Shown: in pieces, positions 1 to 64,000 of the stretch | How positions within the stretch are numbered: position 1 is the stretch's first letter | Layout: each line of letters opens with the position of its first letter | DNA from: Hypanus sabinus | Taxonomy: Eukaryota | Direction of reading: 5' to 3' | DNA: 64,000 nucleotides | NCBI RefSeq assembly: GCF_030144855.1 | Contig: NC_082721.1 | Coordinates: forward strand, 41,354,001 to 41,418,000 | Position numbers and translations under genes: made by a program | The notes under the pieces: generated by a model | What the model saw: only the letters and a program-made list of their open reading frames with translations | Told to the model about the DNA's origin: nothing | Databases searched by the model: none

Positions 1-664
1 TAGCTGCCGATTGAAACTATGGATAATCCTGGAGATGACATCACAAAGTCGTACTATGATCTCAATAAGACATTCATTTTGTGCTCCAGCCATCTTGTCA
101 CAAAGCCTAAGCTATTATCCTAATAGCTTGGCGAACCTCTCTCCTCTCATAAACCAGCACCGACATTTACTACATGTTTAAGGAAAGTCTGGATTTCAAA
201 TCTTCCCACACAGATACCTAATCTGCCACAGCCCCACTACATTGCTTAGTGCTTAGATCTTGGTGTTCAGAACCCGTGAAGATCAAACCCAGACCAATCC
301 CCAAGGATTGGCTGTAAATAAGTGTGCAGAAATATTAGTTTTTTTTTCCCCAACCTAAAAATGATGCATTGAATCAAGTGTGTACAGGGCCCCCAATGGG
401 GGGAGCTCCCATTTTATCACAGCTGTCACCATCTCACTACAGGGCAGTCGGAGAGGGCATTGAATCCTCAATGTCATCATGTCATCAAGACAGCAGCACT
501 GTACATTGTTAGTGCCTGTAGAGGAGGGAGCTAGACTGGGTATGGAGAAAGGTCTGAGGAGACATTGAAATGCTGCTGATGAAAGAGATTCCGAAAGAAC
601 CCATTTATGATAGAGCAATGTCGGGAAGAAAATTAGGGCTTTGCTGAATTGGTCGAGATGACAT

Positions 665-669
665 CACGC

Positions 670-709
<40 letters not shown>
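665..709. repeat. Compound (CG)n(CA)n microsatellite, alternating purine-pyrimidine (Z-DNA-prone)
   Basis: cacgcgcgtgcgcgcgcgc followed by a (CA) run, read directly. Confidence 0.95.
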
Positions 710-1407
710 TAGAGATCGAGCCCAAAAATATAAAATAACATCAGCTAGTTTGCTTCATATTCTCTGGAGTCACAAAGACTGTCACAAAGAGGTGTGGGGA
801 GTCCCCTGTGGCAGCACCCGTGTGATGGGAGAGGGACTCCTCCGTGGTTAAATTCTCTGCCGCTTTGTGAACTGTCTATGCATGCTAAGGGGTATATGAG
901 CAGGCACCTCTGAGATGGCACTGTGCATTTTTTGGACCTGGGAGCTGCAGTTTATGATGGTTCCCAGCATAAGTTAGAGTGACAACTCTGCATGTAGGAG
1001 GGCCAAGATGGCCTGTTTCCGTGCTGTGATTGTTATATGTGTACAGTGCCTGGCCTTGGGAAAAGCTCTGAGGCAATAGCTTCAACTAGAAGTGTACAGG
1101 TGATATGATTTCACCTGGAAATGATCATAATTCAGTTTACTTTGGCTTTCAATGAATTTTGGATTGTATGACACCAAAAACAAAAGCAGAATGTGATCCT
1201 TCTTGTCTGAACTGAACTCACTGATGACACTTCAGTGTGAGATAACCTGAAGCCTTTTGTGGAATAACTTCACCTGGGCATCCGGACACACACATTCAGT
1301 GTTTTCTTTTAGAAAGTGAACATCATAAATTGGCATTTACTGGAAGTATTGTATCCAGATGTGGGATCACCTTGCAGGTATTCTTGGACACCAGAAAAAT
1401 CAAGGTG

Positions 1408-1700
1408 TGTTCACAGTGACACAGCCAGTAGAGCTGTTACCTACCTCCCAGTGCCAAGACCTGGGTTCAATCCCTGCCTCAGGTGATATCTGTTTGGAAT
1501 TTGAACCTTCTCCCTGTGACCGTGTGGGTTTCATCTGGGTGCTTCTGTTTCCTCCCAGATTTCAATGATTCATCACTGCAAATTGCCCCTCGTGTGTGGG
1601 CGAGTTGAAGAGGTGAGAGGGGAGGTGGTGGGAGAATAAAAATGGGATTAGTTGGAAGAGCCTTTTCCTCTGCTGTACTTTCTGTGTACTATGTGATGAT
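1408..1700 (+). mobile_element. tRNA-derived V-SINE (HE1-like), diverged
   Basis: B box GGGTTCAATCCC at about 1463, then the V-domain-like stretch ...TTCTCCCTGTGACCGTGTGGGTTTCATCTGGGTGCTTCTGTTTCCTCCCA; recognised from the elasmobranch HE1 consensus. Confidence 0.8.
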
Positions 1701-1753
1701 TAGTCCAAGTGGTTGTCCCAGCTCAGTGTGGTGAAGAGCCTGTTTCTGTACTA

Positions 1754-2685
1754 CAGGCAGTCCCTGGGATACGTATGAGTTCCGTTCCTGAGTCCGTCTT
1801 TAAGTCAGATTTGTACAGAAGTCGGAACAAGTACATCCGGTATTATTTAGCGTCAGTTAGTCAAACGTTTGTCTTAGTATATAGTATATATTTTACCTAT
1901 CTATGCATATAAAACACTTAAGAACCGTATGTATTCCAATAATTAAACCACTGCGCTGCTTAGCAATAATTGTAGCTTTCATCAGGGTAGCGCGTTTCAC
2001 ATGCTCCATTATTCTCACTTTATCTGTTATCCTTTAAAATTGTTCTGATCGTTGACTGACTGTAGCCTAACGCTTTTCCAATGACCGATGGCGTTTCACC
2101 TCTTTCCAAATGCTTCATTATTTCCACTTTATTTTCAATCGTGATTGCTTCCCATCAATGGAACAGAAACACTGCAGGCAGCGGCTGCTGACCTGCGCCG
2201 GCTCCCGAGGTCCGCTGGGTCCCAAGGACCACCATATTGAGACAGGCTAAATGGGACAAGTGGGGGCTGTGCTGGGTTTGAGTGTTTCATCATCCACAAT
2301 ATTCCATGTGGGAATTTAAACTGGAGGTGGCAGAGTTTTTTTTACAAGGTCGAGTTGCGAGCTCGACATCAACCCAGCACGGATGGTATGGGAGTCTCCG
2401 GATCGACATCAACCCAGCACGGGAACGGTCTATCACTGGATCGAACTCAGGAAACTCCATTCTCCAGCCCGGCGATGATCTCACTGCGCCACCAGCCAAT
2501 CGGAATGGGTGGGGGGGGTGGGGTCAGGGTGAATCTTACTTAAAAAAATTTAAGCCAATTACAAAGTTAAACACCCAACACAGTGTCAATGGCAACTACT
2601 TAAAATGGCGGACGGCGTTCTCCTTCCTCCGTTCGTAAGTACGAGTTTTTCATAAGTCGGACATTCGTGACTCGGGGACTACCTG
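1754..2685 (-). mobile_element. Non-autonomous Tigger/pogo-type DNA transposon (MITE-like) with a transposase HTH remnant
   Basis: TA TSDs at 1752-53 and 2686-87; imperfect TIRs CAGGCAGTCCCTGGGATACG / CGTGACTCGGGGACTACCTG. Minus strand 2151-2030 reads EAITIENKVEIMKHLERGETPSVIGKALGYSQSTIRTILKD, the CENP-B/psq-type HTH at the N-terminus of Tigger transposases. Confidence 0.9.
2335..2497 (-). mobile_element. tRNA-derived SINE nested in the Tigger MITE
   Basis: Minus strand starts GGCTGGTGGCGCAGTGAG (A box), has GAGTTCGATCC (B box, 2448-2438) and ends in CTTGTAAAAAAA; contains a duplicated 20-mer (TCGACATCAACCCAGCACGG x2). Confidence 0.75.
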
Positions 2686-3799
2686 TATAAGACTCTATGA
2701 AAGTGAAGGTTCATGCATGAGGGATATACAGTGAATGCTTGATTACCAGTGTTCCAGCAAACTGAGTTCCAATGTTGACCCTGTTGTACTCTCGGTGCAA
2801 TGTACATGTTAACACAGGACCTGACTCAGTGCCATTTAGGTCTCGGCTCAGATGCTTCCTTTCAGGTGCCTGTTATTGAAACGCTGAATAACTGAGCATT
2901 TTGTGAAGTTTTGAAGAAATTATTCCTCAGTATAGTGGAGGTGAATGTGCTATCAAGATTGTGCTCAAACACTGGAAGGTTTGAAAGTGGTGAAAGAATC
3001 AGTAAGCATCAACCTGGGAGAGTAGAAGGGCTGAAGAACTGTCTCAACAACTTTAAAACAAGCAGTTTACCTCCAATCTTTTGTTGAGGGAGGCAATATC
3101 ACTGGAAAAGAAGCTGGATGAACGTTTGGAAAAGATTTGGGAAAAGAAACAGGGTGAGGATTTCCATCTAACATGTATAAAGGCTTAACAACTCCTTTCT
3201 GCATTGTAATGAAGAAGTACATGCTTGATCCAGAGGGTGAGGATATATTGGGAAGGGGCAAGGATTACACTGGCTATTGATTACCCAGTACCAGCCCACT
3301 GAAAACTCTGAGTCTGTGACAGGATTAGGTTGGATATGTTCTATTAATAAGATCTTTGCCACTGTTTGGGCTTGGACCATCAATATTTAGACTAGGTTGT
3401 AGTTTCGAACCCATGCTGTCTCCTCGTGGACTCCCATCTAAAATAGTGAACAGAAGCAGGGACTTGAACTGGCCAGAATCTGAGGATCTGCCATCTGGTG
3501 GACACATTCATCTGCTGCACAACAAAGTACAACTCTCATTGACCAGCGCAAAGGAAGAAGCACTTTTTCAGTTGTTTACAGCCAATTTAAATCATAGGAA
3601 TGAATTTGGGTTGCCAAAGTTATTTAGATGTTGAAAGCATACCTTTTGGACAGTGAGCATGTATTGCCAATCCTGATTAGATATTGCAAACAAGCATATC
3701 TTGTCTTGGCCTATGGCCATGCTTTAGTGGTGGGAGTACATATGATGTGAGACCAGTGTGCACAATGGCCTAAATGTAAATGTTGCTTGGTTCCATAAG

Positions 3800-4115
3800 T
3801 TACAATTCAGTTTATTCATCCGTACACTTGTATAACACCAAATGCAATGATGTTCCTCCAGACCAAGGTGCGCAGCGCAGTGTATTTAACTCACACACGG
3901 CACTCAAAGTAATATTGCTGCCAGTAAATTAACAAATAATAAGGTGCATTTACAACCCAAAGTAAGCAGTACTGTATAACACTACTGGCACTTCATGTAT
4001 GATTAGGCCTGGGTAATGGCAGGGAGTTCAGTAGTCTTACGGCCTGAAGGAAGAAGCTGCTTACCATTCTCATAGACCGTGTCATAATGCTATCATACCT
4101 CCTGCCTGATTGATC
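3800..4115 (-). mobile_element. Rex1/Babar LINE 3' fragment
   Basis: Similar to the 3' UTR/ORF end of the longer Rex-type copies in this window (...gaagaagctg...catacctcctgcctgat). Confidence 0.6.
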
Positions 4116-4140
4116 ATGGGTCTATTAACCATCTATTAAC

Positions 4141-5342
4141 TGTTGATCGGCACTCTGTAAACTTCCTTACTGCTACTTCATAGTCTTGCCTTGCCACCTA
4201 TTCTTCCATTCTTTGCAGCTGTCCTCTGCTCTGAAACTTGACCAATTAAATGTGCTCATTTCGTTGTGGTTTGTTCGAGAGGCAAGCCAGCTCTTAGCAG
4301 TCAGCCTGTTCCATGGGTCTTGACTTCAATAAGCTCCTGTTAAATCCTACACTCTCCTTGATGCTTCTCCTCCAACTGAGTTTATGTGTTTCCTGGGCAA
4401 TAAGAAGCCCATGCTGGTGACAAGGATGTATCCCTATTGAGAGTCTGTATTGCTATTGCTAGGGGATGGAGGAGTGCATACAAACTCAGTATGATGGCTG
4501 AAAGTGATCGAATAGCTTACTGGACTAATTAGCAAATATGATAGGAAGCAGGAGGCATTTAGCATTTATTTTGAACACTGCAGCTATAGGTGAAATTGCT
4601 GAAGAACAGAATGTTGCAATCTGTGAGTGAAAAAAAAGCCAATCTGTCATCGAAAGTGAACTTGGACACTGTTGACATTACACAGTTCGACTGGTAACCC
4701 GTTTAATGAGGTAGTTCAGAAATCAAGGGCATATCTTGACCCAGCACCGTGTGAAATACTTCAAAGCTACAAGTAGCTTGTGATAAGGCACTTGAGGGGT
4801 TAGTCAGTGATCACACGGAGAAAGGTTGGAACTCTGCTGATCGTGTGTTCAGAGAGAGAGATGTGTGTGCCAACTTTCTCTTCAGTGTGGCCAGGTAACG
4901 GGAACTTCTGCCTACCATTGATTGCAGGAATCCTGCAGGGGTGGAGGATATGCAGAGATCTCAGTCAGTGCAGGGCCCTGGGGCACAAGACGTTACCAAT
5001 ATAGCAATGTCATCATCTTAACTTCTTTAATGGGACCTGGTGACGTGAGTGTACCCAAATGGTGGGACAGGCTGCCATTGTTATCAGCACAAGTGGAGAT
5101 GGTAGACAAGGAGTCACATATGGAAACAAGCACTCACACACCAAAGAGAGATCAAGTGGCAATGATGTGTGGTAAATGGTCTCAAGATGGAAAAGAGTAC
5201 TGACATAGCAGTGGATTGTTCAGTAATGAGGCAGGGAAAGTTCATCAAGGTCCCCATGACCTCAGGTAAAATCACATTGTGAGTGTCTTCACTGTACTGT
5301 TGAAGACCTGGGGAGAAATATTGTGCACAGCTCTGCACATTG
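4141..5342 (+). mobile_element. Old Gypsy LTR retrotransposon, 5' part (probable LTR, PBS, gag and protease remnants)
   Basis: TGGTGACAAGGATG at 4415 matches a CpG-decayed tRNA-Ser(GCT) PBS (TGGCGACGAGGATG). A gag-like TGLISKYDRKQEAFSIYFEH lies at about 4520-4580 and a protease-like VVNGLKMEKSTDIAVDCSVM at about 5168-5228. The LTR left edge is uncertain. Confidence 0.6.
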
Positions 5343-5531
5343 TGGGTGGTACCATCATGTAATTGATTAGCGTAGTGCCAATGACCCAGGTTCAATTCCT
5401 CTGCTGTCTGTAAGAAGTTTGTACATTCTGCCTGTGACCAAATGGGTAATCTCTGGGTGCCTCCTGCATTCTGAAGGCATACAGGTTAGCAGGTTTATTG
5501 TCACATGAGTGCAATTCGGTGGCGGGGACTT
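5343..5531 (+). mobile_element. V-SINE 5' part (tail displaced to 7330-7378 by a LINE insertion)
   Basis: B box CAGGTTCAATTCC and V-domain-like body; the missing tail CTCATTGGGATAGAAAGGCC...GCTGTACCTCTAAAT lies just beyond the Rex copy. Confidence 0.7.
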
Positions 5532-7305
5532 AAAGTTCAAAGTAAATTTATTATTAGTGTACATACACATCTCCACATACAACCCTCAGATTCTTTTTCT
5601 GTGGGCATACTTGGAAAATCTATAGAAGAGTAACTGTAAACAGATCAATGGACAACAAACTCTGCAAATGCAGATATAAATTGATTGGTTGAGGCATGAA
5701 GGGATACTGAGGGAAGGCAGGAGATTGGGGCTGAGAGGAATATTGGATCAGCCATGATGAATAAGTGGAGCAGACTCGATGGGCTAAAAGGCCTAATTCT
5801 GCTCCTATATCATATGGTCTTATTGTCTAAATAAATAGCAATAAATAATGAGCATGAAATAACAAGATAAAGAGTACTTAAAGTGAGACCATCGGTTGTG
5901 GGGACACCAGATGTAGATTGAGTGTAGTTATCCCCTTTTATTCACAAGCCTGATGGTTGAAAGGTAGTAACAGTTACTGAACCTGGTGCTGTGAGTCCTG
6001 AGGCACCTGTACTTTTTACCTGATGGAAGCAGTGAGAAAAAAACATGTCCTGGTTGGTGAGGATCTTTGATAATGGATGCTGCTTTCCTACGGCAGTGTT
6101 TCATGTTGCTGAATCTACTACCTTTTGTAGGATTTTCCACTCAAAGGCATTGGTAATTCCATACCAGGCCTTTGAGCAGCCAATCAGCACACTTTCCACC
6201 ACACATCCATAGAAGTTTGCCAAGGTTTTTGATGACATTCTGAATCTTCACAAATTCCTAACGAAGTAGAGGCACTGTTGTGCTTTCTTCACAATTATAT
6301 TTATGTGATGGGTCCATGACAGGTCCTCTGAGATAGTGACACCCAGGAATTTGAAGTTACTGACTCTTTCCACCTCTGATCCTCCAAAGATTACTGGCTT
6401 ATGGACCTCTGGTTTCCCTCTCCTGAAGTCCACAATTAGTTCCTTGGTCATATTGACATTGAGTGAGAGGATGTTATTACATCACTCAGCCAAATTTTCA
6501 GTGTCCCTCCTGTATGCTGATTCATCACCACCTTTGATACAGCCCACAACAGTGGCGTCATCAGCAAACTTGAATATGGAGTTTGGAGCTGTACTTAGCC
6601 ACACAGTCACAGGTATAAAGTGAGTAGAGCAGGGTGCTAAGCACGCATTCCTGGTGTGTTCCTGTGCTGATGGAGATGGTGGAGGAGACGTTTTTGCCAA
6701 TCTGAACTGACTGGGATCTACCGGTGAGAAAATCCAGGATCCAATTGCACAAGGCGGTATCGATGCCCAGGTCTTGGAGCTTACTGATTAGTTTTGAGGG
6801 GAAGAAGGTATTAAATGCTGAGCTGTGGTCAATAAAGAGCATCCTGATGTATACATCTTTGCTGTTCAAATGTTCCAGGGTTGTGTGAAGAGCCAATGAG
6901 ATTGCATAGAAGGCTTCGGTACACAAATCGGAGCGGATTCAAGTTGCCAGACTCTGACAGATCCAACTGAGAAAGGAGCTGATATGCTTCAACACCAGCC
7001 TCTCAAAGCACCTCATCACCGTTGGATGGAAGTGCCACTGGGTGATAGTTATTGAAACAGGTTACCATGCTGTTCTTGGGCACCAGTATGATTGAAGCCT
7101 GCTTGAAGCAGGTGGGTACCACACACTGCCAGAGCGAGGGGTTGAAGCTATCTGTGAATACACCATTCAATTGTTCAGCACAGATCTTCAGCATTCAGCC
7201 CAGGTTCTTTGTCTGGAACGGGATGCTTTCCTTGGATTCACTCTCTTGGAGGCAGCCTACAAGTCATCTTCAGGTACTGAGACCAAAGGATCATCAGGAG
7301 ATGTA
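5532..7305 (-). mobile_element. Rex1/Babar LINE, 5'-truncated, frameshifted RT
   Basis: ORF-track peptides [42 protein letters not shown] and TKELIVDFRR...FKFLGVTISEDLSW; (CTTTGAA)-type tail at 5532. Confidence 0.92.
5681..5828 (+). mobile_element. CR1 LINE 3' tail nested in the Rex 3' UTR
   Basis: GATCAGCCATGATGAAT...GGAGCAGACTCGATGGGCT...GGCCTAATTCTGCTCCTATATCATATGGTCTT; the same tail recurs at about 23060 and 50300. Confidence 0.8.
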
Positions 7306-7378
7306 CATCTGGAAGTGAAGCCTTCATTGGAACTCATTGGGATAGAAAGGCCTTATAATGCTGTACCTCTAAATACAA

Positions 7379-8350
7379 TTTACAAAAATAGAAGGAAGTT
7401 AAAATGATGATCATAACAAGCAAGGACCAGCACAACTGGCATAGAGTGACTCGGGATTCTTCAACTCGATTATGTGTCTACTAGCCGAATAAATCATTAA
7501 TGCAGTTTGTGGATTTGCTTAATGACTCGTACAGTGGGCATGAAGCCCATCACTACATCCGCCATGATGCCAGGTCTACCTGTTGCCAGCCCAGCCCAGT
7601 GACCTGCTGGCTTGCAGCACAGATGGAGGAGAAGCTGGGGAAGCTGAAGGAGTGCAGGGAGTTGGTTGACGTCCAGCATTGCGATCAGACAACCCTGCAG
7701 TCCTGAACTTGGGTGAGATGGTCTGACTTATGCTGGGATTATAAACCCACTTCAAATGGAAGCCACAGCAATGTGCCACACCCATGACCATGACCCACAA
7801 TGTAAGCAGCCAGGACCAAAGTCACTGGAAAGCTTGTGCTTGGCTGAATGTCGATCTGGCGAGTCAGTGCTGTCTAACAGTGAACACATACATGGGGCTA
7901 TTTACCTGTACTGAGTTGCCATATGGGATGAAATCAGCCCTGAAATTGTTTCAAACAATAATGGATGAAATATTACCAGGAGTTCCCCACCACCTGAGCA
8001 GTCAGGATGATATATTAATTGTCGTGTAGTTAGGGAAGAAGTGCTTGAAGAAACATTCGAGAGGGGGGAGCATGCCTGTGTTGGTTGGAAGCGATGCAAG
8101 TATGCTTTTGTGCAGAGTCCGGTGAAGTTGCTGAGTCTCACAGAAGGAAGCTTTTGGAAGGATGTTGTGACAGAGCTTCGATCCTTCCTCTGGATGCTCA
8201 AACCATCTGCTCAATTCTTACTGGGTCTTGCCAACATCCTGAACTTAACTTATCCAGATGTATCAGCCTTGGTGTGAGCATGAAGGCTATTCTTAGCCAT
8301 GGCTGATGAAACTATGTCACCTGGTGACATTATGAGCCTCGCTTAGGCAG
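7379..8350 (+). mobile_element. Old Gypsy retrotransposon, continuation (end of protease region and RT remnant)
   Basis: HEAHHYIRHDARSTCCQPSPV...QMEEKLGKLKE and LTVNTYMGLFTCTELPYGMKSALKLFQTIMDEILPGVP..SQDDILIV are decayed Gypsy RT motifs (LPYG, YxDD). Confidence 0.8.
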
Positions 8351-9189
8351 TTGGGGGTGGACAGTTCCCATAAAGTGAAGTGTTCCTTAATGCTCCCAGC
8401 AAAGGGAAATTTTGTAGATACGTATGCATCAGAACGCCACACTTTACAGCCATTATTTCACACAGTAAGATCCCAGTTGCTGCAATTAGTTGCATGTCAC
8501 AAATGCCTGAAACCTGTGCCCACCATTTCCAATCTAAAGGTGACTTCATACCATTTTCCCTCTTCCATTTCCTAATCTGTTTTGCGTAGTTGGCCTCAGC
8601 ATCTCTCAGTAAAATTCCCAGGGAATCCCACCTCTCACTCCCTGCCCGTGCACGCTGGGTAGAATCCGCAGCATCGCACCCTCATGTTGTTGAATCTCCT
8701 GGGTGAGTGGCATAATGGGAGAGCGGAGCTGGAACCATCTTCCCCAGAGGAAATGACTCCCACGGGAAACACGGGGGGGGTGGGGTGAAGGCCGTGGTTT
8801 TCTGAAGTCGGCTTTCCACCTGCTGATGCTGGATGAGTTTATTGACATGTTAATCATAAACTGATAAATGAGAGAGGGACAAGTGGCCCCTGACTGGTGG
8901 GTGGAAAGAAAACATAATCCATTAATCACAAGCTGACGGGGAAGCAGTTTTGCATTCTTCCCTCCTGGTATTGTAATATAACCGACAGCAGGGCTTCTCT
9001 CTGTTTGTTCATCCGGCACAAGCAACACAGGGGATTTAACTGTTGCTATGTCTAAAGTGCTCCAAGAATGTTCTCCAGCTAAAACTGATTGCCCTCGGGG
9101 TGGGTTGTCAGGGAGGAGCCAGCCAGGGCTCATGCTCCGGTTGGCAGTCTCCCGTTTCTCAGTGTGCGTGGAATGAGTGAATAATTGGA

Positions 9190-9850
9190 GCCGGTTTATT
9201 ATTGTCACATGTACTGAGACATAGTGAAAAGCTTGTCATGCATACAATTCATACAAATGAGATCATTACACGGTGCATTGGGGTAGAACAAGGTAAAACA
9301 ATAGCAATGCAGAATAAGGTGTAGCAGCTACAGAGAGAGTGCAGTGCAGGTGAACAATAAGGTGCAAGATCATACGGAGGCAGATTGTGAGGTCATAAAC
9401 ACGAGATTCTGGAAGTCCTGAGCAACACACGCAAAATGCTGGAGGAACTCAGCAAGTCAGGCAACATTTATGGAGGGGAATAAACAGTTGTTATTTCGAG
9501 CCAGGTCAAGAGTCCAATTTATCAGAACAGGGAACAATGTAACAGTCTTATAACAGTGAGATAAAACTGTCCTTGAGCCTTGTTGTACACGGTTTAGACT
9601 TTTGTATCTTCTGCACGAGGGGAGAAGGGAGAATGTTTGGGATGGGTGCAGTTTATGGTTATGCTAGATGTTTTGCTGGAGCAGCAAGGAGGGTAGACAG
9701 AGTCCATGGAGGGGAGGCTGGTTTCTGTGCTGTGCTCAGCTGTGTCCACAACTCTCTGCAAGCATCCTGATAGGATGCTTTATCAATATAAATGTGTAAG
9801 AGTCAACAGGGGCATGCAAATTTCTTTTGCCTCCTGAGGAAGTAGAGGCT
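9190..9850 (-). mobile_element. Rex1/Babar LINE 3' fragment, interrupted at 9396-9502
   Basis: Tail GGTTTATTATTGTCACATGTAC shared with copies at about 22440, 33395 and 39125; decayed ORF end. Confidence 0.65.
9396..9502 (-). mobile_element. Penelope-like element terminal fragment with 6-bp TSD
   Basis: AAAATGCTGGAGGAACTCAGCA...GAATAAACAGTTG; flanked by AGGTCA at 9390-95 and 9503-08. Confidence 0.75.
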
Positions 9851-10109
9851 TTCATAAGAATGACTCCCAAATGTAGTTGGGATGAATCCTCAATCCATGC
9901 TTCAACTCTGGACCACCGTTGGAATTTGGTCCATGCTCCTTCCTGTGCACACAGCAAGATCCTGCCCACAGAAACTGGGGCAATTCAGCCAATTATTCTG
10001 TTCTCAGTGAGGTTTTTGTGATGACTATGAATGATGATCTTTAAGTTGTGCACAGAGTCATATTGACTCACACGAACAAGAAGATGGGTCCATGTTTGGA
10101 GATCTAAGA

Positions 10110-10520
10110 ATGAACATTCTGACCGGTTGCACCACTGGCTGGTATGGAGGCACCAATGCACAGGAGCATTAGTGGCTGCAGAGGGTTGGAGCCAGTTCCA
10201 TCATGAGCACTAGCCAACTCATCATCGAGGGCATCTTCCAAAGGCAGTACCTCAAGAAGCTGACATCCATCATTAAGGACCCTCACCTCTTCTCATTACT
10301 ACCATCAGGGAAGAACCTAAAAGAGTCACATTCAACATTTCAGGATCTCCCCCTCTGTTCTCAGGTTTCTAAACAACCCATAAATGCTACCTCACTATTC
10401 CTCCTTTGTGCTATTTATTAATTTCATTGTAATTGAAGGAAATTTTTATGTCTTGCTCTTTTCTGCTGCACAAACAACAAATTGCATGACTTACTGTATG
10501 GCAAAATAATTCTCATTTTG
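10110..10520 (+). mobile_element. Rex1/Babar LINE 3' fragment
   Basis: Peptide IEGIFQRQYLKKLTSIIKDPHLFSLLPSGK matches the C-terminus of the other Rex copies. Confidence 0.75.
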
Positions 10521-11554
10521 ACATAGAACAGTACAACACAGGAATAGACCGTTCAGTCCACACTGTTGTACAGCACCTAGTGTGCTGTAACACTCCTGCA
10601 ATGTTGCATTGAGATGTCAGCTTGAAGTACCTGACTGGAACGAAGGTGCACTGCACAATGAGCCAGACTGGAGCCCATAGAGCAGACCCAACAGGGACCT
10701 TTCTGCATCAGTCCTGGCCAGAGTGGAACCCACTGATATAGCCACTTTGCGCCCACGTTGAGCTAGCCTGATGGAAAAATGCCAGTTTCAGACCATGATA
10801 TGAATGTCAGCGGCAGATTGTGTTTTAACGCAAGATTTAAAATGAGAGAAGCACTGTACATTCTGAGGTAGGATTGGCACAATGGGCCGAATGGCCTCAA
10901 ATGATGTAAAATGAAGCAGTGATGCAAACGGGGAAGAAAACAAGGAGGTCCCATGAGCACTTTGGAAAGAGGCCATATTTGTACCCAGCCCCAGTTGTGA
11001 TCTGGTGATAATCTCATCGGCTGTGCTCGGGGTAGTCCTCAGCTCAGTAATGGCTCTGCTGAACTCAGTCCCATCGCCACAGAAGCAGCCAGAGTGTGCA
11101 GAGAGGCTATCCTGGCACATGGCGTTCCGATGTCAGGTCAATTACCTCATCTTCTAGTCAAGGATGTAAACTAATCTAATTCAGACATTCATTGTGATTA
11201 TGTTACAAGGATGTAACCCTTGTTCCTTCCTCTTTGCAAGCATGCCTTCGTTATCCAGTACTACCTCCGGCTGATGGACAAATGTCTGATGAAAAGATAA
11301 ATGCAGGGGCTATGGAGCTGATATTAGCTTCACTGTCCTGGGATCCAGTTTATATGGCAGAAGTGGGATATGAACGAGGAGACTGAAGCAATATATTGTC
11401 TCTTTGTCACCGACACACTAAGCAATGAAAGCACTGATTGAAAACCATAGCTTCAGGCTACGGTGATTAATCAGACGGAGAGGGGATTTTGGTTAAAGAA
11501 GGCACTTTCACTTCAGTGTTGTGGAGACTTCCAGCACATTTTCCTGGTCTATAC

Positions 11555-12392
11555 TGCGTATACTTTCCCGTGCTGTAAACACTGGACACTCCCACATGGG
11601 ATCTGAACTGCATGAGTCAGTGTGGCTAAGATAATGCAAACCACCTTCCTCTTTGTGGACTCTGTCTATACTTTCTGCTGCCTCAGTAATCAGAGACCCC
11701 AATGACCCCAGACATTCTCTTTTCTCTCCCCCCCCCCAATGAACCAGAAGATAAAATAGCCTGATAGCATATCACCTGCGTCAAGTACAGCTTCTGCCCC
11801 GCTGTTATACGACTATTGAATGGACCTCTTCTACTATAAGATGGACACTTAACCTCACACTGTGGCCTTGCACCTTATTGTGTGCCTGCCATTTCTCTGT
11901 AACTAACACTGTTTTCTACATTCTGTTATTTCTTTTCCTTTGTACGACTTCAATGCACGAATCTGGTGAAATGATCTTTATGGATTATCAAAGTGTGTTT
12001 ATGTTACCATGTACTACATTGAAGTTCATGTTCTTGCGGGCATTTACAGGGAAAAAAACTGAAATGCAATAGAATTTTGCTATATTTATATACACCTTAT
12101 AAAAACAAAGACTACAAATAGCCGATGAGTAAAAGAAGACAAACAGTGCAAATAAAAATAATATTGAGAACATCAGTTATAAGAGTCCTTGAAAGTCTGT
12201 AGGTCATAGAATCAGTTCAGAGCAGTGGGAGGTGATTGATGTTATCCATGCTGGTTCAGAAGGCTGATTCAGGACACTAACTTCCTGAACCTTACGGTGT
12301 GGGATCTAAGGCTTCCGTACCTCCTGCCCAGTGGTAGTAGTGAGAAGAGTGCATGACCAGGATGGTAGGTGTCTTTGATGATGGATGCTGCA
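11555..12392. mobile_element. Two Rex1/Babar 3' fragments tail-to-tail (+ about 11555-11985, - about 11986-12392)
   Basis: Both show the ...SIIKDP.HP..SLFS.LP.G.RY-type ORF end and the AT-rich 3' UTR, in opposite orientations. Confidence 0.6.
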
Positions 12393-13290
12393 AGATTATT
12401 TGGTCATAACTTCACCGTGTTTTATCTTACTTTGTATCAATTGGCTGCCATGTTTTGATCATGGCATGTGACCAGATTTCCATGGTATCCATTAAATCCT
12501 TGTATCCTGAGACAGTGAAGAAAATCTAAATGTTTTTAAATCTAGTTATATTTTTAAGCACCCTCCCTTCATAAATCCATCTGTGTGAACAATGCAGGAG
12601 TGCTGTGGTCAAAGGGTTGCATTAAACATCATTAGATTATTTATTGAAAAAGCTGTTCTTAGTACAGTAGTGAAAGGTGTGAGGCAGGAAATAAGCCTGG
12701 ATATTTTTCCACAGTCTTTCCCTCTTCCTAATTGTGCTCAATTGTGCTCAACCTGTGAACACTCACAATTCAAAATTGTCACTGATCAGGGATATGGCAG
12801 GCCTCAAAACCACCTTGTGACCTACTCACCAAACAGACACATCCCTAAAGGCCAAGCAAAGCCAGCTGCTCCTAGGAGAGATCTGGTTCTGGGTGATGAA
12901 GTGCACAGGAAACTCTCCGTGGCATTTCCTGAGGGGGATTACATCACAAAATAGTTGGAGCAATTTTCTAGCCAAGGCCTTGAAAGAGCTCGGGTTTCAG
13001 TTATTCTAGAGAGGAGGCAGAGAGCCAGGGAGAGAACATGAGGATTCACTGACAGGGTGGATGTGCTTCATTAATGATTAGGCCTCAGCATAATCTAGGA
13101 TTAAAGTACAGAAATCCTAGAAAGGAGTTATGGTATGAGCACCTGTTTGAATTCAGGTATTCAGTTTCCCAGTTGGGGCAGGAAGAAGTTAGATTGTACT
13201 GTGAATCAGAGGCCGTCTCTGATGCTATAACTATATTTGATTAATGAAAAATAACTTGCAAGGGTACAATTGATTAAATGTAACTTTTTA

Positions 13291-14600
13291 TGTTTATTCT
13301 TCAACAAAGACAAACTTGAATGGGTAAAAACACTAGAACTTTTATACACAGATTTACAGAATGGCTTCAGCTGGACCATATTTTACTCCAGACACTCCAG
13401 CCCACCAGGAGCATGGGTATGTCCCATTCTCCAATGACACTTCCAGTTCCAGGTGAACCGCCACATTGCACACTGGGAACTGAAGTTCTCTATTATGTAC
13501 ACACATAATAACACATTTTCCCTCTTTAAAGAAAACAAGCACAATGGTATGTTCCCATAAGCCTGCAGGATACATTAATGCTTTCCAACAAAGATATTTA
13601 TAGTAACTTCAATTGTAATAAGCAAATCCTGTCCCCTATTCACTCATCGACTCTCAATCAGTCTCTGAGGTGGTTTGATAATTCTTTTTGTTCCACAATT
13701 TGTCTCCACAAATGGATTGTTTTCACTTGCTATGTTACTATTAGTATTTTTTTGAGAACCCTGATCTACATGTTCATTTCTTTCACATCCTCCTAAGACC
13801 CTATCTCTTTGTCTTTGTTCTTATTCTTGCTGCGTGACCATAATTCACCCCATGTGCCTCATAATGAGCCCTTAACCAAATCCATGTGATCAGTGAATTG
13901 TACACAACTTCCTGATGATTCTGTCTTCATTTACAGAGTTCCTTCTGTTGGCTGTATATAATAGATAGTAGCTCCTCCTGTTGGTTTGTATTGGACTAAT
14001 GCTGTTGTTCTGACCTTGATGATTGCATGGTCTTCCTATCTTCCTTTTTACTTTTCCTCTTCAACTTCGGTGAGGGTCGTCAACTGGAAGTCTTCAACTG
14101 GAAGTTGATCAGAGCTAGATTTTGGCCCAAAGCTGCACAATGTGGAAGCAAGGCTGGCAACTTCTTCATGATCACTCTGTTTAGCACTAGCATCCTGACA
14201 GTCATGCTGGTGTAACTGGTACAGATGTCTATGGTAAGTGGAGTTCTTGTCCATCTCTTGCATAACCTCCCTGGATCTTTGAGTAAACTTCAAGGTAGTG
14301 TACTCTCTGGCCAGCAGCTTCTCTCTGTCAGAACCTAGTGTCTCTTTCTTAGTTGCTGGCAGTATTTAGTTATTTAGACCTCACACCAACTTCTGATACC
14401 ATGTTATGTTCTTTAACAAAGAATGCTGGAACTACTTTTCTTACAGATTTACAGAATGGCTACATCTCAACCGTATTTTACTCCAGACACTCTAGCCTGC
14501 CAGGTGTGCCCCATTTCCTAATGACACTTCCAGTTCCGGGTGCACTACCTGCATTGCACACTGGGAACTGAAGTCTTTATTATGTACACATATTATAACA
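13291..14600 (-). mobile_element. Miniature (internally deleted) Gypsy LTR element with two LTRs, PBS and PPT
   Basis: Direct repeats 14402-14600 and 13291-13513, both TGT...ACA. PBS TGGTATCAGAAGTTGG at 14401-14386 (14/16 match to the tRNA-Leu(CAA) 3' end). PPT AAAGAGGGAAAA precedes the 3' LTR. Integrase-tail peptide TKRIIKPPQRLIESR* lies in 13709-13644. Confidence 0.85.
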
Positions 14601-14929
14601 CATCAATATTCTGGACTGATGGATGAGGACACGACATCTGGGTATTGTACCTTACAGGAGAATTTACATGGCCTTCACAAAGTCTCTTGTTCTCTGTTTT
14701 AATTGTAGCCGACATATTGTCCCAGTTTGATGGTGCTGGGACCCTTGAAGGAAACAAGAAGAGTGTACATTGTACAGTATGTGCCTCTGTAACATTGAAA
14801 AGGAATCCTGCGGATAATTGTAGTTGGCATCGGTTTAGCAAGGAGGGACCCTCTTCCATTCTGGCTAAGCCCTCAAGTCCAATCAGTGACAGTGAATATA
14901 TTATCTACCCAATCTGTGCATCTGTCTAT

Positions 14930-15130
14930 TCTCTGGATGTGCCTATCCATCTTTGTCTAGCTAATCATCCATCTGTCTGTCTGTATGTCTCTCTCTCTCT
15001 CTCAATGTGCTTATCTATCTATACTTACTTTAATCAATCCAACTGTCTATCTCTATCTATCTAATCTTTCTTCACTGTGCAGCAGTCAAAACTATCTATT
15101 TATCTGTCTGTTTCGGTGCCTACCTAGCTC
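14930..15130. repeat. Degenerate (TCTA/TCTG/TC)n low-complexity tract
   Basis: Runs of tctgtctg, tctctc and tctatcta. Confidence 0.8.
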
Positions 15131-15189
15131 CTTGGTGGCCTGATTTCTGTCTCTCTGCCTCCACAGCTTTCTTTCAATTACTTCGTTAA

Positions 15190-16055
15190 TATATTGCTGA
15201 TGATACAACCATTGTTGGCAGGATTTCAAATAGTGATGAAAGGCATACAGGAGTGGGACATACTAGTTAGTCAAGTGGTGTCACAGCAACAACCTTGCGC
15301 ACAATGCAAGACCAAAGAGCTGATTGTGGACTTTAGGCAGGTTAAGATAAGGGAACACCGATCAGTCCTCATAGAGGGATCAGAAGTGGAGAGAGTGAGC
15401 AGCTTCAAGTTCTTGGGTATCAATATCTCTGAAGACCTAACGAGGATGCAACATATCAATGCAGCAATGAAGAAGACAAAACAGTGGCTATATTTCATTA
15501 GGAGCTTGAGGAGATTTAGTTTGTTAACTAAGACACACTCGAAAACATCTACACCTGTACTGTGGAGAGCATTCTGACCATCAGGTGTGGGGAGTGACTA
15601 CTGCATAAGAGCAAAATAAGTTGCAGAAACTTGTAAAATTAGTCAGCTGTATGGATACCAGCCTCTGTAATATCCAAGACATCTTCAAGGAGCAGTGATT
15701 TGGGAAGGCAACGTCCAACATTAAGGATCCCCAGCACCCAGGAGATGCCCTCTTCACACTGTTTCAGTTGGGAAGGAGGTACAGAAGCATAAAGGCACAC
15801 TCTCAGCAATTCAGGAACAGCTCCTTCCCCTCTGCCATCCCATTCCTAAATGGACATTGAACTCATGAACACAACCTCACTATTTTTTATTTCTGTTATT
15901 TTGCACTACTTATTTTTAACATAACTATTTAATAGATACACTTCATATAACTTGGGTTTTTTCTCTATATTTATTATGTATTTCATTGTACTGCTGGCGT
16001 ACAGGTAACGTATTTCACTTCAAATGCCGGTGATACTAAATCTGATTCTGATTAT
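15190..16055 (+). mobile_element. Rex1/Babar LINE, 5'-truncated
   Basis: KTKELIVDFRQ...VERVSSFKFLGINISEDL...LYFIRSLRRF; (CTGATT)n tail at about 16040. Confidence 0.9.
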
Positions 16056-16554
16056 GATATCTGACATCTCTTTACTCATCTGTATGTTTTCTTGTCCACT
16101 TCCATATAGAAGTTTTCAGAGCAGTTGTTGCATTCCAGGCAACCACGTGTACTAAATGAAAAAGAATGTCATGGTGTTTCTAGGTTTTGCCCTATTAGAA
16201 ATTTTCAGCAAGCCATCCTCACCAATCAAAATTGAATACAGAATGCAAGAACCCAGTTAGTCCTTACACTCATAGAGAAGATGTTGCTAGCGACCAAAAG
16301 GGGGCAAATCATAAGAGCTAGAGGTCATAACTGTGCTCCGGTCCCAAAGCCAACGATCAGTAGTACTGCAAACGGGTGACTACTGTGTGTATGACATGCT
16401 GCCTCGGAACTGCTACGTCTGTCACTCTTCAAGCAGCATAGTCTCACACATGTGAATTTCCATTCAGTCAGAGACATCTGTGGTTATACAGACATGGCTG
16501 AATAGAAGCCCCAGGTTATGAACATTGAACAACACAACAAGCTCATTTTCTGCT

Positions 16555-16722
16555 GCCATGAATGGGTTTTCCCTGAGCCATACGGGTTCATTGGTCATTG
16601 TGATTAGCTTAAGGTTAATTGAGTTTGTCGGGGTTGCTGGAGCAGCACGGCTCGAAGGGCCAGACGGGCCTACTCTGCGCTGTATCGCTAAAGAAGAAAA
16701 AATAAAAATAAATAACAATAAT
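16555..16722 (+). mobile_element. 5'-truncated V-SINE-type element with A-rich tail
   Basis: ...CGGCTCGAAGGGCCAGACGGGCCTACTCTGCGCTGTATCGCTAAA followed by (A/TAAA)n. Confidence 0.65.
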
Positions 16723-18086
16723 TAAATTTCAGACATTCTGAAATGCATTCATTCATCATTCTAATTTGTTTGGCAGATTAAATTCAAGCAGGAGCCATGA
16801 GTCTTGAATATGGCTTCAGATCTGTCGTCGTTTCAATGTCATGAAAACATTTCTGAGAAGTCTTACCACCTAGTTTGGGTTTGACAGGGGCCTGTTGATG
16901 TTCAGATCTGGTGCTGATAATTTGAAGGACTGCAATAACAGAGGAGCTTTTAGACAACAAAATCAACATGTATTTGCAATTTTACACAACTCTCTTCCCC
17001 ATCTCTCCACAGAGTCAGTGCATAGGTCTAAAGCTAAGATTGGTATATTTTTGATCTGTAAGAGTCGAAGGTTATATGTATAGGTAGGAGAGTGGACCTG
17101 AGATCAAGATCAGATCCACCATGATCCTGCTGAATGGCGAATGCCTGAAGAGTCTCATGGCTTATCTGGGCTCTTAATTTGTATGTTAATTCAAAAGGTG
17201 GAGAAGGAGGAATAAGGACTAACTCAATTGCTTTTTGACCATGAGACATATCAATGTTATAGACCAGGAAACCTGTCCTATGCTTTTTGATATAGTCACT
17301 ATTATGGGGTAGTCTGTTGTGTGTTGATAATAGCTTCCTTGTCCTGATCTTAGGGAATTGGAAGGGCAAAACCAGCTTCGTTCTTGGGCAAGATTACATT
17401 TTCTCTCACCATCTGTGACTTGGTTTGGGCAGCCTCTATTAAAGAGTAGAAACATTTCAAAGGCTTGGTCATCCAGGCTCAATACAGTACATCAATTGTG
17501 TCGGCTCATATAGATAGATCTCAGTCTACAAGAGTCAACCATTTCGGATTTAGAGGGCTTTCTATATGTCAGAGGCCTTGGTTGCTCAAATGTTAACTAT
17601 ATTCAAGGTGAAGATGAATAGATTAATGGTAAGCAGCAGTGGAAGAGGTGATTGTTCTGTTAGCTGGACCTGTGTTATTAGAACAGCTCTTACTAAATGG
17701 CAGTAAAATGCTCCTAGGGCCATACGTCTGACTCCTGCTCTGGGTTTTCATGTTCTTAAACTTTTGGGAGAAGCCATTGTTTATTCAAATTGTTATTTCA
17801 TTTATTTCCTCATTTCAAACAGGATTCTTCTGCTTTCCTGTTCTCCTTCATATTGAACAGTTTACCCTGGAGCATTTGGTGAGTTACAGATTGTAACTCA
17901 GAAGGCAGCTAATCTCGTGAGGGTGATGCTGAGGGATTGTGAGGCACTGACTGACAGAGGTGCTGGCACCAAGTGGAAGACTTCTAGGCATGAAACTTAA
18001 TGACTAGCTGTTCCATAAACCATGGTGAAAATATCTCAAGTATGTGTGCTAATTTTTTTTAAAAGCCCTCTTTCTTGTATTTAAAC

Positions 18087-19190
18087 ACAAGATTCTGCAG
18101 ATGCAACACACACAAAATCCACAAGATCCAGAGCAACACACACAAAATGCTGGAGGAATTCAGCAGGTCAGGCAGCATCTATGCAAATGAATAAACAGTT
18201 GACGTCTTGAGCCAAGACACTTCATCAGGATTGAAAAGGGAAGGCTAATGATGCCAGAATAAAAAGGTGGATGGAGGGGAAGGGGGACACCTAAATGATG
18301 AAGCCAGGTGTGTGGAGAAGGGGAGATGAAGAATGAAGCTGGGATATGATAGATGGAAAGGCAAAGAAGAAGGAATCTGAGAGAAGAGGAGAGTGGGCCA
18401 TGAGACAAAGGGATGGAGGAGGGACACTGGAGGAGGTGATAGGCAGGTGAGGAAATGAGGTAAGAGGCCAGAGTGGTAAAATGAAGAGGGAAGAGGAAGG
18501 AACAAAGTATAACTTACTAGAAGGAAAAATTGATGCTCATGCCATCGGGTTTGAGGCTACCTAGATGGAATACGAGGCGTCGCACCTCCACTCCACCTCA
18601 CAAAAAAACAGAGTATCCCGGTGGCCAATCATTTCAATTCCCATCCCCATTCCTGTTCTCACAGGTCAGTCCATGGCCTCCTCTTCTGCCATAATGAGGC
18701 CACACTGGGGGAGCAACACCTCATATTCCATCTAGGTAGCCTCCAAACAGATGGCATGAGCATTGATCTCTCCTTCTGGTAATTTATATTTTTACTGTCC
18801 TCCTTCCCTCTTCTTCTATTCTCCACACTGGACTCTTACTTCTTTTCCTCATCACCCTATCACCTCCGCCCGGTGTGCCTCCTCCTTCCTTTTTTCCTAT
18901 GGTCCACTCTCCTTTCCTATCAGATTCGCTCTCCAGTCCTTTGCCTTTTCCAGCTATCACCTTCTAGCTTCTTACTTCATCCCTCTTCCCCACACACCTA
19001 CCATCAATTATCACCTTCTAGCTTGTCCTCCTCCTCTTGCCCCCACCTTTTTATTCTAGTATCTTCCCCCTTCCTTTCCAGTCCTGATGAAGGGTCTGTT
19101 TATTCATCTCCATTGGGACTGTTTATTCATCTCCATTGATGCTGCCTGGCCTGCTGAGTTCCTCCAGAGTTTTGTGTATGTCACTCTTTA
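18087..19190. mobile_element. Penelope-like element, head-to-head inverted pair of 3' segments
   Basis: Minus-strand arm about 18087-18590 and plus-strand arm about 18600-19185. The plus arm encodes VANHFNSHPHS..SVHGLLFCHNEATL.EQHLIFHLGSLQTDGMSID (PLE GIY-YIG C-terminus). TATTTAAAC direct repeat at 18078-86 and 19191-99. Confidence 0.85.
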
Positions 19191-20534
19191 TATTTAAACT
19201 TCTTCTTAAAACTCACTGCCCTTCCTCCTACTCCTTTCCGTTTATGACCAGGCATATTACGAGATTGGCAAGTATGTTTCATATTGCTTTGTCAGGGTGA
19301 AAGCTGAATGGCAACAGGACAATGTCACACTGGCAGGCAATTCCCTTTCGGTTTCATGGAGCAGCTAGGCTTGCTCAACAAGGGTTGAAGATGGATGAAT
19401 CCATCTTCAGCCAAGATCCCCCCATGCTATCTAACAACAGAAGGTAGACGGTGGTAAGTATTTTCTGGTGCACAGGATAGGATGAGGTGATTAGACTGGA
19501 AAAACAAAGGTAGATATATTACTGGGTCCTTAGTATGAACTTGATTTGATTCCACAAAGAGTAGGGAGTCGGTATAATGGGGCTGCAGTACATTTAGAAT
19601 TGGGAGAGTCACTGGTGAACTGGTAAGACACAGAACTTCTGTTCTGATGATGCTTTTAAATCCTTCCTCACTACAACCTCAATCTCGATACTTACAATGG
19701 CCTCTCCCTAACCTCATAAAAATTCTAGGTATCTCTTAACTTGAGGAAAAGAATAGCTCCTGGTATGTTCTGTGCACAGCTGGGTCAGTGTGACATCTCT
19801 GAGCAGTTGACAGGCATTGGCTGAGTATAAAACAAACCGAGCAATCCACCAAAGAATTGAATTCATTTGCTTGTGGTTTGTTTACTTCACTCCTTTTTTG
19901 TCTTCAGCTGCCTTTCCATGAGGTCATACCCTGCGTGAGAGCTGCTTCTTTTTCAAAGAGCTGCTGCTATCAAGGTTATGCCCAAGGGCTCAATCTTAAC
20001 ACGTCTTCTGTTCGCCAGAGTAATCGCGGAGTTCAGCCGTGCTCTTTATCAGGAATTCGAAGAGCCACTAGAGTGCAAAATCCCATTAACACACGGCAGG
20101 TGCAGCCGGAAAACAGAACTCCCTTGTGGGGAGAGATAATGATTTGCTATGTGTCTGCTCCCTGTGCATGAAGACACAGGTATGGCATCAGACAACAGGG
20201 ACATCACATTCATGCACTGATTTAACCAGAGCAGATTGTATGTCAAAACTTAACCAAGGCAATAACGTTTCTCCTCTCCCATCTTATAGCCTTAAAATAT
20301 TTCAGATTTCCTCTTATTTCACTTCATTTTCAAATGAAAGCACTAATTCCACCACTTGATCCCTCTCGATGATTACAACTGTTCCATTTTAATATAGTGA
20401 TAACTTTTATTCATCCTGGTATTTTTTATTAACTTATAAAGCTGCTCTACTACTTTCTCAGACACCTCAAGGCAAGACTTAGCCCTTGAGATAACAGATA
20501 CAGGCTCTGTTTGCATGGTAGTTAAGATAGAGTC

Positions 20535-21430
20535 AAAATTCAAGATTCAAAGTACATTTATTATCCCATGCAGCATACAACCCTGAGATTTGTCTTCCCA
20601 AAGATAACCATAAAGCTAAGAAAATCGTGGAACAAAGAAAATCAACAATCTCCCCCCCCCCAACGAAAAAAAATCAGACTTTGCAAATGGCAAAAAAAGT
20701 GAGTGAGAAACACAGAATATAAAACACCAACCCACAAAGTCATCGAGAGTCCAGGTGTATTCAGTGTAGCTCAGTTCAGTTCAATCTAGCATTGTGTCAT
20801 ATGTTAACTTTAGACCTCAGATTCACCCCGCCATGATCAAAATCGCACAAAATAACAACAAAAAAAGAAGTAATCAGAAACACATCGTAATGTGAACTAC
20901 AGAGTCCAATCCACAAACCGCGTCAATCTTGCCAGGACCATGGACGCCGGCACCACTCTCCTGCACCACTGAGCAAGAGGCAGAGAAAGAGACTATTCAA
21001 ACACAGGGACCTTCCTCTGGGAGCAGCAGGCGAGAGGGAAAGAGAGGCAGTCACACACAGACATCTTCCTCCAGGATCAGTGAGTGAAAGGAAGACATTG
21101 GGGTAGATGACACTGAACAGCCACCGCCTTCTGCTCTCGCCCTTGATGATTGTCAATCTCCTTGACACTTTAATCTGCAAGATCAGTGAGAAATAGAGAC
21201 ACGAGGCCACACACTTCTCTCAAAACCCCACTGATCCCCCTTAGAGAGAGCAAAGTGCCAGATCGCTCATTTGGCTGGAACACCCCACCAAGATGTAGAT
21301 CACAGGCTCCAACAGTAGCAGGACCACATTTCAAAGAAAACGAAGATGTAAATGAAGTGTAAGAAGTAGTTTTATGAACTGCCTGAAGGATGTTGCCCTC
21401 AGTGACGTTATTCACTGGCGCCACCTTGCT
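20535..21430 (-). mobile_element. Probable non-autonomous LINE derivative (Rex-type 3' tail, no RT sequence)
   Basis: Left end AATTCAAGATTCAAAGTACATTTATTATC...CATACAACCCTGAGATT matches the Rex 3' tail; the minus strand begins CAAGGTGGCGCCAG; no RT peptide between them. Confidence 0.5.
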
Positions 21431-21494
21431 GGTCTGATGTCCAAATTCGTGCAGTATGAACTGGAGACATGAGTTTCAAACCTCTCACACTAGA

Positions 21495-22410
21495 TCAGTT
21501 CAAAAGTTCCAAGTAAATTTATTATCAAAATACATATACAAAATACAACCCAGAGATTCATTTTCTTGCAGGCATTCACAGCAAATACAAAGCCCAACAA
21601 AAAAAAACAAGCAAAGTAATCATAATAAAGAAATAGGCAATAAATATCAAGAACATGAGATGGAGAGTCCTTGACTGTGAGTCCATTGGTTGTGGGGACA
21701 GTTCAGGGTTGGGGTGAGTGAAGCTGAGTGAAGTTATCCCCTCTGGATCAAGAGCCTGATGGTTGAGGTGAAACAATTGTCCTTGAACCTGGTGGTTTTG
21801 GGTCCTGAGGCTCCTGAACCTCCTTCATGAGAGCAGCAGTGAATAAAGAGCATTGCCTGCATGATAGGGCTGTCTCATGTTGGATGCCGCCTTCCTGCAT
21901 GTAGATGTACCCAATGGTGGGAGATCTTTGTCAGTGATGGATGAGATGTAGCCACTATTTTTGTAGACTTTCCTGTTGAAGGGCATTGGTGTTTCCATAC
22001 CAGGTGTAATGCAATCAGCCAATATCTTCTCCACTGAACAAATACAGAAGTTTATCAAAGTTTCAGATGACATGCCAAATCTTTTCAAACTTACTGTATA
22101 TAAAGTTAGAGGTGCTGCTGTGTTTTCTTTGTCGTGGGATAAGTGCTGGGCCCAGGACAGGTCCTCTGAAATGGTAACACCAAGGACTTTAAAGTTGCTG
22201 ATCCCCTCCACCTCTGATTCCACAATATGGACTGACTCATGGATGTCTGGTTTCCTCCATATGAAGTCTATATTCAATTCCTTGGTCTTACTGATATGGA
22301 ATGAGATATTGTTGTGGCACCACTCAACCAGATTTTCAACTTGCCTCCCATATACTAATTCATCACCACCTTTGATCAGCCAATGAGAGTTGTGATGTCA
22401 GCAAACCTAA
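21495..22410 (-). mobile_element. Rex1/Babar LINE, 5'-truncated
   Basis: SEVEGISNFKVLGVTISEDLSWAQH (ORF 21825-22277); RT FADI motif at about 22400; tail at about 21500. Confidence 0.88.
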
Positions 22411-24089
22411 ATAGGAATGTAATTTCAATTATTTGGTAAATTGATTTATTACTGTCACATGTACCAAAGTACAGTCGGAAATTTTGCATGCCATTCATTC
22501 AGATCATTTAATTACAACAGTGCGTTGAGTAGTACAAGGGAAAATAATTAAAAATGCAGAAAAAAGAGTAACAGTTCCAAAAAAAAATGCAGTGCACACA
22601 AGCAATAAGGTGTAAGGGCCATGACAAAGTATGTTGGAAGGTCAAGATTTCTTCCTAATTTTTGAGAGGAATCTGGATGAGGAAGCCAGTGTCAGCAATT
22701 GTGACCAGGTAATAGAATATTACACATGGAAACAGGTCTTCATCCTTCTAAGCCTGCACTAGTCTTCAACCACCCTTTCATTATCCCACATTTCTATCAA
22801 CTCTCCCAGATTTTACCACTTACCCACACATTAGCAGCACCTTACAATGGCCTATTAACCCACCATACCACACATCATTAGGACGTGCAAGGAAACCCAT
22901 GCGGTCACAATAGAAAGTGTAAACCTCATGAAGACCACACCTGAGGTCAGGATTGGACCACGGTTGCTATATAGCTGCAGCAATGTATCATATATTATCA
23001 GATCAGACATATGATTCTGTATCCTTATCTAACTTGGGCCGTGTGTGACTCCATACTACTGCCATGATGAAATGGAAGAGCAGGCTCGATGGGCCAAATG
23101 GCCTAATTTTGCTCCTATGTCTTATGGTGTTATGGTCTTTGACATGAACTGCCCTGTGAACGGTAAACTATTTTGTTTGTAAATATCTTATGATGGTCAA
23201 ATGAACACCAACCTAACCAACAAAGTTCTGTGAACGAATGAGTCCGAACAGATTATTTGGCAAATCATACTCCTAAACTTAGGGCCTGGAATTCACTTTT
23301 CATCCTTTCTACCTTAAAGAACTTTGTTTCCTGGGATATTTGAAATATTTCTAACAAATCGATCTTGAGATCCCTTCAGCAGAAAGCTCGGATCCCCATT
23401 GTGGGAATGCAAGTATTGATTGGATCCTGAGTTGGATATAGGTGTGCAAGCCCAAGCTCAAATGATGCAGAGTCCTCTCCAGAGTCTCCGGAATTTGTAG
23501 TAATTACTGGAGTTACAGCCTGACTCCCAAAGCAAGACCACTCAGATCTACCTTCATCCCAAGACCACAGTTGAGATTAGTATACATATGGCATTTATCA
23601 CTATTCTGTGGACTGTTGCTTAAAGTGGCAGCCTAATATTACTTTCTCAGCTACATTGGTATTTAAACAGTTGAAAGGGAATCAGCCCGAGTTATCCCAT
23701 CATGGATGGAGCATATCCAAACCTGCTCTACTTGGAGTAGACTTGATGGGTCCCATATTGGCAGTGAAGCATCATTGTCAATCCCAAGAAGCTACCTTAG
23801 AAGAAAGGAAAAAAATGGTGAGGAGCATTTTTGATAAATATTCACTGGTGTCATGGTATGATTTCAGAGGAATAGTTCATCGCTTATGTGGTGTGGCAGA
23901 AACTAAGGATGGTGGAGATTATCTTCATGGCCTTCTTCCTGATCAGCAGTCTCTTGCTTTCTCACCATCTCCAACACTCCCTATAAACATACCAATTTGC
24001 TATCAAAATGTATTTGCACAGGCCTACCTTTCTTCCCTGTAGCCATGGTGAGACCCAGCCTAATTGTCCTTAACACAAAATGAACTTGC

Positions 24090-24365
24090 TGGGAGGACAG
24101 TAGTGAAATCGAAGGAGAGTTAAACAGGGGAGTGGAATGGGCAGGTAGAATGCAGATGTGATTCCATGTTGGGGAACATGAGGGGTTAAGATTTGGAAGA
24201 AAAATTGAGAAAAAGCAAAGTAGACTCAAGTGCACAGTTCTCGAGAGAAATTAAGGGTGTAGAGTTCACTGAAAGAAGCCGAGAAAGGATGATGTCTCCA
24301 AACATTTCCATCAGACTGAAGTACCTTTCTTCCGTTTCTGCTACAGTGGTGAATGTCTGGTGAAG
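24090..24365 (+). mobile_element. Highly decayed CR1 fragment
   Basis: EGELNRGVEWAGRMQM.FHVG...LRFGRK resembles the CR1 segment QGDLDRLGEWADTWQMTFNV..CEVIHFG seen intact at 60551-61666. Confidence 0.55.
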
Positions 24366-24959
24366 TGAGGCTGCATTCTCCACATTTCATTGTCTCTTTT
24401 AATGTTTCCAGCACTCCTGGCAAAAAGAGTTTCCCTGGATCCGTAAAGGCTCATCACATGTTATTTAGTAGTGACGAGCAAATGGATCCTGAGACAAAAG
24501 AGTGCGAGACAGAAAGCCACATTCTGCCTGGAGCAGAGCACTTAATCCCAGTGATTCAATCCATTAAGAATTTTTATCAATACTTAAATATATAAAAGGA
24601 TTAAAATTATCACCATAACCATACAGAGCAGAAGAACGTCTATGTGAGCCTGGAGCATTCCCATTTTATGGAGTTGAAAGAGTTGTTAGACTCTGAGTTA
24701 AAGAGTTGTTAGAGTTCAACAATAATGTAGAAAAACTGTAGCAGATGCCTTCATTATGTCTCTTCTCTCTGAATGTCGGTTTTCAGAACAAGATTAATTT
24801 AACCTCTCTTTCTCACGCCCAAACATCTGATCCTTCACTCTCCCCATTTACCTCATCTTCAGTTGGCCTTGGTGTGGTCAGGTAGGCTTTCAACCTACTT
24901 CAAAAGGTCGTGGTTTCGAAACCTTCTACCTTCAAGGCTGAAGGTATATAAACCAGATT

Positions 24960-26415
24960 TACACATACACAGTGCTGGATGAACTCAGCAGGTAAGGCAG
25001 CATCAATGGAAAGGAATAAATAGTCAACTTTTCAGGCCATGACGTTTCATCATGTTTGGAAAGGAAAGGGGAAGAAGCCATATAAAGAAGGTGGGGGGAG
25101 GGGAAGGAGTACAAGCTAGAAGGTGGGGATCAGTGGGGAAGGGGGATGAAGTGAGAAACTGGCAGATAATAGGTAGAAAAGGTAAAGGGCTGAAGAAGAA
25201 GGAATAAGAGAAGAGAGTTGACCATGGGAGAAAGGGAAGGAGGAAGGGAACTCCTTCTTCCCTTTCTCCAATTGCCCACACTTGGGGAGGAGATAAAATA
25301 TGAGGAAAGAGGGGACCAGAGTCAGAATGGGTATGGAAGAGGGAATGGGGAGAGGGAGAAATTACCGGAAGTTGAAGAACTCGATGCTTATGCCATCAGG
25401 TTGGAGGATATCTGGACAGAATTTGAGGTGTTGCTCCTCCAACATGAGAGTGGTCTCATCATGGCAGTAGAGGAGGCCATGGACTAATATAGCAGAATGG
25501 GAATTGGAATTAAAGCAGTTGGCCACTGGGAAATCCTGCCTGTTGCGGACGGAGCCAATGTGCTCAACAAAACAGTACCCAATTTACATTGGGACTCATC
25601 ACTTTAGAGGAGGCCACATCAGCAGCACTGGATACAGTGGACAACTCTCACAGACTTAGAGGTGAAGTGTTGCCTCACCTGGATGGACTATTTGGGACCC
25701 TGAATGGAGGTGAGGGAAGGGGTGTATGGCCAGGTGAGGCACTTCTTCTGCTTGCAGGGATAAATACCTAGAAGGAGATTAACGGGGAGGGACAAATACA
25801 TAAGGGAATCATGGAGACAGCAATCCCGGTGGAAAGCGGAGGGTGGGGGAGGGGAGGAAATAAAAATACGTTTGGTGTTGGGATCTCGTTGAGGATGGTT
25901 ATAAGTTGTGGAGGATGATGTGCTGGATGTGGAGATTCATGGGGTGGTAGGTTAGGACAAAGAGGAACGCTATCCCCATTAAGGAGGCAAGAAGATGGGG
26001 TGAGTGGTGATGTCCGGGAAATGGAGGAGATGCAACTGAGGGCAGCACCAATGGTGGAGGAAAAGAAACAATGTTCTTTGAAGAAGGATGACATCTATTG
26101 TGTTCAGGAAAGAAAAGCCTCATCTTGGGAACAGAGGCGATGGAGGCAAAGGAACTAAGAAAACAGAAAGGCATTTTTGCAGGTGACAGGATGGGAAGTA
26201 TAGTCAAGATAGCTGTTAGAGTCAGCAGGTTCATAAAGGATATTGATAGATAATTTAGCTCCAGAGCTGGAGACAGAGAGATCAAGCAAGGGAATGGATG
26301 TGTCAGAAATAGACCAAGTGAATTTAAGGACGGGTGGAAGTTGGGGGCGAAGTTAATGAAATTGATGAGCTTACCATAGGTGCATGAGGCAGCACCAAAG
26401 TAGTTGTTAATGTAC
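24960..26415 (-). mobile_element. Penelope-like retroelement, 5'-truncated (RT C-terminus, GIY-YIG endonuclease, terminal repeat), pseudogenised
   Basis: YINNYFGAASCT..LINFINFAPNFHP (decayed YIDD motif), MSSFFKEH.F.SSTI.AALS.ISSISRTS.LTP, and QVRQHFT.KSV.VVHCIQC..CGLL (decayed GIY-YIG) at about 25700-25570. Confidence 0.9.
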
Positions 26416-28139
26416 ATAAACCAGACTGATACTCCATTACAAATCTGAAGAAATTCTGCACTTTGAAGTGCCAGTTTTCAGGTGAAAGATAAACCATATT
26501 ATCACGGAGAAGGTCACAATGCGATTTTAGTGACGATCTGTGGAGGTCTTTCTGATATTCAGGCAAATATTTCCTTCTTAGCCAACATCTAATGATGCTA
26601 TATTTGGTGTTATATCCCTTCTATGTCCAAACTAACTGTCGTATCTCCATCTGCAGCATTGGTGAATTTCTGTCTCCTCCTGCTCTTGCTCCATCACCCT
26701 CACTCATGCGTACTTTGGAATGGTGATTCAGCATGAATCCACAGTAAGGTTATTGGCTCTTTCTGTATGAATGGGTCAGAATGAACCACAGGAGAGCTAA
26801 CAAAGCACAACACATTAAAAGAGTCTGTTGCCAAACTACCACATAATGTAGTATGATCAGAAGTTGAATTCACTTACTCAACCCATTGTCTAAACTCAGC
26901 ATTCACATGAAGATGAATGGTCTCTTTTTTCCCCACATTTCTCCATGATCTCAGTCAGTCTCTGAGTTGGTTCTTTCTTTCTTTCAATCAGAGCTGAAAA
27001 ACTACTTCAGAATTGGTTTTACTCAGTCTCAGGGCCAGAAAAGCCCAAGATCTTGCTTCTGTGCTGTAAGACTCTGGATCTGCCTTCAATGGCTGAATTC
27101 TAGTCTCTGAAACACCATCTCTATTCCGTTCTGGGACACTGCTTACAACTGACCTCATTAGCCAAGCTCAGAGTGCATGTTCTAAATTTTCATGTAATTT
27201 ACTGCTAAGCATTGGCTAGTAATGTGGCATTTTGAGACATTCGTACAAAGTTCTTCTTGATAATGCAATTCTTTCAGCAGGCAGTGCCATGACGAATCGC
27301 TTGTGTTGCCACAAATAATTCCTCAAGATAAAGACCACTTAGTCTCTTAACCCTTGAGTAGCCAATGTTATCGGTGACAGGCTCTCAAAACTTTAGTTCT
27401 TCTGAAGCACCATCACAGCCTTAGCACTGCAGCCATTCTAGATGTTTGTGAAAACAGTGTTGAGATGCTTTAGGAAACAAGTTTGCTGTGTGGGATTATC
27501 TTCTGTGTGTTTGATTCTTTGTGTTGATATGTTCAATGTGGCATGTTGCACATTAGAGAAAATCTGCAGGCAGTTAAGTGTAGCAGTTTCTCGGTCAGGC
27601 CATGTCAGACCTATGATCACATTTTACTTAAGATATCTGGAATTTCTGCCAAACAACTCTGTGCTGGATAATTATTCATAATTGGGATCACAAGAGATTA
27701 AACTCCCACAATCTCTCTTTAATTCAAGTGACAGCTTACATTTGGTTTCCTCCACTGCTCTGAGCCAGGAACATGACCACAATCTGCACTCCGATGTTCT
27801 ACTCAGTTTGCTAACTGCTACAGTAGATTGGCTTGGTGTGAAGCCTCTGGAATTGCCATTGTCTGCAAGGGTACTTCAGTGGTTTCTTTTGGGGAACTGA
27901 GTGGGAGTTGGGGGTGGCTTCTGTGATGGGATATGGTGCCATGCTTGAAATCAGACTACCCCACATAAAATATTGGGAATTTATTGTCCATTACAACAAT
28001 GAATGCAGTGTCTGGGGATATCAACACAAACCTCTCTTTGCAAACAGGGAACTTTGCATCCTCGTTAGACACAGGTGAGGTCCCAGAAGACTAGAGAAAC
28101 AGAGAAAACTGTCTGGAGGATAGAGAATAACTGCTGATA

Positions 28140-28235
28140 ACAGCACACACAAAATGCTGGTTGAACACAGCAGGCCAGGCAGCATCTATAGGGAGAAGCG
28201 CTGTCGACGTTTCGGGCCGAGACCCTTCGTCAGGA
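28140..28235 (-). mobile_element. Young Penelope-like terminal fragment inserted in CR1
   Basis: CpG-intact copy ACACAAAATGCTGG...GTCGACGTTTCGGGCCGAGACCCTTCGTCAGGA. Confidence 0.85.
28203..28235 (-). ncRNA. Minimal type-I hammerhead ribozyme motif (PLE-associated), core intact, helix I truncated
   Basis: Minus strand uc-CUGACGA-a-gggucucggccc-GAAA-cg-UC-gac: conserved CUGANGA and GAAA boxes, helix II, and a vestigial palindromic helix III (ACGU). Confidence 0.7.
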
Positions 28236-29179
28236 TAACTACTGATGTTCTTTTGTGTAAGTAAAGCAATAGGGACAAACCAGCAAATTATAAGTTATGA
28301 GCCTTACCTCAATGAGAGAGAAATAATTGGAAAAAATTCTTAGGGATAAAATTTAGTCATATCTGAAAAAAGCATGAACTTACTAGGAGTGTCAGCATGG
28401 CTCTGAACAGGGAGGTCATGCCTTAAGAACCAGTTTGAGATTTTTGAGGAGGTGATGAAGCTGATTGATGAGGGAAGGACAGTCGGGCAATGGATGTTGC
28501 CTACATGGACTTTAGTAAAGCATTCAACCAGGTCCCTCGTTGTAGGCTCACCTAGAAGTTTTAAGACACATGGGATTCTCAGTGGCGGTCTGTGTCAGTG
28601 GTGTTCTGCATGAATCAATGTTGGGACCTCCATTGTTTGTGCTATAGGCAAATGACTTGGATGAAAATGTGCGTGGGCTGATTAGTAAGTTTGTAGCTGG
28701 CATGAGCATTGATATAGCTGTGGATAGTGAGGAAGCTTGACAAATAATACAGTAGAATACAAATCAATTGGAAATATGGGCAAGTAGTGTTTAATCTGGA
28801 CTAGATTAATCTAGTTTAATCTGGTCTTGAACTTTGGGAGATCACATATATGAAGTAAATTTGCAGTATAAAGTATACCCTTATGAGCATGTTTTTACAA
28901 GGGAATCCTGAGGTAGAGGCCTAGAGCTCCCTGAAAGTGGAGCACAAGCAGACAGGATGGAAAAAGATGTCATTTGATAAACTTATCTGGCCATTGAAAG
29001 AGATCATGTTGCAGCTGTGTAAAACCTTATTTAGGCCACAATTGGGGTATTCTGTGCTCTAAATGTAATCTAAATAAGGTTTTGGTCACCACATTACAAA
29101 AAGGATGTGGAGGCATTGGTGAGGATACATAAAAGAATGTTGCATAGATTAGACAGAATGAACTATAAAGAGTACGGCT

Positions 29180-30300
29180 CTTCATTTGGCCTTGAATTAC
29201 CTGGACAACAGCAATATCTATGTCAGACTACTCTTCATTGATAACAGCTGGCTGTTCATCTCTGCCATATCCTCAGTACTGATCAGCAAGCTCCATAACC
29301 TGGGCTTCTGTACCTCCTTATGCAACTGGATCCTTGACTTCCTCATCAGGAGGCAACAGTCTCTGTGGATTGGAAATAATATCTCCTCCTTGCTGATAAT
29401 CAACACTGGAACACCTCAAGGATGCATGCATAATCTACTCTGCTCTCTCTATACCCATAACTGTGTGGCTAGGCACAGTTAAAATGTCATTTATAAATTT
29501 ACTGATGACACAATTATTTGTGGCAGAAGTAGAGATAGTTATACAGGAGTGAGGTAGATCAGCTAGTTGAGGGGTGTTGCAACAACAACCTTGCACTCTA
29601 CGTCAGTAAGACCAAGGAATGTATTATGGACTTCAGGAAGGGGAAGCCGAGGGAACACACCGAGTTGTCATTGAGGAATCAAGAGTGGAAGGGGGTGCGG
29701 TTTCAAGTTCCTGGGTATCAAAATCTCTGAAAATTTATCTTGGGTTCAACATATTGATACAAATACAAAGAAAACATGACAGCGGCTATATTTCATTAGG
29801 ACTTTGGGGAGAATGAGTATGTCTCCAAAGACTAGTAAATTTCTACAGGTGTACCATGGAGAGCATTATGACTTACACCATCTGGTATAAAGGGGCCACT
29901 ACACAGGACCGGAAAAAGCAGCAGAAAGTAGAAAACAAAGCCAGCTCCATCATGGGCACTCAACCCCCCAGCATCAAAGATAGGGAGGCTAGTGGCTGAG
30001 TTTGCAATGTTCTGCATCATTCAGAGCCTCCATCGCTCACAACTTGCCTTTTTCTCATTGATACCATCCAAACAGAGATATAGGAGCCTGAAGAGACACA
30101 TTCAATGTTTTAGGAACAGCTCCTTTCCCCTCTATTATTGGATGTCTGAATGGGAAATATTTTGTTTTTGCTCTCTTTTTGCACAACTTATATAGTTTAT
30201 TTGTATATTTTTCTTATTTTAATTTGTAGGTTTTTTATTATTATATGTTGCATTGTACCGCTGCCACAGAACACAAATTTCACGACATATGCCAGTGCTT
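29180..30300 (+). mobile_element. Rex1/Babar LINE, 5'-truncated
   Basis: ALNYLDNSNIYVRLLFID...LCNWILDFL...NTGTPQGC, KFTDDT and downstream motifs. Confidence 0.9.
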
Positions 30301-30304
30301 TTCA

Positions 30305-31140
30305 ACCATAGGACATCTCTAAGTAGTTTAATGTCATTTCCTGGACACAAGTATAAAGGAAAATGAAACAAATGTTGCTCCAGATGTGATGCAGCACAAA
30401 ACAAGAGAGAAAGGATGCTATAATCATAATAAAACATAATAAATATAAATGAATAAGATAGCTATATACATAGATTGATTGTATGTCCATAAAATGATGC
30501 TAGGCACAGGAGTGTCTGTACATAAGTTACCTGACAGGAAATGATAAAGTCGAGGTATCTGGGGCTTGGAGCTTGAAGGGGTGAGTTACTGGGTGGAGGT
30601 GTTGATCAGCCTTACTGCTTGGGGAAAGTAACTGTTCTAGAGTCTGATAGTTCTTGCACGAATGCATCTCCGTGATGGGAATGGGGAAAACAGTCCATGT
30701 GCAGGGTGGATGGGATCCTTCATGATGTTACTGGCCCTTTCCCGGTAATTTTCTGCACATATATCCTTGATGGCGGGTAGGCTGGTGCCAATGATGCATT
30801 GGGCAGTTTTGACTACCCTTTATAGAGTCTTCCTGTCTGCCGCAGTGCAGCTTTCTTTCCAAGCAGTGAAACAGTTTATTAGGATGCCCTCTACTGTGCA
30901 TCTGTAGAATGACGTGAGTATAGTTGTGCATATGTCCAGCTCTCTTCAGCCTCCTCAGAAAGTAGAGGCATTGGTGAGTTTTCTTGAATGTGCAGGGTGT
31001 GCTCTGGGACCATGAGAGGTTGTGTGAGATGTGCACTCCCAGGAGTTTAAAACTGCTTGCAGTTTCCACCGCTGTGCTGCCGATGTAAAGGGGGGTACGA
31101 AATGTGCAAGTTTTCTGAAGTCGATAACCATCTTCTTTGA
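30305..31140 (-). mobile_element. Rex1/Babar LINE, second subfamily, 5'-truncated
   Basis: ETASSFKLLGVHISHNLSWSQ...KKTHQCLYFLRRLKRA (ORF 30728-31069). Confidence 0.85.
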
Positions 31141-31264
31141 ACTGATTCTGTTGCTGACTTAAGAGGCCTTTAGACAGACACCTGAACAGACAGGGAATAG
31201 AGGGATAGAGACATGCAGACAGATGTGATTATTTTTGATTGGTTTTATGGCTGGCACGGAGGTT

Positions 31265-31680
31265 TTCAAAGTTCAAAGTTTCAAAGTAAATGTGTTGAAG
31301 TATATGTACAACTATATGAGAGGTGGTTGTTGTGGCACCGAACTGCGAGATTTTCAATCTCCCTCCTATATGCTGATTTGTCACCTCCCTTGATTTGGCC
31401 AAAGGCTGGTGTGACATCAGCAAACTTAAATATGACACTGGACCTGTGTTTAGCCTCACAGTGATGAGAATAAAGCAAGTAGAGCAGAGGGTTAACCACA
31501 CAGCCTTGTGATGCACCTGTGCTGATGGAGATCATGGAGGAGATGTTGTTGCCAATCCAAACTGACTGGGGTCTGCAAGTGTGGAAATCAAAGATCCAAT
31601 TACACAAGGAGGTATTGAGACCAAGGACTTGAAGCTTATTGATTAGTTTTGAGAGGAAGATAACATTGAAAGCTGATTCA
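31265..31680 (-). mobile_element. Rex1/Babar LINE RT fragment (internally deleted)
   Basis: CNWIFDFHTCRPQSVWIGNNISS..STGASQGCV..PLLY..IFKFADVT, joined directly to a tail-like sequence. Confidence 0.85.
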
Positions 31681-31969
31681 CTCCAATAGTATTTTGTGCC
31701 AAAGGACTTGTTCTGATGCTGTACTGTTCTACGTTCTGTGTTCTATGGTAATAATCAAGGACTATTCGATCAGGTATTCTCAAGCCACTGCAATGTTGTG
31801 CTAATGAAGATGCATCAGTGTTGTACCCCAAACTATATTCTACCTGCTATTAAATTTTGTGGAGGTATTTGTGATATTTTTGATTCACGTGTGGCAATTT
31901 TACATGGTGTATAATTCCTTATTTTAACCCATGATTGACATAAAAGTCTAAACTCAAAATGGCCACTCA

Positions 31970-32285
31970 ATGACACAATGATCCAGGTTCAATGCCAACC
32001 TCTGGTGTTGTCTATGTAGAGTTTGTACATGTGCCCTGAGACCTTATAGGTTTCTAAATAAGTGCCCCACTCTCTTCCCACATCCTGGCGATGTGTGGGT
32101 TGGTAGATTAATTGATCACTGTTAATTGCCCCTAATGAAAGTGGGGGCAAGAGAATTAGAGAGTGGGAATGAGCATGTGATAGAAGATGGGTTACCGGGG
32201 AAATCATTTGGAGGACAGTGTTGATAGAGCTGCTTTGTGAGCCAGTGTAGACTAGATGGGCTAAATGGCCTTGTATGCCTTGAGA
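31970..32285 (+). mobile_element. V-SINE (HE1-like), diverged
   Basis: B box CAGGTTCAATGCC, V-domain-like body and GATGGGCTAAATGGCCT tail. Confidence 0.65.
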
Positions 32286-33074
32286 AGTACAGTAGGGATC
32301 GAATGACTTGGAATGACTTTCAGCCCCCTGTGATCATGTTGCCTTTCCAGTATAGACAGAACCTTGATCACACTTCATGTTGCTTCTCCCCATTCCTTGG
32401 TGTGCAGGAGTACCTGAGTGTTTTCTGGTGGCCACTTCCTTTTATAATGAATGTGATCTTTCTTGTAACCACATCTTTTCTTTAAGAGCTAACTGGCTTC
32501 AGTTGCCCACCTGCCCTACAACCCTTTAGGAGCTCTCACCAAGCTATTTTGTAGGAAAACTCCCTTCAACATTTTCTTGACCTGGTGGCCATTACTTCTT
32601 TGTTGCAAACAAATGAAAAGTTTCTCCATTAAATAAAAATAGCACAGTATACCAGCAGCGTGATGGAGGCCTTTGTGACTGAAGGCCTTAATCAGCAGTA
32701 ACTTTATCATCAATTGTGTGCCTGTCAGCACTGCTTTCCCCTTATCTTTCCTGACCTATTTCATGCAGTGAGGCAATAGAAGGGAGAGATCTTCATAGCT
32801 CAGAAGTTTTATCTTCATTTCATTTCTCGTCTGAGTCAATCGCTCTTTTGGTTTAATAGTGCTGATGTGCCCATTGTACTGATAGCACATTGGCTAAATC
32901 TGTAGGAACACATCTTAAGTATGGTGTTGAATCTCTGTCACTTTGATTTTAATACAGAGCAGAATTTGTGACTGGCTTTTAATCGTGGCAGAGCGCTACC
33001 CCATGCAAAGGGTAAGACCCCATCCAGAGTTAAAACTTTCTAGTTGGGAAAAATCAGCTCTCTTTTAATTGACC

Positions 33075-33390
33075 GCTCCCACCAAATGTTTGTGAGCTCA
33101 TGTTCCATTCCAGGGACAGGACACAAAATCCCTGCTGACTGTCTTATGCAGGGCTTGAGTGCTGCCTCGTTGATCGTGCCATTTTCAGATGGAAACCTGT
33201 TAGACGATGTAGCTAATGTGATGGCTCTGTCTTGATCAACGAGGGAAGTTGACTCTGAATTCCTGGGTAAATTTTATCTCTCGCTCAGCGACACTACAGA
33301 CACCTGATTGCTATTGATGAAAGTTTGCTCTGTGCAAAATGACCCTACATTTCATACTTACGGCGGTGATCATACTGCTTCCAAAGAGAT
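33075..33390 (+). mobile_element. Old Deu-domain SINE (SacSINE1-like)
   Basis: GAGTGCTGCCTCGTTGATCGTGCCATTTTCAGATG ... CCTGGGTAAATTTTATCTCTC ... TTTGCTCTGTGCAAAATG follows the Deu-SINE consensus order; recognised from memory of the consensus. Confidence 0.55.
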
Positions 33391-34317
33391 ATTTGTTTAT
33401 TATTGCTACAAGTACCAAGTAACAGTGACAAATTCATTTTAATTGCTATCCACACAGATCATTTCATCACATCAGCACCTCAAGGTGGTACAAAGGAAGA
33501 TCAATATAAAATGCAAAATATAGTGTTATTCTAAAGGGGAAGGGCAGCAAGAGCCAAAATGAGGTGGATTGTGAGGACGAGAGTTTATCTTTTATGTACA
33601 AGAATCTTATAAAAGTGGGATGGAAACTGTCCTTCAGACGGAGTCTTGAGCCTTTCTCAGTTTTCTACTTTGTTACTTCATTCCCACAATCCCACTTTAT
33701 AACACTTCTTTATGGTTATCACACTGGTTATCTCCCCTCTTTCTTTCCAGTATAGATTAAGGACCAATCCAAACTTTCCCTCCCGAGGTGCTGCCTGACC
33801 TGCAGAGTTCGTTCAAGAGTTTGTGTGTTCAGCCTGATGCTACATGTTTATAAGCATCTTCATCTTCTGCCTGAGGGCAGGAAGGAGAAGAGAGAATGTC
33901 CAGGGTGGGATGGTTTTTCAATTATGCTGGCTACTTTTCAAAGGCATCAAGAAGTGCAGATGCCATGGAAAGGTCTGTAAATGTATGGGGTGTCTTATGG
34001 TAATGAAAGGTCCATGAGAAATGCAATTCATTTGGCACTTCATTGTCTCAAGTCAATCAAAACAACAGGTTCATTGTCAGGGTTTACCAATCCCACCACT
34101 GGTGGTGGAAATCTATCCAAATGAGAATTCAAGCTGTCCAAATGCTCACTCAAAGGTAACAGCGGCCCTGAGATGAAGGGTGATTAGGCAGCTGGGCACT
34201 TGAGCTTGTAACCTTGGTCCCTCTAATCTGCTCAGCCTCTTTGCACTCTTCCTGTTACAGTACACCACAGGAACAGAACTTTCAGCCCATGATGCTGAAT
34301 TAATTAAACTAGTATTT

Positions 34318-36432
34318 AAAAGTTCAAAGTAAATTTTATTATCAAGGAATAATCAGAAGTTTTCTGATGACTCTGCCATTGTTGGATGCATCAGCAAGGG
34401 AGATGAGGCTGAGTACAGGGCTACGGTGGGAAACTTTGTCACATGGTGCGAGCAGAATCATCTGCAGCTTAATGTGAAAAAGACTAAGGAGCTGGTGGTG
34501 GACCTGAGGAGGGCTAAGGCACCGGTGACCCTTGTTTCCGTCCAAGGGGTCGGTGTGGACATGGTGGAGGATTACAAATACCTGGGGATCCAAATTGACA
34601 ATAAACTGGACTGGTCAAAGAACGCTGAGGCTGTCTACAAGAAGGGTCAGAGCTGTCTCTACTTCATGAGGAGACCAAGGTCCTTTAACATCTGCCGGAT
34701 GATGCTGAGGATGTTCTACGAGTCTGTGGTGGCCAGTGCTATCATGTTTGCTGTTGTGTGCTGGGGCAGCAGGCTGATGGTAGCAGACACCAACAGAATC
34801 AACAAACTCATTCGTAAGGCTAGTGATGTTGTGGGGGTGGAACTGGACTCTCTGATGGTGGTGTCTGAAAAGAGGATGCTGTCCAAGTTGCATGCCATCT
34901 TGGACAATGTCTCCCATCCACTCCATGAAGTACTGGTTGGGCACAGGAGTACGTTCAGCCAGAGACTCATTCCACCGAGATGCAACACTGAGCATCATAG
35001 GAAGTCATTCCTGCCTGTGGCCATCAAACTTTACAACTCCTCCCTCGGAGTGTCAGACACCCTGAGCCAATAGGCTGGTCCTGGACTTATTTCCACTTGC
35101 ATAATTTACCTATTATTATTTATGGTTTCATATTGCTATATTTCTATGTTATTCTTGCTTGGTGCAACTGTAACAAAACCCAATTTCCCTTGGGATCAAT
35201 CAAGTATGTCTGTCTGTCTGTCTGTAATACATATATGTCACCATATATAAACCTGAGATTCATTTTCTTATGGGTATACATAGGAAATCTATAGAATGGT
35301 AATTATAACAGGATCAATGAAAGATCAGCCAGAGTGCAGGTAGAGTGCAGATGCAAAGATAAATAAATAGCAGAAATAACGAGAACATGAGATCCTAAGA
35401 TAAGGAGTCCTTGAAGTGAGATCATTGGTGGTTGGAACATGACAATGTTGGGACAAGTGAAGTTGAGTGTAGTTATCCCCTTTTATTCAAGAGCCTGATG
35501 GTTGAGGGGTAGTAACTGTTCTTAAACCTGGTGGTGTGAGCCCTAAAGCTCTTAAACTTCTTCCTGATGGCAGTAGCAAGAAGAGAGCATGTCCAGGGTG
35601 GTGGGGATCTCTGATGATGGATGCTGCTTTCTTATGACAGTATTTTATGTAGATGTGCTCAATGGTTGGAGGGCTTTACCATAATTTACTAGGCTGAATC
35701 CACTACTTTTTGTTGGATTTTCTGTTGAAAATTGATGTTTCCATACCTGACTGTGAAACAGCCAGTCAATATACTCTTCACTGCACATCTATAGAAGCTT
35801 GTCAAAGTTTCAGGTGTCATGCGGAACCTCTACAAACTCCTAAAGATGTAGAGGCGCTTCCGTGCTCTCTTCACCATTGAACTCGTGCTGGGTCCAGATC
35901 AGGTCCTCTGAAATGGTAAATAAAAGCTTGCTGACCTGCTCCACCACTGATCCTCTGTTGAGGACTGGGTTATGGACCTCTAGCCTCTGTCTCCTGAAGT
36001 CTATAATCGGTCCCCTGATCTTGGTGACATTGAGTGCCAGGTTGTTGTTATGACACCACTCAGCTAGATTTTCAGTCTCCCTCCTTCATGCTGGTTCATC
36101 TGCACCTTTGGTTCAGCCCACAACAGTGATGTCACCAGCGAACGTGGATTGGAGCTGTGCCACACAGTTGAAAGGGTAAAGTGCATAGGGCAGGGGGCGA
36201 AGCACACAGCCTTGTGGTGCATCTGTGCTGGTAAAGATCATGGAGGAGATGTTGTTTCCAATCCAAACTGACTAGGGTCTGCAAGTGAGGAGATCCAGGA
36301 TCCTATTGCACGGGGAAGTATTCAGGCAGGGTCTTGGAGCTTACTGATTAGTTTTGAGGGGCTGATGGTATTGAATGCTGAGCTGTAGTCAATAAAGAAC
36401 ATCCTGATGTATGCATCTTTGCTGTCCAGATG
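34318..36432 (-). mobile_element. Older Rex1/Babar LINE whose 3' tail is split by a younger insertion (34353-35225)
   Basis: Tail AAAGTTCAAAGTAAATTTTATTATC at 34318 resumes at 35226 (ATACATATATGTCACC); decayed RT motifs run up to [21 protein letters not shown] at about 36430. Confidence 0.88.
34354..35073 (+). CDS. Uninterrupted RT/C-terminal frame of a young 5'-truncated Rex1-type LINE (element about 34353-35225); not a host gene
   Basis: The frame opens at QKFSDDSAIVG (catalytic DD) and runs 240 codons to TAG without a stop; (TGTC)n tail at about 35207-35225; possible AATA TSD. Confidence 0.9.
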   Translation, partial: QKFSDDSAIVGCISKGDEAEYRATVGNFVTWCEQNHLQLNVKKTKELVVDLRRAKAPVTLVSVQGVGVDMVEDYKYLGIQIDNKLDWSKNAEAVYKKGQSCLYFMRRPRSFNICRMMLRMFYESVVASAIMFAVVCWGSRLMVADTNRINKLIRKASDVVGVELDSLMVVSEKRMLSKLHAILDNVSHPLHEVLVGHRSTFSQRLIPPRCNTEHHRKSFLPVAIKLYNSSLGVSDTLSQ

Positions 36433-37184
36433 GTGTCTAGAAGCTAATCCCTTTAGGTAATATCCATACCCTCCCTTCCTGCACATTCAAGTGCCCATCT
36501 GAAAGCCACTCAAGCATCTTTGTCATATTTAACTCTTATGGTTCTGATGAAAGGTGTGTAACTACAAATATGAGCTGTTTCTCTTTCCTCATATGCTGGC
36601 TGACGTGCTGGGTGTTCCCAATTTCGTTTTGTTTCAGAGACTCAACTCTCTACTCACCAGCCTTCCTTCATTGTGCCTTAACCTCACAGATATACCACCC
36701 CTTATGCGAGCACTTTCAATTCGGCCATCTGGATATGGAGTAAAGCAGACTCAGTGGATCAAGTAGCACTTGTGGAACAAAAGGAATTGTTGACAACTCG
36801 GGTCCTAATGCGGCAGCGTGCAGATACCGCTCACCCCACTGAGCATGTCCAGCAGTCAGTTGCTCCTTCACAGAAACTGAATTGGCCTTTCCATGACGAG
36901 TTTACACATTTCTCACACACAGCTCAAAGCAGAGTGTACAGTGAATTGGTACTCCAAAATGTAATGAGTAATTTATTTGAAAATCAATGTGCCAATAACT
37001 GATGGGATATATAATAAATTAAACAGCATTTACATTACAATGGGAGTGTGTCACAAAGAGGGTTTAGTTACACTCCATCCTGGTCAGGATATCACTGATG
37101 GCACAATGAGATATCTTAAAAAGGGAAACGTCATTCCACTTGTCCAAAGTGAGGTAAGCCCCTCATCCTTATGTCCCGGTCTCA

Positions 37185-37680
37185 CAGAATGTTTCATATT
37201 GGTGCTATGCAAAAGTTTACAGAACACGGTGGACACAGCCTAGTCCATCACAGTTAGCACCTTCCCCACCATTGAATGCATGCTCCAAGAAAGCAGCAAG
37301 ACCCCCACCAGCCAAACCACGCCCTCATCTTCGAGCAGGAGGTACAGAAGCCTTAGGTCCTATGCCACCGGTTCAGGAATACCTATTCACCTATAGCCAT
37401 CAGGCACTTAAACCAGAATTTCAAGACCCACTCTGTTGAACTACTTATATGCCCATACACTCGCTTTCAAGGATTCTTTACAACTTACAGCTCAATATTA
37501 GTTTTTTATTGCAGTTTGTCTTTTGCACGTTGGTCATTTCTCAGTCTATTTATGTATAGACTTTAGTAATTTCTATTGTATTTCTTTTTTCCTGTAAATG
37601 CTGCAAGGTAATGAATCTCAAGGTAGTTTAGGATAACATATATATACTTTGATAATAATTTTTCTTTGAACTTTGACTTT
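37185..37680 (+). mobile_element. Rex1/Babar LINE 3' fragment
   Basis: KSLQNTVDTA...GRRYRSL-type ORF end; CTTTGAACTTTGACTTT tail. Confidence 0.75.
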
Positions 37681-40514
37681 AAACCCTTCTTAGGCCAATG
37701 TTGGCAAATGTTCACCCCTCATTTGTGGGCATGCAATCTTGGCAAAGGAATGTGTGGGGACAATTATGGGCTGCCCCCAGAACACACTTGGATGTGTTGG
37801 TTGTTAATGCAAATAACACATTTCATTGTGTGTTTCGATGTACGGGTCATGAATGGATTTGAATCTAGAATCTTCAAATATCGCAATGCCATATGTATTT
37901 CCAGTTTGTAGCATTGTGGGATCTTGCTGTCCACAATCCAGCTCCCGTAATTCCAATGAAGCAAGGATGACTGGATTTTAATTCAGTTAAATCAGCTGTA
38001 AATGTTTTTAAGGCATCCTGAGGCGTTGAAAAGTGTTATGTAATGTACTTTGCTTTTTAGATGAGAAAGTGTGAGTCTGGCCTTAATTGGACTCAGTTGC
38101 ATTGTTTGTAAGAGAAATGTTGGCCAGGGCAGGATGAACTCCCTGCTTTATTTTAGTTTTGTACTGCAGGATATTTAGTGCTCACTTGAACTATCAATAG
38201 TACTGACAACAGCTTACGTAATAGAGCATCCTTAAGATAGCTTAATTTTAGGAGCGTGATCGAATAGTTTGACAGCAGGCCTCAGGACTGCATGCAATGT
38301 GAAATGGGTTTGTGGGGAATGATAGAACTGGGAAAACAGAGAGGCTCAGGGATGGAATTCCAGAGGTTACAGCATTGACAGCTGAAGTTCTGTCCACCAG
38401 GACTGAAGCTGTTGAGAGGTCAAGAAGAGAACATTTGGAAGAGCTGAAGGGGAGTGGTAGGAAGGAACTGTTCTATAGTTGGAGACATTTGGGAATATAG
38501 GTATAACTTTTAAAACTGAGTTGAAAAACAAAAATCTACAATCTACAAAAACCTAAAGTTGCTGGAACCAAGCTAGAAAATGCTGGAAACACTCAGCAGG
38601 CCAAGCAGCATCTGAGGAGAAAGGAACTATTAATATTTCAGATTGAAGTTGTAACATGAATGAATATATGTCGTCAAGCACAGGGAAAGTGGATGAGTAC
38701 ATTTGGGATGAAGTGGCATTTTGGAACTTTTAAATTTTATAGCAGGTCGGCTGAAGAACCTCAGCCAAGGGTGTGCTGGCATGATTAAGCCCATGGACAT
38801 TGGATTATACATCAGGTGAACTGAAGCAGGGGAACAAGATAGGACAGGAAGAAAATGGTGCTACCTGCTCAGACAAACAGTGAGTGAAGAAGCTGCGGTT
38901 ACCCTTGAGAAGACTTCATCCAGGTCACGAGGGCCAAGAGGAAGGAATACTAGTCATGTGAACCACTTTAGTGCTTCATCAGATCAAAAGGCTGGTTGGA
39001 TGAATTGGAGCATAGGATTTTGTGAAAGATGGGTACCAAGTTTTGAAGGTAACAACCCCTGACAGAGTAGAGCAGCCTCAGAGGACACCATGACAGCATG
39101 CCTGTTGTCAGGAGAATTGGTATTGGTTTATTATTGTCAAATGCACCAACATTGTGTTCATAAAGATCAGTCCTCAGTGATTTGATGTAGAACAAGGTGA
39201 AACAACTCTTGCAGTACAGGTAAACAATGAGGTGCAGGATCCTAACAAGGAAGATTCTGAGGTCAAGAGTCCAATTTATCATACTAGGGTACAATTGAAT
39301 AGCCTTATAACCCCTGAGAGTTCTGACTCTGGATGAGAGTTAACAGCTCACTCTGTCAGGGCCAGGTGCTGGTCAGCTTAGCAGGAATTAAATACTCTGA
39401 AGTCCAGGCTCCCCTATTGCCAGTAAATTCTCAAAAGTGCTCGCTGCCTTCCCACAATCCCAATTTTATGATGGGAAAATGAGAATTTAGTGGACTAAGA
39501 AATCGTTGGTCTAAAGTAGATAATCCCGGAAATTAATAATGACTGGCGTAGCTACTAATGCATTCAACTAGCATTAGTCTGATGAATGTGGGACATAAAA
39601 CCAGATCCATCACTTACTAGACCTCAGCTTATGTGAATGATTGGCAGAGAGTGCCCACTCCCCTAACAGGATATTAGATAGTGGGGGAGGAAAAGTCATT
39701 CAAATACTTTAGGCAGCACAGAGGCACCTCCTGTCTCCTCTGCTTTTCTACAGAAGTACAGAACTCACAAGGAGGATGGGATGATTAGAGAACTGAAAGC
39801 CCTTCTGATTTGCCTATGTAGAATATTGCACCGAAGAAACAAGTTTGAAGATTGAGACCGGAGTGGTTATTAATCTCAGAAAACGCTGGAAGCACCTAGC
39901 AGGTCAGGTAGCAGAAAGACAAACAGTAAATACTTCATGACTGATCTATCCCTTCAGTGAAACCTGCATCAGGATCACAGAACTGAAATGTTAAACATTC
40001 TGCCTGATCTGCTGAGTGTTTCTAGCACTTACTATTTTAATTTCAGATTTCCCTTTTGCAGTATTTTTGATTTTCATAGTTAATCATCTCCGGCTTCACC
40101 ACTGTCCCAGACTTGTGCATGCACAGCCTGAAGATGCAGATGGAACCAATTTGGCTTGAGCATGCTGAGGTGAGTCTCGCCTGCTCCCTCAGAATTGCCT
40201 GAGCTGCCACTGTTTATCTATTGTATACTCCAGTAATGATAATAGGTGTGAATGTGCACAGTGTGTTGTACCAACAGGGCAAAATAGCTGAACAGGGTAA
40301 GAGGCTCATTTAGGACAACATGAGAAATGTTTTCCCTCATAGGGTGGAGGTCTGTCGAATCCTTTACGTAGAAGGTTCAGTTGTTAAGTGCTTTAAAAGC
40401 TAAATTCAACAGACCTTTGGGCACTAACAGAATGGGTGCAAAGAGCAGTTGAGGGAGAAGATCAGTGACAAATTTATTGAATGATAGAGCAGCTTTGAAA
40501 GGTTGTGTGGCTTC

Positions 40515-40860
40515 AGAATCAAAATCAGCTTTATTATCATTGACATGTGTTGTCTTGTGGCAGGAGTACTGTTGAAAGACATAAAAAGTGCTACAAGTTA
40601 CAATAGATACATACATACATTTATAGATTGACAAAGTCCAGAAGAGGAATAGCAAGGTAGTGTTCATGGACCATTCAGAAAAAGAGAAAGATGCAGTGAT
40701 TCAATCACTGAGACTAATCTCCAGATTCCTGTCCCTCGGCCCTGATGGTGGCAATGAGAGGAGGACGTGATTAGACGTTGAGGGTCCTTAATAGTGGCTG
40801 CTGCCTTCTCCAAGCTGTTGCCATCTAAAGATATCCTTGACAGTGAGAAGGTGTGCCCAT
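40515..40860 (-). mobile_element. Rex1/Babar LINE 3' fragment
   Basis: (CAGAAT)-type tail and LEKAAATIKDP peptide. Confidence 0.65.
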
Positions 40861-40879
40861 GATAACAAAGGTGAACAGG

Positions 40880-41115
40880 AGTAAGCCATCTTGCCCATCG
40901 AACCTTACCCTTCATACAAAAAGATCTTGGCCAATCGGGCTGTGGACTCAGTTCCACCTACCTGCCTTTTCCCCACGTCTCCTAATTTCCTTGCTATGCA
41001 AAAATTTACTAACTGCGTCTTAAATGTATTTAATGAAGTAGCCTCTATGGCTTCCCTGTGCAAAGAATTCCACAAATTCACTGCTTTCTGTGAAAAGCAG
41101 TTTGTCATCACCATC
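40880..41115 (-). mobile_element. CR1 LINE 3' end
   Basis: NCFSQKAVNLWNSLHREAIEATSLNTFKTQL matches the CR1 ORF2 C-terminus. Confidence 0.85.
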
Positions 41116-41267
41116 GGAAATCTATTCTCTTATTTGTCATATCCCTTTCAGACAATTTTATGTTGAATAAAATGCCCTGTGTAATCAGAGTGGGAGTAAG
41201 GAGGCAAAAGGAAAGACACACCATGAAGCATTAACTGAGGGCAAGAGGACAATGGTTTCACTGGTGA

Positions 41268-41958
41268 CACACACAAAATGCTGATAGAGTGCAGCAGGCC
41301 AGCCAGGAAAAAGTACAGACAACGTTTCGGGCAGCGACCCTTCGTCAGGACTAACTGAAAGAAAACATAGAAAGAGATTTGAAAGTGGGAGGGGGAGGAG
41401 AGGATCTGAAATGATAGGAGAAGACAGGTGGGGGAGGGGTGAAGCTAAGAGTTGGACAGTTGATTGGCAGAAAGGATACACAGCAGGAGAAGGGAAAGGA
41501 TCATAAGATAGGAGGCCTAGGGAGAAAGAAAGGGGGAGGGGAGCCCAGAGGAGGATGGACAGCAGGCAAGGAGTGATTGTGAGAGGGACAGAGAGAGAAA
41601 AAAGGGAGGGAATATTAAGTAAATAAATAAGGGATGGGGTAAGAAGGGGAGGAGGGGCATTAACGGAAGTTAGAGAAATCAGTGTTCATGCCATCAGGTT
41701 GGAGGCTACCCAGACGGAATATAAGGTGTTGTTCCAGCAAACTGAGTGTGGCTTCATCTTGACAGTAGAGGAAGCCAAGGATAGACATATCAGAATGGGA
41801 ATGGGACGTGGAATTAAAATGTGTGCCCATTGGGAGATCTTGCTTTCTCCTGTCGACTGTACTTCTTCCTAAAGATGCTGCCTGGCCTGCTGCATTCCAC
41901 TAGCATTTTTTGTGTGTTGCTTGAATTTCCAGCATCTGCAGATTTTCTTGTGCTTGCA
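41268..41958 (-). mobile_element. Penelope-like insertion with an inverted terminal segment and 13-bp TSD
   Basis: GTTTCACTGGTGA at 41255-67 and 41959-71. Minus arm 41268-41850 ends in the GIY-YIG C-terminus (EQHLIFRLGSLQPDGMNTDFSNFR); plus arm 41852-41958. Confidence 0.9.
41316..41353 (-). ncRNA. Minimal type-I hammerhead ribozyme motif (PLE-associated), core intact
   Basis: Minus strand uaguc-CUGACGA-a-gggucgcugccc-GAAA-cg-UU-gucug; helix I has one mismatch. Confidence 0.6.
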
Positions 41959-43179
41959 GTTTCACTGGTGAGTGGGTGGAAATGTGATCAGTTGTAAAGT
42001 GCTAGAGTGAGTGGATTCTGATAAGGGCTTGTGAATGGAGGTGTCACCAAGTCTGTGCCTCAGGTATAAGCCAGGTGTTGCTGTGGTAATCTTTTACAGA
42101 TATCAACACCTAAGTTAGTTAAAGCTTGCCAGTCCTCCAAGGGTGTCCTAGAGTTGCAGCGATTAATGATTTGTCAACCTGACACTAATTCCTCAATTGC
42201 TGGAGAACTCTCACTGAAGGATTAAAGGATGATTGGATTTAGTTCCCCTGTTCTGATTACTCCAATGCTAAGCTATTGAAATCCTACCTTCCCTCTGGAG
42301 AAGGCTTTTTCTGGTTTATAAAGATTTACTCCAGAATTTCGACCACACAATCTATCTAGGAAGCCCATGGAATGGCTTTGATTTTGGAAAAATTAAAGCT
42401 TAGCTTCTTGTGTCATGGGTTCACCCTTTGTTAATCACACCTGAAACAGATATGTTTATAACACACAATGCAGTTTTATCAGAAACGCAGGGTGGTTTGC
42501 GAATGGGGTTCTATGGTAGAAGACAGGTGGGGTGTGAGTGTATATGGAACTTCCATTCTTATTCATATTTTTATTTCAGAGTTTAGGTAGTTTTTTCTCT
42601 CTCTCAGGTTGTTGTGTGTTTGATTTTGGAGAAAACTGTAGTATTGAAGATTGAAACATTGGCCTGTTTAGAAGCAGCTGAGGTAACACAATTGTATTCC
42701 ATAGTGAACCATCATGGACACTACTGTTCAGGGCATGAAATAACTTCAATTACTTGACCACAGCTTCTTCTTCTAATGGAGTCTCAGGCTCTATCTTCCA
42801 ACATGTTTGCCCATGTTAATGATATCACTGTCGCTATGGTAACCCAAGTTATATCTTAGAAAGTGCTGAATGAGCATGAGACCTCATATCTTGGAGGTTG
42901 AGTGAAAATTATTGATGGCATTCCCAAGGATCTAAGACTCATTAGAAAGTAATGACCTTTTTATAATGTTTCCAAATGAAAGTTTAATTGAGTAAACATT
43001 GACTGAGACATAAGAGCAAGGTTGCCTGCCTGACCTCTTGGACTGGCTCATTGTAGGAAGTGCCTGGCATATTTCTGCAATCAGCATTATTCAATGCAGA
43101 AATATGAACAAGCGCAATCTTCTCTGGGTTAAATTGTGGAGAACTCTGAGGAAGTAACACTCTATCTATCTCTGCTGCC

Positions 43180-43650
43180 TGCACCTCTCTGAATCTTATA
43201 TCAGGTCATCCTTTGCTCCAGGGAAAACATGTCCAATTGATCCAATCTCTCTGCTTAACTGAAGTCTTCTAATCCAGGCTATGCCATGATAAGTACACAA
43301 GATGCTGGAATCAGGAGCAACACGCAAAGCGCTGGAGACCAAGCAGCATCTAGATGAAGGTCAAGACCCTTCATCTAGGTTCTCAGGTGAAGTCTGAGAT
43401 GAAGTCTATATGAAGGGTCTTGATCTGAAACATCACAGGTTTATTTCCCCCCAGAAACGCTCTCTGATCTGCTGAGTTCCTCCAGTGCATTGTTTGGTAT
43501 ATCCTGTTGAACCTCCCCTGCATTCTCTCCACCACAACCATATCTCTCCTCTGGTTTTGTGACTAGAACTGTGCACAATGCTCCCGAGTGCAGTTTAACC
43601 AGTGTCTTGTAAAGTTGCACAGGATGTTCCCATTCTTGTATTCTAACACC
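43180..43650 (-). mobile_element. Decayed CR1 fragment with a nested palindromic PLE remnant (about 43295-43500)
   Basis: QLYKTLVKLH...CTVLV on the minus strand; the PLE remnant includes the hairpin CTAGATGAAGG..CCTTCATCTAG. Confidence 0.65.
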
Positions 43651-44224
43651 TGAAGTGTCATCACTTCCGAGTAAGAGGAGATGCAGAGAAAGGGGAAAGG
43701 TTTCATTTGTGCTCAGATTATTTGCAATCATAGAAGTTTACTGCCATTCTTTAGTTAGTTTGTAATTGATCAGAAATCTCATTTGGAAATCAGCAATCAT
43801 TACCAGCAAAGACTTGCATTTATTTCACATTTCACCTTTGAAATTAATCAACAGCTAGGAAAGTGTTTGAAGCTATGAGTCATAGAGTTAAACAGGATGG
43901 AAACAGGCTCTTTTTTGACCTGTATCCACACTGTTAAATTCCCATTTACAATAATCCTATTTTATTCTTCCCACATTCTCATTTGGTTGAAAACTAAAGT
44001 CTTGCTTGCAAGCAGTCTGTATTTTTCATTTTCTTTGAAATGGTATTACATAACACAGAAAAAAGTGATAAGATGCATTCTGTAGTTGAGGTACACAGCT
44101 CCCAGAAATTGCCCAAGTACCTTACATCTAACAATTTATGTTGGGGAACCATGGTTAGTAAAACAAAGGAACCACTTTGTACATTGCAAGGTGCCATGAG
44201 TAGACATTTGTGCTTTTGTTTTGG

Positions 44225-44486
44225 TCCAGACACAGCAGTGCAGCAGTTAGTGTGGTTTCCTCACAGCTTCTGGGACCTGCCTTTAATCCTGACCACAGGT
44301 GCAGTCCATGCAGGGTTTGCATATTCTCCCTGTGATTGCGTGGGCTTCCAACGGATGCTGCATTTTCCTCCCACGTGCCACTTACTGGATAATGGACTAT
44401 TGTAAATTACCTCTAGTGCAGATAATGGGAGAGTCAGAGATATTGGTAGGTACACGATCCAAATAATAATGTGGGGCAGTGGGTAC
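44225..44486 (+). mobile_element. V-SINE (HE1-like)
   Basis: CACAGCAGTGCAGCAGTTAG head; GGTTTGCATATTCTCCCTGTGATTGCGTGGGCTTCC V-domain. Confidence 0.75.
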
Positions 44487-47400
44487 TGTTATGCTTTGTA
44501 ACTCCAGAAACTAATCGAAAGAAAAGCACGGGAGCCCAGGAGAATGTGTGCACTTTGTTTTTCACTTTGGTGAGGTATGGACATATGACGTGCTGGCGTA
44601 ATGACGTGAGCCATTCACGTACTTCATACATATAACCCGTAAAGAATTATGTAAACAATAAAGAGAGCTTAATCAAACAATATACTTACAATATTACTCA
44701 AATATTACATACAAAACAATCCTCCCTGCTTAGCTATAAACTCCAACTCAATATAGAATGCTTCTCACTTTATATGTATGTATAGTGCCTATAAAAAGTA
44801 TTCACCCCCCCCCCCCAGAAGTTTTCATGTTCTGTATTGTTTTACAACATTGAATCACAGTGGATTTAATTTGGCTTTTTTTGACACTGACCAACAGAAA
44901 GACTCTTTTGTGTCAAAGTGTAAACGATATAATAAAACTACATATATCCACAGCATAATAAACTTTAAATTGTTCCACTCAGGCCTGAAGATTTAATCTC
45001 TGTGGAGCATTTCTTACTCTTGTGGGATAATAACTTTCTCTGTAAGGGTGGGGGGAGGGGTCACTCTGCTTGAAAGGTGAGACTTATGCTGCAAAACAAT
45101 TCCAGTGCCTCCTCTGTGGAGACTGTAGGATTTGACTCTGGGACTGCAGGAAGTGGTTCTGAAAGCTCCAGACACCTTTCTTCTCTAACCATTGAGTCTG
45201 CTCTCCTCAACTGATTAATATGTCATCTCCAAATGACGTCAGACACTATTTCCACTGTGTACGAGAGTGGTCCAGTTCTGTCCTTCATTTTTCCACTTTT
45301 GATCATCTCTGTAAGCCCTCATCAGGACTAAGTGTCCAGGTGTGAAACATCGAACATGCTTTCTTTGAGCGGTCCTCAATTTGTCTCAGCTGCTTATCCT
45401 GCATACTCCTTCGAGATTGTGTTTGAGGAGATCCAAGCATGATTACAAAGGACGCCCCAGGATCAGAATTGCTGGTGAGTTGTTGGTTGTGAACTGTGCT
45501 GCATTGCAATACACAAGGAGGAAATCGGTGAGCTTCTGATTCAGTGTCGATGTAGTGTGCTCTGCTGCCATTGCTCACAATGTGCTGTTAGTCTCTGGAG
45601 AAATTAATGGCCTGGCAAAATTCACATGAATCCTCAGCGAGGGCAATGCAGGCCATTCCTTGATATGGAGAGACTGCGTTCCGCATCTTCTAGAGGTATT
45701 GGCATCCCGATCAGTGCATGGCAAGCAGCTGATCTATCCGGGACAAAGTTTTGAGCCAAATCTTTCATTTTGACCACACCTAAAAGACCAGCATATATTT
45801 CCTCGAACACTTTAGCTCTCAGCTTGGATGGTATTTCAGCTATCAATCCCCAGAAAAGACAACAACCATCAAAGGCAACTTCATCCTGGTGCTGATAAGA
45901 GTTACAGAGCTAGGGTTTCTACTGTACATTTCAGCCATTTTTGGTGGCCTTGTAGACTTGAGACAGCGTGGAGTCTTCTCTGGTTTCCCAATGGATCATT
46001 TCTGCCGGAATATTGAGTCTTTCAATTTGCATTAGCAAATATACATCAAGATGAGTTTCCCATTTTGTAAATTTCTCAGGTATTTTCTTTTCCAAATTCA
46101 TCAGCATTTCCATGAGTAGTTGTCCTCTTGAATTCGATCTTGTAATTGTGTCCTCCAAGAAACAGAAACCATTTCTGCATTCATGTTGCTGCTGTTAGTG
46201 GGACATCCTTCTGTGGATTGCAAATGGATGCTAGTGCCTGATGATCAGTAATGAGGGTAAACCCTCTCCCATACAAGTACTGGTTGAAATGTTTTACACC
46301 CCAAACCAGACTCAAGGCTTCTCTGTCAATCTGCTCATAATGTTTCTCAGCAATGGTAAGGAAACGTGATGTGACCGTGACATGACTGCACCTATAGGAT
46401 AAGGTGAGGCGTCTCAGGCAAGCTTCATTGGACGGTGTGGATCATAGTGTCATAGTGAATATAATGTCTGACGTCACCATTTCCTTTGTCTTTTGGAAAG
46501 CCACCTCACACTGCTTTGTCCATTGTCATTTCTTCCCAATTTGTAGTAATGAATTCAAAGGGTTGAGCACAGTAGCCAGGTTTGGCAGGAACCTGTTGCA
46601 GCAAGCAGCAAATCCAAATAAGGTCTGCTACTGTGACATGTCCTTGGGCCTTGAGGCATCCACCAGTGTTATTTTTCTCAGCACACTTGTGTAATCATTG
46701 TGCAACAAAGGTGTGATCACAGTAAGTGATGCTTGGTTTAAACAATTCACACTTGTGGCACCTTGCTTGGAGCTCATAATCTTCTAATTTTGCAATTTTG
46801 GATTTGTTCCTTGTCATCCTAATTGTTAAGAAAGGTGTCATCCAGGTAACACTGTTTCTGGATAGCCCTGCAGCACCTGGTCCGTAGCTCTCTGCTAAAA
46901 TGCCAGTGCAGATGCCTCTCCAAGGGTAAGCCTATTCTAGCAATAAAGCTCTTTGTGGGTGTTTTGGACTCTTCTTCCATCTCCATCTACAGATAGGCCT
47001 CAGCTAAGTCTATAGCTGAAATGTTTCCCTCCCAAAAGGTTTAGAAAGATATCCTCTATACTGGACAGAGGGTATTGATCTACTTTCAGTACTGGGTTGA
47101 TGATGACCTTAAAGTCACCACAAATCCTGAGAGACCCATTCTTCTTGGCATATGGTACCACTGTGATTGCCCATGGGCTCCACTCAAGAATCCCTTCAGC
47201 CTCCATGCAAACTAGCTCACTGGCTATTTAATCGCAGATAGTATAAGGAGCTGGTCAGGATTTGTAATATGAAGGTGTGGCATTTTAATTTAATACTGTT
47301 TTACCCTTGATATGTTTGAGTTTCTAATGCCATCCTTGAAAACTGCTTTGGCATCATCCAGTACCTTTCTTAATTCACTTTCAGTTGACTCTTTGGTAGG

Positions 47401-47931
47401 CCATGTGGAATGCAAATTGTGACTGGATCTCCAATCACCTTGCAGCTGTCTCAGCCCCACAGTGCTGGCTCTCCTGTTTTTACCACATCCAAGCCCAATG
47501 TGCCTTGTTCACTGTTACAAGTGCCATTCCTGCAGCAGTTCTCTTTTCTCCAGTATAAGTTCTTAGTTGGATATTTGCAAGCTTGATTTCAGTTAATTTG
47601 AACTGATGTTTAAACTCATTTTGTGGAATATCTGAAACATCCGAGCCTGTGCCCAATTCTATTTTAATTAATTCGCTGTTCACCTCTGGTTTAAGCCATG
47701 TTGCTTGCCTCTTGTTAGTTTTCATGTTGTAAATCTCAAGCCTAGCCAGTCCTGTGTCCCTCTCAACATTATAAGAATTTTCATCAACAGCATGCAGATT
47801 AGCACTCTTTTTGAAACTGCAGCTTGACTTTTTAATCTTTTTTTCTTCCCTGTGCAGCCTATTTATTTTGTCTGCCCAACATGCTCTTTGTATGCATCCT
47901 ACTTTGTTACATTTTCTGCAAGTTTTACCTC
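44487..47931 (-). mobile_element. Gypsy LTR retrotransposon (Mag/K02A2.6-like pol), 5'-truncated and pseudogenised, 3' LTR 44487-44718
   Basis: In order on the minus strand: gag knuckle CRKCNKVG.IQRAC (about 47920), protease IELGTGSDVS, RT WAITVVPYAKKNGSLRICGDFKV..NP and QCYLDD (about 46845), RNase H QIDREALSLVWGVKHFNQYLYGR.FTLITDH, integrase PSKLRAKV.EE..AG.LGVVKMK and YPTRVRNAPQRLNL; PPT AAGCAGGGAGGA; LTR TG...CA. Confidence 0.93.
44783..44921 (+). mobile_element. Single end of a Tc1-like DNA transposon inside the Gypsy 3' UTR
   Basis: TA followed by (C>T)AGTGCCTATAAAAAGTATTCACCCCC, the typical Tc1 terminus; no partner TIR seen. Confidence 0.7.
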
Positions 47932-48509
47932 TGTTCTAATGAGACTGCTTGCATAAAATGAATCTCAAAGTACTATATGGTGACATATATATTTTGATAT
48001 TTACTTTTTTTCCTGGCCCCTCATGGAGTTGGAGTTATATTTAGCCTCTAAAGTATAGATCTTGTGTCAATCTGTACATCCCTCAGGGTTCAATTGAGAT
48101 TACGCAGAATACCTCTTGCACTACTTTTTCCGTTTTCAGTTGAGAATGCAACAAAGCATCCTTTTTGGAACCGAGCCACTGAAGTCCAGACAAGATAAAA
48201 TGACAGGCAGAAATTTCAAGATATCATTATTTAGTTTCAGCATTAAACATGAGGCAGGTGTGGAAGATAATATTAGGAACAATATGGGAGATTACAAAAA
48301 CATGCAAAATGTTAAGTAAACTAATTCATCTTGATGGGATAAATTCCTGAATCTTGGCATCTGCACAATTTATCAGAACTTAGTTCCGAGGCATTTTCAC
48401 ACATTTAATAATTCATTTGAAGGAAGTTTAGACTCAGATGCATTGCGGATTAATTACTTTATAATGCTCTTTCAGAAGGGATGAAACATGACCATTAAAC
48501 TGTAAAAAT

Positions 48510-48835
48510 GGACAGCACAATGGCTCATTAAATAGAGCTGTTAACATTCAGCTTCGCAATTTAGCTTTGATCCTAACTTCCGGTGCTATCTGTGTACGAA
48601 TTACACATTCTCTCTGTGACTGAGTGGATTTCTTCCAACTGTCCAGTTTCTTTCTACATCCTAAATCTGTGCTGGTTCATAAGGTAATTGGCCACTGTGA
48701 GTTGTCAATAGTACAAGTGTGTAGTTAGTGTTTTTTTTCTCTGTGTAAGGTTAAAAGGAAGTAGATAGGGATTGTTCCATGAGTCAGCAGAGATACAGTG
48801 GGCTGAGTTACCTTCTCCTATGTTGTAAGATAATA
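48510..48835 (+). mobile_element. V-SINE (HE1-like), diverged
   Basis: CGGTGCTATCTGTGTACGAATTACACATTCTCTCTGTGACTGAGTGGATTTC...GGTAATTGGCCACTGT. Confidence 0.7.
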
Positions 48836-48849
48836 TTAGAAATCAATCA

Positions 48850-49860
48850 ACTGAGAGCCATAATATTTCATTGTGCAGTCAACGAGGATTGTAAAATGGA
48901 AAGTCGTGCTTGATCAGCTTCAATAAATCCAAACAAAGAGAGTCAACAAGGGCAATGTTGTAAGTACCTCCGTTTCTGTATCTCTTTGATAAGCTATTGC
49001 ATAGCAAGCTGATAAGTTTAGTTCAGAAGGTTAGCAGAATAGAAAGCTAGCTGATGACAGAAAGCAGAAAGCATGGAGAAGCAAGGCAGTTTTGGGGAAA
49101 GTGATTTTGCAAGGATCAATGCTCGGCTATTGTTCTTCACCACTTATATTAATGTTTTCAACTTTGAAAAGAAGTATACATTCCTAACTAGAGAACAGAT
49201 TCCAAGTTGGAAGCAGAAGGCAAGGAAGGTGCTGTGAAGAATGAGGAGTATAGCAATTTACCAGAAAGATATTCATGAACTAGGCATGTAAATGACACTG
49301 AATTTCAACATCGAGAAGTTTGCAGTAATGCCTTATGACAAAGAAAATCACATATTGCTCAAAAAAAATCTAAGTGGAGCAGAGGAGCAAAGAGATTGCA
49401 GAGCACCAATAAGTAAGTTATTGAAAAATATGACAGAGTAGTAACACAGAAAGATGCAAGTAATGCACCAGGATTTACTTTAAATGAGACAGAACTGATA
49501 GAGAGAGAAGCTGAACCTTGGTTTTACCACATTTTAAGTAGTGGTCATCATACCTTGAGAAGGAGAAAAAGGCATTGAAGAGGTGCAACAGATTCAGAAG
49601 GATGAAATTACAAATGAGAGGTTGCAACTCAGCAAAGAGGCTCCCTTTATTGCAAAGTGCTCACTGAAGACTGAGTTAATTGAGACCTTCACATTTATGA
49701 AAGGTTTAGGTAAGAGTAGGCAGGGGATGTGTTTCCATTTATGGGGAGGAACAAACCAGTCGCTGTCAGTAAAGGCTGTCTGTCAAGCAGTCTGGCAGGA
49801 TATTACTGAATGGCGGGGAGATTGTGGAACTCACAAACAAAAGGAATAGATGAACGTAGC
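48850..49860 (+). mobile_element. Highly decayed CR1 RT fragment
   Basis: GKSCLI.., QGSMLG..LFTTYIN and LIETFTFMKGL motifs in CR1 order. Confidence 0.65.
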
Positions 49861-51479
49861 TCAATTAGTGCAGGAAGGAATAAAAGGCTAAAAGATATTC
49901 GAGGAAGGTTTGCAGAAGTGACAATGAAACATAAACACCTTGAAAGAGCTAAGTAGACTTTTTGGTTCTGAAAATATAAACCACTTCATAATGCATAACT
50001 TGAAGCAATTTCCACTGAAGGGGGTATCAAGAACATGAGGATATATTGATAATTTAGGTGAGAAGTCAGGAAGCCTCACTCAATTTAGCAGCAACTGTTA
50101 GTAGGTTAATTACTGCCTGTTACACTCCTGGTAGCAATGAAGGTCCTCTGTCTTTGGCTGTTCTTCACCATCTTCTCCATTGTGCCCCAGCTGTCGTTCA
50201 GGGTCCTCAATTCTGCACCTATGCTACGGCGCCTACATGAAACCATTAGTGCAAGAGGACTGGAAATTTGAAAGGGGTTTGGCTGCACATGCAGATGATC
50301 TAAAATGGATGCATAATCAGCCATGATCTGATTAAACAGTGGAGCAGAGTTGAGGGACTGAATGTTCTGCTCCTGATCCTACTTCAAACTTGATATGAAG
50401 CCAGATGCAAGATATCCTCACTTGAAGATTTGGATATTTAATATTGAAATGTGGGTTCTAGCTCTCTGGAATGTTCTGCTGAGAAACAGAATCGAGACTG
50501 CTTCATTTCCCTGGTTCTGTATATTGATAAATTTCCAACAGCAGGAGTCTGACCAGCCTTTTTTTCGTATTATTATTAGATTTTAGCTAAAGTTATGGTG
50601 GGCATTTCGATGGTAATAAATGACCCTGGGCCAGAATGGCAAATGCTGAATCAGCCGGGTCATTTATCTCCCTGTCTACTCAGTGAATGGATGCGTGTCT
50701 TCACCTTGACCTCACGTGTAACCTGAAAGGAGAGAGCCTGCAAGCTGCATTTAATGATTTTTTATTCATGAGTTTCTGACTCATCCATTCAGCAGCTTTC
50801 ATTCTCTGATGGATTTTATTCAGAGGGACCAGTGTGCTCTGCATACGAGCTGACTGTCTCTTAATGGAAAAAATATCAGAAATTAAACCACACAATTAAA
50901 TTGCAGGATTTAGAAAAAAGAATAGTTTTGAAACACAGACCCCTTTCTGATCTCTGCTGCAGTATTATCTTTAGCCTGTGATCTCTATTGATCCTGACAC
51001 TAGTTTTTGCCCAATGGATCTTAATAAAGTTGCTTTGAATGGTAAGGACATTGTCATTTTGCTGCATCCTTTGTCTTTACACATTAAAAATTGCTGATTC
51101 AACATTTAAGGTGTCGGGATGGGTACCTGGTCTATTAAAGAGCTGAACTAACCAGTGAAGTTCTGCAGCTTGTAAACAAGCTGAGGTATTTTCTTTGAAA
51201 TGGAAAGATGTCCTTCCTCAGAAAGTGATTTTGGTTCTAAACTCCTGTTTGGACTATGACCTCTGACTGGGCTCCAGACTCTTGTACAGGGTCCAGGCCT
51301 CTGTTCAGGTACGAAGACCTTGCCCTGGTCTCCAAACCCCTGTTCACATTCCAAACTTTTCCACCAGCCACACTCGGTGCGAATATGTGCCCACAAACTG
51401 CAGTCTTCATCAATTTAATATCAAAAGAGCATCAAGTATGAATTCCGCCTTGGAGGAATTCAGACTCAAGTAATTAAAG

Positions 51480-51770
51480 ATTTTTTTAAATAGCTGGTTA
51501 GCCATGGTAAATGTTAAATGATAGATTATTGTAAAACCCATCTGGTTGACTAGTGTCCTTCAGGGAAGAAGATTCATCATCCCTTTCCATTCTGAGTCGA
51601 TATATGACTTCAGACCCACCCAGTGTGGTTGAATCTTAGCTACTGCTTGGTTCAGAGATGCATTACATTGTAGTGCTGATTGTAAACCTGATTTTGATTC
51701 TGACTGTGAACTAGAGATGGAGATTCAGCATCAGCGTTGTCAGTGATGGGATATACTACAAAGAATAAAC
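51480..51770 (+). mobile_element. Old elasmobranch-type SINE fragment
   Basis: GTAAAACCCATCTGGTTGACTAGTGTCCTTCAGGGAAG...TGACTTCAGACCCAC..TGTGGTTGAATCTTA; a related decayed copy lies near 23000-23230. Confidence 0.55.
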
Positions 51771-52446
51771 TAAAGTTTAAACTTCTAGCTTGGAAAACAT
51801 CCTCTAGATACCATGCTTTCTGCATGATACAGCTGACCTAATTGCAACTATACAATGGACAATGCCAATTTGCTTCCAAATTTTATCATATCTGTTTTAT
51901 TCCGGAGCACTGATTATTAATCAAATTTGCAGACTCAGAATTTTGCTTCACAAAGTGTTTAATCTTCTGGACTCAGTGCCCTGTACTGCTGAGCAACGTA
52001 ATGTGTATAGAATGTGGTGCAGTATCAGCAAAAAATGGTGTGCATACGCCCAGTGACATAGACCCTTACTCAAATTTACAATTACACTCAACACTAATCA
52101 AGGAAATGTGTGTCCTTCAAGTCCCAGCCCATTAGGAAGATAGTAGAATCTGCCAAAATTCCTTTCACTTTTCCATTTAAGAAAGCAAGAGACATCATTA
52201 GGGCTGGATCTCGTTCCTGGTCTCAGGCCAGCACTTGAGTGCTTGGGTTGTTCACTTCCACTCACCATAAATTTTGTAGCAATAAACCAGTGGATCAAGC
52301 TGAGTCTTTTGACAGGAACTTACTTGCTGAAATGCTCAGAGTTTTAACCTTGTATATTTTGTCTTCTATCTCTAGGCTTGAAGCGAATCCAATCTGAAGA
52401 CACACAGTTACACTGAAACTGGCTTTGACTTTCAGGCCAGTGTTAA

Positions 52447-52549
52447 ATGTCAGTGCCAAGGATGCTGTTACTTACTCACCTGATCATGCCAGCAGTTGTC
52501 TTCTTAACGGCTTTGCTGTCCTCAGTGTTGGCTGATACCACCATTGAAG
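52447..52549 (+). CDS. Putative first coding exon (signal peptide) of a secreted or type-I membrane protein; exon 52376-52549
   Basis: Acceptor ttttgtcttctatctctag|G at 52375/76. In-frame TAA immediately precedes the ATG at 52447. Peptide MSVPRMLLLTHLIMPAVVFLTALLSSVLADTTIE has n/h/c regions and a V-x-A cleavage site. Strong donor GAAG|gtaagc, phase 1. Unique, non-repeat sequence. Confidence 0.72.
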
Positions 52550-54859
52550 GTAAGCCTTTCTAACTTAGCCAGATTTGTGATGACTTTACTACAAATGATA
52601 GACCACATCACCAATGGTATTGATAAGCACACCGTCCATTGTTAGCATGATGAACCTGTTCATCATTTATTTTTTTCCAATTTCAGTTGAATATCATAAA
52701 TAACTCAAGGATCTGAGTTTCTTCCTGGTGTTAGAAGTATTAAATTGTACAGTGTAGAAGCAAGTCCTTCAGCCCACCTAGCCCATGCTGATGTTGATCC
52801 CTATCTATGCTAATCTAATGAGTCCACGTTAGGCTATAGTCCCCTATGCCTTTCTAATCCAAGTACATGACTGAATTTATCTTAAAATATTATAACTGTA
52901 TCTGCTTCCACCAGCTCCTCTGGCAGCTCACTCTCAGAGTTAAAAACTTACCCATCAGATATCCTTTAAATTTCTTCCCATTTCATCTTAACCCTTTGCG
53001 CTCATAATTTTATAAACATCCATGAAGTCACCCCCCCCACCCCCCCCCAGCCTATGTTCCGCTGTGAATAAACCCAGCCTCTCCAGTCTCTGCTTATGAT
53101 CACAGACCACAAAGCAAGATTGTGGTGAATCTTTTCTGTGCTCTCTCTAATGCTACTGTATCTAAGATCATCAAAGCTCCTCGCAATCCAGCTCATGCCA
53201 CTTTCTTGTGGCTACCATCAGATTAGAAGTGCAAAATCCTGGTCCCACACCACCAGGTTTGAGAACAACTACATTCCTTCAACCATTCAGTTCTTGTAAG
53301 TAATCTGCATAACATTATTTCAGTATTACAACATAATGACCACTTTGGCTACTTGGCATTACAATGGATATTTGTTTGATTTGTTTTTCTTTCTTGTTTA
53401 ATGTTGAATAATTTAAGGTTTTATTGTGAATGATGCTGATGCAAGGAAGCTTTACATTGTACTTGTGCATACAGTAAACTCAACTTTGACTTTGGTGTCC
53501 TATGTTTAGTGTAGTCTCTGGACCTGTACATAACTCTCTAAGTGCAGTCAATATTTTCTATAGCTGCTTGATATTTCTTATTTTTTCTCAATCTCCCTTG
53601 CTAATGGTACACATTCCAAACATAGGTCCTGTAGTTCCATCAGTGCTAATCCCCAGCATGTTGGCTTCCTGCTTTTCCTGTTGTTTATTTTTGTCAGCTT
53701 ACTTTAACCCTTCCACACCTGAGGAAGGTGAATACATGCTCTGCTCTCAGACTTCATCAAGTCCCACCCAGCTCTCCACCTGAGAAGAAGGAGCATTGTC
53801 CACAAACCACTCATCATCCAACGCAATGCATCAGCCGCATGGCCGACCTACCCATAGCAGATTACCCAGAAGCTTGTAGGTGGTCTGGGAGCAATACTTT
53901 AGTGCCATTTATTTTACAGAAACGATAAGTATTATGCACTTGTTTGCACATTTAAAATGTTTGAAGTATAAACTATTGAGAAACCTTCCGGGATATATTC
54001 AGCCAGTCCTTGGCAGGAAGGGTTCTGATGCTGGCACTAATACCTGATATATTAACTCTCCACAGATGCTGTCTGACCTCTCTTTATCTCTGATTTCCAA
54101 TATCTGCAGCAATTTTCTTTCCATTTCTCTAAGCAGTGACCTCTGTCTGCTTGGACTGCTGAACACCACCATTTCTGCAAAGTTAGAGCTCAACTTATAT
54201 CTGCTCATTGAGTTCTGTTGAGCTTCAGTCACCACCCTCACCTTCCCTACTGACGGTGGAGACTGTTGCTGGGGCCTAATTGCACTGACACCTTCAACTT
54301 TCTTGCTCTTCCCAATGCTGGACACATTAACTGTATATTTCACAGGCAAAACAATATTTGGATGAAATCAGCCTTAACTAAAATGTTTGTTTATTGAATC
54401 AGAAATAACTTAGGACAATCGATCAAACTGACTTTGACAGAAGAGATGAAACAGTTCCAGTGAATGATACTCTGGAATTTCTTTGTAAATTGCAACATTA
54501 TAGGTGTTGATCGGTGTCATTAGCACTTGCTCAGATTGGCTAACCTTTGTCACGTGTGCACACACATGCGTATTTGTGCAGAAACACACTCAGTCGCGCA
54601 CACACCTACACATACACACCTGTACACACATGTATGAAACCTATTTGGAAAATGTACTGATCATGCACACACCTGCAGCTCCTCAGATCCTGCACCATGA
54701 GGAGATCTTTGTGAGATCGTGGCAGATCACGAGGGCCCCTTGGGAATGCCACTCTTCAGCGAGATGTACTGAGGCCCCAACAAAAAAGCAGATTTGTGCA
54801 TTGCACTGGCACCACAGTATTCCCACTAATCTTCCTTTTAAAGCAGGGGCTCCCAGCCA

Positions 54860-55150
54860 ATAACAACCAAATTTTAAAAAAATACCTCAGCATTGCATCC
54901 TTGCTCTTATATTCTAGTCTTCTTGAAATGAATGCTAATATTGCATTTTCTTTCCCTACCACCAACTCAACCTGCAAGCTAACCTTTAGGGAATCCTGTG
55001 TGAGAACTCCCAAGCCCTTTCGTACCTCTAATTTTTGAATTTTCTCCTGATTTAGAAAATAGACTACACCTTTAGTCTGTCTACTAAAGTGCACAGATGT
55101 GCCTACACTTCGATACATGACAATCCATCAGCCACTTCCTTGCTATTCCA
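54860..55150 (-). mobile_element. CR1 LINE fragment
   Basis: LGVLTQDSLKVSLQVELVVGKENAILAFISRRLEYKSKDAMLR. Confidence 0.85.
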
Positions 55151-56184
55151 TAGACTTTAAGGGTGAATTTTGCAGCAGATAAAAATTCCAGAGCCACGGT
55201 GAAGTTGAAAGCTCAGTGATTGAGCAGGGGAGTAGGCACTATGTTAGTCATGTCCAAAATGCTCTTTGCCTTCTTTTCATTCAACCAATTACATTTGTTG
55301 TTGCCATGGCAGTAAAATAAAAGGTGCTGCTGTCACTGTTGATAAGCAATGCTATTTTATTGGGTGGAATCCTGAGGAATGCCAACATCCCAGTGTCCAA
55401 GGGGACTTGTTGCACATCTTTCAGGGGCTGTGAGTGATACAGCAGCTTGCATTCTGTGTGCCACAGAACATGGTTCTGGTTGTATTTTAGAAAACATCGC
55501 CTCGAGCTTTGCTTGATTACTCTTGGGAGCTGGAGGGGAGTTTCCAATTATTCCTAAATGACCACAAATTCTGCTTATGTGATTTATGGTTTTCCCAAGA
55601 CAGTATGTGGTTAAGGAATAGTTTAAGCGATGCTTGTAGTTGTACTGAGGTCTGCTGCATGAAGATGGCAAGCTAGATGGGGATGGTTATGTGTGCGTGT
55701 CATCGGTGTAACAGATAAAAGTCTGTATTCAGATCTGATGTGCAAGCTGTGGTAGGAAACATAATCGCACCAGTACCGCAGCCTTCTTTGTTCTGCTCTA
55801 TCTCTGATTGACAGTTTTGAGTGGTGCAATGGAGAAGCTCACTGGCTTCTGGCTTTAGGTCCAACCTTAACCGATAGAATGATGTTCGCTCTAACAGCTG
55901 GCACAGAAGCTTCAAGTTCAATAGGTTTGGTCAGTCCTTTACAGTTGATGTTCTATGGCACGGGGCTGACCTTGGTTGACCAACAAGAGTACATCCTACA
56001 CCTCTGCTCTGTCATTTGGTAAGATCATGTCTGATTCTCAACTCGTGTAAACTGTCCTTCATGCATTGATTCCTCAGTGTTCAAAAAAATCATGGATCCC
56101 ATCCTAGAATGTACCCATTCACTGAATAACCACATCTCCCTGAATTGGTGAAGGTTACAGAGCTTTGGATTAAATAGAGACAGA

Positions 56185-56330
56185 CGAACCTCCAAATGCT
56201 GGAGTAACACACAAAGCACTGGAGGAACTCAGCAGATATGTCTCAACCTGAAACATCAGCTGCCCATTTTCCTCCATAGCTGCTGCCTGACCCACTGAGT
56301 TCCTCCAGTGCTTAGTGTGGTGCTCTTGAT
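56185..56330. repeat. Palindromic mini-element built from two opposed Penelope termini
   Basis: Perfect 19-bp inverted repeat AAGCACTGGAGGAACTCAG (56214-32) / CTGAGTTCCTCCAGTGCTT (56295-313). Confidence 0.8.
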
Positions 56331-57519
56331 AATCCTGCTTCTCCTCACCTCAATCCTAATCCCCCTCAGAGGGTCCTCCTGGACAATGCAGTCCATTCTG
56401 AGGAAGCAGTGCTACCTTTTTTAATCTACTGTAGTAAACGGTGGTCGGGGTAGAAACTGGAAAAGTGTCGCCCTGGTACAGGAGAGGGAGCTTATTTCTA
56501 GAATAAGCCTAAGGGTTTAATGGTGAACCAGAGGAGAAGGAGATGTTGCTGGCTTTATCCCCTTGAGTAGGAATGTTAGTTTCCATCATGGAAAACCACT
56601 GGATAAAGTTGACAATATTCACTGAGCCTTAGATGTAAAGCCTCTGTCTCACTACACCTGAGAGCCAGTTTATCTCGTGTATATGGACTTTGTTTATTTT
56701 CTGTGAATCTGTGGGTTTCCTCTGAGTGTGACAGTTCCCTCCCACATGCCAAAGACGTGTGGGCCAGTAAATTAATCTGCTGCTGTAAATTGCCCTGGAA
56801 CGTGGTGACTCTTTGCAAACTGCTCTCGGCAGATCTACTCATTAGCAGATAGTGTGGAGGTGACTGGCAGAAACTGAGGAGAGTTAATAAGTAAAAAAGG
56901 ATTAAGATAGGATTAGTTTAAGTGGGCTGTTGATGGACTGCCCATCCCCTCCCCTGCTTCTGATTCTGGCTTCTGCCTCCTTCCTTTCCAGTACAGATGA
57001 AGTGTTTCTGCCTGAAATGTTCCCCTCCAGAGAAGCTGCCTAACCTGCAGACTTCCTCAGCATTTGGGAGACTCTCTTGTGGCATTTTATAGGAGTTGGA
57101 TAGGGTGATGGAAATCACGTCAGAGATGTTGTCTGTCTGTTGAAAAGTCACACATTTATTGTAAAGAGTCACCATATAATGTAGAAGGTGAAAGGTTAAG
57201 ATGCAAATAAGGATTCTGGAGCAGGGAAGAGGGTGGAGGTGAATTGTGTGTAAAATAAAAGCTGCCTTTGGTCACATGACTGACACACTCCTTGCTCATT
57301 TGGTTAATGGTGGCAAAGTGACAGTCCCTCACGGGTATTCTGACCCTCTCAGATGAGACACGTTCCAGGAGATGAATAAAACCTGCTCAATCCCATCACG
57401 CCTGTCTTGAGCGGTGGTATGCAGTGGGACTGAGGCCCCAGCTGAACATGAAGCTTCAAACAAGGTGGGTACTATCAGCCATGGAAATTCATGGAGCTTG
57501 CTTGAACGATGCGGTCCTG

Positions 57520-57855
57520 AGTGGTTCCGTCAACCAGAACGTCACAGCTGCTTCACAGCTTCGGCAATCAGGGTTCAATACTGCTGTCGGGTGCTCTCCA
57601 CGTACAGTCTGCTTGTTTTCCATGGATTTCCTCAGAGCGTTCTGCTTTCCCCGCACTCTCCAAAGACATGCCGAATGGTAGGTAAATTGGCCACTGTAAA
57701 ATGCACATAATGAATGGTAGAATCTAGGGGAGCCAGTGGGAATGTGGGGAGAATAAAATGGGGACAGTATAGGATATGTGTAGATAGGTGCTGGATGGCC
57801 AGCATGAACTAGATGGGCTGAAGGCTCCATTTCCATGCTGTGCGACTCCATGTAA
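57520..57855 (+). mobile_element. V-SINE (HE1-like)
   Basis: B box GGGTTCAATAC, CCAAAGACATG..GGTAGGTAAATTGGCCACTGTAAA and ATGGGCTGAAGG..TTTCCATGCTGT tail. Confidence 0.75.
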
Positions 57856-58484
57856 TTACCCACCCTTACCCCCACTTAGTTGAGCTGTCCTACTCTCCTT
57901 CCACAGGATTGCATCTTTGAACGCATCTTTCCAGTTGTTCTCTGAGAATTTGTGGAGCCACTCAGTCCATTGATTGATGAATTTCACAAGTCCAGGCATA
58001 CCAACTTTAGTTTGCCTTCATTGTTTTGCCTTTGTCTGCCAATGGAACGAGAGAGCGGAGAGTATAGAATGTCCATGTAAATACTACTGGAGCCATTAGA
58101 AGGGAAAAAATAAAGCAATGCAAAGGAAACTGGGGATGTGAGATGAGTATGTGATATGACAGTTGCATCTTTTTGTCATGCCCTATGTTGTTGAGGCCTC
58201 AGGTAGATAACTTCCCTCACACTGGGAATTAGAGGCAATAGCTTTGGTTCCTGTTGCACATCCCCCCAACCCACCTCACAAAACCATTGTCAAAATGTCT
58301 CTGTTATGACATTGGATTGCAGAACAGCAATCATACACTAAGTGTGTATTACACTGACATATTTGTTATATTTGCACCAAAAATGAAAGGGAAAGGGTTT
58401 ATTTTAATGCTATTTTGTAAACCAAAATATAGATTAATTCCAAATGAATTCCAGAATAAGAACAACGCTTGGAGGGACTGCTAA

Positions 58485-59480
58485 AACAGAATCCAAATCA
58501 GGTTTAATATCACCAGCATTCATCGTGAAATCTGTTGTCTTTGGAGCAGTGATACAAAGTGATATGTAATAATAAAGAAAAAAATTGTGAATTACAATAA
58601 GCACATATAATAAGTAGTGCAAGAATGAAAATTTAAGAAGTAGTGGGGTAGTGTTTATGGGTTCAGTGGTCATTTAGAATCCAGATGGCAGAGGGGAAGA
58701 AGCTGTTCCTTTCTGAAGTCCACAATCAATTCTTTGGTCTTACCGATGCTGAATGCAAGATTTTGCAGCAAAGCCACTCACCTACCTAGTATACCTCACT
58801 CCTGTATCCCCTCTCGACACTATCTGAGATTCTGCCAACAATGGGTATATCATCACCATGTTTATAGATGGCATTTGAGCCTTGCCTGGCCACACAGGCA
58901 TGGGTGTAGCAGGATAGAGCAGTGGGCTAAGCGTACACCCCAGAGGTGCACCTGCGGTGATTGTTCATGAGGTGGAGTTATTTTTTCTGATGCGCATCGA
59001 TCTTGGTCTTTTGGTTAGGAAGTTGAGGATCCAGTTGCACGGGGAGGTACAGAGGCCCAGATTTGGAGCTCTTCAATCAGAACTGTAGGAATTATTGTGC
59101 TTAACACTGAGCTGCAGTCAATAAACAGCATCCTGACATAGCTATTAGTGTTGTCCAGGTGATCCAAGGCTGCGTGAAGAGCCAATGAGATTGCATCCGC
59201 CATAGACCTATTGTGGCAATGGGCATATTGCAGTGGGTCCAGGTCTTGCCGAGACAGAAGTTTATTGTAGCCATAACCAACCTCTCAGAGCACTTCATTA
59301 CCGTTGATATGAGTGCTGTTGGACAATAGTCATTAAGGCAGCTCACCCTGCACTTCTTGGGCACTGGTGTAATTGTTGCCCTTTTGAAGTAGCTGAGAAC
59401 TTCCAACTGTAGTACTCAGAAGCTGATCACACCCACCAGTTAGTGAGCACTGGTTTTCAGAGCCCCACCAGGTACACTAA
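58485..59480 (-). mobile_element. Rex1/Babar LINE, internally deleted
   Basis: [33 protein letters not shown] and [28 protein letters not shown]. Confidence 0.88.
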
Positions 59481-60465
59481 ATGGGTTCTGCTTTCTTCAC
59501 AAATGGTCTGCTAGAAGAACGCAGTTCAAACAACATGAGTGTGTATGTGGGAGGGGTGGGTGGAAGGATAGGTCAATGTTTTGGGTCAAAATCCAGCATC
59601 CTATTCTTCTTCCACAGATACTGCTCAACCCATTGAGTCGCTGCAGTAGCTGATTTGTTGCTCCTGATTCCAGCATTTCCAATCTCTCACGTCTTTATTC
59701 AACAACTGGTTTGCTTGAGTAACTAATTAAGCAAAAGCCCATTCTTACCCATTATGCAGGGTATGTCCAAGGAACACCTGAAAAGTGACACCAGTGAGAA
59801 AGTGGAAAGTGGAGCAGCAAGCTGCTGGAAGAGCTCAGCAGGTCGAGCAGTGTCTCCGGGAGGAAGGGAGGCAGGGTTTCAATCTGAAACGTAGACAATT
59901 CCCTCTCTCGCGTAGATGCTGCTGAACACGCTGAATTTTAGCAGCAGGTTGTTTGTGAACAAGAAAATGCAGTCTGACACTGAAGCAAGACTCTCTACAG
60001 GAACAACCTGTGAAGTGCTCAGATCCACTGGCAGAGGAAAGCTTCTGTTCTGAGCACGGCGTGGGGACGACCAACCGTAATATTGTTTATGCAAGGGTTG
60101 TTTCATTGCCATATGGAAATTGGTTGAACTGAATGAACAAAGAAACCTAGTGAAATTGCTGCTTTATCCCTTATATAAAAGGTATCTTAATTTTTTTCTG
60201 TGACCTCTTCTAGTACGGAGGCAATATTTAATGTTCATCCCTAGTTTCCCTTGAGATGATGGTGGTGAGCTGCCTTCTCTGTAGTCTATGACCTGTCATA
60301 AAGTGAGCTGCAGAACTTAATTCCACACTGATATATTTCCTCATCACGATGGTGGGAGGGCTGGAGTTTGGCAGTATGTACCTGAAGTAGTTGCAAGCCA
60401 ATGGAGTCCTTGTCTTTTTGGATGTATTTTGATTCAAAAGTACACTTTATTCAAAATAAAGTGTA

Positions 60466-61724
60466 GACAATAGACAAGAGGTGCAGAAGTAGACCATTCG
60501 GCCCTTCGATCCTGCACCGCCATTCTGAGATCATGGCTGATCATCTACTATCAATATCCGATTCCTGCCTTGTCCCCATATCCCTTGATTCCCCTATCCA
60601 TAAGATACCTATCTAGCTCCTTCTTGAAAGCATCCAGAGAATTGGCCTCCGCTGCCTTCTGAAGCAGTGCATTCCAGACCCCCACAACTCTCTGGGAGAA
60701 GAAGTTTTTCCTTAACTCTGTTCTAAATGACCTACCCCTTATTCTTAAACCATGCCCTCTGGTACTGGACTCTCCCAGCATCTGGAACATATTTCCTGCC
60801 TCTATCTTGTCCAATCCCTTAATAATCTTATATGTTGCAATCAGATGCCCTCTCAATCTCCTTAATTCCAGCATGTACAAGCCCAGTCTCTCTAACCTCT
60901 CTGCGTAAGACAGTCCGGACATCCCAGGAATTAACCTCGTGAATCTACGCTGCACTTCCTCTACAGCCAGGATGTCCTTCCTTAACCCTGGAGACCAAAA
61001 TTGTACACAATACTCCAGGTGTGGTCTCACCTGGGCCCTGTACAAATGCAAAAGGATTTCCTTGCTTTTGTACTCAATTCCCTTTGTAATAAAGGCCAAC
61101 ATTCCATTAGCCTTCTTCACTGCATGCTGCACTTGCTCATTCACCTTCAGTGACTGATGAACAAGGACTCCTAGATCTCTTTGTATTTTTCCCTTACCTA
61201 ACTCTACACGGTTCAGATAATAATCTGCCTTCCTATTCTTACTCCCAAAGTGGATAACCTCACACTTATTCACATTAAACGTCATCTGCCAAGTATCTGC
61301 CCACTCACCCAGCCTATCCAAGTCACCCTGAATTCTCCTAACATCCTCATCACATGTCACACTGCCACCCAGCTTAGTATCATCAGCAAACTTGCTAATG
61401 TTATTCTCAATGCCTTCATCTAAATCGTTGATGTAAATCATAAACAGCTGTGGTCCCAATACCGAGCCCTGTGGCACCCCTCTAGTCACCACCTGCCATT
61501 CCGAGAAACACCCATTCACCGCTACCCTTTGCTTTCTATCTGCCAACCAGTTTTCTGTCCATGTCAATGTCTTCCCCCCAATGCTATGAGCTTTGATTTT
61601 ACCCACCAATCTTCTATGTGGGACTTTATCAAATGCCTTCTGAAAATCGAGGTACATTACATCCACTGGATCTCACTTGTCTAATTTCCTGGTTACATCC
61701 TCGAAAAACTCCAATAGATTAGTC
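60466..61724 (-). mobile_element. Young 5'-truncated CR1 LINE with 7-bp TSD
   Basis: AAGTGTA at 60459-65 and 61725-31; (TATTGTC)n-type tail; long open RT frame. Confidence 0.95.
60551..61666 (-). CDS. CR1 ORF2 reverse-transcriptase domain and C-terminus (371 aa, truncated; not a host gene)
   Basis: YLDFQKAFDKVPH, GVPQGSVLGP, KFADDTKL, HLEYCVQFWSP; one TGA just upstream (about 61673) in the same frame. Confidence 0.95.
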   Translation of the reverse strand: MDVMYLDFQKAFDKVPHRRLVGKIKAHSIGGKTLTWTENWLADRKQRVAVNGCFSEWQVVTRGVPQGSVLGPQLFMIYINDLDEGIENNISKFADDTKLGGSVTCDEDVRRIQGDLDRLGEWADTWQMTFNVNKCEVIHFGSKNRKADYYLNRVELGKGKIQRDLGVLVHQSLKVNEQVQHAVKKANGMLAFITKGIEYKSKEILLHLYRAQVRPHLEYCVQFWSPGLRKDILAVEEVQRRFTRLIPGMSGLSYAERLERLGLYMLELRRLRGHLIATYKIIKGLDKIEAGNMFQMLGESSTRGHGLRIRGRSFRTELRKNFFSQRVVGVWNALLQKAAEANSLDAFKKELDRYLMDRGIKGYGDKAGIGY

Positions 61725-64000
61725 AAGTGTACTGTATATACAAAAAGAAAAAACAGTGCAAAGTTCTTTACATTCTTAGTAACATTTGCATTGAGTGGTG
61801 TTAACATTTATCATTTTAACATAGCAACATTGTCATCACTTGGCCTTCAGGCGATAACCCCTTTCATTATTTGAGGAGCTTCCCCACCATACCTAGATCC
61901 TCACTGTCCGGGGCAGAATATTTTGTTCTTGGGAGGTGCGGTAGAAGAAGCAAAATGGAGTTGCAGCAGCGCATGTTGTATCTTCCTGACAGTCGTGGAG
62001 ACCTAGAGTGTGAGACAGCCTCCATATCTGCCTTGTAACAGTAACTGCACAAAAACACTGTTACAAGGTTACAAGGAAGTTCCATTGTTAATGATCCCTA
62101 AGTTCTTTCTCAGTTCAAGTACATGTAGTTGATGTGAGTCAGCCAATGGACACTGGCATCACAAGAGATGTTCAGATGTCACTGGATCGTGAAGGGAATT
62201 CCGACAGACCCTGAATAATAACGACCCTTTTTTACACAATTAGGGTTGTGAGGCATCACCCTGAGCAGAGTCAGTTTGAATAATCCGTGGAATTTTAATT
62301 TTGGGGAGCAAGATTGTATAATTTGGAAGGATGCCAGGAGTATTGTTAGCAAGTTGGCTTTTCAGGAATTTCTTAAAAACTGTACTGAAGGTAAAAAATT
62401 TTCAGTGAGGCTGAATCAAAGCTTGGGTACCCTGAAAGATTTGAGCCCCTGATCACCAAGTAAATCTGGTAGACAGAATGAAGTGAAGGACTGGACTGGA
62501 AGTCGTTGCCTGTGGTTTTCATGTGGTTGAGGTTGCAATGAAGAAGTGGATCAAGATTCCAAAGGTAAGGGCAGTTGTTGTGGAACTTGGTAGAATGGAA
62601 ATGGTGAGGTGTTGAGTCTTGATGGATGAACAGTATAGTTGAACTTACCTGAAAAAAAAAACTGATTAAGTGCATCATTTAAGGATAACTACATGAGTTT
62701 GTCATGTAAGTTCACACTTGAAGTGTTGGTGGTAGTCCTATATCTCATGGAACTTTAGAACAAAGCTCCTGACAGGAATATAGATCTGATAAGATTCAGC
62801 CTATTGTGACTTTACATACCAGTAGCTCTTTGTGACAAGTTAGAAACTGAAGAATGAGGGCCCTGCATTGGTACATCTAGTTTATGAAGCCATCTTTTTC
62901 ACAGCAAGAAACAAACTTCTGGGGAGGTCTTCAGTGGGTCAAGGAATATCTGTGGAGACAAAAGGGTAGTCATCCTTTCAGGTCAAGTCCTTAAGTCAGG
63001 AAGCTTGTGTCTCCAGTCTCTTTTACAGTCCTTTCATTGTAACTATGGTCAGAACACTATTGTTTTTGGCCTAGAAACCAGTCATGAGATACAGAGATTT
63101 TCTTTTGTTGATGCTTTCAGCAGATTCTCAAACTGCTTTCAAAATGTTCCACAGCACATCTTTTTCCTGACAGCTGATAAACATGTGGTAGTTATTGGCT
63201 GTGACCTTTCAAGCAATACTTGTTGCAGATGCTGTGGCTGCTAATCTTAATGCCATTCATTTCTGTAGGAAATCTGCCCAGTTCTCCCTCCTTCCCCCCA
63301 CCATTCTTCTTTCAACTTGAATGTTGAGGGTGTAAGTCTTCCTTTGAGCTACAGCTCTGTGGTGATGGCTTTTATGGAAATACATGTCAAATCAAATGGG
63401 ATCTTCCTATTCCTTTTGATTCAGAATGACATCCATTTATCTCACCCTTTGAGGAATCGCGCCGTTGTCATAGAACCTTAAGCCGAAAGGTGACTTTCGG
63501 ATGACTTTCCATCAAAGCCCTGCCTCAGAGTTTTTAGGGAGCAAAAGGGAGGCAAGGATGTTGGTTCAGGCAGTAGAGGAGGTCACTTGACATAGCATGC
63601 CAGCACTTTGAATGAGCTGTCAAGTTCCCAGTCCTCTCTTCCCATGTCCCTGCAATATTCCCCTTTCAACAATATATTCTTTTTTTTTTTGCATCACGTT
63701 TTCAGTGAGCACGCTCCAGGCCATAACAACATACTGTGTTATAAATATGCAAACATCACAGCTGTTTGTAATTCATTCTGTTGCTACTTTAAATCACCAC
63801 CATCCCGTTACCTACTCCATTGCCTTTAGAACATATTTTTGAAATACAAATAATTTTGATCACCTTAACTAGACCTCCCCTTAGCCTTTTCTGCTTTAAG
63901 GAAACCAAATCATCATCTCTATATTCAACATTCCATTTAATAAATCCCTTCTGCATTCCAGGATTTTGATATTCTTGTTGAACTGTGATGCAACTTATAA

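What the first reader, a model, noticed from the sequence alone, without database searches (positions are those of the whole stretch)
52376..52549. Hidden signal-peptide exon: the only host-gene signal in 64 kb
Seen: a polypyrimidine tract plus AG, 71 nt of 5' UTR, an in-frame TAA directly before the ATG, a 29-residue signal peptide ending V-L-A|D, five mature residues (DTTIE) and a consensus phase-1 donor AAG|gtaagc. A second possible acceptor (ttgactttcag|) lies at 52435, and the in-frame ATGs of M6 and M14 have better Kozak context. Known: a signal peptide on its own phase-1 exon after a non-coding exon is typical of Ig-superfamily receptors, RTKs and matrix proteins. Inference: the window is mostly intron of a large cell-surface or secreted protein gene. 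The exon is too short for the ORF track, and I cannot name the gene.
Basis: partly seen in the sequence, partly recalled or inferred. Interest (0 to 1): 0.7.

Follow-up and report, generated by a model that had tools for sequence, protein, structure and literature searches.

The report
Expressed signal-peptide exon, stingray gene
A 174-base stretch in otherwise transposon-filled stingray DNA is very probably a real, transcribed exon that starts the coding region of an unnamed secreted or membrane protein with a signal peptide; this is an ordinary gene part, not a new kind of element.

Summary
These are an AG acceptor behind a pyrimidine tract, 71 nt without ATG, TAA directly before the ATG, a 34-codon signal-peptide-like ORF, and a phase-1 AAG|GTAAGC donor. 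Sequence alone is weak evidence: Markov shuffles give 0.2 such candidates per window (both strands).

The stronger evidence comes from public sequencing runs. In 14 small, transcriptome-sized runs of five organisms, every indexed 31-mer held from a 551-nt stretch lies inside the 174-nt exon. None of the 44 flank or boundary-crossing words is held. Genome-sized runs hold flanks and exon alike. That is the signature of a spliced RNA with ends close to those proposed, and it shows the upstream boundary is used, not only the inner acceptor at 52435.

All three ATGs in the exon are in the one frame that stays open to the donor. No phase-1 exon candidate lies in the remaining 11.4 kb, so the next intron is probably long.

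The gene could not be named because all protein searches were blank.

The parts
52344..52375 (+). Acceptor region. It has a branch-point-like TTAAC (52344-52348, A at 52347, 28 nt before the AG), a pyrimidine-rich tract, and AG at 52374-52375.
   Evidence: Read directly. A crude acceptor score puts it in the top 0.5% of 4596 AG sites on the + strand (the matrix was written from memory and used for ranking only).
52354..52361 (+). TATA-like TATATTTT inside the pyrimidine tract. It is the basis of the rival reading that 52376-52549 is a first exon with a start site near 52380-52391.
   Evidence: Read directly. CCAATCT, an initiator-like and CCAAT-like motif, lies at 52389-52395. Not tested.
52376..52549 (+). 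The exon as proposed, 174 nt.
   Evidence: X1 and X2 hold 11 of its 12 indexed words, and those are all 11 of the words they hold in 52200-52750. X3 holds 9 and 9, X6 and X7 hold 4 and 4, and X8-X14 hold 3 and 3. There is no copy elsewhere in the window.
52376..52446 (+). 5' untranslated part, 71 nt. It has no ATG in any frame and stops in all three frames.
52434..52435 (+). AG of a weaker internal acceptor (ttgactttcag|g). An exon using it would start at 52436.
   Evidence: Its score is in the top 4.5% of AG sites. Runs holding 11 of 12 exon words cannot start at 52436, so it is not the only acceptor used (inference).
52444..52446 (+). In-frame TAA directly before the start codon.
52447..52533 (+). 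Predicted signal peptide, 29 codons. The n-region is MSVPR, the hydrophobic core is residues 6-24, and the c-region is SSVLA with V at -3 and A at -1. In-frame alternative starts are M6 at 52462 and M14 at 52486.
   Evidence: Translation and hydropathy. The cleavage site follows the -3/-1 rule only; no trained predictor was available.
52534..52549 (+). First mature residues DTTIE plus the first base (G) of codon 35. The split codon makes the intron phase 1.
   Evidence: by arithmetic.
52550..52555 (+). Splice donor GTAAGC after AAG.
   Evidence: Its score is in the top 0.2% of 3686 GT sites.

Best explanation
52376-52549 (+) is a genuine, transcribed exon of a single-copy stingray gene. It is most likely an internal second exon joined through the AG at 52375 to an unseen non-coding exon upstream. 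It carries the last 71 nt of 5' UTR, the start codon (M1 at 52447, or the better-context M6 or M14 in the same frame), and a cleavable N-terminal signal peptide ending VLA|D. It adds five mature residues, then splices from AAG|GTAAGC in phase 1 across an intron longer than 11.4 kb to an exon beyond the window. The product would be inserted co-translationally into the ER, so the protein is secreted or membrane-bound. Shown here: the sequence features, exon-only holding in transcriptome-like runs, and partial conservation in related species. Inferred: the exact junctions, the strand, translation, cleavage and the type of gene.
For: (1) The features are exactly as described. (2) Of the 56 indexed words in 52200-52750, fourteen small runs (55-307 million letters) of organisms A-E hold only words inside the 174-nt exon. 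A holds 11/12, B 9/12, C 4/12, D and E 3/12, and all hold 0/44 elsewhere. Genome-sized runs (about 2-2.7 billion letters) hold both: X17 has 9/12 in the exon and about 18/44 outside. Under a model of random contiguous fragments, the joint chance over five organisms is about 2e-5. (3) The donor is in the top 0.2% and the acceptor in the top 0.5% of sites in the window, and a YTNAY branch motif lies 28 nt upstream. (4) Only one frame is open to the donor, all three ATGs of the exon are in it, and all frames are closed upstream of the ATG. (5) The n-, h- and c-region architecture fits, with hydropathy 2.0-2.4 and V/A at -3/-1. (6) An excess of phase-1 introns near signal-peptide cleavage sites, and long phase-1 introns after signal-peptide exons, are documented (PMC1626468 and PMC7259759). 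(7) The stretch is locally unique, not a repeat copy.
Against: No listed holder is on record as RNA; the RNA label of the small runs is the tool's guess. No reads or contigs could be laid, so no junction, strand or exact end was seen. A signal-like ORF reaches 1.7% of arbitrary positions, so a real but non-coding exon could carry one by chance. M1 has a poor Kozak context. A 29-residue signal peptide containing H11 and P15 is somewhat long and atypical. No protein with this N-terminus was found, although those searches had narrow reach. Four other small runs of organism B hold none of the words.
Confidence: 0.68

Rival explanations
1. It is the same coding exon but the first exon of its transcript. 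Transcription would start near 52380-52391, downstream of the TATA-like TATATTTT at 52354-52361, and the apparent 'acceptor' would only be promoter sequence. There would be no upstream non-coding exon, and the 52 kb upstream would be intergenic, not intron.
For: The TATA-like motif lies 25-37 nt before an initiator-like CCAATCT at 52389-52395. Tissue-specific secreted-protein genes often have TATA promoters without CpG islands (general knowledge), and there is no CpG island here. X1 and X2 miss one of 12 exon words, which could be the leftmost one.
Against: The TATA match is imperfect, with T at position 6. The same bases form a top-0.5% acceptor with a branch-point motif at -28. All five small runs of organism B hold exactly the same 9 exon words as B's genome-sized runs, so nothing is lost at the 5' end, where first exons are usually poorly assembled (a soft argument).
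Confidence: 0.2
2. It is a real spliced exon but not a coding start. It would be an exon of a long non-coding RNA, or a 5' UTR exon whose ATG-initiated ORF merely looks like a signal peptide and ends soon in the next exon.
For: A signal-like ORF open to an arbitrary position occurs at 1.7% of positions in this window, which is comparable to the share of real exons that encode signal peptides. No homologous protein was found. There are no other coding exons in 64 kb.
Against: All three ATGs are in the open frame and none is in the other two. There is an in-frame stop just before M1 and no upstream ATG in the exon. The n/h/c regions are complete, the -3/-1 site is good, and phase 1 falls five residues after it, matching the documented pattern (PMC1626468). 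The exon words are conserved in five organisms.
Confidence: 0.12
3. It is a chance ORF in untranscribed, repeat-rich DNA. The small runs would be DNA (capture, reduced representation or fragmentary assemblies) that hold this piece by accident or because it is a conserved non-coding element.
For: The RNA label of the runs is a guess.
Against: In fourteen runs from five studies and five organisms, held words stop at both proposed boundaries and fill the 174 nt. The joint chance is about 2e-5 under random fragments. Close relatives' genome-sized runs hold the flanks at a similar rate to the exon, so exon-only holding is not explained by flank divergence.
Confidence: 0.06

Closest known systems
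Signal-peptide ('leader') exons of vertebrate secreted and cell-surface protein genes, followed by a phase-1 intron near the cleavage site
   Same: It has a short exon holding 5' UTR, ATG and an n/h/c signal peptide. The intron is in phase 1, five residues after the predicted cleavage site, and is long. This is the pattern described statistically in PMC1626468 and PMC7259759.
   Different: The downstream domain exons were not seen, so the family (Ig-superfamily, receptor kinase, matrix protein or other) is unknown. At 29 residues, with a histidine and a proline in the core, the signal peptide is at the long end of the range.
Leader exons of the stingray Ig-superfamily receptor genes noted elsewhere in this scan (for example the NKp30-like gene, note s1-178113)
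   Same: One leader exon followed by phase-1 exons is the stated layout of those genes. The genome is the same.
   Different: Those genes have their V exons within a few kb. Here no phase-1 exon candidate lies within 11.4 kb. No sequence comparison with those leaders was made.
Signal-anchor (uncleaved) N-terminal transmembrane segments of type II/III membrane proteins
   Same: There is a 22-residue hydrophobic stretch close to the N-terminus.
   Different: A short polar c-region with V-L-A before an acidic residue fits a cleaved signal better. This was not tested with a trained predictor.

Membership tests
Eukaryotic cleavable secretory signal peptide (signal peptidase I type) | Short N-terminal n-region with net positive charge | tested here: met
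   MSVPR carries one Arg and no acidic residue. If M6 or M14 is the start, the n-region has no charged side chain.
Eukaryotic cleavable secretory signal peptide (signal peptidase I type) | Hydrophobic h-region of about 7-15 or more residues without charged residues | tested here: met
   The 11-residue Kyte-Doolittle means are 2.0-2.4 for windows starting at residues 7-19. There is no D, E, K or R between R5 and D30, and the core contains H11 and P15.
Eukaryotic cleavable secretory signal peptide (signal peptidase I type) | Polar c-region with small neutral residues at -3 and -1 | tested here: met
   In S-S-V-L-A|D, V is at -3 and A at -1. This is a rule of thumb only; SignalP or an equivalent was not available.
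Eukaryotic cleavable secretory signal peptide (signal peptidase I type) | Located at the N-terminus of a translated protein and cleaved in the ER | not testable with these tools
   No protein with this N-terminus was found. There are no proteomic data.
GT-AG spliced exon of a protein-coding gene | Consensus donor and acceptor with pyrimidine tract and branch point | tested here: met
   AAG|GTAAGC ranks in the top 0.2% of GT sites. The tract plus AG ranks in the top 0.5% of AG sites, and TTAAC lies 28 nt upstream.
GT-AG spliced exon of a protein-coding gene | Present in RNA without its flanking introns | tested here: inconclusive
   Exon-only word holdings in 14 transcriptome-sized runs of five organisms support it strongly.
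GT-AG spliced exon of a protein-coding gene | Reading frame continues into a following exon | tested here: not met
   There is no credible phase-1 exon in 52560-64000. The next exon, if any, lies outside the window, so this result is uninformative rather than negative.
   No downstream exon lies in the window. Pfam has no hit on the 34 residues.

The most novel reading that the evidence does not exclude
The exon could be an unannotated alternative first coding exon. It would give a large, long-intron gene, for instance a neural adhesion or receptor gene, a second signal peptide or a secreted isoform that is conserved among stingrays and absent from public gene models.
Probability: 0.1. Interest if true: 0.25.

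Novelty: new member of a known kind. Interest (0 to 1): 0.12.

Why it matters
If confirmed, it marks the translation start of a stingray gene for a secreted or membrane protein. It also shows that this transposon-filled window lies at the 5' end of a long-intron gene rather than in a gene desert. That helps annotation but teaches nothing new about biology: signal-peptide exons followed by long phase-1 introns are a well-described, common pattern. The practical lesson for the scan is that sequence features of this kind arise by chance about once per five windows. They need RNA support, which in this case exists in indirect form.

Tried and rejected
**Reads**
- No junctions, strand or ends were therefore seen.
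- The look-up of sequencing runs was busy three times and again before it answered.

**Naming the gene**
- phmmer of the 34 residues against 1.84 billion representatives gave 0 hits. My local test shows an exact match would score about 53 bits, so only near-identical N-termini were detectable.
- With six X added to reach 40 aa, it found no candidate of 22-70 aa.
- With alignment A2, whose first row is an unrelated 209-aa open frame of the window used only to set the length filter to 115-366 aa, 184 candidates shared words and none scored. The simulation predicts 36 bits and E = 0.002 for an exact target. It is unknown whether the tool used the second row's words.
- Proteins of 70-115 aa and above 366 aa remain unsearched. 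The third search was not spent, because the only longer carrier is a LINE reverse transcriptase whose relatives would swamp the list.
- Pfam and PDB gave nothing.
- The look-up of encoding contigs for the 38-aa read-through ORF and two neighbouring ORFs found nothing on record.

**Other checks**
- Downstream exon scan: 23 weak candidates, none convincing.
- Rfam: no hits.
- A CpG-rich patch at 2201-2700 was considered as a promoter and rejected, because it looks like a repeat-derived element.
- Earlier-findings look-ups gave the species lead only.

Full report
**Observation**

- A pyrimidine-rich tract (ttgtatattttgtcttctatctctag) ends in AG at 52374-52375.
- 52376-52446 is 71 nt without ATG.
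- TAA at 52444-52446 is in frame and directly precedes ATG 52447.
- 52447-52548 translates to MSVPRMLLLTHLIMPAVVFLTALLSSVLADTTIE.
- Base 52549 (G) is followed by GTAAGC, so the donor AAG|GTAAGC splits a codon after its first base (phase 1).
- The inner acceptor (ttgactttcag) has its AG at 52434-52435.
- M1 has T at -3 and +4, while M6 and M14 have A at -3.
- Hydropathy over residues 7-28 is 2.0-2.4. The c-region SSVLA|D obeys the -3/-1 rule.
- I also noticed a YTNAY branch motif (TTAAC, 52344-52348) 28 nt before the AG.

**Is it more than chance?**

On sequence alone, barely.
- A script asked for an ATG-initiated ORF of 18-60 codons, open to an AG|GTRAG donor, with an uncharged hydrophobic core and a -3/-1 site. 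It finds only this locus on either strand.
- Second-order Markov shuffles of the window yield 0.2 such candidates per 128 kb, and 18% of shuffles have at least one.
- In the real sequence, 1.7% of arbitrary positions are reached by such an ORF.
- My criteria were set after seeing the candidate, so these rates are if anything too low.
- The splice signals themselves are good. With a crude matrix written from memory and used only for ranking, the donor is in the top 0.2% of 3686 GT sites and the acceptor in the top 0.5% of 4596 AG sites. The inner acceptor is in the top 4.5%.

**Evidence from public runs**

Two index searches were possible.

For 52200-52750 (56 sampled 31-mers), the small runs X1-X14 held shares of 0.20 to 0.05. 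These runs have 55-307 million letters, cover organisms A-E and five studies, and are labelled "RNA?" as a guess. Runs of about 2-2.7 billion letters (organisms F, B, G and H) held 0.34-0.63.

For the exon alone (12 sampled words), the same small runs held 0.92, 0.92, 0.75, 0.50, 0.33 ... 0.25. Converted to word counts:

| Runs | Organism | Words held in 174-nt exon (of 12) | Words held in 551-nt stretch (of 56) |
|---|---|---|---|
| X1, X2 | A | 11 | 11 |
| X3 | B | 9 | 9 |
| X4 | A | 6 | 6 |
| X5, X6, X7 | A, C, C | 4 | 4 |
| X8-X14 | D, E | 3 | 3 |

What follows from these counts:
- Every word these runs hold lies inside the 174 nt. None of the 44 words in the flanks or across the boundaries is held.
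- The genome-sized run X17 of organism B holds the same 9 exon words plus about 18 of the 44 others.
- The flanks are therefore present in B's DNA but missing from B's small runs. Four further small B runs from other studies (X25-X28) also hold 9 of 12 exon words.
- Under a model in which a held block is a random contiguous fragment of the 551 nt, the joint chance of five organisms all falling inside the exon is about 2e-5.
- I read the small runs as transcriptome assemblies. The pattern is that of a spliced RNA whose exon ends lie within roughly 20-30 nt of 52376 and 52549. That resolution comes from a mean spacing of about 9 nt between sampled words.
- Runs with 11 of 12 words cannot begin at 52436, so the inner acceptor is not the only one used.
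- Four other small runs of organism B hold nothing, which suggests tissue-restricted expression.

Caveat: no run is on record as RNA, and contigs cannot give the strand. Only the + strand has GT-AG signals at the two boundaries.

**Coding or not?**
- All other frames of the exon, on both strands, contain stops.
- The three ATGs of the exon are all in the one frame that is open to the donor.
- All three frames are closed upstream of M1.
- Any ribosome scanning into this exon would therefore start in the signal-peptide frame and read into the next exon.
- This pattern, the complete n/h/c architecture, and a phase-1 intron five residues after the predicted cleavage site match what is documented. 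PMC1626468 reports an excess of phase-1 introns around signal-peptide cleavage sites. PMC7259759 reports long phase-1 introns attributed to signal-peptide exons.
- I put the coding reading at about three to one over a non-coding exon with a chance ORF.

**Surroundings**
- The window is repeat-rich. It has a LINE reverse-transcriptase ORF at 60551-61666 on the minus strand (RVT_1, E = 1e-21) and several dispersed repeat families.
- Overall CpG observed/expected is 0.24, with no CpG island near the exon.
- 51800-53200 has no other copy in the window.
- A scan of 52560-64000 for phase-1-compatible exons found only weak, short candidates. The intron after the exon is therefore probably longer than 11.4 kb.
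- Whether the 52 kb upstream is intron depends on whether the AG at 52375 is used. The same bases contain a TATA-like TATATTTT (52354-52361), followed at 52389-52395 by an initiator-like CCAATCT. A first exon with its own promoter therefore remains a live rival, at about 20%.

**What failed**
As a result the junctions, strand and next exon are unobserved.
- The gene could not be named. The 34-residue query found nothing among 1.84 billion representatives.
- The word-indexed search is limited by query length. It found nothing among proteins of 22-70 aa (query padded with six X).
- It also found nothing among proteins of 115-366 aa. That query was an alignment whose first row is an unrelated open frame serving only to set the length filter. 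A local simulation predicts 36 bits for an exact target.
- Pfam, PDB and exact-product look-ups were blank. Given their reach, these blanks say little.
- According to an earlier follow-up note (s1-178113, unchecked by me), the genome is the Atlantic stingray.

**Verdict**

The exon is very probably real and expressed (about 0.9). It probably encodes the start and signal peptide of a secreted or membrane protein (about 0.7 overall), and it is probably followed by a long phase-1 intron. This is a textbook gene part. Interest is low.

Noticed in passing
window 60551-61666 (-): A 371-aa open frame with a reverse-transcriptase domain (RVT_1, E = 1e-21). It is a fairly intact LINE copy in the presumed intron, antisense to the exon.
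   Followed up: partly
window 34426-35073 (+): A 215-aa open frame with a weak match to the ALKBH8 N-terminal domain model (E = 4.5e-6). It is probably part of a transposon ORF rather than a host gene.
   Followed up: no
window 5918-6907, 21677-22413, 31328-31676, 35416-36467, 59063-59196: A dispersed repeat family with up to five copies at 60-83% identity (families D1-D3, D5, D7, D11 and D13). Its type was not determined.
   Followed up: no
window 2201-2700: The only CpG-rich patch of the window (GC 0.50, observed/expected 0.76). It has an internal direct repeat of about 20 nt (cgacatcaacccagcacgg, twice) and a G-run, and looks like a SINE-like or tRNA-derived element rather than a promoter.
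   Followed up: partly
   Followed up: no
window 28203-28235: Another first-stage note on this window reports a minimal hammerhead ribozyme in a Penelope element terminus. The Rfam scan of the whole window at gathering thresholds returned no family.
   Followed up: no
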